NCBI GenBank assembly: GCA_048013815.1
Contig: CM106585.1
Coordinates: 11,222,001-11,286,000 of the forward strand
From: Setoptus koraiensis
Taxonomy: Eukaryota > Animalia > Arthropoda
Direction: 5' to 3'
Length of the DNA stretch: 64,000 nucleotides
Made by a program: the position numbers and the translations under genes. Positions 1 through 64,000 of this stretch are shown here, in pieces; within the stretch, counting starts at the first letter, position 1; every line of letters starts with the position of its first letter. The notes below the pieces were generated by a model. It did not search any database. It worked only from the letters and a program-made list of their open reading frames with translations, and was not told where the DNA came from.

Positions 1-740
1 AGCATGATATAATGAAATAAATAAATGATGCACGTACAAAAATGATGTAAAACTCTATCATAGCGAGGAAAACATTGAAGCGCCGCCCTGGCGGATTTTT
101 CTGAAATTAAGTGTAAGTAAAACGGTTTTTCACTAGAGAAACAGCATATTCGTTGGAGACGCGTGCTCAAACCCGTGAGGGCGGTTCCAACTAAAAGACC
201 AAGAAAGTGCCGGTGTTGTCGTTGGTTAGCAAACCTACCATGCATCATTAGAGGGCCTTCGATAGCTTCTTGATCCTTAATTAATGAGAGTTAGGCCTAC
301 TGGTATACAAATGACAGTTGGTCGAGGAGCGACAAATCCCGCCGACGGTTAATTTAGTGTCACCTGCCTCGCACCGATGTCCCATTGAACCAGATCTGGC
401 AACAGCGCAAAATTCAAATCGAATTTGATTTTTTTGAATTTTGCGCTATGTCCGAGAAGTGTCCGCGCGAGACCAAATTTATATGACAACAACAAGTTTG
501 TCTCACAATCGCTCTCATCAGCTTACGTTGTTACATAATTTTGTGCATATGTGAGACATAAATCAATTGTAATTAGAGAATAAGATGCCCGAATGGCTTC
601 CTTTCAACAAGGATAGACCTCACTGTCCAGCTTGCACTTGTCGCCCGTAGAGTCTTTTGGAAATCAATAGTGATTTATTCATGAAACAACTCGCAATTGA
701 TACTCTCAATAGACGATAGGGGGTGCTAGCAAGCTGCGCG

Positions 741-1240
741 NNNNNNNNNNNNNNNNNNNNNNNNNNNNNNNNNNNNNNNNNNNNNNNNNNNNNNNNNNNN
801 NNNNNNNNNNNNNNNNNNNNNNNNNNNNNNNNNNNNNNNNNNNNNNNNNNNNNNNNNNNNNNNNNNNNNNNNNNNNNNNNNNNNNNNNNNNNNNNNNNNN
901 NNNNNNNNNNNNNNNNNNNNNNNNNNNNNNNNNNNNNNNNNNNNNNNNNNNNNNNNNNNNNNNNNNNNNNNNNNNNNNNNNNNNNNNNNNNNNNNNNNNN
1001 NNNNNNNNNNNNNNNNNNNNNNNNNNNNNNNNNNNNNNNNNNNNNNNNNNNNNNNNNNNNNNNNNNNNNNNNNNNNNNNNNNNNNNNNNNNNNNNNNNNN
1101 NNNNNNNNNNNNNNNNNNNNNNNNNNNNNNNNNNNNNNNNNNNNNNNNNNNNNNNNNNNNNNNNNNNNNNNNNNNNNNNNNNNNNNNNNNNNNNNNNNNN
1201 NNNNNNNNNNNNNNNNNNNNNNNNNNNNNNNNNNNNNNNN
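741..1240. other. Assembly gap (500 N)
   Basis: Run of N from 741 to 1240. ORFs 620..1402 and 723..1358 span it and are artefacts. Confidence 0.99.
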
Positions 1241-1647
1241 CTCCGTCGTCGCTCCCGCGACGACTGCGTGCGACGGGAACCCTTCGGGTAGGTTTGATGA
1301 GCGCTTCGGGTATCGGGCTGCGCCCTCTACCCTCCGCTCACATGACTGCAAACCATAGACGAGAGTAAGAGACAAGAAGAAAAGTTGAAAGCCTCGGAAC
1401 ATGATTCAAGCGCTTCGACGACTTGTGTGGCGACATGTCTGAGCCTCTTGGCGCACGTATTTTCTCGTGCGCGCGAATATTTCGTCCCGGGCGGAATACC
1501 CGCGCGGTTTTTCCTGAATATCTCTGGAACCGGAAGTCGCACAGGCATGAAATGGACTACATTGTACTGAGAATGACTGTAGTCTGCTGCATACCAAGTT
1601 TCATGTCTCTAGCTCGAAGTTGAAGCTAAAACCGGAAGGAGTAATTT

Positions 1648-2097
1648 CTACACTTCCGGTCTAGAAGAATCGTCATCAGGGGCCTCTAGAGTACCCACAT
1701 GGTGAGTTTCGTGGTGATCTGATGGGTGCCCACTTCGCAAGAACACCCCAAGTATCTCTGAACAGTTGGGTAGAATGTTGAACTTAAGCATTTTCTTCAA
1801 GTTCGAGTCTTTGTCCTCAAATAATAGTTCGATTTGTTGTTTGATAAGTGTACCTTCGCCGCCGTTGAATGGTGTTGCTACAATAAGACAAGGTTCTCTG
1901 GGTTTGTTGGTGTTCTGTAGTATGTGGCCGAATTCGGGCAAGAGTGTGAGGTGTGCAGCGCAATCGTTTATAATACTCGCTTCACGGTTTCCTATGTTGC
2001 ACCTTGTAATAATAAACCTAGATCCATTTATACTTGCCACGTTGTAATTGGACGACCTGAGCTCCGGTCTTACTGAGGGCGTCCTTGGAAGTTTAAA
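1648..2097 (-). CDS. Retropepsin-like protease domain reached by -1 frameshift from gag; catalytic motif degenerate (DCAA)
   Basis: Lies in the -1 frame relative to gag. IINDCAAHLTLL aligns by eye with the retropepsin consensus hhDTGAxxShh, and EILG with the second ILG motif. The C-terminal tail after about 1745 is not protease-like. Confidence 0.65.
   Translation of the reverse strand, partial: FKLPRTPSVRPELRSSNYNVASINGSRFIITRCNIGNREASIINDCAAHLTLLPEFGHILQNTNKPREPCLIVATPFNGGEGTLIKQQIELLFEDKDSNLKKMLKFNILPNCSEILGVFLRSGHPSDHHETHHVGTLEAPDDDSSRPEV
2056..2097 (-). promoter_or_regulatory. -1 programmed ribosomal frameshift signal: slippery T-TTA-AAC plus downstream stem
   Basis: Minus strand reads CAT TTA AAC (X XXY YYZ in the gag frame, 2097-2091), a 6-nt spacer TTCCAA, then GGACG...CGTCC closing a GC-rich stem. 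The shift joins gag to the protease ORF (FKLPRTPS...). Confidence 0.85.
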
Positions 2098-3266
2098 TGA
2101 CAGTTTCTGGCGTAATGTCTGCCACCGCATTTGAAGCAGCCTGAGAAACCTGTCTGACCATTGTTCGGTTGACCGCTGTTGATGATTTGTTGTCTCGGAT
2201 CGTTTCCTAAATCTTGCCTGTCGCCATTCGCGTAAGAGGGCTGTTCTTCTTGGATTAGTGGATTTCTATATTGGAACTGTTGTTGGTTAGTAGTTTGAGC
2301 TTGTTGTGAGCTGTACTGTCGGTTAGAATTGAAGGCAGGTCCTGGTGCATATTGTTGGTAGGCTCTGTTATAAATAGGCATACGTCGGTTATTAGGATAG
2401 CTGTTTTGAAAGCGTTGTTGTTGAAAATATGGTCGTGCTGTTGGCTGCTGGTGTTGTTCGAATTGGGGTTGTTGGCGTTGATAGCTTGGATTATAGAATT
2501 GGTTGCGTTGTTGTTGGTGGTGTAAAGCTGCTACTGGTTCCTCTTCAATTGGTTGTTGCTGAGTATTATCTTTAATTAGGCCTTCGATAAATGGTTTCAA
2601 TTTGTCGATGAGCATGTTAGCAATTTCGTCGTTGTTCTGAATAGCGTTTATTGAAGCGGTTCTAGGTGCCAAACTGAATACTTGGTCGTCGTAGTTCTGA
2701 ATTTTCTTGATGTAATCTTCTATCTTGGTTACTGTTTTAGTAGATGTGAACTTGTTGATGTCGGCTTGTATATCACGAGGAAGGCTTCTGTGTACTTCTT
2801 TTACCAGGTGGTCACTATGCGAATTCGGGTACGCTTTCTGGAAGTGATATACGAATTGTTCTACATAGTTTGCGACGCTCCTTGATGATGGGTCGAATTT
2901 CATTCCTCGTATTTTGTCCAGATGATAATTTGTTTGGTCGGATCCTCCAAATCTATCTATAAGCGCTGTTTTGACCTCTGTCCATGTTTTACCATCTATT
3001 TTCGGTAGTATTGATAATTTGAACCATGTTTTTGCGCTCCCATTGAGAAACTTCTGAAGTACCGTCAGTTTTTGTTTGTCATCCAATTGCGATGTGTTTT
3101 CTTCAAATTTTTCGATGAACGAGAATATACCTTCTTTGTCGTCGCCGCTATATGGTTGAATTGCAATTTGATGTATCAGAGAATGATTGCTGGCCAATGA
3201 GGCTGATGTGATTGCTTGAGTTAGTGTCTGGAGAAATTCTGGTGTTATCTTCTGTTCTTCTGCCAT
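2070..3266 (-). CDS. gag: Retrotransposon Gag (398 aa from ATG 3266): capsid-like domain, Q/N-rich linker, C-terminal Zn knuckle
   Basis: Ty3/gypsy Gag-like segments (PYSGDDKEGIFSFIEKFE; FLNGSAKTWF; TWTEVKTALIDRF; SVANYVEQF) and the knuckle CFKCGGRHYARNC (CX2CX3HX4C). The ORF is uninterrupted. Confidence 0.9.
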   Translation of the reverse strand: MAEEQKITPEFLQTLTQAITSASLASNHSLIHQIAIQPYSGDDKEGIFSFIEKFEENTSQLDDKQKLTVLQKFLNGSAKTWFKLSILPKIDGKTWTEVKTALIDRFGGSDQTNYHLDKIRGMKFDPSSRSVANYVEQFVYHFQKAYPNSHSDHLVKEVHRSLPRDIQADINKFTSTKTVTKIEDYIKKIQNYDDQVFSLAPRTASINAIQNNDEIANMLIDKLKPFIEGLIKDNTQQQPIEEEPVAALHHQQQRNQFYNPSYQRQQPQFEQHQQPTARPYFQQQRFQNSYPNNRRMPIYNRAYQQYAPGPAFNSNRQYSSQQAQTTNQQQFQYRNPLIQEEQPSYANGDRQDLGNDPRQQIINSGQPNNGQTGFSGCFKCGGRHYARNCHLNFQGRPQ

Positions 3267-3278
3267 GATTAACAATTA

Positions 3279-3432
3279 TAAGTTGACTCGTAGATTTCTT
3301 ATTATAATTTGCTGAATAAGTTGACTCGTAGATTTATTGTTATAATTTGCTGAATAAGTTGACTCGTAGATTTATTGTTATAATTTGCTGAATAAGTTGA
3401 CTCGTAGATTTATTATTATAATTTTCTGAATA
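3279..3432. repeat. 38-bp tandem repeat x4 in the retroelement leader
   Basis: The unit AGTTGACTCGTAGATTTATTGTTATAATTTGCTGAATA starts at 3281, 3319, 3357 and 3395 with few substitutions. Confidence 0.97.
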
Positions 3433-3552
3433 TTTGTTTAACTTCTTGACTTGTTGTGCTGCTATTATACTAACTATTATTATACTACTTAATACCGATA
3501 ATACTAACTATTATTATACTACTATTATTATACTAACTAACTAATTCTTCTC

Positions 3553-3570
3553 AACCACGCTCTGCTACCA
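3553..3570 (-). promoter_or_regulatory. Primer-binding site, complementary to the initiator tRNA-Met 3' end
   Basis: Minus strand TGGTAGCAGAGCGTGGTT. Animal tRNA-iMet ends in ...AACCNNNCTCTGCTACCA. The site lies 5 nt inside the putative LTR end. Confidence 0.85.
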
Positions 3571-3575
3571 TTTTA

Positions 3576-3858
3576 TGAGAACGAGGGACCAGACATGTGT
3601 ATACTTGTAATGCGAATACGCGAATGTGTTTATTTCAAATCTTGTGTACAAATATATATATGAGTGCGCATGCGGAGATGCGCATATGCAGTAGTTAGAA
3701 GTTTCTTTATTTAGCCGCTAGGGCACATGTGTTTTCCGTATTAGCCGCTAGAGGCGCTGTTGTTCCGGGTTCGGCCGCTAGGGGTGTGTGTTTCCTGATT
3801 CTGCCGCTAGGGGCGCTGATGTACCTGATTTGGTCGCTAGGGGCGTTGTTGTTCCGCA
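3576..3858 (-). repeat. Putative 5' LTR (~283 bp) with a 30-bp-period U3 repeat array
   Basis: TG...CA termini with an imperfect inverted end (TGAGAAC vs TGCGGAAC), abutting the PBS. Minus-strand AATAAA (tttatt 3629-3634) and a TATA-like tract near 3652-3662. Five GCCGCTAG(G/A)GGCG units. No second copy in the window to confirm the boundaries. Confidence 0.65.
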
Positions 3859-4933
3859 CATGTGATGCGTTTACGACTAAGTCGAGTGCTTAAGAGCCGG
3901 GCTGTCTGTAGACGTTGTGACTGCCGTACATCGCAGTGCAAGCACACACGAGACTGCTCTGATCCTATGTGCACATGACAGCGGTTATGGTGCAAAATGG
4001 GAATACAGCGTGTTGCAGTACTCGGCAACGCACCACACGCGCACTCCGTGAAGCGACCTATGAACAGATGATTCAGCGTTCAGTTCAATATTGGATCTAT
4101 CCATTGTTTCTTCTCTAGTTTTCTCTACAATCTGTGAGGATTACGGTAAAAATACACATTCATTTACACATTCATAACTCTCAAACTACTGTGTCGTGGC
4201 ACTCTTTTTTTTTGTATTATTTTTACACGAACGTCGTAAACACATTTTTCACGCAGGACAGAATTGCATTTAAAAATATACTTTGGAAGATCACAGATTC
4301 ACCGGATACACTGCACTAATCAATCAGATAAATGTCTCACTGATCAATGAGGACATTCTCCTTGTCTCGACGAAGCATCAACAAGACTAATTGCGCTTCA
4401 CTCACCACTACACAAATTAATCATTGTTATTGTGTGTATCGATCGGCCAACGTAGCATATTACACGCAATAAAAGCGCGTTTCGTCGTTTCGAGGGACCT
4501 CAATGCAACCAACATTAATCTACCACAATAATCTATTTAACATACGATTGCAACATATTGCAGGATACTTCATTGTTTGAATGCGCGAAAAAGTGAATCA
4601 TCGACCCACGTCTAGTTATGGTGTGATATATCAATGTTGAGCTTAAGCTGTATTTCTCTCGGTGTTGCATTTATTGTATCTAATAACGGCCAGGCTACAT
4701 GAAATCACACCTTCCTTGATCCATTTATTATGATCCTATGAGCAATAAAGAAGACAGACTAGCGCGTTAATAACCTAAAAGAATCAGTCACATTGGACCA
4801 AGGAATTTTAATTATATCACCCGGCATACAAATTTATAAAAAAAAAAATCTAAGAATAAGATATCATATTTAAGCATTGATTGATCAAAAATTTGTCTTC
4901 TACACTGCAATCAATAACAGCAACACTGTCTTC

Positions 4934-7404
4934 ATGATGGCCGACCAATCCATACAATACAAAAATATGTCAAGGTTGAGCAATGGAACAAATGGTAGTT
5001 TTGTAATGGAAACTCCGTCTTTCAAAAGGCAACGGAAAGATTATCGCAAACAAAAGAAGAAAGTTGTCAGCGAAATATTCAGTACGATAGAAGATATTAA
5101 TGATATCAAGTCAGGTTGGCTCAAAGTCAGGGTATCATTGAAACGTTGGACTAAATTATGGTTTATATTGAAACCCGGCTTCTTGCTAGCCTTCAACAGT
5201 GAGGATTTGTCTAAAAAAAATCAGATCGGAATCGTATCTCTCAAGATATGTCAAATAATTGAGAGGCCTACAAAAAAGGAAGGTTTCTGTTTCAAATTAT
5301 TTAGTCCTATTGGTAAGAACATTTGGTTGAAAAACTCTGCATTAAATCTGGTGCTTTCTCAAGCTAGTCTTATACTCAGAGCTTCGGACACAGACAGTGG
5401 CTTGGACTGGATGAATGCAATCAGAAAGTCAAATATATCTGCTGATCTAAACTCTAGTCAGTTGTTTAGGTCAAATTATGAACCAAGTGAAACTTCAGGC
5501 TTAACCTCAAACAACAACAACAACATTATGGGTCTTGATGATGTCACTGGTTTGGACGACTCGAGCGATGATGAATATGAAAATACTGGTCAGGTGGAAT
5601 TCACAACGTCATCAGTAAACAGTGAAGATAGTAGGCTTCAGGGCTTCGAAAGGAATACAAATGGATTCTCGGCTAATAGTAGTGTTATTCCCTCTCGACA
5701 ACTAACTGAATTGCAAACTAATTACATCACTGACGGCCAGGAAGAATTAGGAACTGTGGGAAAACAGACAGAAGTTGTAGGTGAAAGTAACGCAAAGTTC
5801 CTATGGCACATCTTAAAGCAAGTGAGACCAGGTATGGACTTGAGCAAAGTCACTCTGCCGACATTCATACTAGAGCCTAGATCATTCCTTGAGAAGCTCG
5901 CTGACTATTATTATCACAACGACATACTATCTGAAGCTGTTGCAATTGATGACCCCTTGTATCGCTTGATCAATATAGTCAAATGGTACTTATCTGGTTT
6001 TTATAAAAAGCCCATGGGCCTCAAAAAACCCTACAATCCAATCTTAGGGGAGAAGTTCAGATGTTATTGGGAACAACCCAAGACCTCTTCGAAAACTTTC
6101 TACATAGCTGAACAGGGTAAGACATCCAAATGTATATCACATCTTTCAATTAACTAGGTTATAGACAGAGAAGAGTTAAAAATCTATTCTTTTTTTCCTT
6201 TACAGTATCGCATCATCCTCCGATATCTGCATTTCACGTTACAAATAGAAAGGATGGCTTTTGTTTAACTAGTGCCCTATTAGCAAAGTCAAAGTTCTTT
6301 GGTAACTCCGTTTCAGCTCTCTTAGATGGTAAAGCTAAACTATATTTGATGAAACGCGATGAGACGTATACACTGACAATGCCTCACGCGCATTGTGGTG
6401 GTATAATCTTAGGCTCCCTTTGTCTAGAGCTAGGTGGAAAAGTCGAGATTAGCTGCCCTGATACAGCATGCAGGTGCGAGCTCGAATTTAAGTTGGCTAA
6501 TATGTTGTCTAGCGCTGATTATTATAATAGTATCACCGGTAAAATATATCAAGGCAGTAAGACAACTCACACTTTGGACGGTCATTGGGACAAAAAAATC
6601 TACATTGTAAACAAAGCTACAGAGGAGCGCAGCATTCTTTGGGAGGTTACAGATAAGACCAGAAGTAGCAGACTCAGACGGTTTGTTGTTCCTACCCAGC
6701 AGCAAAACGATAGAGAATCTGTCAGACTTTGGAGTAAAGTGAGTGAGGCTGTAAAGGCTGGTGATCATGTTACTGCAACTAAAGAAAAGTCTCTGTTAGA
6801 AGATGCTCAAAGGAAAGTAGCGAAAGAGCATGCAGATAACAATACTTCTTGGGATCCCGATCTATTTAAATATGATACTTTTACCAACGAATGGAGTTAC
6901 AAATATTTGGACAATAGAAAATGGGATGAAGCGGTTGACATTCATCAATTTGAGAAAAACTTCATGGTCAAGACATTGTCTCAAAGTAGAAGCAACGTAT
7001 ATGATCCTACTTTTGACGTTCTAGTCAATCAAATTAACCGTTATAAAAGTAGGCTTTCGGATATTGCATCGAACAAACCGGACAACAATAATATTTGCAG
7101 TTTGATGGATAATCAAGAGACAAGTCCTAAAAGTGATAACAATGTAAATAGTCTGGCTGATTCACAATTATTATTCCATGGAAACAGGCCAAGCTCCAAA
7201 GATGAAAGCCTTAGAGATATAAAGCAGGAGGTGAAAAACCTCAAAGATCAGTTACAATCTCTGTTAGCTCATCAAGGTGTATTGAAGAAGGAGCAGTCTT
7301 CCCCCAAATCGATACTCAACACACGTTATTTACTTCTGATCACAGTTTTAGTCTTATCCATTGTCATTTACCAGATGTTTGGCCCATTTTATACACTAAG
7401 TTAG
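4934..7404 (+). CDS. Oxysterol-binding protein-related protein, ORP5/ORP8 subfamily (PH + ORD + C-terminal TM), ~793 aa; join(4934..6116,6206..7404)
   Basis: PH domain (KSGWLKVR...WTKLWFILKPG), OSBP motifs (GMDLSKVTLPTFILEPRSFLEK; KKPYNPILGEKF). An 89-bp GT-AG intron (6117-6205) restores the EQVSHHPP signature. Hydrophobic tail anchor LLLITVLVLSIVIY. Start codon uncertain. Confidence 0.93.
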
Positions 7405-8299
7405 GAATCTGAAAACTATATTATTCAATACAAAATTTATTTTTGCCATTAGAGAGTTAGTTGGCAGTGATACCCTCTACATAGGAGGTATTCTCAGTAT
7501 GATGTTACATTTATATTTAGAAATACATTGATGACAAGATTGATCCATTCCGAAGAGCTCAGAAATGGCCTCAGCACACAAGAGGAAGGCTGATGGACAT
7601 TAAAAGTGACACGATCAAAAGTTTAATGAACACACACACAAAAGAAAAAAAGATGGAGCCAGTATACAATTCGGAGAATTGTTAAATCTATACTATTCAG
7701 ACCCAGAAAAAAACCTGTACAACAAGAATAGCGTAAATGAGTAGTAGTAAATAGAGACTAAAAACAGTTAGCGAATACCTTATAAACAATCTGCAGTTTG
7801 TAATTTGATCGGTGATAATATAAAAAATAATAGTTATAGTTATAATAATAATAATAATAAAAATAATGATACATGTAGTGGTAATATCGTGCAAATACAT
7901 GAATGTGGTATCTATGGGGCCCGAGTTGTTGGGTGACTTTTTTGGGGCGAAAATAGAACAATGTGTAGTTGCGGTTCTCGCCGCAAGAGAGAGCCATCAA
8001 CATATGATTCGTTGGGGTCCGCAAGCATAGCGCAGTGAATGTGAGTTGTTCAAGTTACGTAAGCGTTCGCGAACGACTTTCGTAGCCTAGGCCCTCTATT
8101 TGCAAATTTAAATTTATCATAACAAAATATCAGTGCAATTTCACTCTAACTCAAGATATAAAGATATAGAATTAAATTATTAATTATTAAACAGCAATTG
8201 CTAAACTGATAATAAAACAACAACAACAATAACAATAATAATATAATAATACTAATAATAGTATATTAGGCATATCGTAATAATAATATCGCTACTATT

Positions 8300-8602
8300 A
8301 TGACAATAAGTGTCAGCAAAGAGTCAATGGCCATGGAGGAATCTAATGATAAACAACCTAACGATGGCCATAACAACAACACCACTAACAATAGCAACAA
8401 CGACAATAACAACAGCAATAGTATCGCTGGTTTATCTGCTGGAAATAGTACCAATAGTTCAGATCAGGGCAGGCCCCCGCCGTCCCAGCAAGAGGTACAC
8501 ATGAGAGAGAAATTGTTTGATTTTATCGCTTTATTACAGAGTAGAAGGATGGACGATCAACGGGCCACCCTAAAACCGAAGAACAACAACAATAACACCT
8601 GA
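8300..8602 (+). CDS. Small N-rich protein with a single GoLoco/GPR motif (100 aa)
   Basis: EKLFDFIALLQSRRMDDQRATL (8507-8572) matches the GoLoco consensus ending in the DQR triad. The rest is low complexity. No GT donor lies between the motif and the stop. Confidence 0.75.
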   Translation: MTISVSKESMAMEESNDKQPNDGHNNNTTNNSNNDNNNSNSIAGLSAGNSTNSSDQGRPPPSQQEVHMREKLFDFIALLQSRRMDDQRATLKPKNNNNNT

Positions 8603-11600
8603 AGATAATCTACTAGGTACTGTTCGACAAATACGATTTAATTCCTAGATATGTGAAACAATATACAACAGAATAACAACAACAAAATACTTATGCTTAA
8701 AACAATATATACAGTATATAAATATACATATATATATAAATATATATATATACATATAAAGGTTATATGTATGTACGCAAATGACAATATTTAGCAGGCC
8801 GTAACAAGCAAAAAAATATATTTAATTTCATCATCATAAACATCCATCTAGTTTTTATCTTGTCTGGGTCAAGTAAACTCAGATGGATGGATCAGTATTG
8901 GATGGGCTAGTGTGTAACCGGACTAAAGAATGTATCGCATCAAGCATATTGCACCCCTGTGTATACCATGAGGATTGGGCCGCTCGCTACAAAATAGCTA
9001 TTAATTGGCTAGTAAATTTGCAAATTTAAATTGGTAATATTCTCTCAGAACTACACCACCAACACCACCAATGTATTGACTGTATCTATATGTATCTATG
9101 TGATGTTCAACTTTAACCAGTGTGTGTAAGATATATAGCTGCTTTTCACTATGTGTATTGTTGCAGAGAAGAAGCCGAAAAAGAAGAACAAGAGGAGAAA
9201 AAATAAGAAAAAGGACAAACCAACATGTTGTCGCTTCACTAACTGACTAATATAGACTGAAAATATAAACAATAATAATTATCACAAAAAATACTGTCAC
9301 TTTTGACTGTGGCAAGTCATCTATCAAAGTTGACCCCTTAAAGTGTCTGCTTGTTGTGTCGAGCTTTAAATCATAATTGATGTTAAGGGCCCACGAGTGC
9401 CCCAGGCGCGTACCTCTACGGTTCAACCTATTGTTAGTTGAAGACTCGTTTTGGCAAGACAGACGAACACAAGTATGCAAATTGTGGGGCCTCTGTTCTT
9501 TTCTTGCCATTGCCACTGTCTACATCATGAGTTAGGTGGCGGATATTTTTAGTTGCATTGGGCCACTATTAACGGGTTTCCCACTGTTCCTTGATCTCTT
9601 GTGGGCCCATGCTGCTCACGCATACAATAGATTTGGCTACAACAACTAATCTCTGCTAGATAAAACAATGCGCTTGACACAGCTTTGTTGCTGTTGGTGA
9701 ATTGTTATTGCTGTTTTGGTGGTTGTGGTTGTTGCGGATGAACACCAAGTGGTGTGCGCTAAGTGGTATACATATATATATATGATTTCAATCGGCGAGC
9801 CTGGTGGGATTATGACGATGAAACTTTTAGGAGCATGCAAAGCGGGCGGACGAGCGGGCGGGCTACTTAGCGCCATCAGGGGCACCATTGCAACTGGCAA
9901 CTAACTATCCGACAACATTATGTGCACAAGCTGTTAGCTGAACCACTTACGCCTCCATCTAAACAAAAGCGTCTGCACAAAAGGGTCTAGGGCAAAAGGA
10001 TTTGGGCTGCAAAAACTGGCTGCTCTCCGTTTGATGGAGGCGCTTAGAAGCGAGCGAAGGGGCCGTAATTGCGCTTGTGTTCCTTGTGGGGCCCTTCATG
10101 CTCCAATGGTTAGTGGTTGCAGTGGTAGCTGTTGGTGCAGTGTCAGGCAGCGTTAATTTTGCTTCTACACGGGCTTCTTTTTTACTACAAGCTACTATCA
10201 TGCAAGAGTTACAAGCTCGACGTTTTATTAATATGTTTTCACTGACGACGATGATGAGTTCTTTCACTTGTGAGCATCCTGTTTTGAGTTGTGCCCGGAC
10301 TTTGGGTGACACAACACAACGCACAACGGCAGCGGCTACACTGCAAAAGGCGAGCAGGGCAAAAGTAACGGTCATATTGGCCTCGTTAAGAGATATTGAT
10401 TGATCGATCGATCGTGTTGTTGCTGCTGCTGTTAGTTGCGAAATAATTGATACTGTTTGGCAGTGATTGTATCATTTATTTGATCGCTTTTAGTCGCTTG
10501 ACCAATCGTCGTTGTCGTCAAGTAGCAAAGGAGGCGTCGTTATCGCTTAGTTTGTCGCATCAAATTTTCTAATCGCGCTCTTCTGGCTACATTTGTCTGA
10601 TATGATATCGGTGATATCTGACTGATAGCCTAACTGCTGCCAGGCTAACTGGCAGTCTAAAGAAGCGAGCCTCACATTGCGAGCCACTAACGTCGATCCA
10701 ACGGTTGGTCATTAGTTATTGGTTGGCAGTTGGCGCTTGCTGATGGCCGTTGCGGGCCAATGGCCCTCATTATTGGTGCATCCACTGAGAGGTGGATGCA
10801 CCTTGACGATTATCGACGAGATAATTGCGCCGAGCCACACACACACACACACACACACACACAATACGGCTAAAATACGAATCGAACCCTAAATCACTAA
10901 ATATAAATAAACACAAATACAATCAGCTCACTATATCCGCCGGGTAGCCTTTTAGTTTTTCAACACTGTCTGACATTCGTTAATCTTCAACTGGCACACA
11001 CACACAAATCTAGCGCTCGCTGATAAAAATAGTGGCACGTAAACAAGCAAGTTTGTTTCAAGTTTGTTGCGAAAAACTTGTTACGAATGCTGCCTGTTAA
11101 CGCGCGCATTAGTGCACCATCAAAGCGTGTGTGAGCTGACCGAAAATCGGCTACTAATTTTACATATTATATGTATATTTAAAATGGACAACATCAGGCA
11201 AGATTGTCCATTAGTGAGGTGTCTCGACAAGACTCTTGTTTGTGTGTCGTTGTGCTTGTGGCCCCGTATCAAGCATCTCGCTCATGGTCCTTAACCTTAA
11301 TCAACAACGCACAGTCGATAGTACTTGTCTAGACACTGTCTAGCAGACAGTGGCTAATGAACGGCGACCTCTATGTAACATTACATAATAGAACATAGTA
11401 TACTGTCGACGTGTTGGCAATTAATAGTTAGAATGATTCGCATGGTGGCTCTTGCCGTCTGGCCAGGCTCACTGGCCAGACGGAGTTTTTCTGGCGCGCC
11501 GCACGTTGTCTCACAACGTTGTTGTCCCGAGCAAGTTGTCCTGTCATAAAAGTCATCGAGTCTCTCCTCAGCTGTTTGATCACGGTCGCTTTTTGCAGCT

Positions 11601-14600
11601 CTTATTTACGTCAAGTTGTCATAAATACAACTTATAAAAGACCAACAATTTTGACTGTTGGACATTTATTCCCATTGGTCCGATTTATGCCGCGCCGAGA
11701 GCCACTGAACCGGACAGCCGCGCTCGAGACGATCGCCAGCAACTTACTAACACTTAATACACTAACACTAAATAGATATATTAACAGATTAATTGATTAA
11801 TAGATATATAAAGTTATGTGATCGCTCCATGATGATCTTTCGCATATGTGGAGCGTCGAAAATTGATTGCTATCATCTGCATTTGGGCACAGTTTGCATT
11901 CACAGATGAGCAGCGCTGTCGGTTTGTTCACAGGCATCGTAGTCACAAATTATAATAATAATCTTTAATCTGGCCGGTATTATCTGGATTGTTGTTAAGG
12001 CACACAGTTGATACGCTGCCACTGAGACCTGCCCTGCTCGATAACTGCTCGATAATGCGCCCGCCGGCGGATCCACAACGGATAGCTGCATTATTTGGCC
12101 GCCTATGCCTCACTACTTGAGTTTTTAATCTCTGGCGTTAATATACTCGAGCTTTACAGGTTACACGTCGCGCCCAGCAAAGCAAGCTAAACACCTTGGT
12201 GTACAGAACAGTGGCCCGGAGTTGGCCTTAGCCAGTTACCATACAAGAGAACGGCAGCTGGATTCGGCACATTTGTTGCAGGTTTTATTCAGATGAGTTA
12301 TATATTAATTGTATGATTACGCAACCATTATTTGTGGTCTATTGTTTGTGTGAACGTCACCATTGTTGTTGATGTCGTAATTAATGCAAACTGATTTGTG
12401 TGTGTCAATCAAATGCTACTTTTGAATTGATCACACTCGATCAACAACAGCAACAACAAACAAACAAATCACTGCACGGCAAGTGTGAGATGTTAAACTT
12501 ATTTCGAAAACTTATCAATCGTCAGAAATCACGGCTGCCGCAATAAATCGCTGCATCTGTCATCATCATACAGCTTTAGATTTCTCATTAGGACTCGCAT
12601 GAATCTGATGCTTGTAGCCAATGCTTGTAGCCAATCAACCAACGCCAACGCAATGCCCAACTAAACAAACAACCGATAACCTTATCAGCTTAATGTGCCT
12701 GAATGGCTTATCGATGATGTAATACGTGCTAGCAAGACACACAGGTAACATGGGACAAGCGACATTAGATCTGTGCCTCACAGCATGTTGCCAGCAGTGA
12801 AATGGCTGATCCATTGCACTGACGGCACTAGGCTACAATAACGAAGCTGGCAAGATTTACCAATTAGTCAGACGATAACATTCAATTAATGGTCATTATC
12901 GATCGATTGCGTGTCTAACAACAACAACATGAGTCTATTAACAAGTAAAAGTGCTGCTAGTCATGTTTAATTATCGTCATCATGTGTTGTTGTTTTGTGT
13001 CTTCTTCTTTTGCTTCGTCTTCCATGCTAATGGTTATTACAATTGAGCACATAAGCGACATAATTCTGTAAACTGTTTTGACACTATGTGACTGAACTTT
13101 GACATATATGACTGGTGCATCACAATGAGCACAAACAATCTGACGATTGTCTGCTCTGACTGAATCGTTTTGTTTTATTTTGTACCGGCACGTCTCAGGT
13201 GATGATGGCAAGATGACTTTGTTTGTGTTGTTGTGTGTGTATCTTACGGATGTGTCTGTATTTTACGGATGTGTCAGTGTATTACGGATGTGTCAGTGTC
13301 TCGTGTATGTGTCAGTATATTATGAATGTGTCAGTAGTGCCCATATAGCACCGCCAATCATGGATGTAAACATATGCGGCAAAGGTGAGCCAATGTTATG
13401 TCATAAACATGAGCGAGGCATCAAGTAATAAATCATAAGTTATAATTGTCGAGTTATAGCAACAATTTACAGAAAATCACCACTCAAGATCGATTGCGAT
13501 ATCAATCATAAAATCAGTGATTATAGTTGCACCGTTAATCGCATTGACCGTTGCAAGACCCTCCAAAGACCGTTCAAGTCAATGATCTGTCGGTGGCAGT
13601 AACAGATGCAAACAAAAGGGCACAAGATCGCTACAATTGCCGTCACGTCCAGCCATCTCATCCATCAAACGGGCACCCTGTTCATGGTGCAGCTAGCCAA
13701 TTAAGACAGCAGAAACAAATCAGAACAAACGATCAAGACGTCAACATCGGCTAGCGGTATTGTGTTAGACTGTATGAATCAGTAGCATCCAAGCAATGGC
13801 ACAACAACAAAGCAAATAGTTCCCTATTGATCGTCGACCAAACAACAACAATAACAACGAATCATTCGAATCGCAAGTTCATCATCACACACAACAAACA
13901 CAATAATATACTGATTGTGCCAAGGTAAGCTATAGCGGCGTCACTAGATTATTTGTGCCACTATTTAACCTCGCGGAGCTTGCATTTTGTGGCATTGGCA
14001 CTCGCATACATTTGGCCAGCTTGTTATGTTGCGCAACACAGTTGCGGACGCATATATTTTCAGATAGATCATGATGTATTGTGTGAGTGTGAGCTGCAGC
14101 TAAACTTGACCGTCGCAACACCTTGTTGAGTTACCTGTATGTCTGTCGTAAGGAACTGCCTTAAACAACCTTTGTGGCGTTCGTGTGTGTCTTACAATGT
14201 TGCCAAGATCATCCGAGAGAAGAAGCTCCGGGCTTGCGACTGTGCTGCTAATGGCACTGTGTTGATGAAGACGGGATAACGAAGCGAGTTGTGTTTACTT
14301 TGTAAATGGCATGCATAATAATCAAAGGATTAATCATAAATATCATACTTCGATTGTAATGGATTGCGATGGCCAACACTCTGGCTGCTGCGAGTCCCGT
14401 GAGTGTGTCTGCAAAAGATAATGTGATAAATGAATAGACGGCTGCCACCATTGTATAACCCGATGCCCCTTCGTTCGTCTCTCGCCGGTGTCATGTGTCT
14501 ATGCTGCAGCATCTATAGACATTTGCTGCTCTGTCTATTCACGATATTCAATTTTTTTCCTCATTCCGGGCTCCCACTGCCGGCTGGCAAAACCGCTCGC

Positions 14601-15240
14601 TGCTGAATAAAACTACCGGCATGTTGAGCGCAAGGCGACATTGTGCGAGGTTGTGTGGCTTCAAGTTGAATGAATGGATCTAAAGGGTCAAGCTAGCGAT
14701 GTAGATAATCGTGCCATCGCATAATAAAAGAAGTAAGCATAATGAAGCCACTATAAATAACTGTTCGTCATTGCATCACTACAACATTACACGTTTGCTC
14801 ATGCTGCCACTGCTACTGCCATTACATCGCAACACAAAAGAAAATATCTTATATCTATGCCAGTCACCAGATTCTAGTGTATGAGTGTACTTTGCAAACA
14901 CCGTTAGCTCACCGTGATGCAAAAGCGCCAAAAATAGTGACTCTAATAAGTGAATTCAAATATATTTATAAAGTGAATTGTTGATTAATTGAATTACATT
15001 TGAATTTTGTCTTTTTTCAGCACTCGTTTCACACGCACACACAAGTGAATTAAATCAAAGCTGAACAGTTATCAGTGCAAACCTTAGCCAATTAGCCTCC
15101 CTGCGAGCGCCGACAACAATCAATTAATTGAATCAGTCAATTAAGCAATAATTAATTAAATAACTGCAAGAAAAATAACGAGAAATTTGCGCAAAAACAC
15201 TCCGGCACAGAGCATTGGACAATCAGCAAGAATATCATGC

Positions 15241-17251
15241 ATGATGAGAATGTTTAACTTTTGTTGTTTCATTCCATTGACGGTGCTCCTCAGTCGTAAG
15301 TACACTGACTAAATTACATTGGAGTCACCAAACGCCGGCGTGATGCAATGATCGCAATCGAACCAGCAAGACAACAATACTAAACTAACTAAAATTTCTT
15401 CTCTTTTTTCCACCAAAATCTTCTCTTTTCATCAACCAAAATCTCCCCTTGCGGCGTGCAGAGGCTCTTAGTATCCACGGCAAGCAGCAGATTACCGATG
15501 CTCAATATAACCAACTCAACAATACAATCGCGTCATCACAGCTCGATCAGCCACAATCGCAGCTCAAAGGAAGCTCACTGAGCGAACAATCTTATCTGAA
15601 ATTGACTTCGCCAGTGGGAAAATCAAATGACAACCATGAGCCAACAACAGCGACTGCAGTTGCACAAGAGCAGCTAGAATCGCAACAATCTAGCCAAGTG
15701 TTGAGTCCTATTAGAAAAATTACCTCTAGAAGTGAGAATCGCAGGTCCCAAATTGAAGTCAGCTCAGTGGCGGCGAAACGAGGACGCGCAAAGACCAAAG
15801 GCACAAAAAATCGCTATGACGATGACAAGAAGAGCCCAAAAGTCAATAGCCGAAAAGATGGGAGCAAGGATAATTCGGCCAACAGGTCCACGCGAGAGGT
15901 GCAACGGAAAAAGATGAACAAAACCATGGCGGCCATCAATAATTTAGGTGATCAGTGGTCAGTTGTGAAGCAAAAACAGAACACTATCACCACTGTTTCC
16001 ATGCAACAACTGAAAACTTTAGATAGCAAACTAATCAACACTTACAGGCAATGCCAAAAGAAAAGGCTCTTCTTCTTTGGCGGCATGCTATACAGAACTA
16101 GAGATTTTGTTGTCAGGTTATACAAGGATGCAAAATCAGAAAGAAAAACATTAGAGGCGATGGCGAAACAAGTTGAAACAAATAGAAAAAAAATGATGGC
16201 CGATAATGGTATTCAATTAGCAAATCTCATTATGGAAGATGAAACAACAAAGTCAGAAGGTGGCTCAAACGGAAGCAATAGACAGCAAGAAAACAACTAC
16301 ATTGATGCTGATAGTAGCGACAATAAAAGTGATAATAAAAACAGTGTTAGTGATAATAATAAAAGTATCAGCAAGAGGCAGGTCTCGTCGTCTGGCGTAA
16401 CCCTCAAACAAGAATCTTATGTCTACTCAAAGACAGCAATCGCTGAAACACTAATTATGAAAAATGCCGACCAATCACCATCAATCGCCAGGCCACAAAC
16501 TACTAAAGAGGCTCTGACCAAAGGCAAGTCTAAAAACATCTATATAGGCGATGCGAAGTTGAGACGCCAATTAGATCACGCTCAGGCTCTTATAGATCGC
16601 ATACGCAAATCGAGCGCCGAATTGAACTCGATTGTGGACGACGTAGTTTATGTGTTTAAATTGGACGGTCATAAGAACGCGACTAGAAAAAGGGGCGCCT
16701 CTGCAAGCCAGACAACTTCCGATGCCAAAAACAAAAAGGACAAATTGGAATACAAGTCGCCCATCAAAGCATTCCTTGAGAGATATGGGGAGATGTTTCG
16801 GACGCCAAAGAAGCAGAAAAATGCGCCTGGATTGACAAATGATAAGCCGAGCAACAGCACAGGTAGAGGCAGTAGAATCTCGCAGAAATTGATTGAGAGA
16901 AACAATGATAAAGACGATAGTACTAAGGATGAGGTTATTCTCCTCGATCAGGATGCTCCAGATACAACAACTACGTCTCCGTCGGACGATTATTCTCCGT
17001 CGACCAGCATTACCAGCAACAAAAATAAAAATTCAACTGCTACTGTTTCTCTTGCCCGTCCACTAACGATACACCCAAGCTACAACATCAGTCCGTTGAT
17101 GGATATGAGTGATTCAATCAATGTTAGCAGCACTCTAGATTATGATAACGTTGGATTTGGTGAATCCGGTGATGCGTCTGTGATCAGAACGACTTGGCTC
17201 GAGGAAACTCACAGTAGCAACACGACGGTGTATCACATAAACAAGAGATAG
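15241..17251 (+). CDS. Secreted orphan protein, ~614 aa, K/S/D/N-rich; join(15241..15295,15462..17251)
   Basis: Exon 1 encodes MMRMFNFCCFIPLTVLLS then C|GTAAGT. The acceptor follows a long pyrimidine tract (CAG at 15459-15461), and the phase-1 join gives ...LLSQALSIHG, a signal-peptide-like N-terminus on the 600-codon ORF. No family recognised. Confidence 0.7.
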
Positions 17252-17369
17252 CCTACTGTATATTGTTGTGTGAAACAAATGTAAAAATAGTGTATGTATA
17301 TTTTTTTTCCTAAAAATTTGGTATAAACAGGATATATTTGCTCCCACGTTACGTAACAATAGATAGTAA

Positions 17370-17660
17370 AGAGGGTGTTGAATTTTTGGGCTACAATTTT
17401 AAACAATGATGTTAGAGTCGTAACTCTTTTTTCGTCCGATAGAGTTCTACCAGGTGAGTGTCCTGACCACCCCACTTCCGGTTGGCACGCCCCCTTCACC
17501 GCGAAAATCGCGGTTTTGTGTCTTTTTTTTCGGACTTCCAGTTCTGGAGCTTCGACCTAACTTCTGGTGCCCGGCGGCACCATCCCTATGAAGAGTAAAA
17601 CGAAAAAAAGTTCGAAAAACCATGTGGAACACCTCCAAAATCCGTTTCGAAGGGGCTCCT
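17370..17660. mobile_element. Possible non-autonomous DNA-transposon/Helentron-like fragment
   Basis: Non-coding. Carries motifs of the type seen in arthropod MITE/INE-like repeats (CACTTCCGGTT, GGACTTCCAGTT...GCTTCGACC), similar in style to 1528-1660. Termini and TSD not established. Confidence 0.25.
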
Positions 17661-18064
17661 TTTTGTTCATTGTGCGTGATTTGTGCTCACTGCGCTTGAT
17701 TCAAATAGCACAGAATGTGAAAAAATCACGCACAATGGGCAAAAAGGGACATGGTGCACATGATGCCCATACTCGCCCCATGCGCGGGTACGGGAGATCA
17801 TGGGAGCTCCCTCACATTTTCCCAGCACACAGCACTCGAAGCACACAAAGCAATTTTAAGTGAATCAAATTTAGCGCTCAGTTCTGCGCAGAGGGGTAGG
17901 CATTTTTATCTTCCCATCGTCCAAATATTTACTGACAGGGGTGTATATATATACAACAAGCTTATTTAATCACAAATTGATAGTCTCATCATCACCACCA
18001 CCAACAACAATTTATATACACATATGTATATGTATCTTATTAATTAAAAATAAACACTATCACA

Positions 18065-20380
18065 ATGGCTACCCGAGTATCAAACTCGCAGCAGCAACAG
18101 CCAAAATTGTATGGAATGTCTATGCCCATGTCCGTTAAGGAACCAGAAGAGAATGATTTCAAGATGACTAACGAATTAGAGGCCTGCCTACGTAGATTTG
18201 ATCTGTTTGAGACTGACCAACAAATGGAGCACAGAATGCGGGTACTAGGCAAAATAAATGAGCTCTCACAGAGATGGATCAAAGAGGTATCACTTAATAA
18301 AAAATGTCCACCAGAATTTGCTGCGAGCTGTCAGGCTAAAATATTTACATTTGGATCTTACAGATTAGGGGTGCACACTCGCGGAGCTGACATTGATACT
18401 TTATTAGTGGCGCCCAAACATGTTGATAGGTTAGATTTTTTTAGATCATTTCAACAAATGCTCAACAAATTGGCAGGCGTTGAATACGTGCGTGCCGTAG
18501 AAGAAGCCTTTGTACCGGTCATTAAAACCAAAGTTGATGGAATTGAATTAGATATATTATTTGCTAGGCTTAACCTACGCACCATACCTCCCGATCAGGA
18601 CCTTAGCAATTCTGAGCTACTTAGGGGCCTTGAACCCGCTAGCGTTAGGTCACTCAATGGTTGTCGGGTCACCGACGATATACTGCACTTAGTTCCAAAT
18701 CATGAAGCCTTTAGGTTGGCACTTAGGGCTATTAAAATGTGGGCTAAAAAGCGTGGAATATACTCAAACGTGCTGGGATATTTGGGTGGTGTCTCATGGG
18801 CTATGCTCGTAGCTAGGACCTGCCAATTGTACCCTACTGCCGTTGCTGGCACCATAGTTAACAAATTCTTTTTCGTATTTCAAGATTGGCCCTGGCCCAA
18901 GCCTGTATTATTGAAAAATCTTAATCAAGACGCCAATTACACCAATCTTGGCTTTCCAGTTTGGGACCCAAGAACAAACCCAGCTGACAAGTATCATGTG
19001 ATGCCAATTATAACACCATCGTATCCTCAACAAAATAGTACATTCAATGTAACACGTTCAACCAAAGCAATTATGATCAGTGAATTCAAAGCAGCTTGGA
19101 CAACTACAACTGATATAATTAGAGGATTGAAACCATGGGACGCTCTTTTTGAGCCTATTGATTTTTTCAATTCTTATAAAAATTTTATAGTTCTATTATC
19201 ATCATCGCAACCAGAATGGGTAGGACTTGTCGAATCCAAGATTAGGATTCTTGTACAAATTCTTGAACAACACTCTGTGATAGTACTGGTACATACATAC
19301 CCCACAAATTTTAAACGAGAGATTGATATACTTCCGGAGGCCTCACCAGTAGCAGCATTGGAGCAGCAAGAAAACTCCATGGAAGAGCCGCAGCGCCAGG
19401 GCCAAGAGGAGATGACCAATCAAGTGTCTACTCCTAGGCCTTTAGACACATTACAAGAGCAATCATCAAGTTCACAATTACTTTCTCAATCTGATAATTC
19501 TGTCTTTATGGGTTCCATTAGCGGCGACGCAAGTACCGGTCAAGCAAATGATACACATTTTGCACCAACCGAATCATCAGTTGACAATGGTCTACTTCAG
19601 CAAGTAGAAACTGAAGAAGAAAAGTTAAGACAACAGCAAAATCATCAATCGGAACAGGTCCAAACTAAAGCGAAGGAGGAGCAAACAATGTGGTTCATCG
19701 GCCTCGAATTCCTTCCTCCTCCTATTAAATTGGATCTGACCGATGACATAGCTAGCTTTAAAAATGCAGGTAAGTAACTCGTGTTGGTTTGCTAAGTACC
19801 ATCATATGTATTTTGTCGCCATCTAAACTTTTACTTATGAACTAAAATGTGGAATTGCAGTGGTACACAAACATATGAGTGCAGCCGATCTATCTCGTCA
19901 TAGTACGTGCAAAGCCTACTATTTATTTACTATATTATATACTATTACCAAGTTATTCCATGCGACTAATCAATAATTATTGTTTTCTATGTACTCATTA
20001 CACATTTATAAACAAATACTATTTATTTAATTTTTCTTCTCTCGCCATTATCAGTTGAAAGAAGCTCTCAAAGCTTGAGTAATCTCTATAATACCGACGA
20101 TCTTAAAGTATCTATTAAATTTTGTAAAAGGAAGCTGCTCAATTTATACTTAGCTCCGGAAATCCTAAGAGCGTCCAACTCGCCAACTTCCAATGCTAAC
20201 CGTTCGCGTACTGAATCTATGAGGAGATCAGCTTCTAACTCTAATAATCGATCAACACCTGACACTACTCCACAAGCGTCGTCAAACACTACCACCAATT
20301 CACAAGCCCAGTCGAATCCAACCACCATAACCAATAATACCAATGATAGTGCGACGACTAAGCGCCACAAATATTCTTAG
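18065..20380 (+). CDS. PAPOLA: Canonical nuclear poly(A) polymerase, ~676 aa; join(18065..19769,20055..20380)
   Basis: FGSYRLGVHTRGADIDTLLVAP nucleotidyltransferase motif, GYLGGVSWAMLVAR, HVMPIITPSYPQQNSTFNV, MWFIGL. The GT-AG join gives FKNAVERSSQ...KVSIKFCKRKLL, colinear with the metazoan PAP C-terminal region. Confidence 0.95.
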
Positions 20381-20406
20381 GAGTAGTGTTAAATATTTAG
20401 AAAGAA

Positions 20407-20760
20407 ATGGGAACGTCACAGTTCAAGCTAGTTTTGGTTGTTCGAAAAGATCTTTCGATGGGCACTGGAAAAATAGCAGCTCAATGCTCACATGCTAGCA
20501 TACAAGCTTATAAGAAATGCAACAAGTTACTACAATTTAAATGGGCCATGAGTGGACAAATGAAGGTTGTTGTCAGTTGTCCGGACGACAAGGCCATGTT
20601 AGAGATAAACGAAAAGGCCAAATCGATGAATGTCCGTACGAGTATTGTCCACGATGCGGGCCACACACAAGTTGCTCCTGGCTCTATGACTGTTTTGGCA
20701 GTTGGACCCGGCCGTAGCGAAATTGTAGATCAAATTACTGGCCATTTAAAACTGTTGTGA
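20407..20760 (+). CDS. PTRH2: Peptidyl-tRNA hydrolase 2 (PTH2/Bit1 family), 117 aa
   Basis: KLVLVVRKDLSMGTGKIAAQCSHA, QMKVVV, VHDAGHTQVAPGSMTVLAVGPG, VDQITGHLKLL are PTH2 signature blocks. Confidence 0.95.
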   Translation: MGTSQFKLVLVVRKDLSMGTGKIAAQCSHASIQAYKKCNKLLQFKWAMSGQMKVVVSCPDDKAMLEINEKAKSMNVRTSIVHDAGHTQVAPGSMTVLAVGPGRSEIVDQITGHLKLL

Positions 20761-21180
20761 ATGAGAATGACTGGTTCTAATCCTGCCCTCTGCTCATCAT
20801 CATCAGCAGTCAAACAAACAAATAAACAACGACGTTGAAAAATCAATCACGACTTGTTCTGTCGGCTGTTTTGCTCTCTATCGCTTATACTTATTTACCT
20901 ATTACATTTCAGTGGCAATTGTTGTACATTGTATATACAAGATGAGCGTATTTTCTGATTAGTACGAAATTTCTCTTCTGACAATGTGAGCTGAAGAATG
21001 ACAAAAAAGAAAATTATCCTATTATCCTCTGATCATCAGAGAGTCTGATCATGAGAGTCAAGAGATGTGTTGTCAGCAAAAAGAAGCTATTATTGCGGGT
21101 GTTGAACCCGGTGTCACGTGGATGGCGCTCGCGGCCCGGGTTTGGGCGTGACGTGCGGGGGTATTTGTATGAGAATTAGA

Positions 21181-21480
21181 AAAAAGTTTAGGGTCTAAGC
21201 GACGAGCGAGGCTATACACTTGCAGTCATTCACAAGCGCTATCCCACTACCGGTCAACGCGGGAGCTTTTGCCTGCTATGTTTCCATCCTGAGCCATACA
21301 CTCCTCACTATACAACCTGTTTAGCCATTGACTTCTCAAAGCTAAGCATATTGAACATCGATCTTAGTGCGGACGCTCGATCGACATGAGCACAAGCGTA
21401 CAGGACTCCCCGTCACCGCCCATTCCCTAATTCTAGCAACGCGAGTAGCTGCGCTTACAGAGATGCGCCACATCCCCTGC
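21181..21480 (-). ncRNA. Signal recognition particle RNA (7SL)
   Basis: The minus strand follows metazoan 7SL block by block: Alu domain GTGGCGCA...CTGTA...CAGCTACTC; GATCGAGCGTCCGCACTAAGATCG...TCAATATG; helix 8 GCTCAGGATGGAAACATAGCAGG; GTAGTGGGATAGCGCTTGTGAAT; AGACCC. About 300 nt, ending in a T6 Pol III terminator (A-run 21180-21185), with a TATA-like CATAAATAC at -26 to -34. Confidence 0.95.
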
Positions 21481-21894
21481 CTGAAGTTTGGTTGGAGTTT
21501 CGGTTGTATTTATGCTTGCTGCCCGCACGCTTGCGTTCACACTCACTGTACTATTGAGTCAATAGCACTATTCACATTCAATGGTGCAATCTCTGTGCGC
21601 GCTGCACAGCGGCAGCGCTGGGCACATTTGCAAACTGTGCGCACACGTGATAATTTTGCTTGGCCTGTGTGGTGCGACAACGAGGTGAACTCTAGGATAA
21701 ACCGTTTACTGGACGCCGTTCTCTGGATATCTTTGCTAAACTCTAACCGGATTCTAAAATCAATTTCAAACAAACCGACAGCCTATTTACATACGCAAAC
21801 GCGGCGATAATTAGCGGATAATTCACCGGACAGATCCAAGGGCCAGGCCTCAACAACAGTACGCGCTGCACATGCTGGCAACCAGAGTGTAGCC

Positions 21895-22626
21895 ATGCAA
21901 CGGTCGCTCACGTTGGCCTGTCGGAGGCCAGCGTTATTTTGGAATGTTATTAGTAGCAGGCGGACGGTGGCAAGCAGCAGCAACAGCAACACAATCACTG
22001 CCGCCTCGTCCACATCAGGCGACAGTCCCGTGGGAAAGTTGTCGCCTCAATCGCTTGCGTCACAAACACAACAACGCATGCAGGCCGTGGAAAGGATGAT
22101 GCTGGACAGAAAACGGGGCCGAGCATCGCCCGAGCAACTGGATCACGTTCAAAAACGCGTTGAATTGTACTCAAAGTGGTTCTTTCACAAACAACACGAT
22201 TACTCCATCTATTCTAAGGACTTATTGTTCATTGACAATACACGCAACTTTCGTATTGAGGGCATCACTGGCTACGTTATACAGGTTAATTTATTCAAGA
22301 TGTCAACAATGTTGAAATATTCCCAATACAATTTGCAAATATTAAACATAGTGCCTAATTTAAACGAATCGTCGCTTAGGATCAGGTGGCGCGTCAATGG
22401 GACGGCGGGACTGTTGCGGCTAGCGCTACTATTTTGGCGTTTAGACAGGGGACTGGAGCTCACAGATTATATATCGACCCTTTATGTGGACAGGCACGGC
22501 AAAATTGATTGCCACATACGTGATAATATTGAAACCGAAACAAACACTACCGATGAGCCCACTCAAACAACAGGCGGCGTTAAAATGCCATTCTTAGATG
22601 GAATTAATAAAAATACAACATGGTAA
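21895..22626 (+). CDS. C6orf136/DUF2358-family protein, probable mitochondrial presequence, 243 aa
   Basis: FFHKQHDYSIYS...F...RIEG...Y...LRIRWRVNG...STLYVDRHGKIDCH resembles C6orf136 homologs. The N-terminus is R/S/A-rich with no acidic residues. Confidence 0.8.
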   Translation: MQRSLTLACRRPALFWNVISSRRTVASSSNSNTITAASSTSGDSPVGKLSPQSLASQTQQRMQAVERMMLDRKRGRASPEQLDHVQKRVELYSKWFFHKQHDYSIYSKDLLFIDNTRNFRIEGITGYVIQVNLFKMSTMLKYSQYNLQILNIVPNLNESSLRIRWRVNGTAGLLRLALLFWRLDRGLELTDYISTLYVDRHGKIDCHIRDNIETETNTTDEPTQTTGGVKMPFLDGINKNTTW

Positions 22627-23141
22627 CAATGCAAACAACATAGTCATTACACAATGCCTCAAGTAAACAAGTAATTTTATTAACAATATTAACCCCAAAC
22701 AAACTGTATCATAAGCATAAGTGGTGCACGTACTTAGCTCAACACCATTGGCCGCTTGGGGGCCATCCTTGTCATTGGGAACATGGTGGCCGCACCGTGA
22801 TCGTTATGTGAGTGTGTGCTTGGCTGGCATTGAACCCAAATCCTGTTTACCCCGTAGCGTCGCGCAGCTATTCTCATGTAAAGGTGCAATATGCTGTCGA
22901 GGCTACAATTTTTGCAAGCCCCTTATAACGGGGTCCTCACTTAATCAAGCGCCCACCATCACTACAACTATAGCAGCAGCAACAACAACAACAACAACAA
23001 CCACAGCAGCAACATCATTATCATCAAACAATGGCCTCGCTACTACTGCTACCGCTACTGTCGTTATTACTATTACTATTATTACTATTATTATTATTGC
23101 TATTATTATAATCAAAATATTGTTGTTAGAGCAAGCCAAAA

Positions 23142-24616
23142 TTAGTGGACATTGTCGTTGTCGTCGTCTTCTTCATCCTCCTCTCGTTCTTCCTCTTCTT
23201 CGTCGCTAGTTCTGTAATCGGTGCATTCTTGCGAACAAAGATATTGCAACAGAGGCAGCCTGTAGGATCCACAAAAGTCAACAAATTTCACATGCTCAAC
23301 CTTGGACTCGAAGTAGACCCCTGTGAACGAACGAAGAAAACATTATATATTAGAACAATCATACATAGGCGTTAGACTTGTTATTAATGGAAATTATTAA
23401 AGAAGAATAAAAATAGAGCAAACTAGCCAACACTCTCACTGAATATGAGCAACGGATGTGCTGTATTGTTAGCTGGCATTACTGGTTGCTTACCTTTGCA
23501 TTTAGGATTGACACAACGGCATGCACTATTGAGATACTCCAGCAGCACAACCGGCAAATCCGAACTGGCCCCAATCTGTGAGCCGTGGCCTGATACGTGC
23601 TGTTGACTACTGCTGCAACCACTCAGGCCTGGTTCTTGATTGCTGTGGCAGGGTATCGGTTGCTGTTGTTGTTTCTTGTTTTTATCCTGTGCAAAATTTA
23701 AGTAATGAATATTGTTGGTTTTGATGGCCCTAGCGCTTAGCTCCAACAATGGAAGCACCCGTGTCTTGGCTATGTCTTGCACAAATCTCACCACCAGCGG
23801 ATTGTTTCTCAGACTCAATTCAATCAGCCTGTTTAATTTAATTATGTCTTGAGGTAGAGTTGTTAGATTGTTGTTGTGTAAAGAAAGCGATCTTAGATTT
23901 CTCAATTTTGATATCGAGACAGGTAAATATTCTAGTTGATTGTCGCATACAGCCAGCGCTTCCAGTTTAGACAATTGACCAATGTTATTTGTTAGGCATC
24001 TTAGTTTGTTTCCGCCCAAATAGAGCACCCTCAAGCGGCTCAGGCAGCTTATTTCTGCTGGCACACACTCTAATAGATTGCTACCTAAATGCAAAGATTC
24101 CAATTGTTTTAACTTGTATATCTGGCACGGTATCATGCCCAGTCTATTGCCGCTCAGAATTAATATTTTTAATCTATCACAAAATGCCTTGTCGAAGCCG
24201 GGCGGAAATGATTTGTGTGTCAGTTGATTGCTTGATAGATTTAATTCAACTAGAGAGGTTAATTTCACTATGGCACAATCGATCATTGTTATGGAGTTGT
24301 CGCTTAGGTTCAATGATGTCAAATGACTGCCAAACGAATCCGTAATGATTGTTGGTAATCGTGAACCAATACAGTTACGACTTATATTGAGTTTGCTAAT
24401 TTTGAAAGAACTATAATAATCTAATAGCTGATTATTTTTCGTAGTCGTTGTTGTCGCAAAAGATTCATATTCTCCTTGGTCATGATTAATATTATCGTCA
24501 TCTGTTATATTGTTGCAAGCAATCTTAATTCTTTCGTTGAGCTGTGTCGCACTGAGGCCAAGATTCGATAGACTCAATTCGGTGCCCGTCAATGTTTTTC
24601 CACCTGTGACAACCAT
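23142..24616 (-). CDS. LRRC58: Leucine-rich repeat protein 58, ~433 aa; exons 24616..23494 and 23320..23142
   Basis: Tandem LRRs, NPLVVRFV...PLLELSARAIK, CRCVNPKCKG. A 173-bp GT-AG intron joins to GVYFESKVEHVKFVDFCGSYRLPLLQYLCS, the conserved LRRC58 C-terminal block, followed by an acidic tail. Confidence 0.92.
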
Positions 24617-27600
24617 TTTCTTTTTTAATTAACCAAAATCAAATTAGCATAGCAATGGACGCTGATCGATTTGCTGTTCTCCCTTTTTCCTTCTTTGTTC
24701 TTCGGCGTTGTTGGTGGTTTTGTGACTGGTTCTAAACAAACAATAAACGATAAATGCTGATCGCAGTGAATAATGTATCACATTATCTTTCGTCTAGCAC
24801 GTGCTATGATTGACTTTAATGTTTTAATATGACAGCCTGTGGCATTGACATCAACTTTGAATCGATCGCTTTTGTTAGATCGAATGATTTCAGATTGTCT
24901 TAAACAGATGCCTCGATGATCTGTTTCTCTCACCCTAATCTAAAAACTTCGTGTGCCACACCAACCCTGTGGCACACAGCTATACAGTTAGATAATCTAA
25001 ACTAATCTAGTTGATTATCTCTTAATTATGACTGTATCCACCTTAAAGAAGAGACACACACATGCACACAAAGAAATGTATCATGCTGAAAATGTTGGCC
25101 AATCCATGAATATCTTCATATCTAAATAGATATAGTTTTGTTTTAATGCATTGCGGTATAGATTGCTGCTGCTGCTGTTGGCCAAATAAATCACCACGGA
25201 GAGATAGCTGTGTCATGTGCCCAATAACTGATTGCAATCTTACGTACTTACATTGTCAGCTAAATTATCTGCCTTGATGATCTTTATGCGTGATAAACAA
25301 TAGATAATGCAAGCGAAATGGGTGTTTCACAGAGGTTTCGCTGCTGTTCGCCGTCTTATGCATACATACCGGGGTGAATAGGAAAATGTGGAAGATCAAT
25401 CAATTTATTAAATGTTGAGCGTAAGGTCGATGCTAACCCAATGGTCGAGGGAGAGAGCGAGAGACAATTGTGGCAACATTAGTCATAGAGGCAGAGCGAT
25501 TGCCACTAGCTGTATGCTAGTGTGACATATGAAAACATATGCTGAGTTTGCCGTGATATATGGTATTCTGACAACTTGTGAGAGCTGACAATCATAGAGG
25601 CAAGAGTGCATCCATTTGTTTGCGTATAGAAATCCCATGTAAGATTGTCAGATGAATTATTGAGTGTTTATTGATTGGCAACACTGATAGCCATGAAGCA
25701 GTAAGGCACCAATTATAATGCCTCAAGTGATTTTGATTCAGCGACGAGCAGGGCCCCCGTTCTCTGTCGGCATCGGCCGCTGGCCTAGATCAGTTATTAG
25801 AGGCTAATGGATCTGTAACGGATTGGCGGAGAGGTCGCTGTAAAATTAGTGTAATAGTATTAGGCGATGATATGGCTAATGTCATTGAAACTGCACACAC
25901 AATTATCTTGTAACATGGGACATCAGGTTCACAAGTAACGTCGTCAGTAAACGTCTCATCTGATGCGCCAGCGGACATGAGCAGTATTGTAGTTGGTGCT
26001 GCTGCTGCTGCTGCAAGAGCAAAAACAAGAGATTAGTTTCGCCATGCCAAATGTAGATCATCAGTGGTTATGTAACATATAATGTATACACAATGTGTGT
26101 ATATGTAGGCAACAGATAGGAAACAATTGGCGGCAGCGGCAAATTGATGTTGCACAAACAATTAAATGCTAAAAGTTTTGGCCGGCCAGATGAGCCGGCA
26201 GCAAGCGGTAAACTGTTGTTTGTATGATCGTAATGTATGTATACGGTGCTGCATTCACTGCCGATGTCACTACAACGGCAACTTCATTTTAAATGAAGTT
26301 GCTGAGACAGCAACTTTGTTTGTGACAACAACTTGGTTCGGGACTCCGACGGCGGCGCATCGAGCCGGCGAGCTTGACATTGGGCAGCACTAATCAATCT
26401 GCAGCGTCCTTTTGCGCCATATAAACAATTTTGCTTCGTTGCAGTTAGGTCGTTTGAGCATTTGCAAAGTTTTTCCAATTGCAAACTTGCTGTGTCTTGT
26501 AATTTCGCTGGCAGTTTATTCTCTGTCTGTGTACGGCAGTGTCCGTTTGTCGGATATGCAGCCAAGTTGCTGTTTGCTGCAGCGGCAGCCGTATAGCAAA
26601 TGTAGAGAATCACGATTAATTTTTTCATTCTGAGCAGCTTGGTCATTCACTTGAGTGTGTGTGTGTTGTGTCGGGCATGACTGGCCGGAGAAGCGATTGT
26701 GGCGGTTGTTTGTTGGTCGTTGCGATGCAACAGCAACAGCGAGCGGCCAAGTGGAAGCTCCAGTGGAAGGTGATGATAAGTTTGCTCCGATTATCTTTGG
26801 CTGCACTTTGCTTGAGATGCATGAAACAACAACTGCAATTGTTGTCGTCATTATGGCCACTGTTGCGTCTGACGGCCTGATGCATGGTCCAGCACTCGCC
26901 AACTTGCACCGGACTGCTCCATCGGACCGCTCCATTGGACTGCTGCTGCAGTCCAATGGATCAGGCATCGGAGTGCTCAGGCTACCTGGCGGCGATGATA
27001 CGACCAACGGGGATGAGACAACGGCGACAGGGCAACGGCGACATGACAGCAGCGACAGCCACATGACAACGGCAACATGACAACAACAGCAGCAGCAGCG
27101 TCTTGCTGATTCCGGCAAGAGCCCAACAACGACGAACAAAAGAACATGAGCAACAGCAACAGCGGCAACAACAACAACAGCAACAGTCTTGTCGCTCAAC
27201 AGACACAAACGATGATGCTGCAACGAATGGTCGCTGTAACGGGGGGCAAAAGAGGCGAGCAAAGTTAACTGTCACTGACCGGATTCAATTGTTCGTGTTC
27301 AAGTTCATACACATTTAGTGTGACGGGATGCTCATGTTGCCGCTTGCCATTTATTTTGTCGAGCCGTCTGAAGCCATCTGAAGCCATCTCAGCTGGCCAG
27401 ATGCGAGCCAACGCAAGGCCAAAAGACAGATCGCCAAGCCATTCTCAGCGGCGTCGTGTCGTGGACTGGACACTAAACACAAACACATCATCGATTACAT
27501 CATAGCGGCTATTACATCATTGCATAGCAGATTAGCCAGCATAGCGGCGCCTATCACATCGTAGCGACCGAAACGAAACGTTGCCAGCCGAGCCCGCAGC

Positions 27601-30351
27601 CAACAAGCGGCCGAGACAACAAGCCAGCGAGCGAGCGAGCGACCAAGCAGTTTGTTGATTGCGCCAACACTGTGCATTGCTACCAACTGACCAACCTGCC
27701 CGCTAACCCGCCCGTACTGACACCCGTAGCTCACCTGTAACTCATCGGTGGCCGAGCGACAAGGCGACCCCGACCAGAACACATACGCTGCACCGCTGAC
27801 ATTGTGCGCTCATATTCAAATTTAATACAATTACTATTATTATTATTATTATTATTGCATACACACACACCAATACAACAATATCAAGACATCATTTGGC
27901 GTTACGTAATCCGCATAATGATCAGCTGAGGCCGGCCGGCGCAACAACAGCACAGCAACAGCGCAGCAACAGCAACCCGCAAGCTGTTTAAATGGTGAAT
28001 CATTAGTGTTGGTCAGTCTTACAGAGTGCATTCAACTCGTCCATTGATGCTCATATTGCACTTACTCACACCGCCACAAGATATTGCACTTTGCAAGCAA
28101 GCAAACGCCAAACGCCAAACGCCAAACGCCAAACGCCAAGCCCGAGTCCCAGTTCCAGTGCGAGCAAGATCGTGCCCGCCAAGTGAATTTTGCTTCAACA
28201 TGAGAATATGACATGAATATGACGATACATCTCTACAATGCGCATTGTGTTTATCTCTGTTGTGTGGCGCTGTTGTGTTAGCATGTGGCAGCAATAGCCA
28301 GTTTAAAAATACCACCAGCCAACCATTATTATGATCATCACTATAATCATCGCTGCAACCCAAGCCACCGTGCTCACCGTGCAAATCATGGCATCTGCAT
28401 AACCAGCTCTATATCGTCGCTTGGCATCTCACCTGTCGCTGGGCATTGCGCAATTGGCATCCATAAACAAGTGTCACATTTGAATCAACTCTGAGCTTCG
28501 CCGTTTCATTGGCACGCGCTCCACCAATGACAGTCACACACGAAACACGTAACAAGCGACACGTAACAAGCGACACGTAACAAGCGACAAAAACTTGTAA
28601 TTGACAATTCAAACAGTGAGCAAAAATCGTCGCCAACAGTTATTATTTATCGCGCGCTTAATTGGTGCGTAATTGCGACACGATTATAGCGAAACTTTGT
28701 AGCGTGCCAAGCCAGCGTCATCAAGGTAAGTGAGTGTTGTCAATTAAAGTTGTCAATTTAAGTGAGTGGCCAAATGAGCCGGCCAGTCAAGTGGCTAACA
28801 AGTGGCTGAGAGTTCGCTTTGCGCATGTTATGCCAGCAGTGACAGTTGTGACAAGTTGTGACAACAACAGCAAACAGCAGCCACTCGCTTCGCACATCAG
28901 ATACCAAGTAAAGATGCAAAGATGCATTTATTTTTACATTTTGCGCTTGTGTCGGCACAAACACGACAATGATGCAAACGAATGCACCAAAACTGCCTTC
29001 AATCGGGCTAGCTGTGCCTGTGTCGCTATTAGGCACACTATTAGGCCATTTAGCTCAAGTAAAAAGAGGACTCGCCATTAGAGTAGAGAGTATGAGAGCA
29101 CTAACTAAAGTATGCGCCAGATAAGAGTGCCGGCAACGGCGACACAATGACAATTGCAACGACAATTGCTCGCCCACTTACGCACTACAATGGCCGCCGT
29201 ATCGGCCGTATCAACTGTATCGGCTCCATCGGCTCCACAGGCTCCACAGGCTGCATTGGCTGCATTGGCTGCGCCGATATCGGGCCGATGTCTTGCCAGT
29301 TGATTTGTTTGCCAGTCGATTCGTTTGCCAGTGCGCTTGCCGTAGCGAGATTGAGACACGAGATTAGCTAGACACACACACGCAACAACCGTCATATTAC
29401 ATCATGTATGTTATGTGCAGGCTAATATACATATTTGTGCATGCTGATAATTAGCCCGGCAAGTGCACACAATGGACACACATTGGCGTATGTGTATTTA
29501 TATATGGGCACTAGATGTAGGGGCCACACATGCGAGACAAGATGCGAGTGGAACAGTTTTGTTTGTTGTTTGCGATTCGCCAGATGAAACAATTATCTTG
29601 TACGTTGTCATAGGCCAAGCGAAAGAGTGAGTGGTCTCTTTTTATTATCGCTATTATTGCTATCAGTATTATTGCTATCAGTATTATTATTATCAGTATT
29701 GTTATTGTTGTAACAAGCCGCTCTTTTTATCTCATTGTGCAAGTAAAATTGTTCGAGTTTGATATAAAGTATGATTGCGTGCAACAACAGCACCAGCAGC
29801 AACAACAGCAGCAGCATCAACCGTTATGCATAAAGTGCAGGTTGTGCTATGTTGAAATGTTATGCAATTGTTGCAATTGCAGTTGCACCAATTAGACAAT
29901 GACAAAGCTCTTGTTGCAATGTTTGCCAGCCACTTGCGCAACGACAAGTGCACACAGACCCAACAACCAGCCAATTAACTACATACTGTCTTATACAACA
30001 TATACAACATATATATAAACAGTATATATAAACTGTTACGTATATTCCAGGTACAACAGTATATAACAGTAACAGTTGTAAAACAGTTGTAACTAAATAT
30101 AAATCAGCGCTATCAGCTGACGATGTAGCGGCCAACAAGCTGATGCAACAAGTTGATGCAACACCAACCAACGACACAAAGCAAACAACAAGTGCCACCG
30201 TAAACCGTTAACGTCATGATACCTGTCGGCATTTTAGTTGATAGTGAGTGAGTCAGCTGACTGTCAAGTGCAGTTAGTTGAGGTTGATGTTGAGGTTGTG
30301 TGGGCTATGACACTTGCAACACGCTTACACTTGCCAGTTGAAGGCACAGCC

Positions 30352-30360
30352 AGCAGCAGC

Positions 30361-30395
<35 letters not shown>

Positions 30396-30428
30396 ACAAC
30401 AACAACAAACAACAACAACAAACAACAG
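30352..30428. repeat. (CAG)/(CAA) microsatellite; one of many CAA and AC tracts in 10-32 kb (e.g. (AC)n at ~10835-10862 and ~32121-32151)
   Basis: Read directly from the sequence. Confidence 0.95.
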
Positions 30429-32119
30429 ACCCAATCACCTGTTGCATCAATTGGGCTACTAAATTGAGCGCTAGCGAGCAGAGATTTTGCTGCTAAAAAA
30501 ATGATGATGCCACAAGACAAAGAGACGCACTCACATTATTTTAGTTGCATTATATCTCATTGCATCATGTGTTTGGTGCATATCGCTGACCTCTATTGGC
30601 CACTATCCACTGCAGGCCACTATTTGATACTATTTGAGATATGTTACGGTGCATGGCATGGTGTAGCTAATTCAAATTGCTGACCGATATACACGCATAT
30701 GAGGCATTTAGCTAGTGACAAACAAGTGTTTGTTGGCATGACGACCACCTCTCAGGGAGCTTTGGCGCACCTTTGGCAAGTCGCAAGCTGCCCAATACTG
30801 CTACCATGCTATACTACTACCATGTGTGCCGTTATATATAAATAAATAAATATATAACTGCATACGAGTATAAAAATAAAAATAATATGTCTCTTAGCTA
30901 GTTCGGTGGACGGTCGACAGTCGACAGTCGATAATGGCTGGCTGGCTGGTGGGCACGACATGAGCAAGGTGAACTTCAAACAATAACAGCAGCAATAATT
31001 GGCCACATATAACAATGTAAGGGCCGCATAGATGAGAGTGCAGCCAGCAGAAAGAAGAGAGTTATTACGTCAAGTTTATCAGCCCGTAGCAGCGCCAATA
31101 ATCAATCTATGTACGGTCGCCACTGGTTGCTGTCGTTGTTGTTGTTGTTGGCGCTTTTGCTTTGGTTGTCGGTGCTGGCTGCTGCTGCTGGTTGCCGTAT
31201 AACTATAACTGGCTGACACTCATAGCGGCCAGTTATAGTTATACAGCAGTCATAGTTACATAACAGTTATAGTTACGTAGCAGTAATAGTTACGTAACAG
31301 TTTTAGTTACATGACAGTCATGTTTGCACATGCACCATTGTGTGTCTAGATGGTTCTAGTCATCATCATCATTTTTACAGTTTTAGTTGGCACATTCACA
31401 GCGAGCGAGCCAGCAGCCACAGCGATAGGTGTGAGTGGTGCAACCGTGCACCGGCATTGTTGCGCAGCATTACATAACAGCAGTGTCTATATAGCCCCAC
31501 TATGGCAGCAGTGTTTATATAACAGCAGTGTCTATACAACAGCAGTGTCCATATAACAGCAGCGTCTATACAACAGCAGTGTATATATGACAGCTGTGGT
31601 GAGCAAAGGTAACTGTTATGCAACAAGTGCAACTGTGCAACTATAGCTGCAACAGTTTCAGTTACAACTGATAGCCAAGAGGCGGCATTAGGCAGTGGGT
31701 AGTGGGCAGTGGGCAGTGGGCATCAGGCCGACATTGACAGTGAACGTGATAGTTTGGCCAGCAGCCGACAGCAGCAACATAACGGTATCATGAGGGCGAT
31801 GACGAGCCACAATTGACAGATACAATTTACAGAGATACATCAGGCCAGCAAAGATCAAACAACAGCCAGTGTCAGTTATTTTTGGGTGTTAGAAAAGTTT
31901 GAACAAAAAAAGATCAATTCAATTTGAGCCAAATTATATGATGTGAGTTTCTCTCGACAGAGCAGCGCAACTAACCAAAGCTTTTATGAAAACTTTTTCC
32001 ATCAACAGCCACTCCACACACACACACCGACAGCGTCATACTCGTCGAGCCACACCGACAAATCATATTGGCACCGTCGACAGTTGCATCATCACACACA
32101 ACTATTCTCACTCGATATA

Positions 32120-32156
<37 letters not shown>

Positions 32157-32355
32157 AGATCACATCAAGCGAGTTATCACAAGTCGCATCATCCAAATCA
32201 CATTGTGTTGTGCTTCGTCACCTGTCCGCCAGTGGCCCGCACAGTGGTCAGCGATCAGTGTCACCCGAGCCGCACTTGTTACCTGTGTCAGGCTTGCATC
32301 GTACAGGCACTAATCGCCGCTCATCGATTGCTCAATTCTCATAACCTCGCCGCTT

Positions 32356-32456
32356 CGAAAATTGAAGAGCCGACACCGAAAATTGAAGAGTCGACACCGA
32401 AAATTGAAGAGTCGACACCGAAATTGGAAGAGTCAAGTTGAAAATTGCAAGAGTCC
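32356..32456. repeat. 21-bp tandem repeat (3 near-perfect + 2 degenerate copies) about 280 bp upstream of the giant ORF
   Basis: The unit CGAAAATTGAAGAGTCGACAC starts at 32356, 32377, 32398 and 32419. Confidence 0.95.
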
Positions 32457-32733
32457 AGTGGGCGAGTTCATTGGTCAGCGCCTTTCAGCAAATTGCGAGC
32501 AGCGCGTCACTTTCGTTGACCGGCCAACAAGCGCCGAGAGTCGCCATCATCATCGTTTGCGACGCCGAGACATTTATCACTGACATATCGACGAGTCAGT
32601 CTCGCATCGACGACACACTCAAACAACCGGCCAAGCATCCTTCGAAACAGGCTCCGTTTTATCCGTTTGACAAGCACAACACACAAAACAGCACAACATC
32701 CCGACAGCAGAAAACACCAACAGCGAACCGGCC

Positions 32734-35700
32734 ATGGCCCCAAACAGCAAACCGGCGCTGGCCCCAACCGGCAAGCAAGCGTCACGGTGGCAGCTCGTGA
32801 CGCTGAGCTGCTGCCTCGTGCTGCTTGCCCATATATTGTCGGCCCGCCAAGCGGCCGCTCACTCGTCGTCGAAATTGAGCCGAGTCATAACAGCCAAATC
32901 AAGCACCTCCACTAGTCCAAACATAGAGATTGCGACAACAAACGAATCCGTCGCGCCGGCCGTCAAAAGTGTGGCCAGAAACACCGAACGAAAACTGAAC
33001 CAAATAGGCGACAGAATAAGCCAGTTAGAGGGCCGAATTCACCAAGATCATCACGGGTCAGCGTCGGGCGACGACGTTGAGCTCGTGCAGCCAACATTTC
33101 GCGCGGCCAACAGTGACAATATGGCAAACAACTTGCCATTGGCAGCCACCCACCAGCAGCTGACCGTTGCGGCGGCGAGCGCCGACGAGCGCATGGGCCC
33201 CGCGCCGGATCAGGCCGATTTGCAGAGCTCGGCGGAGCCAGATTTGGCCGGCGGCCAGCAGACGGGCGCGGCGGACAAGCCAAGCGCCGGCAACGCCAAT
33301 TACCCGCAGTCGGCCGCCAGCGACAACCGCAACGACAACCGCAACGACAACCGCAACGACAACCGCAACGACAACCGCAACGACAACAACCCAGACAGCG
33401 GCCAGCAGACGAGCGGCCAGTTTGCGACGGGCACTCTGGACTACGGCGGCAGCGCCAACAACAGACCGGGGGCGCAAGAGGGCGCCGCCAACAGCAGCGC
33501 CGACAGCGAGCCCCAGGCCTCGCTGCTGGCCTCCGACTGGACGCCCTCGTTCGACCCGCAATATTTCGAGCAGCTGAACGCCAAGAATCACGACCTGAGC
33601 AACCGGCAGCCGCACACCACCACCACCACGCCCAGCCCGTACGCGGAACTGCCCAAGCAGGCGGCCCTGTCCACGGCGGCCTCGCCGACCGGGTCGGCGC
33701 CGGTGGCCGCGAGACAGCAGCAGCAGCCGCACGCAAGCAACGACAACAAGTTCGCCCTCAACAACATGAGCCTCATCAGCTCGGGCTCCGATCTGTACAG
33801 GAGCGCCAGCAGCAGGCAAAGTTCCGGCCCGAGCGGCGGCAGCATCACCTACAGTCCGGGCTACGGCAGCAAGAGGCGATCGTCGTCGCTGCCGGCCGAA
33901 TCGGGGCCCGGGCCAACGGGTCAACTGGCCACTAAAACGGCGGCCAGCGGCAACAGGGCCGCCAATTCGTGGTCGTCGGCGCCATCGGGCGCGGGTCAAC
34001 TGAGCCAGGCCGAGTCCGCGCAGTCAGCCCAACAGGTGAGCGGCGCGGCCCGACTGTCCCAGGCTGTGCCCGCTCCGCTGCCGGCCAGCCAGCACGTAAG
34101 CGATCTGGATTTGGGCGGGCAGGGCGACGATGCCAGTTACGAGCAGCAGCAGCGCCAGTCGGTCGTGCACCGGTCCACCACGGGCCAGTCGGACCGGTCG
34201 GGCCAGGCGGCCGAAACGGCCAGCGCCAACCAGCAGCAGCAGAGGTACTCGCAGCCCATGTACAGCGGCAGTGGGGGCGACGCGCCCGACATTGCGCCGT
34301 CCGGCGGCGACGGCTACGGCTCCAGCGCCGGCTACAGCTCGAACTCGAACGCGGACGCGGTCGACAACTCGGCCAATTCCGCCAGCTCGGGCTATTCCGC
34401 CAGCTCGGGCTATTCCGCAAATGCGGCCAATTCCGCAAACGCGGCCAATTCGTCGCCTTATTTGCCGACAGTTAGATCGTCGTCGTCGTCAATTAATAGC
34501 CAGCAGTACAACAACATTAACACTAATGACCAGTCCGATGCCAATTGGCAGCTCGGCGGCCACAATGAGCATCATTATCCGAGCAACAACAACAATGGCG
34601 CCGGTTCCCAGCCGCTGAAGAAGAGCGCGGCGAGCGGGCCGGCCGGCTTGCAGCAGTACGACGACTATGCGCAGCCAAGTTCACCCGCTCAAGACAACAA
34701 TGGCTCAAACTCGATATTGTATAGCAGCGGCAGCAGCAACAGCAACAGCAACGACAACAACAGCGCCAACAACTACGCCAGCAACAACAACGACAATTAC
34801 AACAACAACAACAACAATTACAACAACAACAACAACAATCAATTTGGCGACGGCCAGTTTGTCGCCGGCAAGCCGAGCGCCGGCGCAAACAGGGAAGACA
34901 CGGCGACGCCGGCGCAGTCATTAGCATCGCATTTGCAACAAACGAGCAACAACCTAGTTCCCGTCTCGTCGCCCTACGACGCTCCCACCGGCAGCTACCT
35001 GTTGCCGAGCGCCGGTGCCAAGTCGACCGGCCTCTACAGCTACGCGACATTGTCCAGCGGCAGCAACAGCAACAGCGACAACGACAGCAGCAACTACGGC
35101 CACTACAACAGCAACTACAACAGCAACTACAACAACAACTACAGCAACAGCAACTACAACAACAACTACAACAACAACAACTTGGCCAGGCAGCAGCAAG
35201 AGAGCAAGATGAGCCACAGGACGGCCACTTCCGAGCAGCAGTTCAAGCAGCAGCAGCAGTCGAGCGCGATGGGCCAATTTGCGCCAGATCAGCCGGCAGC
35301 GGGCGCCGGTCAGCAGGGCATGCCGTTCGCGGACAATGCCTATAGCGACGATTACGCCAATTACGCCAACAACAATTATGCAAATAACGGCGCCGCAAAC
35401 AACAACTACAACGCTGGCCAATCGCTTTACGGCGGCCAATCCGCCGCTCAGCAAGCGGCCGGCCAGCTGTCGGGCTCGGACGCGGCGCCGGCCGGCACCG
35501 GCCGGCTCGACATGCCCGCCTCGTCATACAGCGACAACAACAATTACGCAACCAACAACAACAAGTACTACTACACGCTTCAGTCAGCCAAGGACACCAC
35601 CAACAACAACAACAACCCCGTGGACGGCAATCAAATGAGCGCGTCGGCGCCCCTCGCGGACACCAGCGGCTACTATCAGCCGCTGGATTACATCAACGCC

Positions 35701-37851
35701 AACAGCGACTTGGTGGCGGCCGCCATGCGGGGCGCCACCGCCCAGTCCGCGGCGGACCTGGCCGGCCCGACGAGGCGCCAGCAACAGCAGTATCTGCAGG
35801 ACTTGCAGCAGAACTACATGCAGAATAGGCAGCAGAACAGACTGAGCCACAGCGGCGGTCAGCAGTACGCCGACACCGACCAACTGGACTCGAGCGGCGC
35901 TACAAGCGCAACAGGTTACATATCGCCGGGCGCGGCCGGGTCCGGGTCGGGCTCTGCGAGCGGCCAGCAGCAGCAGCAACAGTTCCAGCTGGCCATGTCG
36001 CCGTCCGCCTACAGCAACTTTTATTCGTCGGCCGGCGCCGGCCCGACGAGCGCCCTGTCAAATGTGGCCAAAGAGGCGCGCTCCTACGACAACCAGAGCC
36101 AGTCGCAATCGCAGAGCGCGGTGCCCAGCGGTTACTCGACGTACGCGGACTTTTTCGGGACAGCGTCGAACGGCGCACAGAACGCGGTCGGCCAAGCGAG
36201 CACAAACAACGCCCAACAGGCTGTCGCCGAGCAGGCGTCGCAACCGTACCGGCGCAGCTACGTCAATCCGTACGGGTTGCGCTACGAGCCCAATCCGCTC
36301 GCCAGCGCCCTCGCCAACCGCTACTATCTGGCCGCTTCGCCCACCTACTTGAGCGCCCCCAGCTATCAGGTGGGCCAGCAGGCCATCTACAGTGCGTACG
36401 GTCAGCCGCAGCTGGCCATAGCGCCCGGCGACTATGCGTCGGCGGCGCTCGGGCCGGCCGGCAGCCAGTATTTGGACTCGGAGCCGGCAGAATCGTCGCT
36501 GGACAGCACCAACTACGACCAGGGACTGTATGCGGCGGCCGCGGCAGCCTCGGGTCACTATCAGACGGCCCAGCAACAGGGCGCGGCCGGCGGCGGCGCG
36601 GACTCGTCGGGCGGCCAACAAGCCAGCAGCGGCTCAACGGGCTCTGCGGTGGCCACCGGCAACACCGGCCAGAAGAATCTGGCCTCTTGGTCGAATTTGG
36701 GCACGCTTCTGCTGGGCTCGCTGCCCTTCGGTGTGCTCATCAGCTGGCTGTTCGGCAATCTGGCCGGCGTGGCCCGAAAGAAGCGCGAGCTGGCGCTCAC
36801 CAAGGACTTCGCCGAGCTGCTTCGGAATCCCTCCAAGGTTCTGTCGGCCATCATACAGGACAGCCAAGCGACGGGCAGTGGTCAGCAGCAGACCAATGTT
36901 GCCAGCGGCAAATATTCCGCCAGCAAGAAGCGCCAGCTCAAGGGTCCCAGCGGCTCGGCGGCGATGTGGTCGCCCTTCAAGGCGCTGCTGCGGCCCGGCG
37001 ACCAAATGAACAACAGCACAGCACTGCAGTATTCTAACAATATTCAATCGCAGCAGTCGGCGTCCGCTCAATCGAGCGGCGCGGATCCGCATTCCGGGCC
37101 GGCCGCGCAGCCGGCCGAGTCGTCGGCGTACCCGAACACCGAGACGGTGATGAAGAATATCATCAGCAGTCTGAGCGGGCACGATCACGGCCGGCATCAA
37201 CAATCGGCGACAGCGACAACAGCAAGCGCCGCAATGTCCGACAACGGCAACAATGGCAGACAAAAGCTCAACAACCAGGACAGGCCAAAATCGCTTAAGT
37301 TGATCCAAAACGCCAACAGCGGCACCAGCAACAACGACATGAGCAACAACAGCAACTTCAACAACACCAACACCAAGGGCATCAAGACCAAGGCGAAGAA
37401 GGCCCTCGGTGTCATCAACAACATATTTGTGGCGGCAAACAAATTGAGGCGAAAACACAGATCGTCGCACGGAAACGCAGCCTGGGGCGTGCTGGCGAAC
37501 CCGTTCGCAAATCTCAACGAGCACCAACAATCCCGATTGAGGTCGGCCCTGGACAGCACGGTCAGCATGCTGGGCAACAAATTCAACAGCTCGCAACTGC
37601 TGAATCACACCAGCACCATCATATCCGCCCTGGTGCGACACCTGAACAACCGGCAACAACAATTGTCCGACACAACCGCAGAATCCGTGCCTCCCGCCAG
37701 CCAGTCAGTGAGCAAAATGGCGCCCACGCAAGCAGAGCTCGCGCCCGATCTGGACACATCGGCGTCGCAGGCCAATTATCGGCACTACGCGCCCGACGAA
37801 ACGCCGAGACCCGTGTACGCCAGCAACGAGAGTCAGCAGCAGCAACAACAA

Positions 37852-37892
<41 letters not shown>

Positions 37893-38684
37893 ACCGGCCA
37901 AGACGAACGTCACGACAACGGGCGAGACGACGGGCGACAGAAAACTGGAGCCCACTAAATCCAGCGCAAAACCCCTGTCCGCGCATCATGTCAAATATCC
38001 GCTCAAGAGGGTGCCTGTAATCGTTGGCGACATTGTGCTGGACAAGGCCATTGTGATCAGCAACAGGCATTCGAACAGCACCAGCGGCAGCGCTGGCCCA
38101 CAGTCTGGCGAGCACGTTGCAAATTCCAAAGTGGCCTCGCTCAAACTGGCCGACAAACACAAGATGGACGTTTGTCTCAACCAATTCTTTTGCAAATTGG
38201 TCATCAAATTGAACATAAAAAGCAACGAGAGCATTCAAAATCACAGAGGCGCTCACAACAGGACGCAACAGCAGCCGGCGCACGTTGTCGTCAATCACAA
38301 CCACCAAATCAAAAGCATCAAGCAGCACCAAGAGAGGCTAGCCAAAAAACACATACACGACCTGATGAGCAAGATAATGTCAAGGTGAGTACTGCGTTGC
38401 GTAATAGGTTGCGTCACACGTATCACACTTCTATCGTGTATATCACAATGATATCACATCTTGTATACTGCACAATGTTGCGCACATGTCTAACCCATGT
38501 CTACTCCGCACTTTGTTTGCACAGTGTCCCGTTTGATATCAAAGATCCAGACATGCAGTCGAGCCGGATAGACGATCTATTTGTAGCCGCCTCCGAACAA
38601 CAATGCCTAACCAAATATCGCTGCGACGAGCTCAATCATTTGGAGCAAATACTCACCAAAATGGATTTGACTAGCACGGCATGA
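32734..38684 (+). CDS. Giant secreted/membrane low-complexity protein, ~1936 aa, with a hydrophobic segment, furin site and C-terminal 4-Cys (DM4/DM12-like) module; join(32734..38384,38525..38684)
   Basis: 1884-codon ORF with a signal-like segment (WQLVTLSCCLVLLAHILSA), an S/A/N/Q/G/Y-rich body, LGTLLLGSLPFGVLISWLFG followed by RKKR, and CLNQFFC. An AG|GTGAGT donor and a TTTGCACAG acceptor add an exon containing CLTKYRC. Confidence 0.85.
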
Positions 38685-39971
38685 TGATTAATAGATAGAC
38701 AGATAGGAGATGCATCTCCCACCGAGCCACAAACAAAAGACGATTAACGAGTAATGCTGCTATTATTATTATTATTTGTAGCAATCGCATAGGATGCGAT
38801 TAAGTGACACAATTATTACAACGAATCATTATCAACATTGGCGCCAAATAAAACTTTCTAGTCAGAGACACATAGACATACTCACTGTGAGTGACTCACA
38901 TGCACAAATAGACTTATTACTTTTCACAAATCCACCAAATATCTGATGAGTCAAGTCGAGCCGAGTCAAGTGTTGTTGCTACAACCAATTCATACAACCG
39001 AATCATATCAGTACTTGCGCCTTACTAGTACTTATACAAAATCTATACCTTTCCCATGATTAATGTTCAGCATAAGGAGCAGCACCTAGAACACACACTT
39101 CGTTTGCATCGAATCAAATCGAATGAAGGCCCGAGCTTTAAACAACTGAATCATCAAACTGAAACCATTATGTATTGTATCACATTGCAATTTGTCTAGT
39201 TTTTTTATTATCTTATGAACAGAGATTTACTTTAATTCATTGTCACAAATTGACGATATTATTCACTGTAACATTACTGTAACATCGAGCTGACACAAAT
39301 GCAGACCATTATCAACTCAACAACATGTCAAAAAATCCACGACAACAACATTAAATTGTACAGCTTATACAAATCATAGTTTGCGTAACGAAACAGTTTG
39401 TTTTTCAGCTTTTTTTTTTTGGTTGGCTGGTCTGCAAATCAATTCATTTGCGTTTGCCATTACACACTTCCGGTTCACGGAGCTCATGCAACGACGGGTC
39501 TGAACGACGGTGAAATGATACTTTCCCGATTACGATCCCAACCGGCAGCATATGTTCGAGCTACTTTTTTGTTCGTTTTTTGGTTCTTGTCAATGATAAC
39601 CACTAATAGATACCAATAGCTGATCACCGCAGCCTATTAACCGATCTGATTGTTTGCACGAGGGTGGGACACATAGCCTGTTTAGATGCACCCCCAGAGC
39701 CCTTGGAGTTTGGAGCGGGTTATGTTCAAACTCGAGTTAATAAACAGTCAGATACTGAGAAAGAGAGGATCAATTGGGAAGTGATCAATTGGTAGTAGTC
39801 ATTCTGTGATACATAAACAATGAAGACAAGATTTACTATTCATTCGATTCAAATTTTGTGGGCCTTTGTCTTACTGCAATCTTTTATTTTTGTATTTCAT
39901 ACTTTTTTTCCTTGTGATGATTGTTTATAATGAGGAAAAAAAAACAAAAATCTTAGTTTTTTGAATTCTAC

Positions 39972-40065
39972 GCGCCAATGATTGGCGCATGCGCAAAATA
40001 ATGCTGACTGCCGATGGTATCAAGGACGCAACCTGATTACTGTAAACGAGCTGTAGGTGGCGCTG
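39972..40065. promoter_or_regulatory. Candidate VPS35 promoter elements: palindromic CCAAT pair, NRF1-type GCGCATGCGC, CTCF-like site
   Basis: GCGCCAATGATTGGCGC (39972-39988) overlaps GCGCATGCGC (39985-39994). CTGTAGGTGGCGCTG lies at 40051-40065. Motif matches only. Confidence 0.45.
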
Positions 40066-40467
40066 AACAGTATCGTAGAACAGCCTGATGAGAGACACAT
40101 CGCCTTATAGATTCACCATTTTGGAGCGCACAAAGGCGAGTGCACTTACAAGTCGCTATGTAACAGCATCAAAAGCGAACACGCCAGTGCATTCACAAGT
40201 GTCCCCGGCGCCCTCTACTCGACGTTATTGGCAGCTGTTTTGTGGTTATACTGTTTGGGCATGAGCGTGGTGGCAAGAGAGTCAAGATCGAACTGGTTGT
40301 AACGATATCGATCATCATAATGATACCATTAATTACACCCACAAGGATTATCGATGATGTGCACTAACGATAGTATTTACATTCATTTACTCATTAATCA
40401 ATAAAAAATATTAATTATTAGTGTTTCTATCTTAGTGTCACTACCCTAACAAATTATAACCCCAGAG

Positions 40468-43400
40468 ATGGCTTCAATCAACGCTGAAGAGGAGGCTCTA
40501 AATGCCGTCAAAACGCACTCGTTTCAGATGAAATGCTCACTAGATAAAGGCCGGCTGATGGATGCATTGAACAATGCCTCTAGCATGCTTAATGAACTTA
40601 GAACATCATTGTTGTCACCAAAATCATATTATGAACTCTATATGGCTGTCACAGATCAATTGAGACATCTGGTAGCCTATCTAATGGAGGAATTTGAGCG
40701 AGGTAGAAAATTAGCGGACCTGTATGAAGTGGTGCAACATGCAGGAAATATTATACCTAGATTATATTTACTCATTACAGTCGGATTGGTCTATATGAAA
40801 ACTACACCCACATGCCGTAAAGAAATTCTCAAAGATTTAGTAGAGATGTGCGGTGGTGTTCAACATTCACTGCGTGGTCTTTTCCTTAGGAATTATCTAT
40901 TGCAAATGTGCCGCGAGGTTCTACCTGGACAGGATAGTGAAAATCATGGAACATTACAAGATTCATTGGATTTTATTCTTACTAATTTCGCTGAAATGAA
41001 CAAACTGTGGGTTCGTATTCAGCATCAGGGCCATTCAAGGGACAAGGAACGTAGAGAAAAGGAACGCATGGAATTGCGCCTACTGGTCGGAACTAATCTA
41101 GTGAGACTATCTCAATTAGAGGCTTTAGATGTCAATTGTTACAAAGAGACTGTCTTGCCTGGCATATTAGAGCAAATAGTATCTTGTCGAGATGCTATAG
41201 CACAAGAATATTTGATGGAATGTCTCATACAGGTTTTCCCCGATGAATTCCATATCGCCACGTTGCGGCCCTTCTTAAACAGCTGTGCCCAATTGATGAC
41301 CCGAGTAAATGTCAGGAGTATTACCATCGCTCTTATAGATAGATTGTCCAAATCGGAGCATGTTGACCTTCCAGATAATTTATTTGAACTACTGTCACAA
41401 CAAATATCAAACATGATAGAATCAAGGCCAGAGATCGAGATAGAGGGCGTTATTGCTATGGAGACGTCACTGATTAATTTCTCTACAAAGAGAATTAAAA
41501 ACAAAACAAAACAATCCGAGGCAATCAACTCAGTATTAAAGAGTGCCATGGTGATAATCAAAGAAAAAACAGGTTCAAAAACACTAGATGAAGATTCTTT
41601 GTTGAACAAAGAGCTTTTAAAATTCCTCAAAGTTCCAATCAGATCAGAAAATGCATCACAAGCACTAAATTCTATGAAACTTATTTTAAATTTAGAAAAT
41701 TATCGAACACTACTTGAAGAACTTCATCAGGTTTCATTGAATAAGCAAATTGCCCTATCTTTGATGAATCCGTTGATTGATGATGCAGAGGAAGAAACAA
41801 CACAAAAAGCAGGCGAAGAATCAGATGCGAAGCTTTCATTGAATGAGATTTCCCTATTTATAGATATTATATGTAAACCTCTAGTCAAAAATGTCCAAAC
41901 TGATGATTACCTACAACTCAATGAGGAAGAGAAAGAGGCTTTTATTGACGAACAAGTAACAATGGCCAAGTTTCTACATGTGTTACTTTCACCGCAAGTC
42001 ATGAATGACTTTAATTTTCACTCAAGATTTGAAGCGTTAAACAATATTGCTAATACACTATCCCAAAGCGGTCCCCATCGAATGAAACATACCTTTCCTT
42101 GTATAATCTTTAGAGCTCTCCAGTTGGTGGCCGACATTAACAAAGCTCGCCAGAACACAGAAACTGTTGATGGTCAAATTTCTATCAAGGATGTGTTTGA
42201 ATTCACTACGAACCAGATAGACAAATTAATATTAGGAGATAAAGATAGCACCTTTGTGGGACTGACTGTCAGACTGTGCCTGAAATGCTCTGAGGCTGCC
42301 ATGAAAACCGAGTTACCTGATAGAGAGAGCTTAGCTTCAGAATATGTAGCTCAAGCTTTCAGAGTTCAGGAAAATACCGAATTCAAAGCTGAGGACAAGT
42401 TAGAGAGTATACTATTCATCGTTAACTCAATCAAGGCCTTACAGTTTCAACAATACGACATTATATCGAGCCTGACTGAAAGTTGTTTTGAATACACTTT
42501 CGCTGGTTTTATCGCTGGAGACGATAGATGTCGTATCTTCTTGGCTGTAATGTCTGTGTTGGTTGATGTGAATAATGTTGATGGTAAACAACTTTGGGTG
42601 GTGGGGGGGGGGTGGGGGGGGTGGGGTGGGGGGGGTGGGGTGGGGGGGGGGTTGGGGGTTGTGGGGGGGGTGGGGGGGGTGGGGGGGGGGTGGGGGGGGG
42701 GTGGTGTGGGGGGGGGGTGGGGGGGGGGTGGGGGGGGGGTGTTGTGGGGGGGGGGTGGGGGGGGTGGGGGGTGGGGTGTTGGGGGTGGTGGGGGGGGGGT
42801 GTGGGGGGGTGGGGGGTGGGGTGGTGGGGGGGGTGGGGGGGGGTGTGTGTGTGTGGGGGGGTGTGGGGGGGTGGGGGGTGGTGGGGGGGGGTTGTGGGTG
42901 GGGGGGGTGGGGGGGGGTGGGTGGTGGGGGGGGGCGGGGGGGGGAGGGGGTGGTGGGTGGGGGGGTGGGGGGGGGTGTGTGTGTGTGTGGGTGGGGTGGT
43001 GGGGGTGTGGGGGGTGGGTGGGGTGGGGCGTTGGTGGGGGGGTGGTGGGGCTGGGGGGGTGGGGGGGTGGTGGTGGTGGGGGTGGTGGGGGGGGGTGGGG
43101 GGTGGGGTGGGGGGGGTGGGGGTGGGGGGGGGTGGGGGGGGTGGGGTGTGTGGGGGTGGGGTGGGGGGGGTGGGGGGGGGGTGGGGGGGGTGGGGGTGGG
43201 GGGGTGTGGGGGGGGGGTGGGTGGGGTTTGGGGGGTGGGGGTGGGGTGGTGGGGGGGGGGGTGGGGGGGGGTGGGGGTGGGGGGGGTTGGGGGTGGGGGG
43301 GGTGGGGGTGGGTGGGGGGTGTGGGGGGGTGGTTGGGGGGTGGTGGGGTGGTGGGGTGTGGGGGGGGGGGGGGGGGTGGGGGGTGGGGTGGGGGGGGGTT

Positions 43401-43957
43401 GGGGGGTGGGGTGGGGGGGGGTTGTGGGGGGTTGTGGGGGGGTGGGGTGTGGTGGGGGGGGGGTGGGGTGGGGGGGGTGGTGTGGGTGGGGGGGGTTGGG
43501 TGGGGGGGGGTGGGGGGGGGGTGGGGGTGGGGGGGGTGGGGTGGGGTGGGGGGGGGTGTGGGGGGGGGGTGGGGGGTGGGGGGAGGGTGGGGTGTGGGGG
43601 GGTGGGGGGGGGGGGGGGGGGTGGGGGGGGGGTGGGGGGGTGGGGGGGGTGTGGGGTGGCGGGGGGTGGGGGGGTGGGGGGTGTGTGGGGGGGTGGGGGG
43701 GGGGTGTGGGGGGGTGGGGGTGGGGGGGGTGGGATAGTTATCTCGATGATTTCATCAAAACTCTTTTTATGATGAAACAAGACAAAAGAGTTGGATATAT
43801 TAAGGAACTGCTAACACATCTGGAAGAGATCGTTAATAGAGCCGGTACTGGGTTCGCCAAATACATAGATTTCTTACGTGAGAGTATGGATGATAAGTTC
43901 CAAGTTAAAACTTCAATTCCAAAAATGTTAAAAGAGCTTCACATAGGCAGTGATTAA
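40468..43957 (+). CDS. VPS35: Retromer subunit VPS35, intronless; 784 aa if the G/T tract 42599-43733 is removed
   Basis: FQMKCSLDKGRLMDAL, LRTSLLSPKSYYELYM, IIPRLYLLITVG, RGLFLRNYL, QEYLMECLIQVFPDEFH. Excising the tract joins CTT TGG G|AT AGT (KQLWDSYLDDF) and gives a length typical of VPS35 (about 800 aa). Confidence 0.93.
42599..43733. repeat. 1135-bp aperiodic G/T-only tract inserted at a TGGG in VPS35 (probable sequencing/assembly artefact)
   Basis: Almost entirely G runs separated by single T, with only a handful of A/C. Flanked by TGGG on both sides. Length is 1 mod 3. Confidence 0.9.
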
Positions 43958-44398
43958 TTGAATGAATTTGCACCCGATGAGGTTCTAATATATTTAGTCT
44001 AATGTAAAAAGCTGATGAAAAGATCGACAATAAAGCACGATAATCATTTATATGTATCTGTTGTGCATGTAGTTAATGTTACCGGGCTTCGAAATTTGCT
44101 GTAAAAAAAAACTTGTCGGATTATTTGCCATCATTATTGTCACTTTTGCTACCGACAAAACCGGCTTTTTCACTCTATCTGTTATGATCATTCAAGGTGA
44201 ATTGTGATGCCTGATAGACTCGTCTATACTGTAAACTGTTTTGTGTCATCATTGATTTTTCTCGTTATATTTTTTATTGAGTCTAGATGTGTGAATTTTT
44301 CAATCTCATTGTTATAATAATTATCCGCTACTGTGTTAGTTATTAGATTGCATTCGAATTCAATTACAAGGAAACTTTTGTCGAATAGCCGCGCAAAA

Positions 44399-45404
44399 AT
44401 GGCTCTCCGAATTCGATACCTGTCCCTACTTTTAATATCTGTTCTTGTTCACGGTAAGTGTTCATGAAAAAGTGATTTTAGCAATTTTCACAAGTCCGCA
44501 TCCACTAGTAACTGTCAATATTTCTATAAAATCATATTATACACAATTACAATTGTTAGTCGACCAATGGCGTGGGGCCACAGCCACCATCGTTAACAGA
44601 ACGGATATTGCCATGACTATGAATGCTATTAGGCCGTGTATGCAGGCTGCGATCAATACATGGGTTTTGCCACAAAATCTGCCTCCCAGAAATGTTGAGC
44701 AATTGAATAAAATGTGCAAATCGAACGCAGAGGCTCTGAAATGTATTAAGGAACGACTTGTATCTCGAGATACCATTCTGAAGAGAATGATGAAGTCGTT
44801 CACACAAGAGCGTCAACGTTTCTTAAAAAAAATTTGCACTAACACCAACAGTAACTATTCAAGGAATTTCCTACAGGCTGTAGGTTGTGTTTTAGACAAC
44901 AAAAGAACCGCTTATTACAACAATGACTTGGAATTTATTAGAAATATTCAGACCATCGAGAGAAAGGGCAATAGTCTAGGTGATTACAAGACACAACTGA
45001 ACTACCTGTGCTGCTCAGTACTGACTGGCATAGAGGTAATTATCACATGGCTAGCCACGTCAGAAAGGCTCGCCAGCTTCCTTGAGTGTTCAAATTTCAA
45101 TTCGATTAGTTGGTATTATAGTTGCTATAATTGATACATTTCTTTGTGATGTGACCTCTCCATAAAACAGAACTACACTGGACTTCTCAAGCCACAATGC
45201 GACCAATATAAAGATGTAATGAAGGATTTAATTCAAAGTTTGGTGCCCGTACATGAGGTCGATTTGATGTGTCCAGACAGAGAGAAATATCTAGAGGAAA
45301 TTTGTCCAGGATTGGCGCCATTGGATCCCGCAAGCAAACCCGATTTGTCTATTCCTACAATGCAATCAACACTGATTGCGGCTCTAACGCTTGGCGATGA
45401 TTAA
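44399..45404 (+). CDS. Secreted Cys-rich helical protein, paralog A, 254 aa; join(44399..44453,44560..45035,45171..45404)
   Basis: Signal-peptide exon (MALRIRYLSLLLISVLVH, G|GTAAGT) and two GT-AG introns (phase 1, phase 0) give one open frame. Cys scaffold includes LNYLCC. Confidence 0.85.
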
Positions 45405-46234
45405 GCTAACGCTTAAAAACAAAGAAATAATAAAAAACGAAAGAATTATGGGCAATTTTGTAAGGAAGAAAATTGAGAGTAACCCAAATAGCGATAGCAG
45501 TCACGAAAGTACACGAGCAGCTATAATAAAATTTCTTCGTAAAGTCAACCTTGACCGCCATGTAGTGGTGTGTGACTGTCAATCATCGAGAACCTTTTCC
45601 TCCTGTTCACATATCACGAACGAATATGTGTAAAACAAGATGTGTTAGAAATAACATATACTGCTAGTATAAATAAATAGATATCAACATATAGTTACGT
45701 AAGAATGATAGAGCTCGATTACTTCTGTGTGCTCCAAGGTCTCGCCAATTTCACGCAACATTTGATCGAATGAAATCTAAGAATCTGACACTATCATACT
45801 ATCAATCACATTTCATCAACCGCAACTGACAACAAATTGTGAATTGTTTACATATTCGTACAACTTAACCCCTTCTAACGCAGAGAAAAACAGCAACTAA
45901 CAACCATGTGTGTCTCTGATACACCTTGGAACAAGATTCTCCGAGACAACCTGTTCTTGGCACTGTTGGCAATCGTAGCGAGTTAACAACGCCAGTTGTT
46001 CCGAAGGCGACAGAATGGTGTGCCAGTGGCATTAGAATCATGATATATATGCCTACAGGCCTGGGCAGCGAGACATTAGTTGAGGTTTGGACGTTTTGCA
46101 TGCCAGACACGCCGATGAAAAGAATTAAATTTGAAAACTTGCATATCACCTGTAGATTAGTGGAAATCATCATCAGTTACAAGGGATTGCACAATTGCAA
46201 ATAAATTTAAATAAAGTCAGTAATTTTGTGCGCC

Positions 46235-47202
46235 ATGAAAATCACTTTGGTGGCTTTCTTCCTTCTTGTAGCACTCATTTTCGGTATGTATCGAATGTCC
46301 TAATGAATCACCATTACATTCGCAGCGGGCCAGTTCTCGTTCTGTATTATTATTATTATTGCACAAAAATTAACTCTCGAACCACGATATCCAATTATTG
46401 AACTCAATTAGAGCGTCACAGTTGCATCGCTGGGGCCAAACTGAACGCTACTTCCATCGCAGCCACCGTCAGCAAACTAGACTACTGCTTCAAAGACACT
46501 GTGATGTCGTTTGTGGAAAACAAAATTTTAGTTGGTGTCCCTGTCACTGGAGAACTATTGAGTGAATATTGCAGAAGAAACAGCATAGGCCTGCAATGTA
46601 TGAAAAGTAAAACCCAAAACGACGATCCCTTGATCAAGAGATTCATAAAGTCTTATATGAATGCCCGTCAAAAGTTCCTCAAGAAATACTGTAATAACGT
46701 TAATAGCGACGCATCGAAGACACTCGTTCAGGCAATGAAATGTGTCTGGGACAATAATCGCAAAGAATACGCCGATTCAGACTTGGAGTATGTTACCTCC
46801 ATGCAGGCCATAGAAAAGAAGCGATTCAGTGATTCAAAAATAGAATTAAATTATCTTTGTTGCACAATACTTAGATATGCAAATGTAAGTACCCAGTCAC
46901 GATCAGTTTCTGCTGTTCCTAACGATGTTATAATAATATATTGAGTCTGGCTACAATTCATTTCTTTGCAGAATTATGAACATTTGACCAAGCCAAAGTG
47001 CGCCCAACACCAACGAACGTGGAAGGAGGTAGCCGAAAGTTACACTTCGCACGAGCTCGGCTTATTGTGTCCCGATGAGGACAAATTCCTTGAAGACACA
47101 TGCTCAACTTTACCAAAATTAGACACCTGGACAGCGCCCGACCTCACCAGGTTGCCAGCTAGTCTCACAATTTATCTTGTGATGACTTTGGGCGAACCCT
47201 GA
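46235..47202 (+). CDS. Secreted Cys-rich helical protein, paralog B, 250 aa; join(46235..46283,46412..46884,46972..47202)
   Basis: Same exon structure and intron phases as paralog A. Shared blocks: RQ(R/K)FLKK(I/Y)C, AxxCVxDN, DLE(F/Y), LNYLCC, NYxxLxKPxC, LxCPDxxK(Y/F)LE, PDL. Confidence 0.87.
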
Positions 47203-49580
47203 TGCTCTGGTGAGTCCAAGTGCAAGAAAAAACACAACAAACAAACGACAAATTTGAACAGGCCCCCCAACTAGCAACTTGGCGGGCCGCAATGCTCGAT
47301 GGTCTCAGTGGATCGAAATTCGTTATAAATAAATTGTTCGAACTTTTCCAGTATTTCGAGCTTGGAATTTTCCAATTTTTCCAATTTTTCAAATCTATGT
47401 TTCTCGCTTGGCGTGATGCCGTTCGTTTCTCGATTTCGGTTCTGCGAAATCCCCGAACTTTACTGATCTCTCTGTTGGTGCCCCCAAATTAGCGAATTAT
47501 GCGAACCCAATTATGCGGTCGGGCTTTTTTGCAGCACTCGATAGTGTCAATCTCAGCTGGTTGCGTCAGTCATGGTGCGGCATATCTGGCGCCCAATGAT
47601 TCATGAGTCGTGAGGCACCGGATGTTGGCGATGCTGGCAGCACACCGGTGCGTAGTCGATGGCAGTTGTGGGCCTCGTCGTCGGGTGGCGCCAAGCCGCG
47701 GCCAAGTTTGTTGGGAACTGGCCACGGCATCGGTTGTGTGTCACTTGTTATAATGTGGCTTGAGAGAGCGGGCCGGAATGCTATTAGGATTGTTGCAGTT
47801 GGACGGTTGTTTGCATTTGCATTGATTTGCGTTGATTTGCATTGTTTAAATAGAAGCTCTGTGAGTGCGCCGCCGAAACGCGAAATTCGGTAGTTGCTGT
47901 CGGAGGTATTATCTGCTTGTTGACACATTCTTTGGTGGCTGGCGCAGCGAACGCTGGCCAAAAGGAAGACGAAGACGAAGAAGAAGAAGGAGAAAAAGTG
48001 ATTCTTCGGTGCGCGTTCTTTGCGCGTTTAGCGACCGGTGTTGGCACCGCTGAGGCAGCTCAATGAAACGCGCACGAGCACAAAATCATCACGATGGCCG
48101 CATTAGGCCAATGAGTCGCAGTGACCATATTAAACATATTGCTTTTAATGGTTTCTGCTGCTAACAAGCTGCTTTATTTGCATTTTAAATATTTCAATCG
48201 CTGCTCGTCGCTGTTTTGGTAGTTGTTGTTGTTGTTGTTGTCGCTGTCGCTGTAAAATCTTCTTATAAAATAAAATTTGTTGACACAGGGCAAACAAATT
48301 TCCATGACTGATCGCCGATTTGAAGATTCGCAAGCGCATTAGCGTGCACGAGCACCGTCCATTGTGGCGCAGTGCCAGACGGGCGGGCAACAAGCGCCCA
48401 GAATCCCGATTCCGATCCCAATCAACGAGCATCGGCGATCCGCTGCGGATAAGTGGACACCACCGACGGGCTTGTTAGCGGCACTTGCGACGACACACAC
48501 ACACACACTCACCATAATACCTTTTTTCGGGACGCGCAAAATAAAATGTAAAGCGTGGGCCTGTAGCGGCCGCATCGCCACCTGACTGACAATTGTGAAA
48601 TGACTGAAACGACGCTGATAATAATATAATGATGGCCGCCAGTCTCACGCGCTCGCGCCAGTCTATTGGACGCCTAGTGGCCGAGGAATGTTTCCGATGT
48701 TCATTTTTGTTTACCTACTCTCCTCCGTTTCGGCCGGCTCTCGATTGTTTCTCGCGGGGCTTGCGAGGCTTGCGGGGCTCGAAATAAATCTCGCCGGTAT
48801 GTGTTCCAAATTGTTCCCAATTGTTGCCGATTGTTTCAAATGATGAACCGTGCGCGGCCAACGGGAGCACGGCGGTCAGCCGGCCCGGTGAGCCGGGCGG
48901 CCCGCTCGCGCTCACAAGTTGCGGCTCTCAACTTGCGAGTCACGAGGACACCCTGCCGGCGGCCCAGTGTGACACACTTGCCAATCGCGAACGTTCGCGC
49001 GCGCCGACCCGCGCCGACCCGCGCCGACCCGCATCGACCCGCGGCGAGCCTCGGCGAGCCAAAGGGCCCCGCGTCGGCTAATTGGCAGCTGCGTGCGTCT
49101 GGCCCGCGCTTTAATTAGCGCCATAGTTGACGCCACAACCGGCCCGTGGCGCTCGCAAACGTTGCACGCTCGTCACGCGAAAGTTTCAAAAGTTTTGCAT
49201 ATCCCTAGGGGGTGCGTCTATGGCAAGACTTGCTGGCGATCGCCAAAAGTGGCTTTTCGTTTGGGGCCGGCGCCAGTCGGGCCCAGTGAGGTGGCCCCAG
49301 CAAGCGGGCAGCGGTGCGAGCGTTTGCGCGCAAAATTGGCGCGCATTTCGAAAACAATTCGCGTGACATTTGGCCGAAAGCGTCGCCGAGACGGCAGAGT
49401 CTCATCATCGGCGTCCGATCGTCGGCGTCTGGTCGTCAGCGGCCGATGGTTCGGGCGTCGCAATTGTCGCTAATTGTCTTGTTGCCTCGTCACCGGTACC
49501 GGACGCCAGTGAGTCACTGGCGGTGGCTGAGAACAGCTCCGCGTCCGCCGGTGCGGTCCGCTGTCTGTCACAGGGCGCCT

Positions 49581-49664
49581 CAATCTGCCACAATCCGGCG
49601 CAATCTGGCGCAAGCTGCCTAAATCTGGCGCAAGCTGCCTAAATCTGGCGCAAGCTGCCGAAAT
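49581..49664. repeat. 20-bp tandem repeat x3 preceded by two degenerate 10-bp half units
   Basis: AAATCTGGCGCAAGCTGCCT at 49601, 49621 and 49641. Confidence 0.95.
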
Positions 49665-50764
49665 GTGCGGTGCCGCGAAAAGTGCACACGTCGGCGCTGG
49701 CGAGACTGCCGACGGGCGCGCTCGCCAGCGGCTCCAATTGATCAGCAGAGTGAGCCTGGCGCTGCGACTGGCGGCCACTTTTCCAGTTCGCGACCGTCTA
49801 GACACCGGCCTGGCCCAGTGGCGCGTGGGCTGGCAGCGCCACTGCCAGTGGAGCCAGCGTCATCCAGTTTCGGCCGGGCTCGCTCGGCTTCGATTGGCGG
49901 CGGCCAGCCAGCCAAAGAACGAGAGAAGAACGAGAGAAGAACGAGACTGTCGTTGCGACAGAGCAAGAACGAGTCGTGAGCGGATTTGCATGCCGACGAG
50001 TGCACGACGAACTGACGCTGATGCGGATGATGATGGCCAAGTTGCAATAACTCTGCCACCTCTAACAAGCATAGAGCATGCGTAATGAGAGAACGTTTTC
50101 GCAACATTCAACACTTTTGCACTGGAGCGTTCGTTTGTTTGTTGTTCGCTCGTTTCGCTCGTTCGCTCGTTCGTTCGCTCGTTCGTTGGCTGGTTCGCTC
50201 AATGTAACAACAGTGTTGATATCAGTGCCAACATCGGCGCTAACATCGGCGCTAATATCAGTGCACTGTGAAGTGAGAGCTGCCTCGAAGTCGCAGTCGC
50301 TGCAAATGTCGCGAAACGTGCCAACGTGAACCTATTCTGGCACCGCCGCTGCCAGTCTGGCACTACATTGTAACTTGCGCTCGTTCACTTGCGAACACCG
50401 ATAACGCCGCCGTTCTCCAGACGACATATTCCCTCTCCTCGGGCGCACCACACCACAACAACACACGACAACACACGACCACATACGACAAGATACAACG
50501 ACGAGATACAACGACACGATACGACGACGAGATATAACGAGACACGACAAATCAGACGTACACACACGAATTAGACAGGGCCAACAAATCAATCGTCGCA
50601 CTTGCCATTGCAACAGCCACTCGTTATTAGCAGCGACATTATTCTGGCACAAGCCTAACCCGTTATCCTCATTATCTCTGCCATTTCTCACCAATCTAAT
50701 TAGCCCAGCAACTCTAATTAGCAACGCCACCCGTCGTCGCTATAATCGCCAGCTGTACGGCACC

Positions 50765-52234
50765 ATGGCGGTGCTACAAGTGAAGGTCATTCTCATATTA
50801 TTATTGGGCCTCACACAACAACTATCGACTCTAGGTCAGACAGTGTCCTCAAAGCCACAAGCCACCTCAACTAGGGCCTCAACAACAACAACAACAACAG
50901 CGCACAGCGGCAAGCATACGCAGGCAATCCCAAAGCAATTCAATCAGCCAAACAGAATCACAAACCACAATAGCAACAATAGCAAGAAAGAGTTTTTAAA
51001 GCTCAAAGCCAGCGATCCAGACAGACAGCGACAGCATCAATTGAAGCACCATCGTCAACAATCGCAAGCTGTCATCAGCAACAATCATTACAATCACGCT
51101 AGCAAACTCAACAATCAAAACAGTTTGCTCGTGGCAGAAAATTGCTCATTTGGCGCTGAAACATACTCTGTAGGTGATAGATGGAACCCGGTTCTGCCGC
51201 CGTTAGGCGTACAAAGTTGCATTATTTGCACTTGCGAGGCCAAAAAGGCCTGCTATGAGGCTAAAGTTAAATGCAAAAACATTAAAAATGATTGTCCCCA
51301 ATTGACCTGCTCTAACGGCGACGCGCCCGTTATTAAGCCAGGCGATTGCTGTAAATCGTGCCCCGGAGACAAATCGCAACTGCCTATATTGTCGGTGTTG
51401 GAGCCTGCTGTTGTATCCGAATGTCAACCAGTTGTCAGTAACAACAAAAAATCAGACGCACACTCTAGTAATCGTGTTAAAACACCTAAAGAAATGCTCA
51501 GATCGCTTGGTAGTCCCAGTCACGGGGACCCGCTCAAGCCCGAACCTGACACCTCGGCGCAGCGAGACCCAAACGACAACACCATTCAAGAGACCCAAGT
51601 TGACAAGACACTAGACAACAAATGTCGCTACGAAGAGAAATCATATGAAGATGGCGTTCAGTGGAAAGCGTCTCATGACCCTTGCTCAATGTGCTGGTGT
51701 AAAGCGGGCACTGTATTATGTGACAAATTTGTTTGTCCCGAAATGCCACCACTGTGCCCAAATGGATTAGCTCCAGTGAAACCTGACGGCGAATGCTGCT
51801 TCATTTGTCCACCCAGAAAAGTAAAAAAGAGGCCCAATCATAGCAGGCCCGCTCCAACATCACCACCATCATTATCATCACCATCATCACCACCACCACC
51901 ATCGTCATCATCATCATCATCATCATCCTCAATATCAACATCATCTGCATCATCGATAGATTATCCCGACAACCACCAACCCGTTGGTTGCAAGCTGGAA
52001 GGCGATCAAGTTTTCAGGCTGCCAGGATCTAAGTGGCACCCGTACTTACCCCCATTCGGTTTTGATAGATGCGCCGTTTGCGAATGTTTGGCCTCTAATA
52101 TCACCATACAATGTATGAGAACCAAATGCCCCCCTTTAAATTGTCCGAAACGCGACGCATATCGAGAGAAGAGGGAGGATTGTTGTAGGAGATGCCCGTA
52201 CCCTAGTAATTCAACACAGATAATAGCCCAGTAG
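50765..52234 (+). CDS. sog: Short gastrulation/Chordin-like BMP antagonist, miniaturised (signal peptide + 3 CR/VWC domains), 489 aa, intronless
   Basis: Signal peptide MAVLQVKVILILLLGL. The first CR domain has the chordin CR1 hallmark (CTCEA...VKCKNIKNDCP), the second is CR2-like (QWKASHDPCSMCWC...VLCDKFVCP), and the third is CR3-like (GSKWHPYLPPFGFDRCAVCEC...DCCRRCP). Confidence 0.8.
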   Translation: MAVLQVKVILILLLGLTQQLSTLGQTVSSKPQATSTRASTTTTTTAHSGKHTQAIPKQFNQPNRITNHNSNNSKKEFLKLKASDPDRQRQHQLKHHRQQSQAVISNNHYNHASKLNNQNSLLVAENCSFGAETYSVGDRWNPVLPPLGVQSCIICTCEAKKACYEAKVKCKNIKNDCPQLTCSNGDAPVIKPGDCCKSCPGDKSQLPILSVLEPAVVSECQPVVSNNKKSDAHSSNRVKTPKEMLRSLGSPSHGDPLKPEPDTSAQRDPNDNTIQETQVDKTLDNKCRYEEKSYEDGVQWKASHDPCSMCWCKAGTVLCDKFVCPEMPPLCPNGLAPVKPDGECCFICPPRKVKKRPNHSRPAPTSPPSLSSPSSPPPPSSSSSSSSSSISTSSASSIDYPDNHQPVGCKLEGDQVFRLPGSKWHPYLPPFGFDRCAVCECLASNITIQCMRTKCPPLNCPKRDAYREKREDCCRRCPYPSNSTQIIAQ

Positions 52235-52492
52235 ATTTAGCAAGAAACCAGACCCACCAATATCATAAAATGATCATGTGCATAGAACCTAGATTGTTCA
52301 TAGTATATATAAATGTATATATATGTAGATATATATATATACAAGCGTATTCAGTATATGAGATAAAATTATTTATTGTGGAGAGGAGATTCATTTAACT
52401 AGTTTCCCATTTTGGATCTAAAAAACTAATTAATATGGTCTAGAGACCAATTCGTTTCCACCGATTTAAATAACGGAAAATAAGTGTAAGTT

Positions 52493-54937
52493 TCAAGTCT
52501 CGATTGCGGTGGGGCTAGTAGTACTATTATCTTCCGGGTCTAGCTGATTTTCGTCGCTGGCATGCTCGGTCTTATGCTGGACGGATGTTGACTCTTCCGT
52601 AGTCATGTCCGATTTACTACTACATGAATTGGTGACTTCCTCTGAATTTTCCTTATTCGTCTCTGGGGTTGTTGCTTTAGTAACTTTACGTTCTTGTAGA
52701 GCTCGACAAAGTTTCTCCAATGTCTCTATCTTTTTGTTGGCCGTAAGCATTTCATGGTCCCATTTTTGCTTCTCGGTAAGTAGTTGGGCCATTCTTTTAT
52801 CACTAAATTCATATTTAGATAGAAGAATCTTATAGTCCTGCTTAGATTGCTCTATCTGTTTAAGCATTTTCTTAGATTCAACCTGAAAGCGATTCATACC
52901 CTTACTTATGACAGCTTGACATTCATCATACTTACTGGCATAGCTGCTCAAGTCCGACCGAAGCTTTGCCTCTTGGCCCTCTATTCGCTGCTGCTGTTCT
53001 TGCATCATAGACAATATTTGTAAAAGCTCTTGTTTTTCACTTAAAAGTTTCTCTTTTTCTTCATTCTTTGATAGATTAGCCTTAGCAAGCTCTGTCTTAA
53101 TGAGCCGATTCTCTATATCCCGTTGCCTTAGTGTTGCCTCAACGCTTTTCTCCCAGTTGTCACAATGATCAAGGAGAGATTTCAATTTGACCTGTAGATC
53201 ATGGTTCTCCTGCCTAAGGAGCATGTTTCGTTGTTGATTTTCGTCAAAGAGTTTAATCACACCAGTAAGAGTGGATTGTACTTTGGTGGTCTGTTCTTTG
53301 GCTTTGTTCTGTTCACCCTTGATAAGATCTAAACTCTCTATCCTTATAGCATTGTTTGATTTTTGAAGTTCCCTGCATAAATTCTCCAATTTTTGTTTGA
53401 CAAGTTGTAACTTCTGATTATCCGACTTCAATTTTGAGCAACTGAGTAATAATTGTGCGTTCTGTTCGCTCAATTTGATCAAGTTTTTACAAACGGACTC
53501 TAACAAACTTGGATCATCCTTGATATTCTGTAAGCTGAGGAGCAAAGCAGAGACTTTTGTGTCTGTATCAAACTTGTTGATTGCTGTTGACTCGTTCGAC
53601 GAATCAATATTAGATTTACTCGCTTCTTGATTAAATGAGGCACTAGTGCTAGTTTTTGTATTCTTTTTCTTATTATTGATATGCTCTTTTTGCCTATGGT
53701 TCGAGTTGACTGTTTTTCCATTGTTGGGTGGTACGCAGGTTTTCTGTGATACAGGCTTCGCCTGGGACAATTTTTCGAGAGAGCTTTCAGCAATTGTTTC
53801 AGGAATTTGCTTGCCTTCTTGATTAATTTTATCACTTAATGATATAGTTGGCCCTTGTACCAGACTAGAATTGAGATTAGTTTGACTTAGCAACTCTTGT
53901 TTTTCCTCTTTAACCTCGGCAATCAATTCACAACCTGATAATTGAGACTGTAATATTTCATTATGACCAGTGTCTACTTCGGTCTTATTTTCATGCTTAT
54001 CAATACATTGAGCATCCTCTGGTTGGTGATTATGTTGCATACCATCAGTAGTTGGACTTATGTCGTTGTTATCTTGTTTAGAGATTACATCATTAATATC
54101 ACAACAAGTACTTTGTTGGTTTTGGTTGGTCGACTCGACATCTGTGTCGCCAGTTTTGCCAGTGTGATCCGATGACACGGGCATTTCGTTTTTCGTGCCT
54201 ATGACGTCTGTCTGTGGATCAACTACAGGTGCCACTACAGACTTATCAATGAGCGTTGGAGAATTCTCTGATTGCCGGCGATCAGTGGGGGGCTCCTCGA
54301 TGCCCGATAATTTATGTATGTCCTCTTTTAATTTGATTAATTGATTGTCGTAATTTTTCGCCGATTCGCTCTCACCTTTAGCCTTTTGTTTCTCTAAGGC
54401 CGCTTGGATGCTCAATTTAATATCTTGTGCCCGTTTAGAGTATTCGTCTAGCGTTGAGCAGCTGTTCTCTAGATTCGATTGTGTTTGAGTTGAATTTTGA
54501 CCATTGTTCAAACTATTGTTACCACTATTATTATTGTTATTATTATGATTTGTTTGTTGAGATGGGTTAGTTTTGAGTTTTTCCTGTAATTGACTCCTAT
54601 GTAAGGCTAAACTAGATTGCTTCTGGTGGTTCTTTTTGGTTGAACTGGCCGATTTGGGTCCATTGGCGCCAGGCACTGTTTTTTGGGCTCTGTTGGGCGC
54701 CGACACGCTAATGTTGGTTCTGGTGGCCCTAGAGGATTTGCCGTTGTTTTGTGGCGCTGTTTCTTTGGACGATTGTTGTTTATTGTTTGTATTATTATTG
54801 CTAGTGTTTGAGGTGGCAGTGTTGCCGGTTGTGGGCGTTGTCTTTGGGTCGGCGGCTCGCTGTTGGTTAATGTTGGCCAAGCTGGTTGTTGCTGTTGCTG
54901 ATTGTTTTGATTGTTGCTGCTTCAACTTGGAACTCAT
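52493..54937 (-). CDS. Taxilin-family coiled-coil protein (~814 aa from ATG 54937; the 5' end may be spliced differently)
   Basis: Taxilin-domain signatures KQKLENLCRELQK, LRSDLSSYASKYDECQ, KMLKQIEQ, KIETLEKLCRALQ, preceded by a long N/Q/S-rich N-terminus. The upstream 120 codons of the ORF look intron-like. Confidence 0.88.
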   Translation of the reverse strand: MSSKLKQQQSKQSATATTSLANINQQRAADPKTTPTTGNTATSNTSNNNTNNKQQSSKETAPQNNGKSSRATRTNISVSAPNRAQKTVPGANGPKSASSTKKNHQKQSSLALHRSQLQEKLKTNPSQQTNHNNNNNNSGNNSLNNGQNSTQTQSNLENSCSTLDEYSKRAQDIKLSIQAALEKQKAKGESESAKNYDNQLIKLKEDIHKLSGIEEPPTDRRQSENSPTLIDKSVVAPVVDPQTDVIGTKNEMPVSSDHTGKTGDTDVESTNQNQQSTCCDINDVISKQDNNDISPTTDGMQHNHQPEDAQCIDKHENKTEVDTGHNEILQSQLSGCELIAEVKEEKQELLSQTNLNSSLVQGPTISLSDKINQEGKQIPETIAESSLEKLSQAKPVSQKTCVPPNNGKTVNSNHRQKEHINNKKKNTKTSTSASFNQEASKSNIDSSNESTAINKFDTDTKVSALLLSLQNIKDDPSLLESVCKNLIKLSEQNAQLLLSCSKLKSDNQKLQLVKQKLENLCRELQKSNNAIRIESLDLIKGEQNKAKEQTTKVQSTLTGVIKLFDENQQRNMLLRQENHDLQVKLKSLLDHCDNWEKSVEATLRQRDIENRLIKTELAKANLSKNEEKEKLLSEKQELLQILSMMQEQQQRIEGQEAKLRSDLSSYASKYDECQAVISKGMNRFQVESKKMLKQIEQSKQDYKILLSKYEFSDKRMAQLLTEKQKWDHEMLTANKKIETLEKLCRALQERKVTKATTPETNKENSEEVTNSCSSKSDMTTEESTSVQHKTEHASDENQLDPEDNSTTSPTAIET

Positions 54938-57900
54938 GACGCTACAATGAATGGTGTTAGTGGGCAAATTCCGATATTGTTCCGATGGTGTTGGCTGGCG
55001 GCCTGAAATTGGGCCCCGGGCGCGGGCTCGGTCGCTTGGTGGCGATAGCACAATACAGTTACAGATACAGAGACAATATAGATGAGGACAGATGCAATTT
55101 ATAGCATAATTGTACGATTGGACAATTGCTCGATAATTGGCCCCTAGGATAATAATGATATAATAAATAAATAGACTGGCGGCTATAAATAAATATCTGT
55201 TTGCGTGGCTCGTCTTGTGCACACGGCGTGTCGTCTCACATTCAATTAGGCAGCACAATTCGCTTCCTTCCAACTGGCCATACTCATTTGTCGACAATTT
55301 TCAGCTCCAACGACAGTGCAATTGTCGAACAAAACATGGCTCTGTTTGTTCTTCGCTACAAAAACATCCCCTGCACTAGAAAAAGAAGCGTTCGCAGAAG
55401 CACAAGTGAAAACGCTGCTGCCTAGAGAAAAAGAGAAAGAGCGAAAAAGCGAAAAAGAATTCTTTATTCACGATGCCACCAGCTGCACACACACACACGC
55501 ACACCCCATCTTGGCGTGCCTTTGCACAGGCACATTGCACTGGAGCGTCTGTCCGTTTGTGTGTGTTTTGGTGCTTTCTCTGCCAGTTCACGATAGAGAA
55601 CTTTCAACAATTAGTGCGCGTCTCTCAACTCAACTCCAACGAGCCGAGGCGCCGCTAAATACATAAATCGTTTCATATGTACACATGTGCTCTGTTCGAA
55701 ACTCGATTCGAATTTCGAATCGCGAAGTGGGATGCTTCAGAAATTCGAACGCGCAACTTATCTCGTATACATGTGTCCGTATTTACAACCGTATATCCAA
55801 CATGCTCTGTCCTCGCAACAGCCATACGCCACACGCTGTCACAATGGCGGATACCAGTGAATAATGGCGCCCACTAACAGCTCACTGCTCCAATTCATGC
55901 CCCTTGTCAACTAACCATAAGTGTGCAAGCTAACTTTTGCATAGCAAATTATGTAACACAAATGCACTCTTATCCGATGGCCTCACGGAGCCTCCCGAAG
56001 CGCAATGAATCTGCGCCAAGCCGACAAACACTAAATCATGATACGCATATCATGATACACATGCTCACTACATGTATGTGTTTGTTGTTGGCCAACACAA
56101 GTCAGCATCGTAGCCCCATTAGCTTGCCAACCACACCAAGTGTATCGTTGCAAACATGTTACATAACTACAACTAGCCCCGACAAGTCAAGTGGAGCGCG
56201 CTGTTGTGGCTAGCGGTGTTGTGTAACTCACAAACAGAAGTCAACAAACATCGTTCATTTTTATCTCATATATCACACCATACGTCTGCTCAGAAAACAC
56301 GCTGTACATGATAAACAAAGCCAGCTAACAATGTCCTCAAATGTCTCAACGTCTCAACATGGAAATAATTCAAAATGTCTATCTGATGCACTGATCTTGG
56401 CCGTGCCCTCGCAGCTTCGGCTATCAACTTGCAAATGGCCATTGATACAAATATGGGCCATAAATAAATCTATGTTTGTTTCGGCGAAATGAGATTATTT
56501 GAGAACACAATTTGACTCTTGAGCGATGCCCATTTTTCATCGATTTCGGCTGACGAGTAACAGAGCTGCTCGCTTCGGCACCCTATTCTAGTTGCAATCA
56601 ATTCAAGATATTTCAGCAATCGTTGGATTTTAATTAGTCGATATAAAGTATACGAATGTCGCCCATTTAGATCCACTCTTGAGATTTTAACGCACCTCCG
56701 AGTTGCACGGAAAAATAATGTCTTGACAAAGTTGTATATTAACTCAATCGCCCATTGATAACTATTTTATCGGTGCTACGACATAATGAGTCATACGACC
56801 CAAATGAAAAATCTTCTTGGGTCAAGTTCATCGTATCCAATAACCAATAAATTGTCGCATAGGTTTTTTTGTACCAGATTCTCTCAAGTCTAACCGATTG
56901 TTGTGATGAGTTTTCATCGATGCATAAACACATAATAATCTAGAAACTATCGACCACAGTCAATGTGTGGCCTGAATATCCAGTTCCTCAATGTAGGTGG
57001 CAGTTGGCAAAATAAGCCGATCACAATTCATGATCATCCTGACCGGTAACGCTTTGATGGATTGCCGTTGGTCAGCTTGAGAAGATGGCCCGTTTTCGGT
57101 GTTTATCTTGCGATGAACATTGGGAGAAAACGATACTGTGTCAGTCATTTAAATGTGTCCAAAGCAATAGATTTGTGCACCGAAAATAACATGGGAATTC
57201 ATTGTTAGAAACTAGCAATTCAAATTTCCAGCCGCCATTTGGCCACCTTGAAACATTACCTGTTGCTTACTTGACCACATTGTATCACATTGCGTCACCA
57301 TTCTACCAGATCGTATCACATCACTGTTTTGGTATGTATGGTGTGTGACTGAAGTAAGGTTGATTCTAACAATAATTGTCACCTGTTCTGTATAAACACA
57401 CAAACTTATATTATGTATACAGAACAACAATTTAGCTGGCTATCTCTCGTTGAGACTAAAACTAGAAACTACTAATCAGTTCTCTGAGGACATCAACGTA
57501 AAACTCTATGACATCCTTAAGAGCTCAAGAGTGGCCGCATTGTCATGATCTATTATGCAAATGTCAAGTTTTTTGAGCACTGCTTACAGTCGTAAAACTA
57601 CATTGTTGACATTATTAATAAGGTCGACGATACGTGAAATTGCTTTTATCTATTCAAAACAATTATAGTTTCCAGTTAACAATGCAGTTATCTTCCTTTA
57701 TCCATAAAATAGCTTACAACTATGACTTGCCACCCTATGTCCAGTATACTTTCGGTGTGATCTTTTTGAATGTCACTATACCTTTACCTTTCTCTATCGC
57801 TGTCTGTAAAGGTGTGTTGCTATTGCTATTTACTCGCAACTGTGGACAACCATCCATCTGCATATTCTCTATCAATAGACAATGACATAATTCTGTTTAG

Positions 57901-58233
57901 AAATACACCTTTGGAGAAGCCTTATCTAGTACCCCCATTTAAATTGTTTATAGGTGCGACTCTGAGTTCCACTTATCTATATTATCGCCTACTAACTCGA
58001 AAAACTATCAATAGAAGAGAGGCGGAGAAACAGATTAAATAGCTCAAAACTTTAAAGTGACCATGAAGTTTATTTTGGACTGTCCAGTCGATAATAGATT
58101 TAGTCGCAAGACATTCCGAGGTAGATTGAATATCAGATGCAATATTCTCTCATTCGAGTCCGTAGAAACTTTCATGAAGTAACAAAAATTGTTGTTAGCT
58201 TGTATTGTTTGATACATCTCTAAGTAAGCAAAT

Positions 58234-59842
58234 ATGTTTTATCCTTCTTTATTAAGTATTCTAATAGTTACAGCAAGCATAATAAATTATCGACATGTAT
58301 CGTGCAAACCAAAATTGATTACCACCGATCAAGGACACAAAACTTCTTGGGATATACCTAATGAGGCAAGCAATCATAAAAATTCGTACTATCGATCACA
58401 ACAACAGCCAGAGTGGAGTGTCGAGTTGATTCCGGACCCACCGGCACCGACATCCTCAATCCAGCTAGATGTACAGTACCCAAATGATTCCAATCAATAT
58501 GGATCGATGCATACAACAAACAATCAAACTGACATCAATGAATTCACTCCCGGCAGCAAACTGTCCAAACACAGTGAAATAACTTTAGACAAATATCTAA
58601 ATAAAATCAATCAATTAGACAATTTCGTCACCAAAAACAACAATGAATACTACACGTATCAAAAACCACAAACAATGGATCAGTACTACTCGAACACAAC
58701 CAGAAGAGCTTACGATGATCTTTATCGCTTGAGCAGCACAGATAGAGTTCGGGTAAATCCAAATTCTAAATATCAAAGAGAGTCATCGTCACAATATAAA
58801 CGACAAACGAGTTACGCACCAGTTCCTGAGACACCTAAGACAAAACACTATTATAATGATGATATTGTTAGGCTCATTAATGAGCAAAATAAGGCTGTAT
58901 CGCAACGATACCTGACAGAACTTGCTGTAAGTAGTGAGTAGAAGTGATTGATTCGTCTACTTCAACGATTGATTGCTATCTAATCTGAGAGCATCACAAC
59001 ATAAATTCTTTTATCCCTATCAGATGTCTTTACCTCCTCGCACCAGTTTGAATGATCTGCTATGGTTGTCAGACCAAGGATCGAACTATAATAATAGACA
59101 GCCATACATAGCCCAACAGCAAGTAGCGTACCCGGTTGTTGACATATTATCAGGTCCAATATTGTTAGAAGGCAAAACCAAAGCCAACGTTAGATCGTGG
59201 GATGAATATCCTAATTATCATAATAGTAGACTACAAAACAGATTCGGCTATGCTAACAGAGGAAAGACATCACGAGTCGATGGGGAACAATTAACCATCA
59301 ATCTAGATACAAACGATGAAAATGTTAAATATCAAATTTATGAAGATTATGGTCCCAACTACGGGGACGCTAAGCCTCCCCTTGTAAAACATCGTAAGAG
59401 AGATGATGAATCGAGTATGATGATGCAACCATCGCATTTTTCTCATCACTATGAACCAAGCTTTCTAGCGCCACCAGTTCACCATCACTTCAGCAAGGAA
59501 CGTTCAACGAAAAAAAGTAGTCTTGAGAAGGTGGGCTTCTCCGTATTGATTGGTTCCATTGCCGCGCTTATAAGTTTTCTCATCATCTCAAATATATTCT
59601 TATCTATACCATTGTTTGCCATAACGATCATGCAGTTACTCCAACCAAATCAAAATAATCAAATTATACCCATACCAAACACAAACCCCCAAGTGATACC
59701 AACTACAAATGGCAAGCGCAGAAAGAGGGATCTCGACAAACCGTTCAAGGCCTACAATATCAATGGTACAAACTTAGACAAGCTACTTCTGGACCTAATA
59801 AGGATAATAAAGACATTCAATGATCTACAACAGAAAAGCTAA
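58234..59842 (+). CDS. Secreted/membrane Y/Q/N-rich protein with a hydrophobic segment and furin sites, ~503 aa; join(58234..58926,59024..59842)
   Basis: Signal peptide MFYPSLLSILIVTASII. GCT|GTAAGT donor and TTCTTTTATCCCTATCAG acceptor in phase 0. Hydrophobic VGFSVLIGSIAALISFLIISNIFLSIPLFAITIM. Basic sites HRKR and RRKR. Confidence 0.8.
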
Positions 59843-60618
59843 CAGTTAAATTGAATATACAACAGTATACACAATTGAGATTCTACACAGAAATAAGTTC
59901 ATTAAGTTGATTAGCATAATGAATACTATTATTATTATTATTATTTATTGATACTATGAGATAGAGAGAGGTTATTATATAGTAAACTATTACGCAAATG
60001 TATGATCATCAAGCTGAGATTAGATTGCAGTTTATCCCATGTACGACGCTCTTAGTGTCTGTCTTAAAGGGCAGTTGAATGTAAGGACTATTTTGGTAGA
60101 TTCGAGATATAGGTTTGGCTAGATAATGTAGTAAAATTTAAATTACATCATGTTATATTACAATTGTGCCACTGTTTTCTTTTTCATGAAAATTGATACC
60201 GAGGTTCGTTTGCATAAGCTAATCAATATTTACTAGAAACTATAGTGCTATTGTTTTTGAATGAAGTTTTAGATGAATTTTGTGATATATTAGTGCTCGT
60301 GGTTGGCGGTATGTCTGAAGTTTGTGAGGTCTGGCCCGTTGACCGATTGAGCCCTCTAACTATAGTTATACCTCGCTCAGTGACAAAGCTGAATGCCACA
60401 GGAGGATTGCTACTAGCCTTGGCATTCGGGTTGCTCGACGAGGGATAAATCATCTTGGCTTTAGGTTTGAACAATGGACTATTCACCGAAACATGGCCAT
60501 GGTCTTTCGAAAAACGCCGAAAACGCCCACGTATGGCCATATTTTCACCGAATCGATTGAGCGAGAATGAGCGCCGATTCGGTTGTTCAGAATTTTCAAA
60601 ATTCAATTTTGTCACACA

Positions 60619-60791
60619 TCATGACAAAATTGTTCGTTCCTCAGTGAGAGTTTGCCATTCAACATCAACCAAGGGGTTGTGTGGATTTTTTGTTTTCCAG
60701 GTTAAACGTTCGGGCAGGTTCTTCTCGAACAGTCCAGAATCGATGCGCTGTTGTATGAGCCAGGGCACGGCGTCAGCACTATTTTGGTAAA
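60619..60791 (-). CDS. Candidate terminal coding exon of an unresolved minus-strand gene
   Basis: A TTTTCAAG acceptor is followed by a protein-like frame YQNSADAVPWLIQQRIDSGLFEKNLPERLTWKTKNPHNPLVDVEWQTLTEERTILS ending in TGA. Upstream exons not found. Confidence 0.35.
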
Positions 60792-61747
60792 CTTGAAAAT
60801 GACTCTTGTATGGGCCCTCATTTTGTGGTTACTTTGCAATTCAGAGCACGAATCGACAAGACAAGACAAGACAACTTGAACTCATGATGAAGTTTAACTC
60901 TGCGCTGATGAAGTTCGTTGAGACTTGATCGAGCTGGCAGCGGCAAAATCGCAGGCACATTGATACTGGAGTGTACGATAGCGATAGCTAATGTGGCGGC
61001 GTTAATGTAGCGATTTGGTTCATCTACTTCGGCCAAGTTTGCTTGTTGTGGTACGAAACAAGCACAAACCAATTGGCCGGATGGTTGTTTACACGACAAA
61101 GTTTGTGGTGACAATATTAGTTATGCAAGACACGGTATCGAGTTGCAAGTCAACTATTCTGTGGTATAAACTTGCAGCACATCGAGGCGACCTTTCAGCT
61201 AAATAGGAAGAAGGGAGAGTTGGTATATCAAGATGATAGTGACAATGTAAGCACACTTCTCAATGGCTTACTGACCATGTTAACATGTTTGAGATCATTG
61301 TCATTCTAGAGATCTTGTGCAACATTCTAGCTACGTATTAATAGTATTAATAGTTTACCGTGCACTGTAGTGCTGTAATAGTGCTGCTGTGATAGCGTGT
61401 GTCGAGTTTGTTCATGGACATTACTCATTCGAGACTCTTCCTGGTTTTGTCGGCAAATCTATCCAGTATGACACCACGATCCCGAGTAGAATGAGCCCCC
61501 CGTTTATGGCACGGTCACACTCGATCAGAATACAAGTGTCTGTCGTTGGGGCCGAGATTTTGAAACGCGATCCTTTGTGACACTTGATTCAAATCAATAC
61601 GATCAAATGATATGCAACGATATGGGCGCGAAAAAGATTGTTGCATTGATGGCGCTCGATGACGATTGTGGAGCGACAATCAAATGACAATCTTCATTAT
61701 CGATTCATAATCACTGCTGGGCACTCTGTTTGCTCGCACCACGCCAC

Positions 61748-61869
61748 ACAATCAATACAATCAATACAATCAATACAATCAATACAATCAATACAATCAA
61801 TACAATCAATACAATCAATACAATCAATACAATCAATACAATCAATACAATCAATACAATCAATACAAT
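61748..61869. repeat. Perfect 9-bp minisatellite (ACAATCAAT) x13.5
   Basis: Read directly. It creates the spurious IQS/CID repeat ORFs. Confidence 0.98.
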
Positions 61870-63048
61870 GGACTAGTACCGAGCTGATAACTGGCAATCC
61901 GACAAAACACAAACTACTATCCATACTATGGATTGCACAGTGACATGAGCACAACATTGTGCAATGTTGATCTACTCGGTCTGATTATCTGGCAAGACAA
62001 AAACAAAAATGTAATGCAAACAACAAATATGTCGCCATTGCGAGTGCTGTTATCAGATTGTTAGCAGTGGCATTAATATAATTTGGCGCCCGACTGACAA
62101 ATGTGAAGCAGTGTGTTGATTATAATTACCATAGTGATCTGAATAATCATAAATTGTCTTTTAATCATAAACTGTTTGTCGGATTAATGTGTATAAAATT
62201 GTAGATTCCATTATGGATGACAACTGTTTGATAAAACAGACATCAGTGTCAACTGCATGCATAACTGAAACTAATCGCCTAAAAGAATTGATGAATGTGC
62301 ATGTGTGTCGCGCCAGACAAAATGAGAATATGAATATCGAGTCGCTGTGAGTTGATAATTATTTCAAGTATAAAGTATATAAAACATTTCAAGCTTGAGT
62401 GAAGCGGCCAACAGTGAAGATGTTTTTCATGCACGCCTACACGCGTGGTGTAGGCGTTGCTAACTTTTTATCCAGAGGTAGAGTGCTCAACAGCTATCTC
62501 TGGCGAGTGTCAGCGATGGCTGCAGAGGGCTGCTGAGGGCTGCAGAGAGGAGAAGGTGAAGCCGGAGGAAGACAGAAAAGGCTAATGAACTCGTTCACTC
62601 TTCTACCCTAATAATCAGCCCATCACGTGAGCGCTGCTATACGACCAAATAACATAGAGGTATGTGTACAGGTGAATGGTTGCATAACAAACATAACAGT
62701 AACAAGCGGGCTTGAAATAACAACAACGAAGAAGACGAAGAGGCTTAGCGAAGCCGTATGTTAATTAGAACACTCAGGCTGTGGGCTGAGGCCGAAGAAC
62801 TGTTACATTAGCAGCGACGGCAACAACAGCAACAACAATTGCAACAGGTCAGTGTGTGTGTGTGTGTGTTGATATATAAATAGCCAGCTCATAGGCTCAT
62901 GGGCTCATGGGCTCATGGGCTCTGTGGCTCGCCGAGTAAACTCGTTTGCTGCGAGTGTGTGTCAAACTTGATAGCTAGACACATCGTGATAGTAGTCGTA
63001 TTCACTTGTGAAGTGCTTGATCTATCATGTGAGTCGCCTGGCTTGCCA

Positions 63049-63108
63049 GCCAGTGAGCCAGTGCGCCAGTGAGCCAGTGAGCCAGTGAGCCAGTGAGCCA
63101 GTGAGCCA
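63049..63108. repeat. 8-bp tandem repeat (GCCAGTGA) x7.5
   Basis: Read directly; one copy has a substitution. Confidence 0.95.
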
Positions 63109-64000
63109 ATAACAACAGTTTAACATTTCGAGTGCTCACACTGACAAGTTTTCCGTTTCAGATTATTACTCAATGGGCTTCTCATAGCGCCGCACACAGT
63201 AGGTATAGTGATCGCATTCAACATGTACCAATGCACCATAATGCCGTGATACCATAATACCACGATACCATAATACAGTTTATGAGTGACTCATACATCC
63301 CTCTTTATATATATCAGTATATACTGGTGTGTATATCGAGCAGTGGTGGCAACAGTGATCAAACAGCAAACCTTTCCATGATGCGCAAATCATTGCGTTA
63401 ACAAAACAGCTAGCGCCATCACAAACTCAAAATACCGCTATTCTTATCGGCTATATCAGCTCAAGCAAGCCGTTGTTGTTCATTACGCGATTGTGGGCAG
63501 AGTTTCGGCCTTACCAGCCACAGTGGAGTGTTAATAAAAATAGTTTGCAAACTCATCGTCGGGGCTGACCGGCTTATCAACGTTTTGTGTAGTGTGTATA
63601 TGGTGTGGTCATTAGCATAGTTCATACCACAACAACCGTTTCTACTCTCACTGACAGTCGCATTGCGAGACACTAACCTTTGCAACTAATATTTACAATT
63701 TAATGTTCAATTAACATTAGTTATACTAAAGTAGCGATGCTAGTGCAAATAGCCGCCAATGATCGCCAACGACCAACAGCGATACTAGCGACAACATCAA
63801 CAACTAAAAGTTAATCTGCGTCGACCATTGTTTAATTTTAGACCAATGTCGACAGGTACGCGTCGCGTCGCCTCGCTACACTAGACGAGCCATTATCATC
63901 ACAATCGTCGTCGCCGTGGTCGTCGTCGTCGTGGTTGTCGTTATTATTATCGTTCTAATGCAACAAACAATGAACACACTTGCCAATCACACGAGTTGCC

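Follow-up and report, generated by a model that had tools for sequence, protein, structure and literature searches.

The acariform mite studied here very probably has a single orthologue of Sog/Chordin that has been reduced to a secreted protein of the form CR1-linker-CR2-linker-CR3, that remains a BMP antagonist, and that stands at the end of a series of reduced Sogs in mites. Sog/Chordin (fly Short gastrulation, vertebrate Chordin) is a BMP inhibitor that patterns the back-to-belly axis; it is about 850-1050 aa long, carries CR1, four CHRD repeats, CR2, CR3 and CR4, binds BMP and Tsg through CR1 and CR3, and has its C-terminal Tolloid site between CR3 and CR4. The protein described here, which we call mini-Sog, resembles it in keeping orthologous CR1, CR2 and CR3 in that order, in its predicted secretion, in being encoded by a single gene, and in having Tsg, Tolloid and BMP ligands alongside it, but it is about half the usual length and has neither the CHRD repeats nor CR4.

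Mini-Sog is encoded in the window (the whole stretch of DNA analysed, 64,000 nucleotides) by one intact open reading frame with no internal stop codons, and its parts follow one another from a signal-like N-terminus to a short tail in the order given in the table. A Pfam scan of the protein returned three VWC stretches (E 2.9e-24) and otherwise nothing of note. Human chordin (PDB 9rd6) aligned with it in three ordered blocks (E 5.2e-34), with residues 124-205 matching vWC1 (38-121), residues 285-357 matching vWC2 (693-762), and residues 407-482 matching vWC3 (772-845). The open reading frame, Pfam, PDB 9rd6 and BLAST thus bear out an earlier, sequence-only reading of this DNA, which had described a 489-aa protein in a single frame with CR1, CR2 and CR3 in order; that reading also called the gene intronless, which is true of the reading frame. 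In eriophyoid genomes, up to 80% of genes are intronless (preprint 10.64898/2026.08.24.746826).

Features of the mini-Sog locus, in positions of the window
Feature	Positions	Strand	Residues	Remarks
Vps35 open reading frame	40468-43737			1089 aa
GC island	48600-50100			1.5 kb; ~63% GC (flanks 37-50%); ~700 bp upstream of sog start
mini-Sog open reading frame	50765..52234	+	1-489	ATG start; 489 aa + stop
Probable signal peptide	50765..50839	+	1-25	read from sequence; hydrophobic AlphaFold helix 2-19, pLDDT ~80
N-terminal low-complexity stretch	50840..51139	+	26-125	Cys-free; pLDDT <50
CR1	51140..51364	+	126-200	11 Cys; extra C163 in K-A-C-Y-E-A-K-V motif
C163 codon	51251-51253	+	163	in CR1
CR1-CR2 linker	51365..51619	+	201-285	85 aa; disordered (pLDDT <50); lone Cys C220
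C220 codon	51422-51424	+	220	in CR1-CR2 linker
CR2	51620..51814	+	286-350	10 Cys
CR2-CR3 linker	51815..51982	+	351-406	56 aa; Ser/Pro-rich
CR3	51983..52204	+	407-480	10 Cys; W-H-P-Y-L-P-P-F-G-F motif
Tail and stop	52205..52234	+		9 aa; ends before the CR3-CR4 linker motif common to other mite Sogs
AT-rich spacer	52235..52492	none		258 bp; mini-Sog stop to convergent taxilin stop (52493)
Taxilin gene	52493..55297	-		convergent neighbour, outside the Sog system; PF09728, E 2.6e-43

Mini-Sog departs from other Sogs in the stretches around its domains. The CR1-CR2 linker, put at about 90 aa by the sequence-only reading and measured here at 85 aa, stands where other Sogs carry a CHRD stem of ~550 aa, and the linker between CR2 and CR3 is 56 aa long, as against ~12-18 aa elsewhere. 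Other Sogs have only ~20 aa ahead of CR1, whereas mini-Sog has the long stretch of residues 26-125; the sequence before CR1 and that between CR2 and CR3 are both of low complexity. The protein also has an extra cysteine in CR1 and a lone one in the linker, in addition to all 30 canonical cysteines, which brings the counts to 11 in CR1, 1 in the linker, 10 in CR2 and 10 in CR3. An AlphaFold model built from a 23-sequence alignment contains three confident VWC folds (pLDDT 77-93); all of its linkers score below 50 and thus conceal no further domain.

Two observations concern the surroundings of the gene. The GC island upstream lies inside a 5.6-kb stretch without long open reading frames, is single-copy in the genome and matched no Rfam family; it could be regulatory. 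The Vps35 reading frame exceeds the usual length of ~800 aa by ~290 aa, and Vps35 of the eriophyoid Fragariocoptes setiger is likewise long (1053 aa). Among known sequences the Vps35 of the window is closest to this F. setiger protein (55%), followed by those of other acariform mites (Halotydeus, Tetranychus, Oppiella, Brevipalpus and Sarcoptes). The affiliation with Acariformes is well supported by this, and an eriophyoid is the most likely source, in keeping with a small genome, two large contigs and an abundance of genes in single open reading frames.

A short Sog could in principle be a product of an incomplete gene model, of a collapsed assembly in which the stem and CR4 had been missed, or of a decaying pseudogene. 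Introns are possible for sog, since the Tolloid and Tsg genes of the same genome carry them. However, CR1, linker, CR2, linker and CR3 are read in a single unbroken frame, which leaves no place for a stem exon between CR1 and CR3. Coding sequence for the stem or CR4 was not found in the two-contig, 48.8-Mb assembly, the canonical cysteines are retained in full (30/30) in folds that are predicted with confidence, and relatives independently display the same trend toward reduction. We therefore regard an artefact or a pseudogene as very improbable.

The evidence for a missing stem comes from similarity searches of the genome (48.76 Mb, two contigs) in six frames. The Pfam CHRD model had no matches in the genome even at E<=10. 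On its own this model is a weak test, as it fails to recognise the stem of an authentic insect Sog, and for that reason we added the stem of an insect Sog, a profile built from 16 full-length Sog stems, and the CHRD1 region of Sarcoptes as queries, none of which matched anything in the genome. As a positive control, a whole horseshoe-crab-type Sog found CR1, CR2 and CR3 at the mini-Sog locus (E 3e-21 to 3e-13), with its stem and CR4 unmatched in the genome and only weak single VWC matches elsewhere; by this search the mini-Sog locus is the sole Sog-like locus in the genome. The isolated VWC sites elsewhere were considered as a possible detached CR4 and set aside, being of a generic kielin/CR2 type and lacking the W-H-P...P-P-F-G signature.

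Closer to the gene, local tblastn and filter-free profile searches in six frames found no relics of the stem or of CR4 in the window, and the 258-bp spacer downstream of mini-Sog contains no CR-like sequence in any frame and no relic of CR4, just as had been claimed for the interval up to the convergent taxilin stop. The CHRD stem profile, run with filters off against mini-Sog itself, gave no matches at E<=10; a stretch of the linker ('RVKTPKEMLRSLG') that we considered as a relic of CHRD1 is accordingly unsupported as such. The proposal of a naturally stem-less Sog holds: Pfam, stem, profile and whole-Sog queries detected neither a CHRD stem nor a CR4 in the open reading frame, the window or the genome, and the genome search that had been suggested turned up complete Tsg and Tolloid genes but no second sog and no CHRD. 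It is possible that a very diverged stem lies elsewhere in the genome, as this would be compatible with six-frame similarity searches.

The affiliation of mini-Sog with Sog/Chordin is supported by whole-protein comparisons and by its individual domains. An exhaustive search of 1.84 billion representatives gave 426 matches, the best of which were full-length Sog/chordins of ~900-1050 aa; the named best matches were chelicerate (Tachypleus 'chordin-like' and Oedothorax 'Chordin'), and the best whole-protein match was a Sog-like protein of Oppia nitens (E 2e-63). In BLAST searches, each domain best matched the cognate CR of full-length Sog. We then placed the domains in a maximum-likelihood tree comprising 143 CR domains, each named for its position within its protein and aligned over 66 columns; bootstrap values were not fully settled, and the fine branching of this tree is rough. 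CR3 of mini-Sog, which is 64% identical to that of Oppia, fell inside the Sog CR3 clade (support 99/97), adjoining oribatid CR3, and CR1 fell within the CR1-class clade (96/93). CR2 fell in a poorly resolved class of CR2, kielin and CHRDL second domains, nearest to Sog CR2. The per-domain phylogeny that had been called for therefore identifies CR1 and CR3 as Sog domains but does not settle the class of CR2.

These comparisons also bear on whether mini-Sog might belong to another three-VWC family, such as CHRDL/neuralin, or be a Cv-2/kielin-type fragment. CHRDL1/2 and neuralin/ventroptin resemble mini-Sog in their length (~450-500 aa), in their three VWC domains and in lacking CHRD, and the tree assigns the first two CHRDL domains to the broad classes that also contain CR1 and CR2. 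They nevertheless represent another lineage with far lower overall similarity to mini-Sog: CHRDL-type proteins (among them one from Trichoplax and Saccoglossus neuralin) occupy clades of their own, the Sog CR3 clade that holds the third domain of mini-Sog excludes every CHRDL domain, and the first domain of mini-Sog groups with mite Sog-type CR1. Scores point the same way, with E ~1e-16 for CHRDL-like proteins as against 1e-50 for chelicerate Sogs, and with a Sog-like protein as the top whole-protein match. Cv-2/BMPER and kielin/KCP are characterized by at least five VWC domains plus a VWD/TIL region, whereas mini-Sog has three VWC domains only and, by Pfam, no VWD or TIL domain. Membership in any of these other families is extremely improbable. 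Because the placements of CR3 and CR1 are strongly supported and the CHRDL clades are separate, we take mini-Sog, from its sequence, to be an orthologue and descendant of Sog and not a CHRDL, Cv-2 or kielin gene.

Reduction of the stem extends to other acariform mites. We surveyed mite Sogs with the CHRD stem profile, filters off, and found CHRD1 only in an oribatid-like protein (P0175; 618 aa, E 2e-37), in Sog of Dermatophagoides pteronyssinus (578 aa, E 2e-18), and in 'Chordin' of Sarcoptes scabiei (615 aa, E 1e-15). Sog of Tetranychus urticae retains at most a doubtful trace of ~25 aa (E 0.009). The profile matched no stem in the Oppia nitens 'Sog-like isoform X2' (501 aa), in P0009 (579 aa, four CRs), or in mini-Sog (489 aa). 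The Oppia isoform consists of CR1, a 68-aa linker, CR2, CR3 and CR4; in Tetranychus, the spacing from CR1 to CR2 is ~105-125 aa; and in at least nine further representatives CR1 and the beginning of CR2 share one open reading frame, just 60-110 aa apart. Recognisable CHRD domains are present in ticks, spiders, horseshoe crabs and insects. All of the other mite Sogs with a readable C-terminus (Sarcoptes, Dermatophagoides, Oppia, P0175 and P0009) have kept CR4, and among the mite Sogs compared its loss is seen only in mini-Sog. The reduced Sogs of Sarcoptes, Dermatophagoides, Oppia and Tetranychus resemble mini-Sog in a stem cut down to one CHRD or none and in closely related CR domains; they differ in that the sarcoptiform ones keep CHRD1 and that none of the four has the extra pair of cysteines found in mini-Sog.

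The spider-mite gene forms the first part of a model that carries the name 'ADAMTS9'. RefSeq 'ADAMTS9 isoform X1-X3' of Tetranychus urticae (P0103/P0157; XP_015782648, XP_015782646) start with Sog CR1 (83-157) and CR2 (263-322 or 281-340), and to judge from their sequences these models look like spider-mite sog fused with a neighbouring ADAMTS gene, which hides sog in the annotation. Other public annotations label the short mite proteins just 'Sog-like' or 'Chordin'. We found no description of reduced mite Sogs in the literature searched, which does not span all journals, and no close relatives in a metagenome scan.

The short linker of Oppia gives a weak but collinear alignment to the central part of an oribatid CHRD1, and this points to decay of the Oppia stem in place. 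We also considered whether the intronless mini-Sog could derive from a processed, stem-skipping splice form like Oppia X2; this is unsupported, as the linker alignment fits decay in place better than the clean skipping of an exon. The simplest reading of the order of events, with polarity inferred from outgroups and not from a dated tree, is that CHRD2-4 were lost early in Acariformes, that CHRD1 was then lost repeatedly, and that the lineage of mini-Sog alone has dropped CR4. Mini-Sog would then be the far end of a series that runs from stems with all four CHRD repeats, as in ticks, spiders, horseshoe crabs and insects, through a single repeat in sarcoptiform mites to none here. Judging by the sequences compared, stem reduction is a general trait of acariform mites and not peculiar to this animal, so miniaturisation need not explain the loss of CHRD2-4. 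The sequence-only reading had tied the short protein to a miniaturised body, and this proposal finds no support.

A set of related proteins may extend the series or may represent a side branch. About 15 representatives of 470-720 aa each have two CR1-type modules and lack CR2 and CR3 (P0015, at L020:10001-11686, and P0011, P0014, P0019, P0021, P0023, P0025, P0026, P0029, P0031, P0032, P0037, P0046, P0051 and P0085). Every one of their modules has the same cysteine pair as C163 and C220 of mini-Sog, which suggests an extra disulphide specific to the lineage. In the tree, the CR1-CR1 domains form one clade (99/94) with CR1 of mini-Sog and CR1 of P0009, and a profile of the CR1-CR1 proteins scores CR1 of mini-Sog at 113 bits, that of Oppia at 89 and that of a horseshoe-crab-type Sog at 80. 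The metagenome contig that carries P0015 is 86 kb long and comes from a compact, intron-poor eukaryote. In the mite genome there is no separate CR1-CR1 copy, P0015 matching only CR1 of mini-Sog (46% identity), and no gene order is shared between the mini-Sog and P0015 loci. The CR1-CR1 proteins may be Sog orthologues that have been reduced further, or a lineage-specific family of paralogues with no member here.

The partners of Sog are intact in this genome. Tsg (E 9e-31) is encoded by a gene with one short intron (G000:C2:1392870-1393723; L017:3871-4724, minus strand) and has both its N- and C-terminal domains; an upstream exon carries the signal peptide and the Cys-rich, BMP-binding N-terminal domain. 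The downstream open reading frame taken alone, with its false start codon, mimics a Tsg without a BMP-binding domain, and we rejected the possibility of such a Tsg because that domain is on the short upstream exon. The Tolloid gene (G000:C1:14096002-14101579; L016:3-5580, minus strand) has several introns, unlike most genes seen here, and encodes a complete protein with an astacin domain, five CUB domains and two EGF domains. Its best astacin match opens a 908-aa open reading frame that encodes astacin, CUB1 and the first part of CUB2; exons farther downstream add the remainder of CUB2 and then EGF1, CUB3, EGF2, CUB4 and CUB5, the layout of a canonical Tolloid, so that a Tolloid truncated to two CUB domains could likewise be rejected. 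Long poly-Q and low-complexity insertions lie inside astacin, CUB1 and CUB2. The genome has five TGF-beta loci, one of them clearly of the BMP5-8/Gbb type, three more of the BMP class, and one activin-like or ambiguous.

How a chordin without a stem behaves is known from an engineered human protein. When human chordin is made without its four CHRD domains, it continues to co-purify with TWSG1 and BMP2/7 and inhibits with an IC50 of 4 nM, as against 6 nM for the full-length protein, a difference to which the authors attach no meaning; BMP1 no longer cuts it after vWC1, and its affinity for glycosaminoglycan falls 88- to 241-fold (PMC13382577). The same structural paper, from 2026, calls the purpose of the large four-repeat stem 'still not obvious' (PMC13382577). 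In this construct vWC1 is joined almost directly to vWC2 (PMC13382577), an architecture like that of mini-Sog; it is a human protein that keeps vWC4, whereas mini-Sog occurs in nature, is devoid of CR4, and carries long flexible linkers. The N-terminal domain of Tsg binds BMP and its C-terminal domain binds vWC1, vWC3 and vWC4 of chordin, and AlphaFold models favour vWC4/CR4 as the dock for Tsg in chordin and in Sog (bioRxiv 10.1101/2024.07.08.602551). Our own complex prediction for residues 400-489 of mini-Sog with the C-terminal domain of Tsg returned no call (score 0.00), which speaks neither for nor against an interaction.

Because mini-Sog keeps CR1 and CR3, binding of BMP and Tsg and antagonism of BMP outside the cell would be expected of it. 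The flexible linkers that flank CR2 (85 aa and 56 aa) would replace the stem as a spacer, and CR1 and CR3 could then reach one BMP dimer; Tsg would complete an inhibitory complex with mini-Sog and BMP, from which Tolloid would set the ligand free. Without the stem, the complex would be expected to travel and stick differently, through much weaker binding to glycosaminoglycan, and to be cut differently by Tolloid, while inhibition would not be abolished. Three traits are likely to differ from those of full Sog: retention by heparan-sulphate proteoglycans and hence range, processing by Tolloid, and affinity for Tsg. A lower affinity for Tsg is expected because CR4 is gone, and the docking models suggest that its absence could weaken recruitment of Tsg. 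The CHRDL proteins, which are BMP antagonists that also bind Tsg, offer a second comparison, and mini-Sog probably works much as they do.

Short, CR1-based forms of fly Sog, termed 'Supersog' by Yu et al. in 2000, reportedly have an altered inhibitory range and an altered sensitivity to Tolloid. These are cleavage products of full-length fly Sog, whereas mini-Sog is genomically encoded and has CR2 and CR3. Mini-Sog might resemble them in being a local, Tolloid-resistant inhibitor of BMP, with the axis patterned without Sog-mediated shuttling. Tolloid might not cut mini-Sog at all, because the region of the C-terminal site between CR3 and CR4 is absent and the N-terminal site, after vWC1, is uncut in engineered stem-less chordin (PMC13382577); the dock that the models favour for Tsg is missing as well. 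Against this, Tsg also binds vWC1 and vWC3 (bioRxiv 10.1101/2024.07.08.602551), and the 85-aa linker has many Asp residues that may provide new cut sites. In addition, complete Tolloid and Tsg genes have persisted in a genome that readily loses genes, which argues that the Sog module still operates, although both proteins have other substrates and roles. We consider a Tolloid-resistant, local inhibitor of this kind unlikely, though not negligibly so. A working but altered Sog-Tsg-Tolloid module is more likely than a system free of shuttling, because the partners are intact and chordin without CHRD domains still forms a complex with Tsg and BMP and inhibits normally. The earlier suggestion of a rewired, shuttling-free BMP system is thus unsupported, given complete Tsg, Tolloid and four BMP-class ligands and a CHRD-less chordin that still inhibits.

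A broader and more speculative possibility, to which we assign a similarly low chance, is that acariform mites are a natural deletion series of chordin, from four CHRD repeats to one to none and then to loss of CR4, perhaps on to the CR1-CR1 proteins of compact genomes, in which the axis is patterned without a stem and shuttling has been replaced by local inhibition. If this were true, a whole clade of arthropods would pattern its axis without the stem, here by means of a Sog that may have become immune to cleavage by Tolloid. The occurrence of forms with four, one and no CHRD repeats in related animals, with Tsg retained as seen in this genome, appears to be a natural experiment on the function of the stem. 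Mite Sogs could be used in existing assays of BMP and Tsg binding, heparin binding, Tolloid cleavage, and rescue of a fly sog knockout (bioRxiv 10.1101/2022.05.13.491850) to learn what the stem and CR4 do. In wider terms, acariform mites have lost the chordin stem by degrees, and this opens the functions of CHRD and of CR4 to direct tests.
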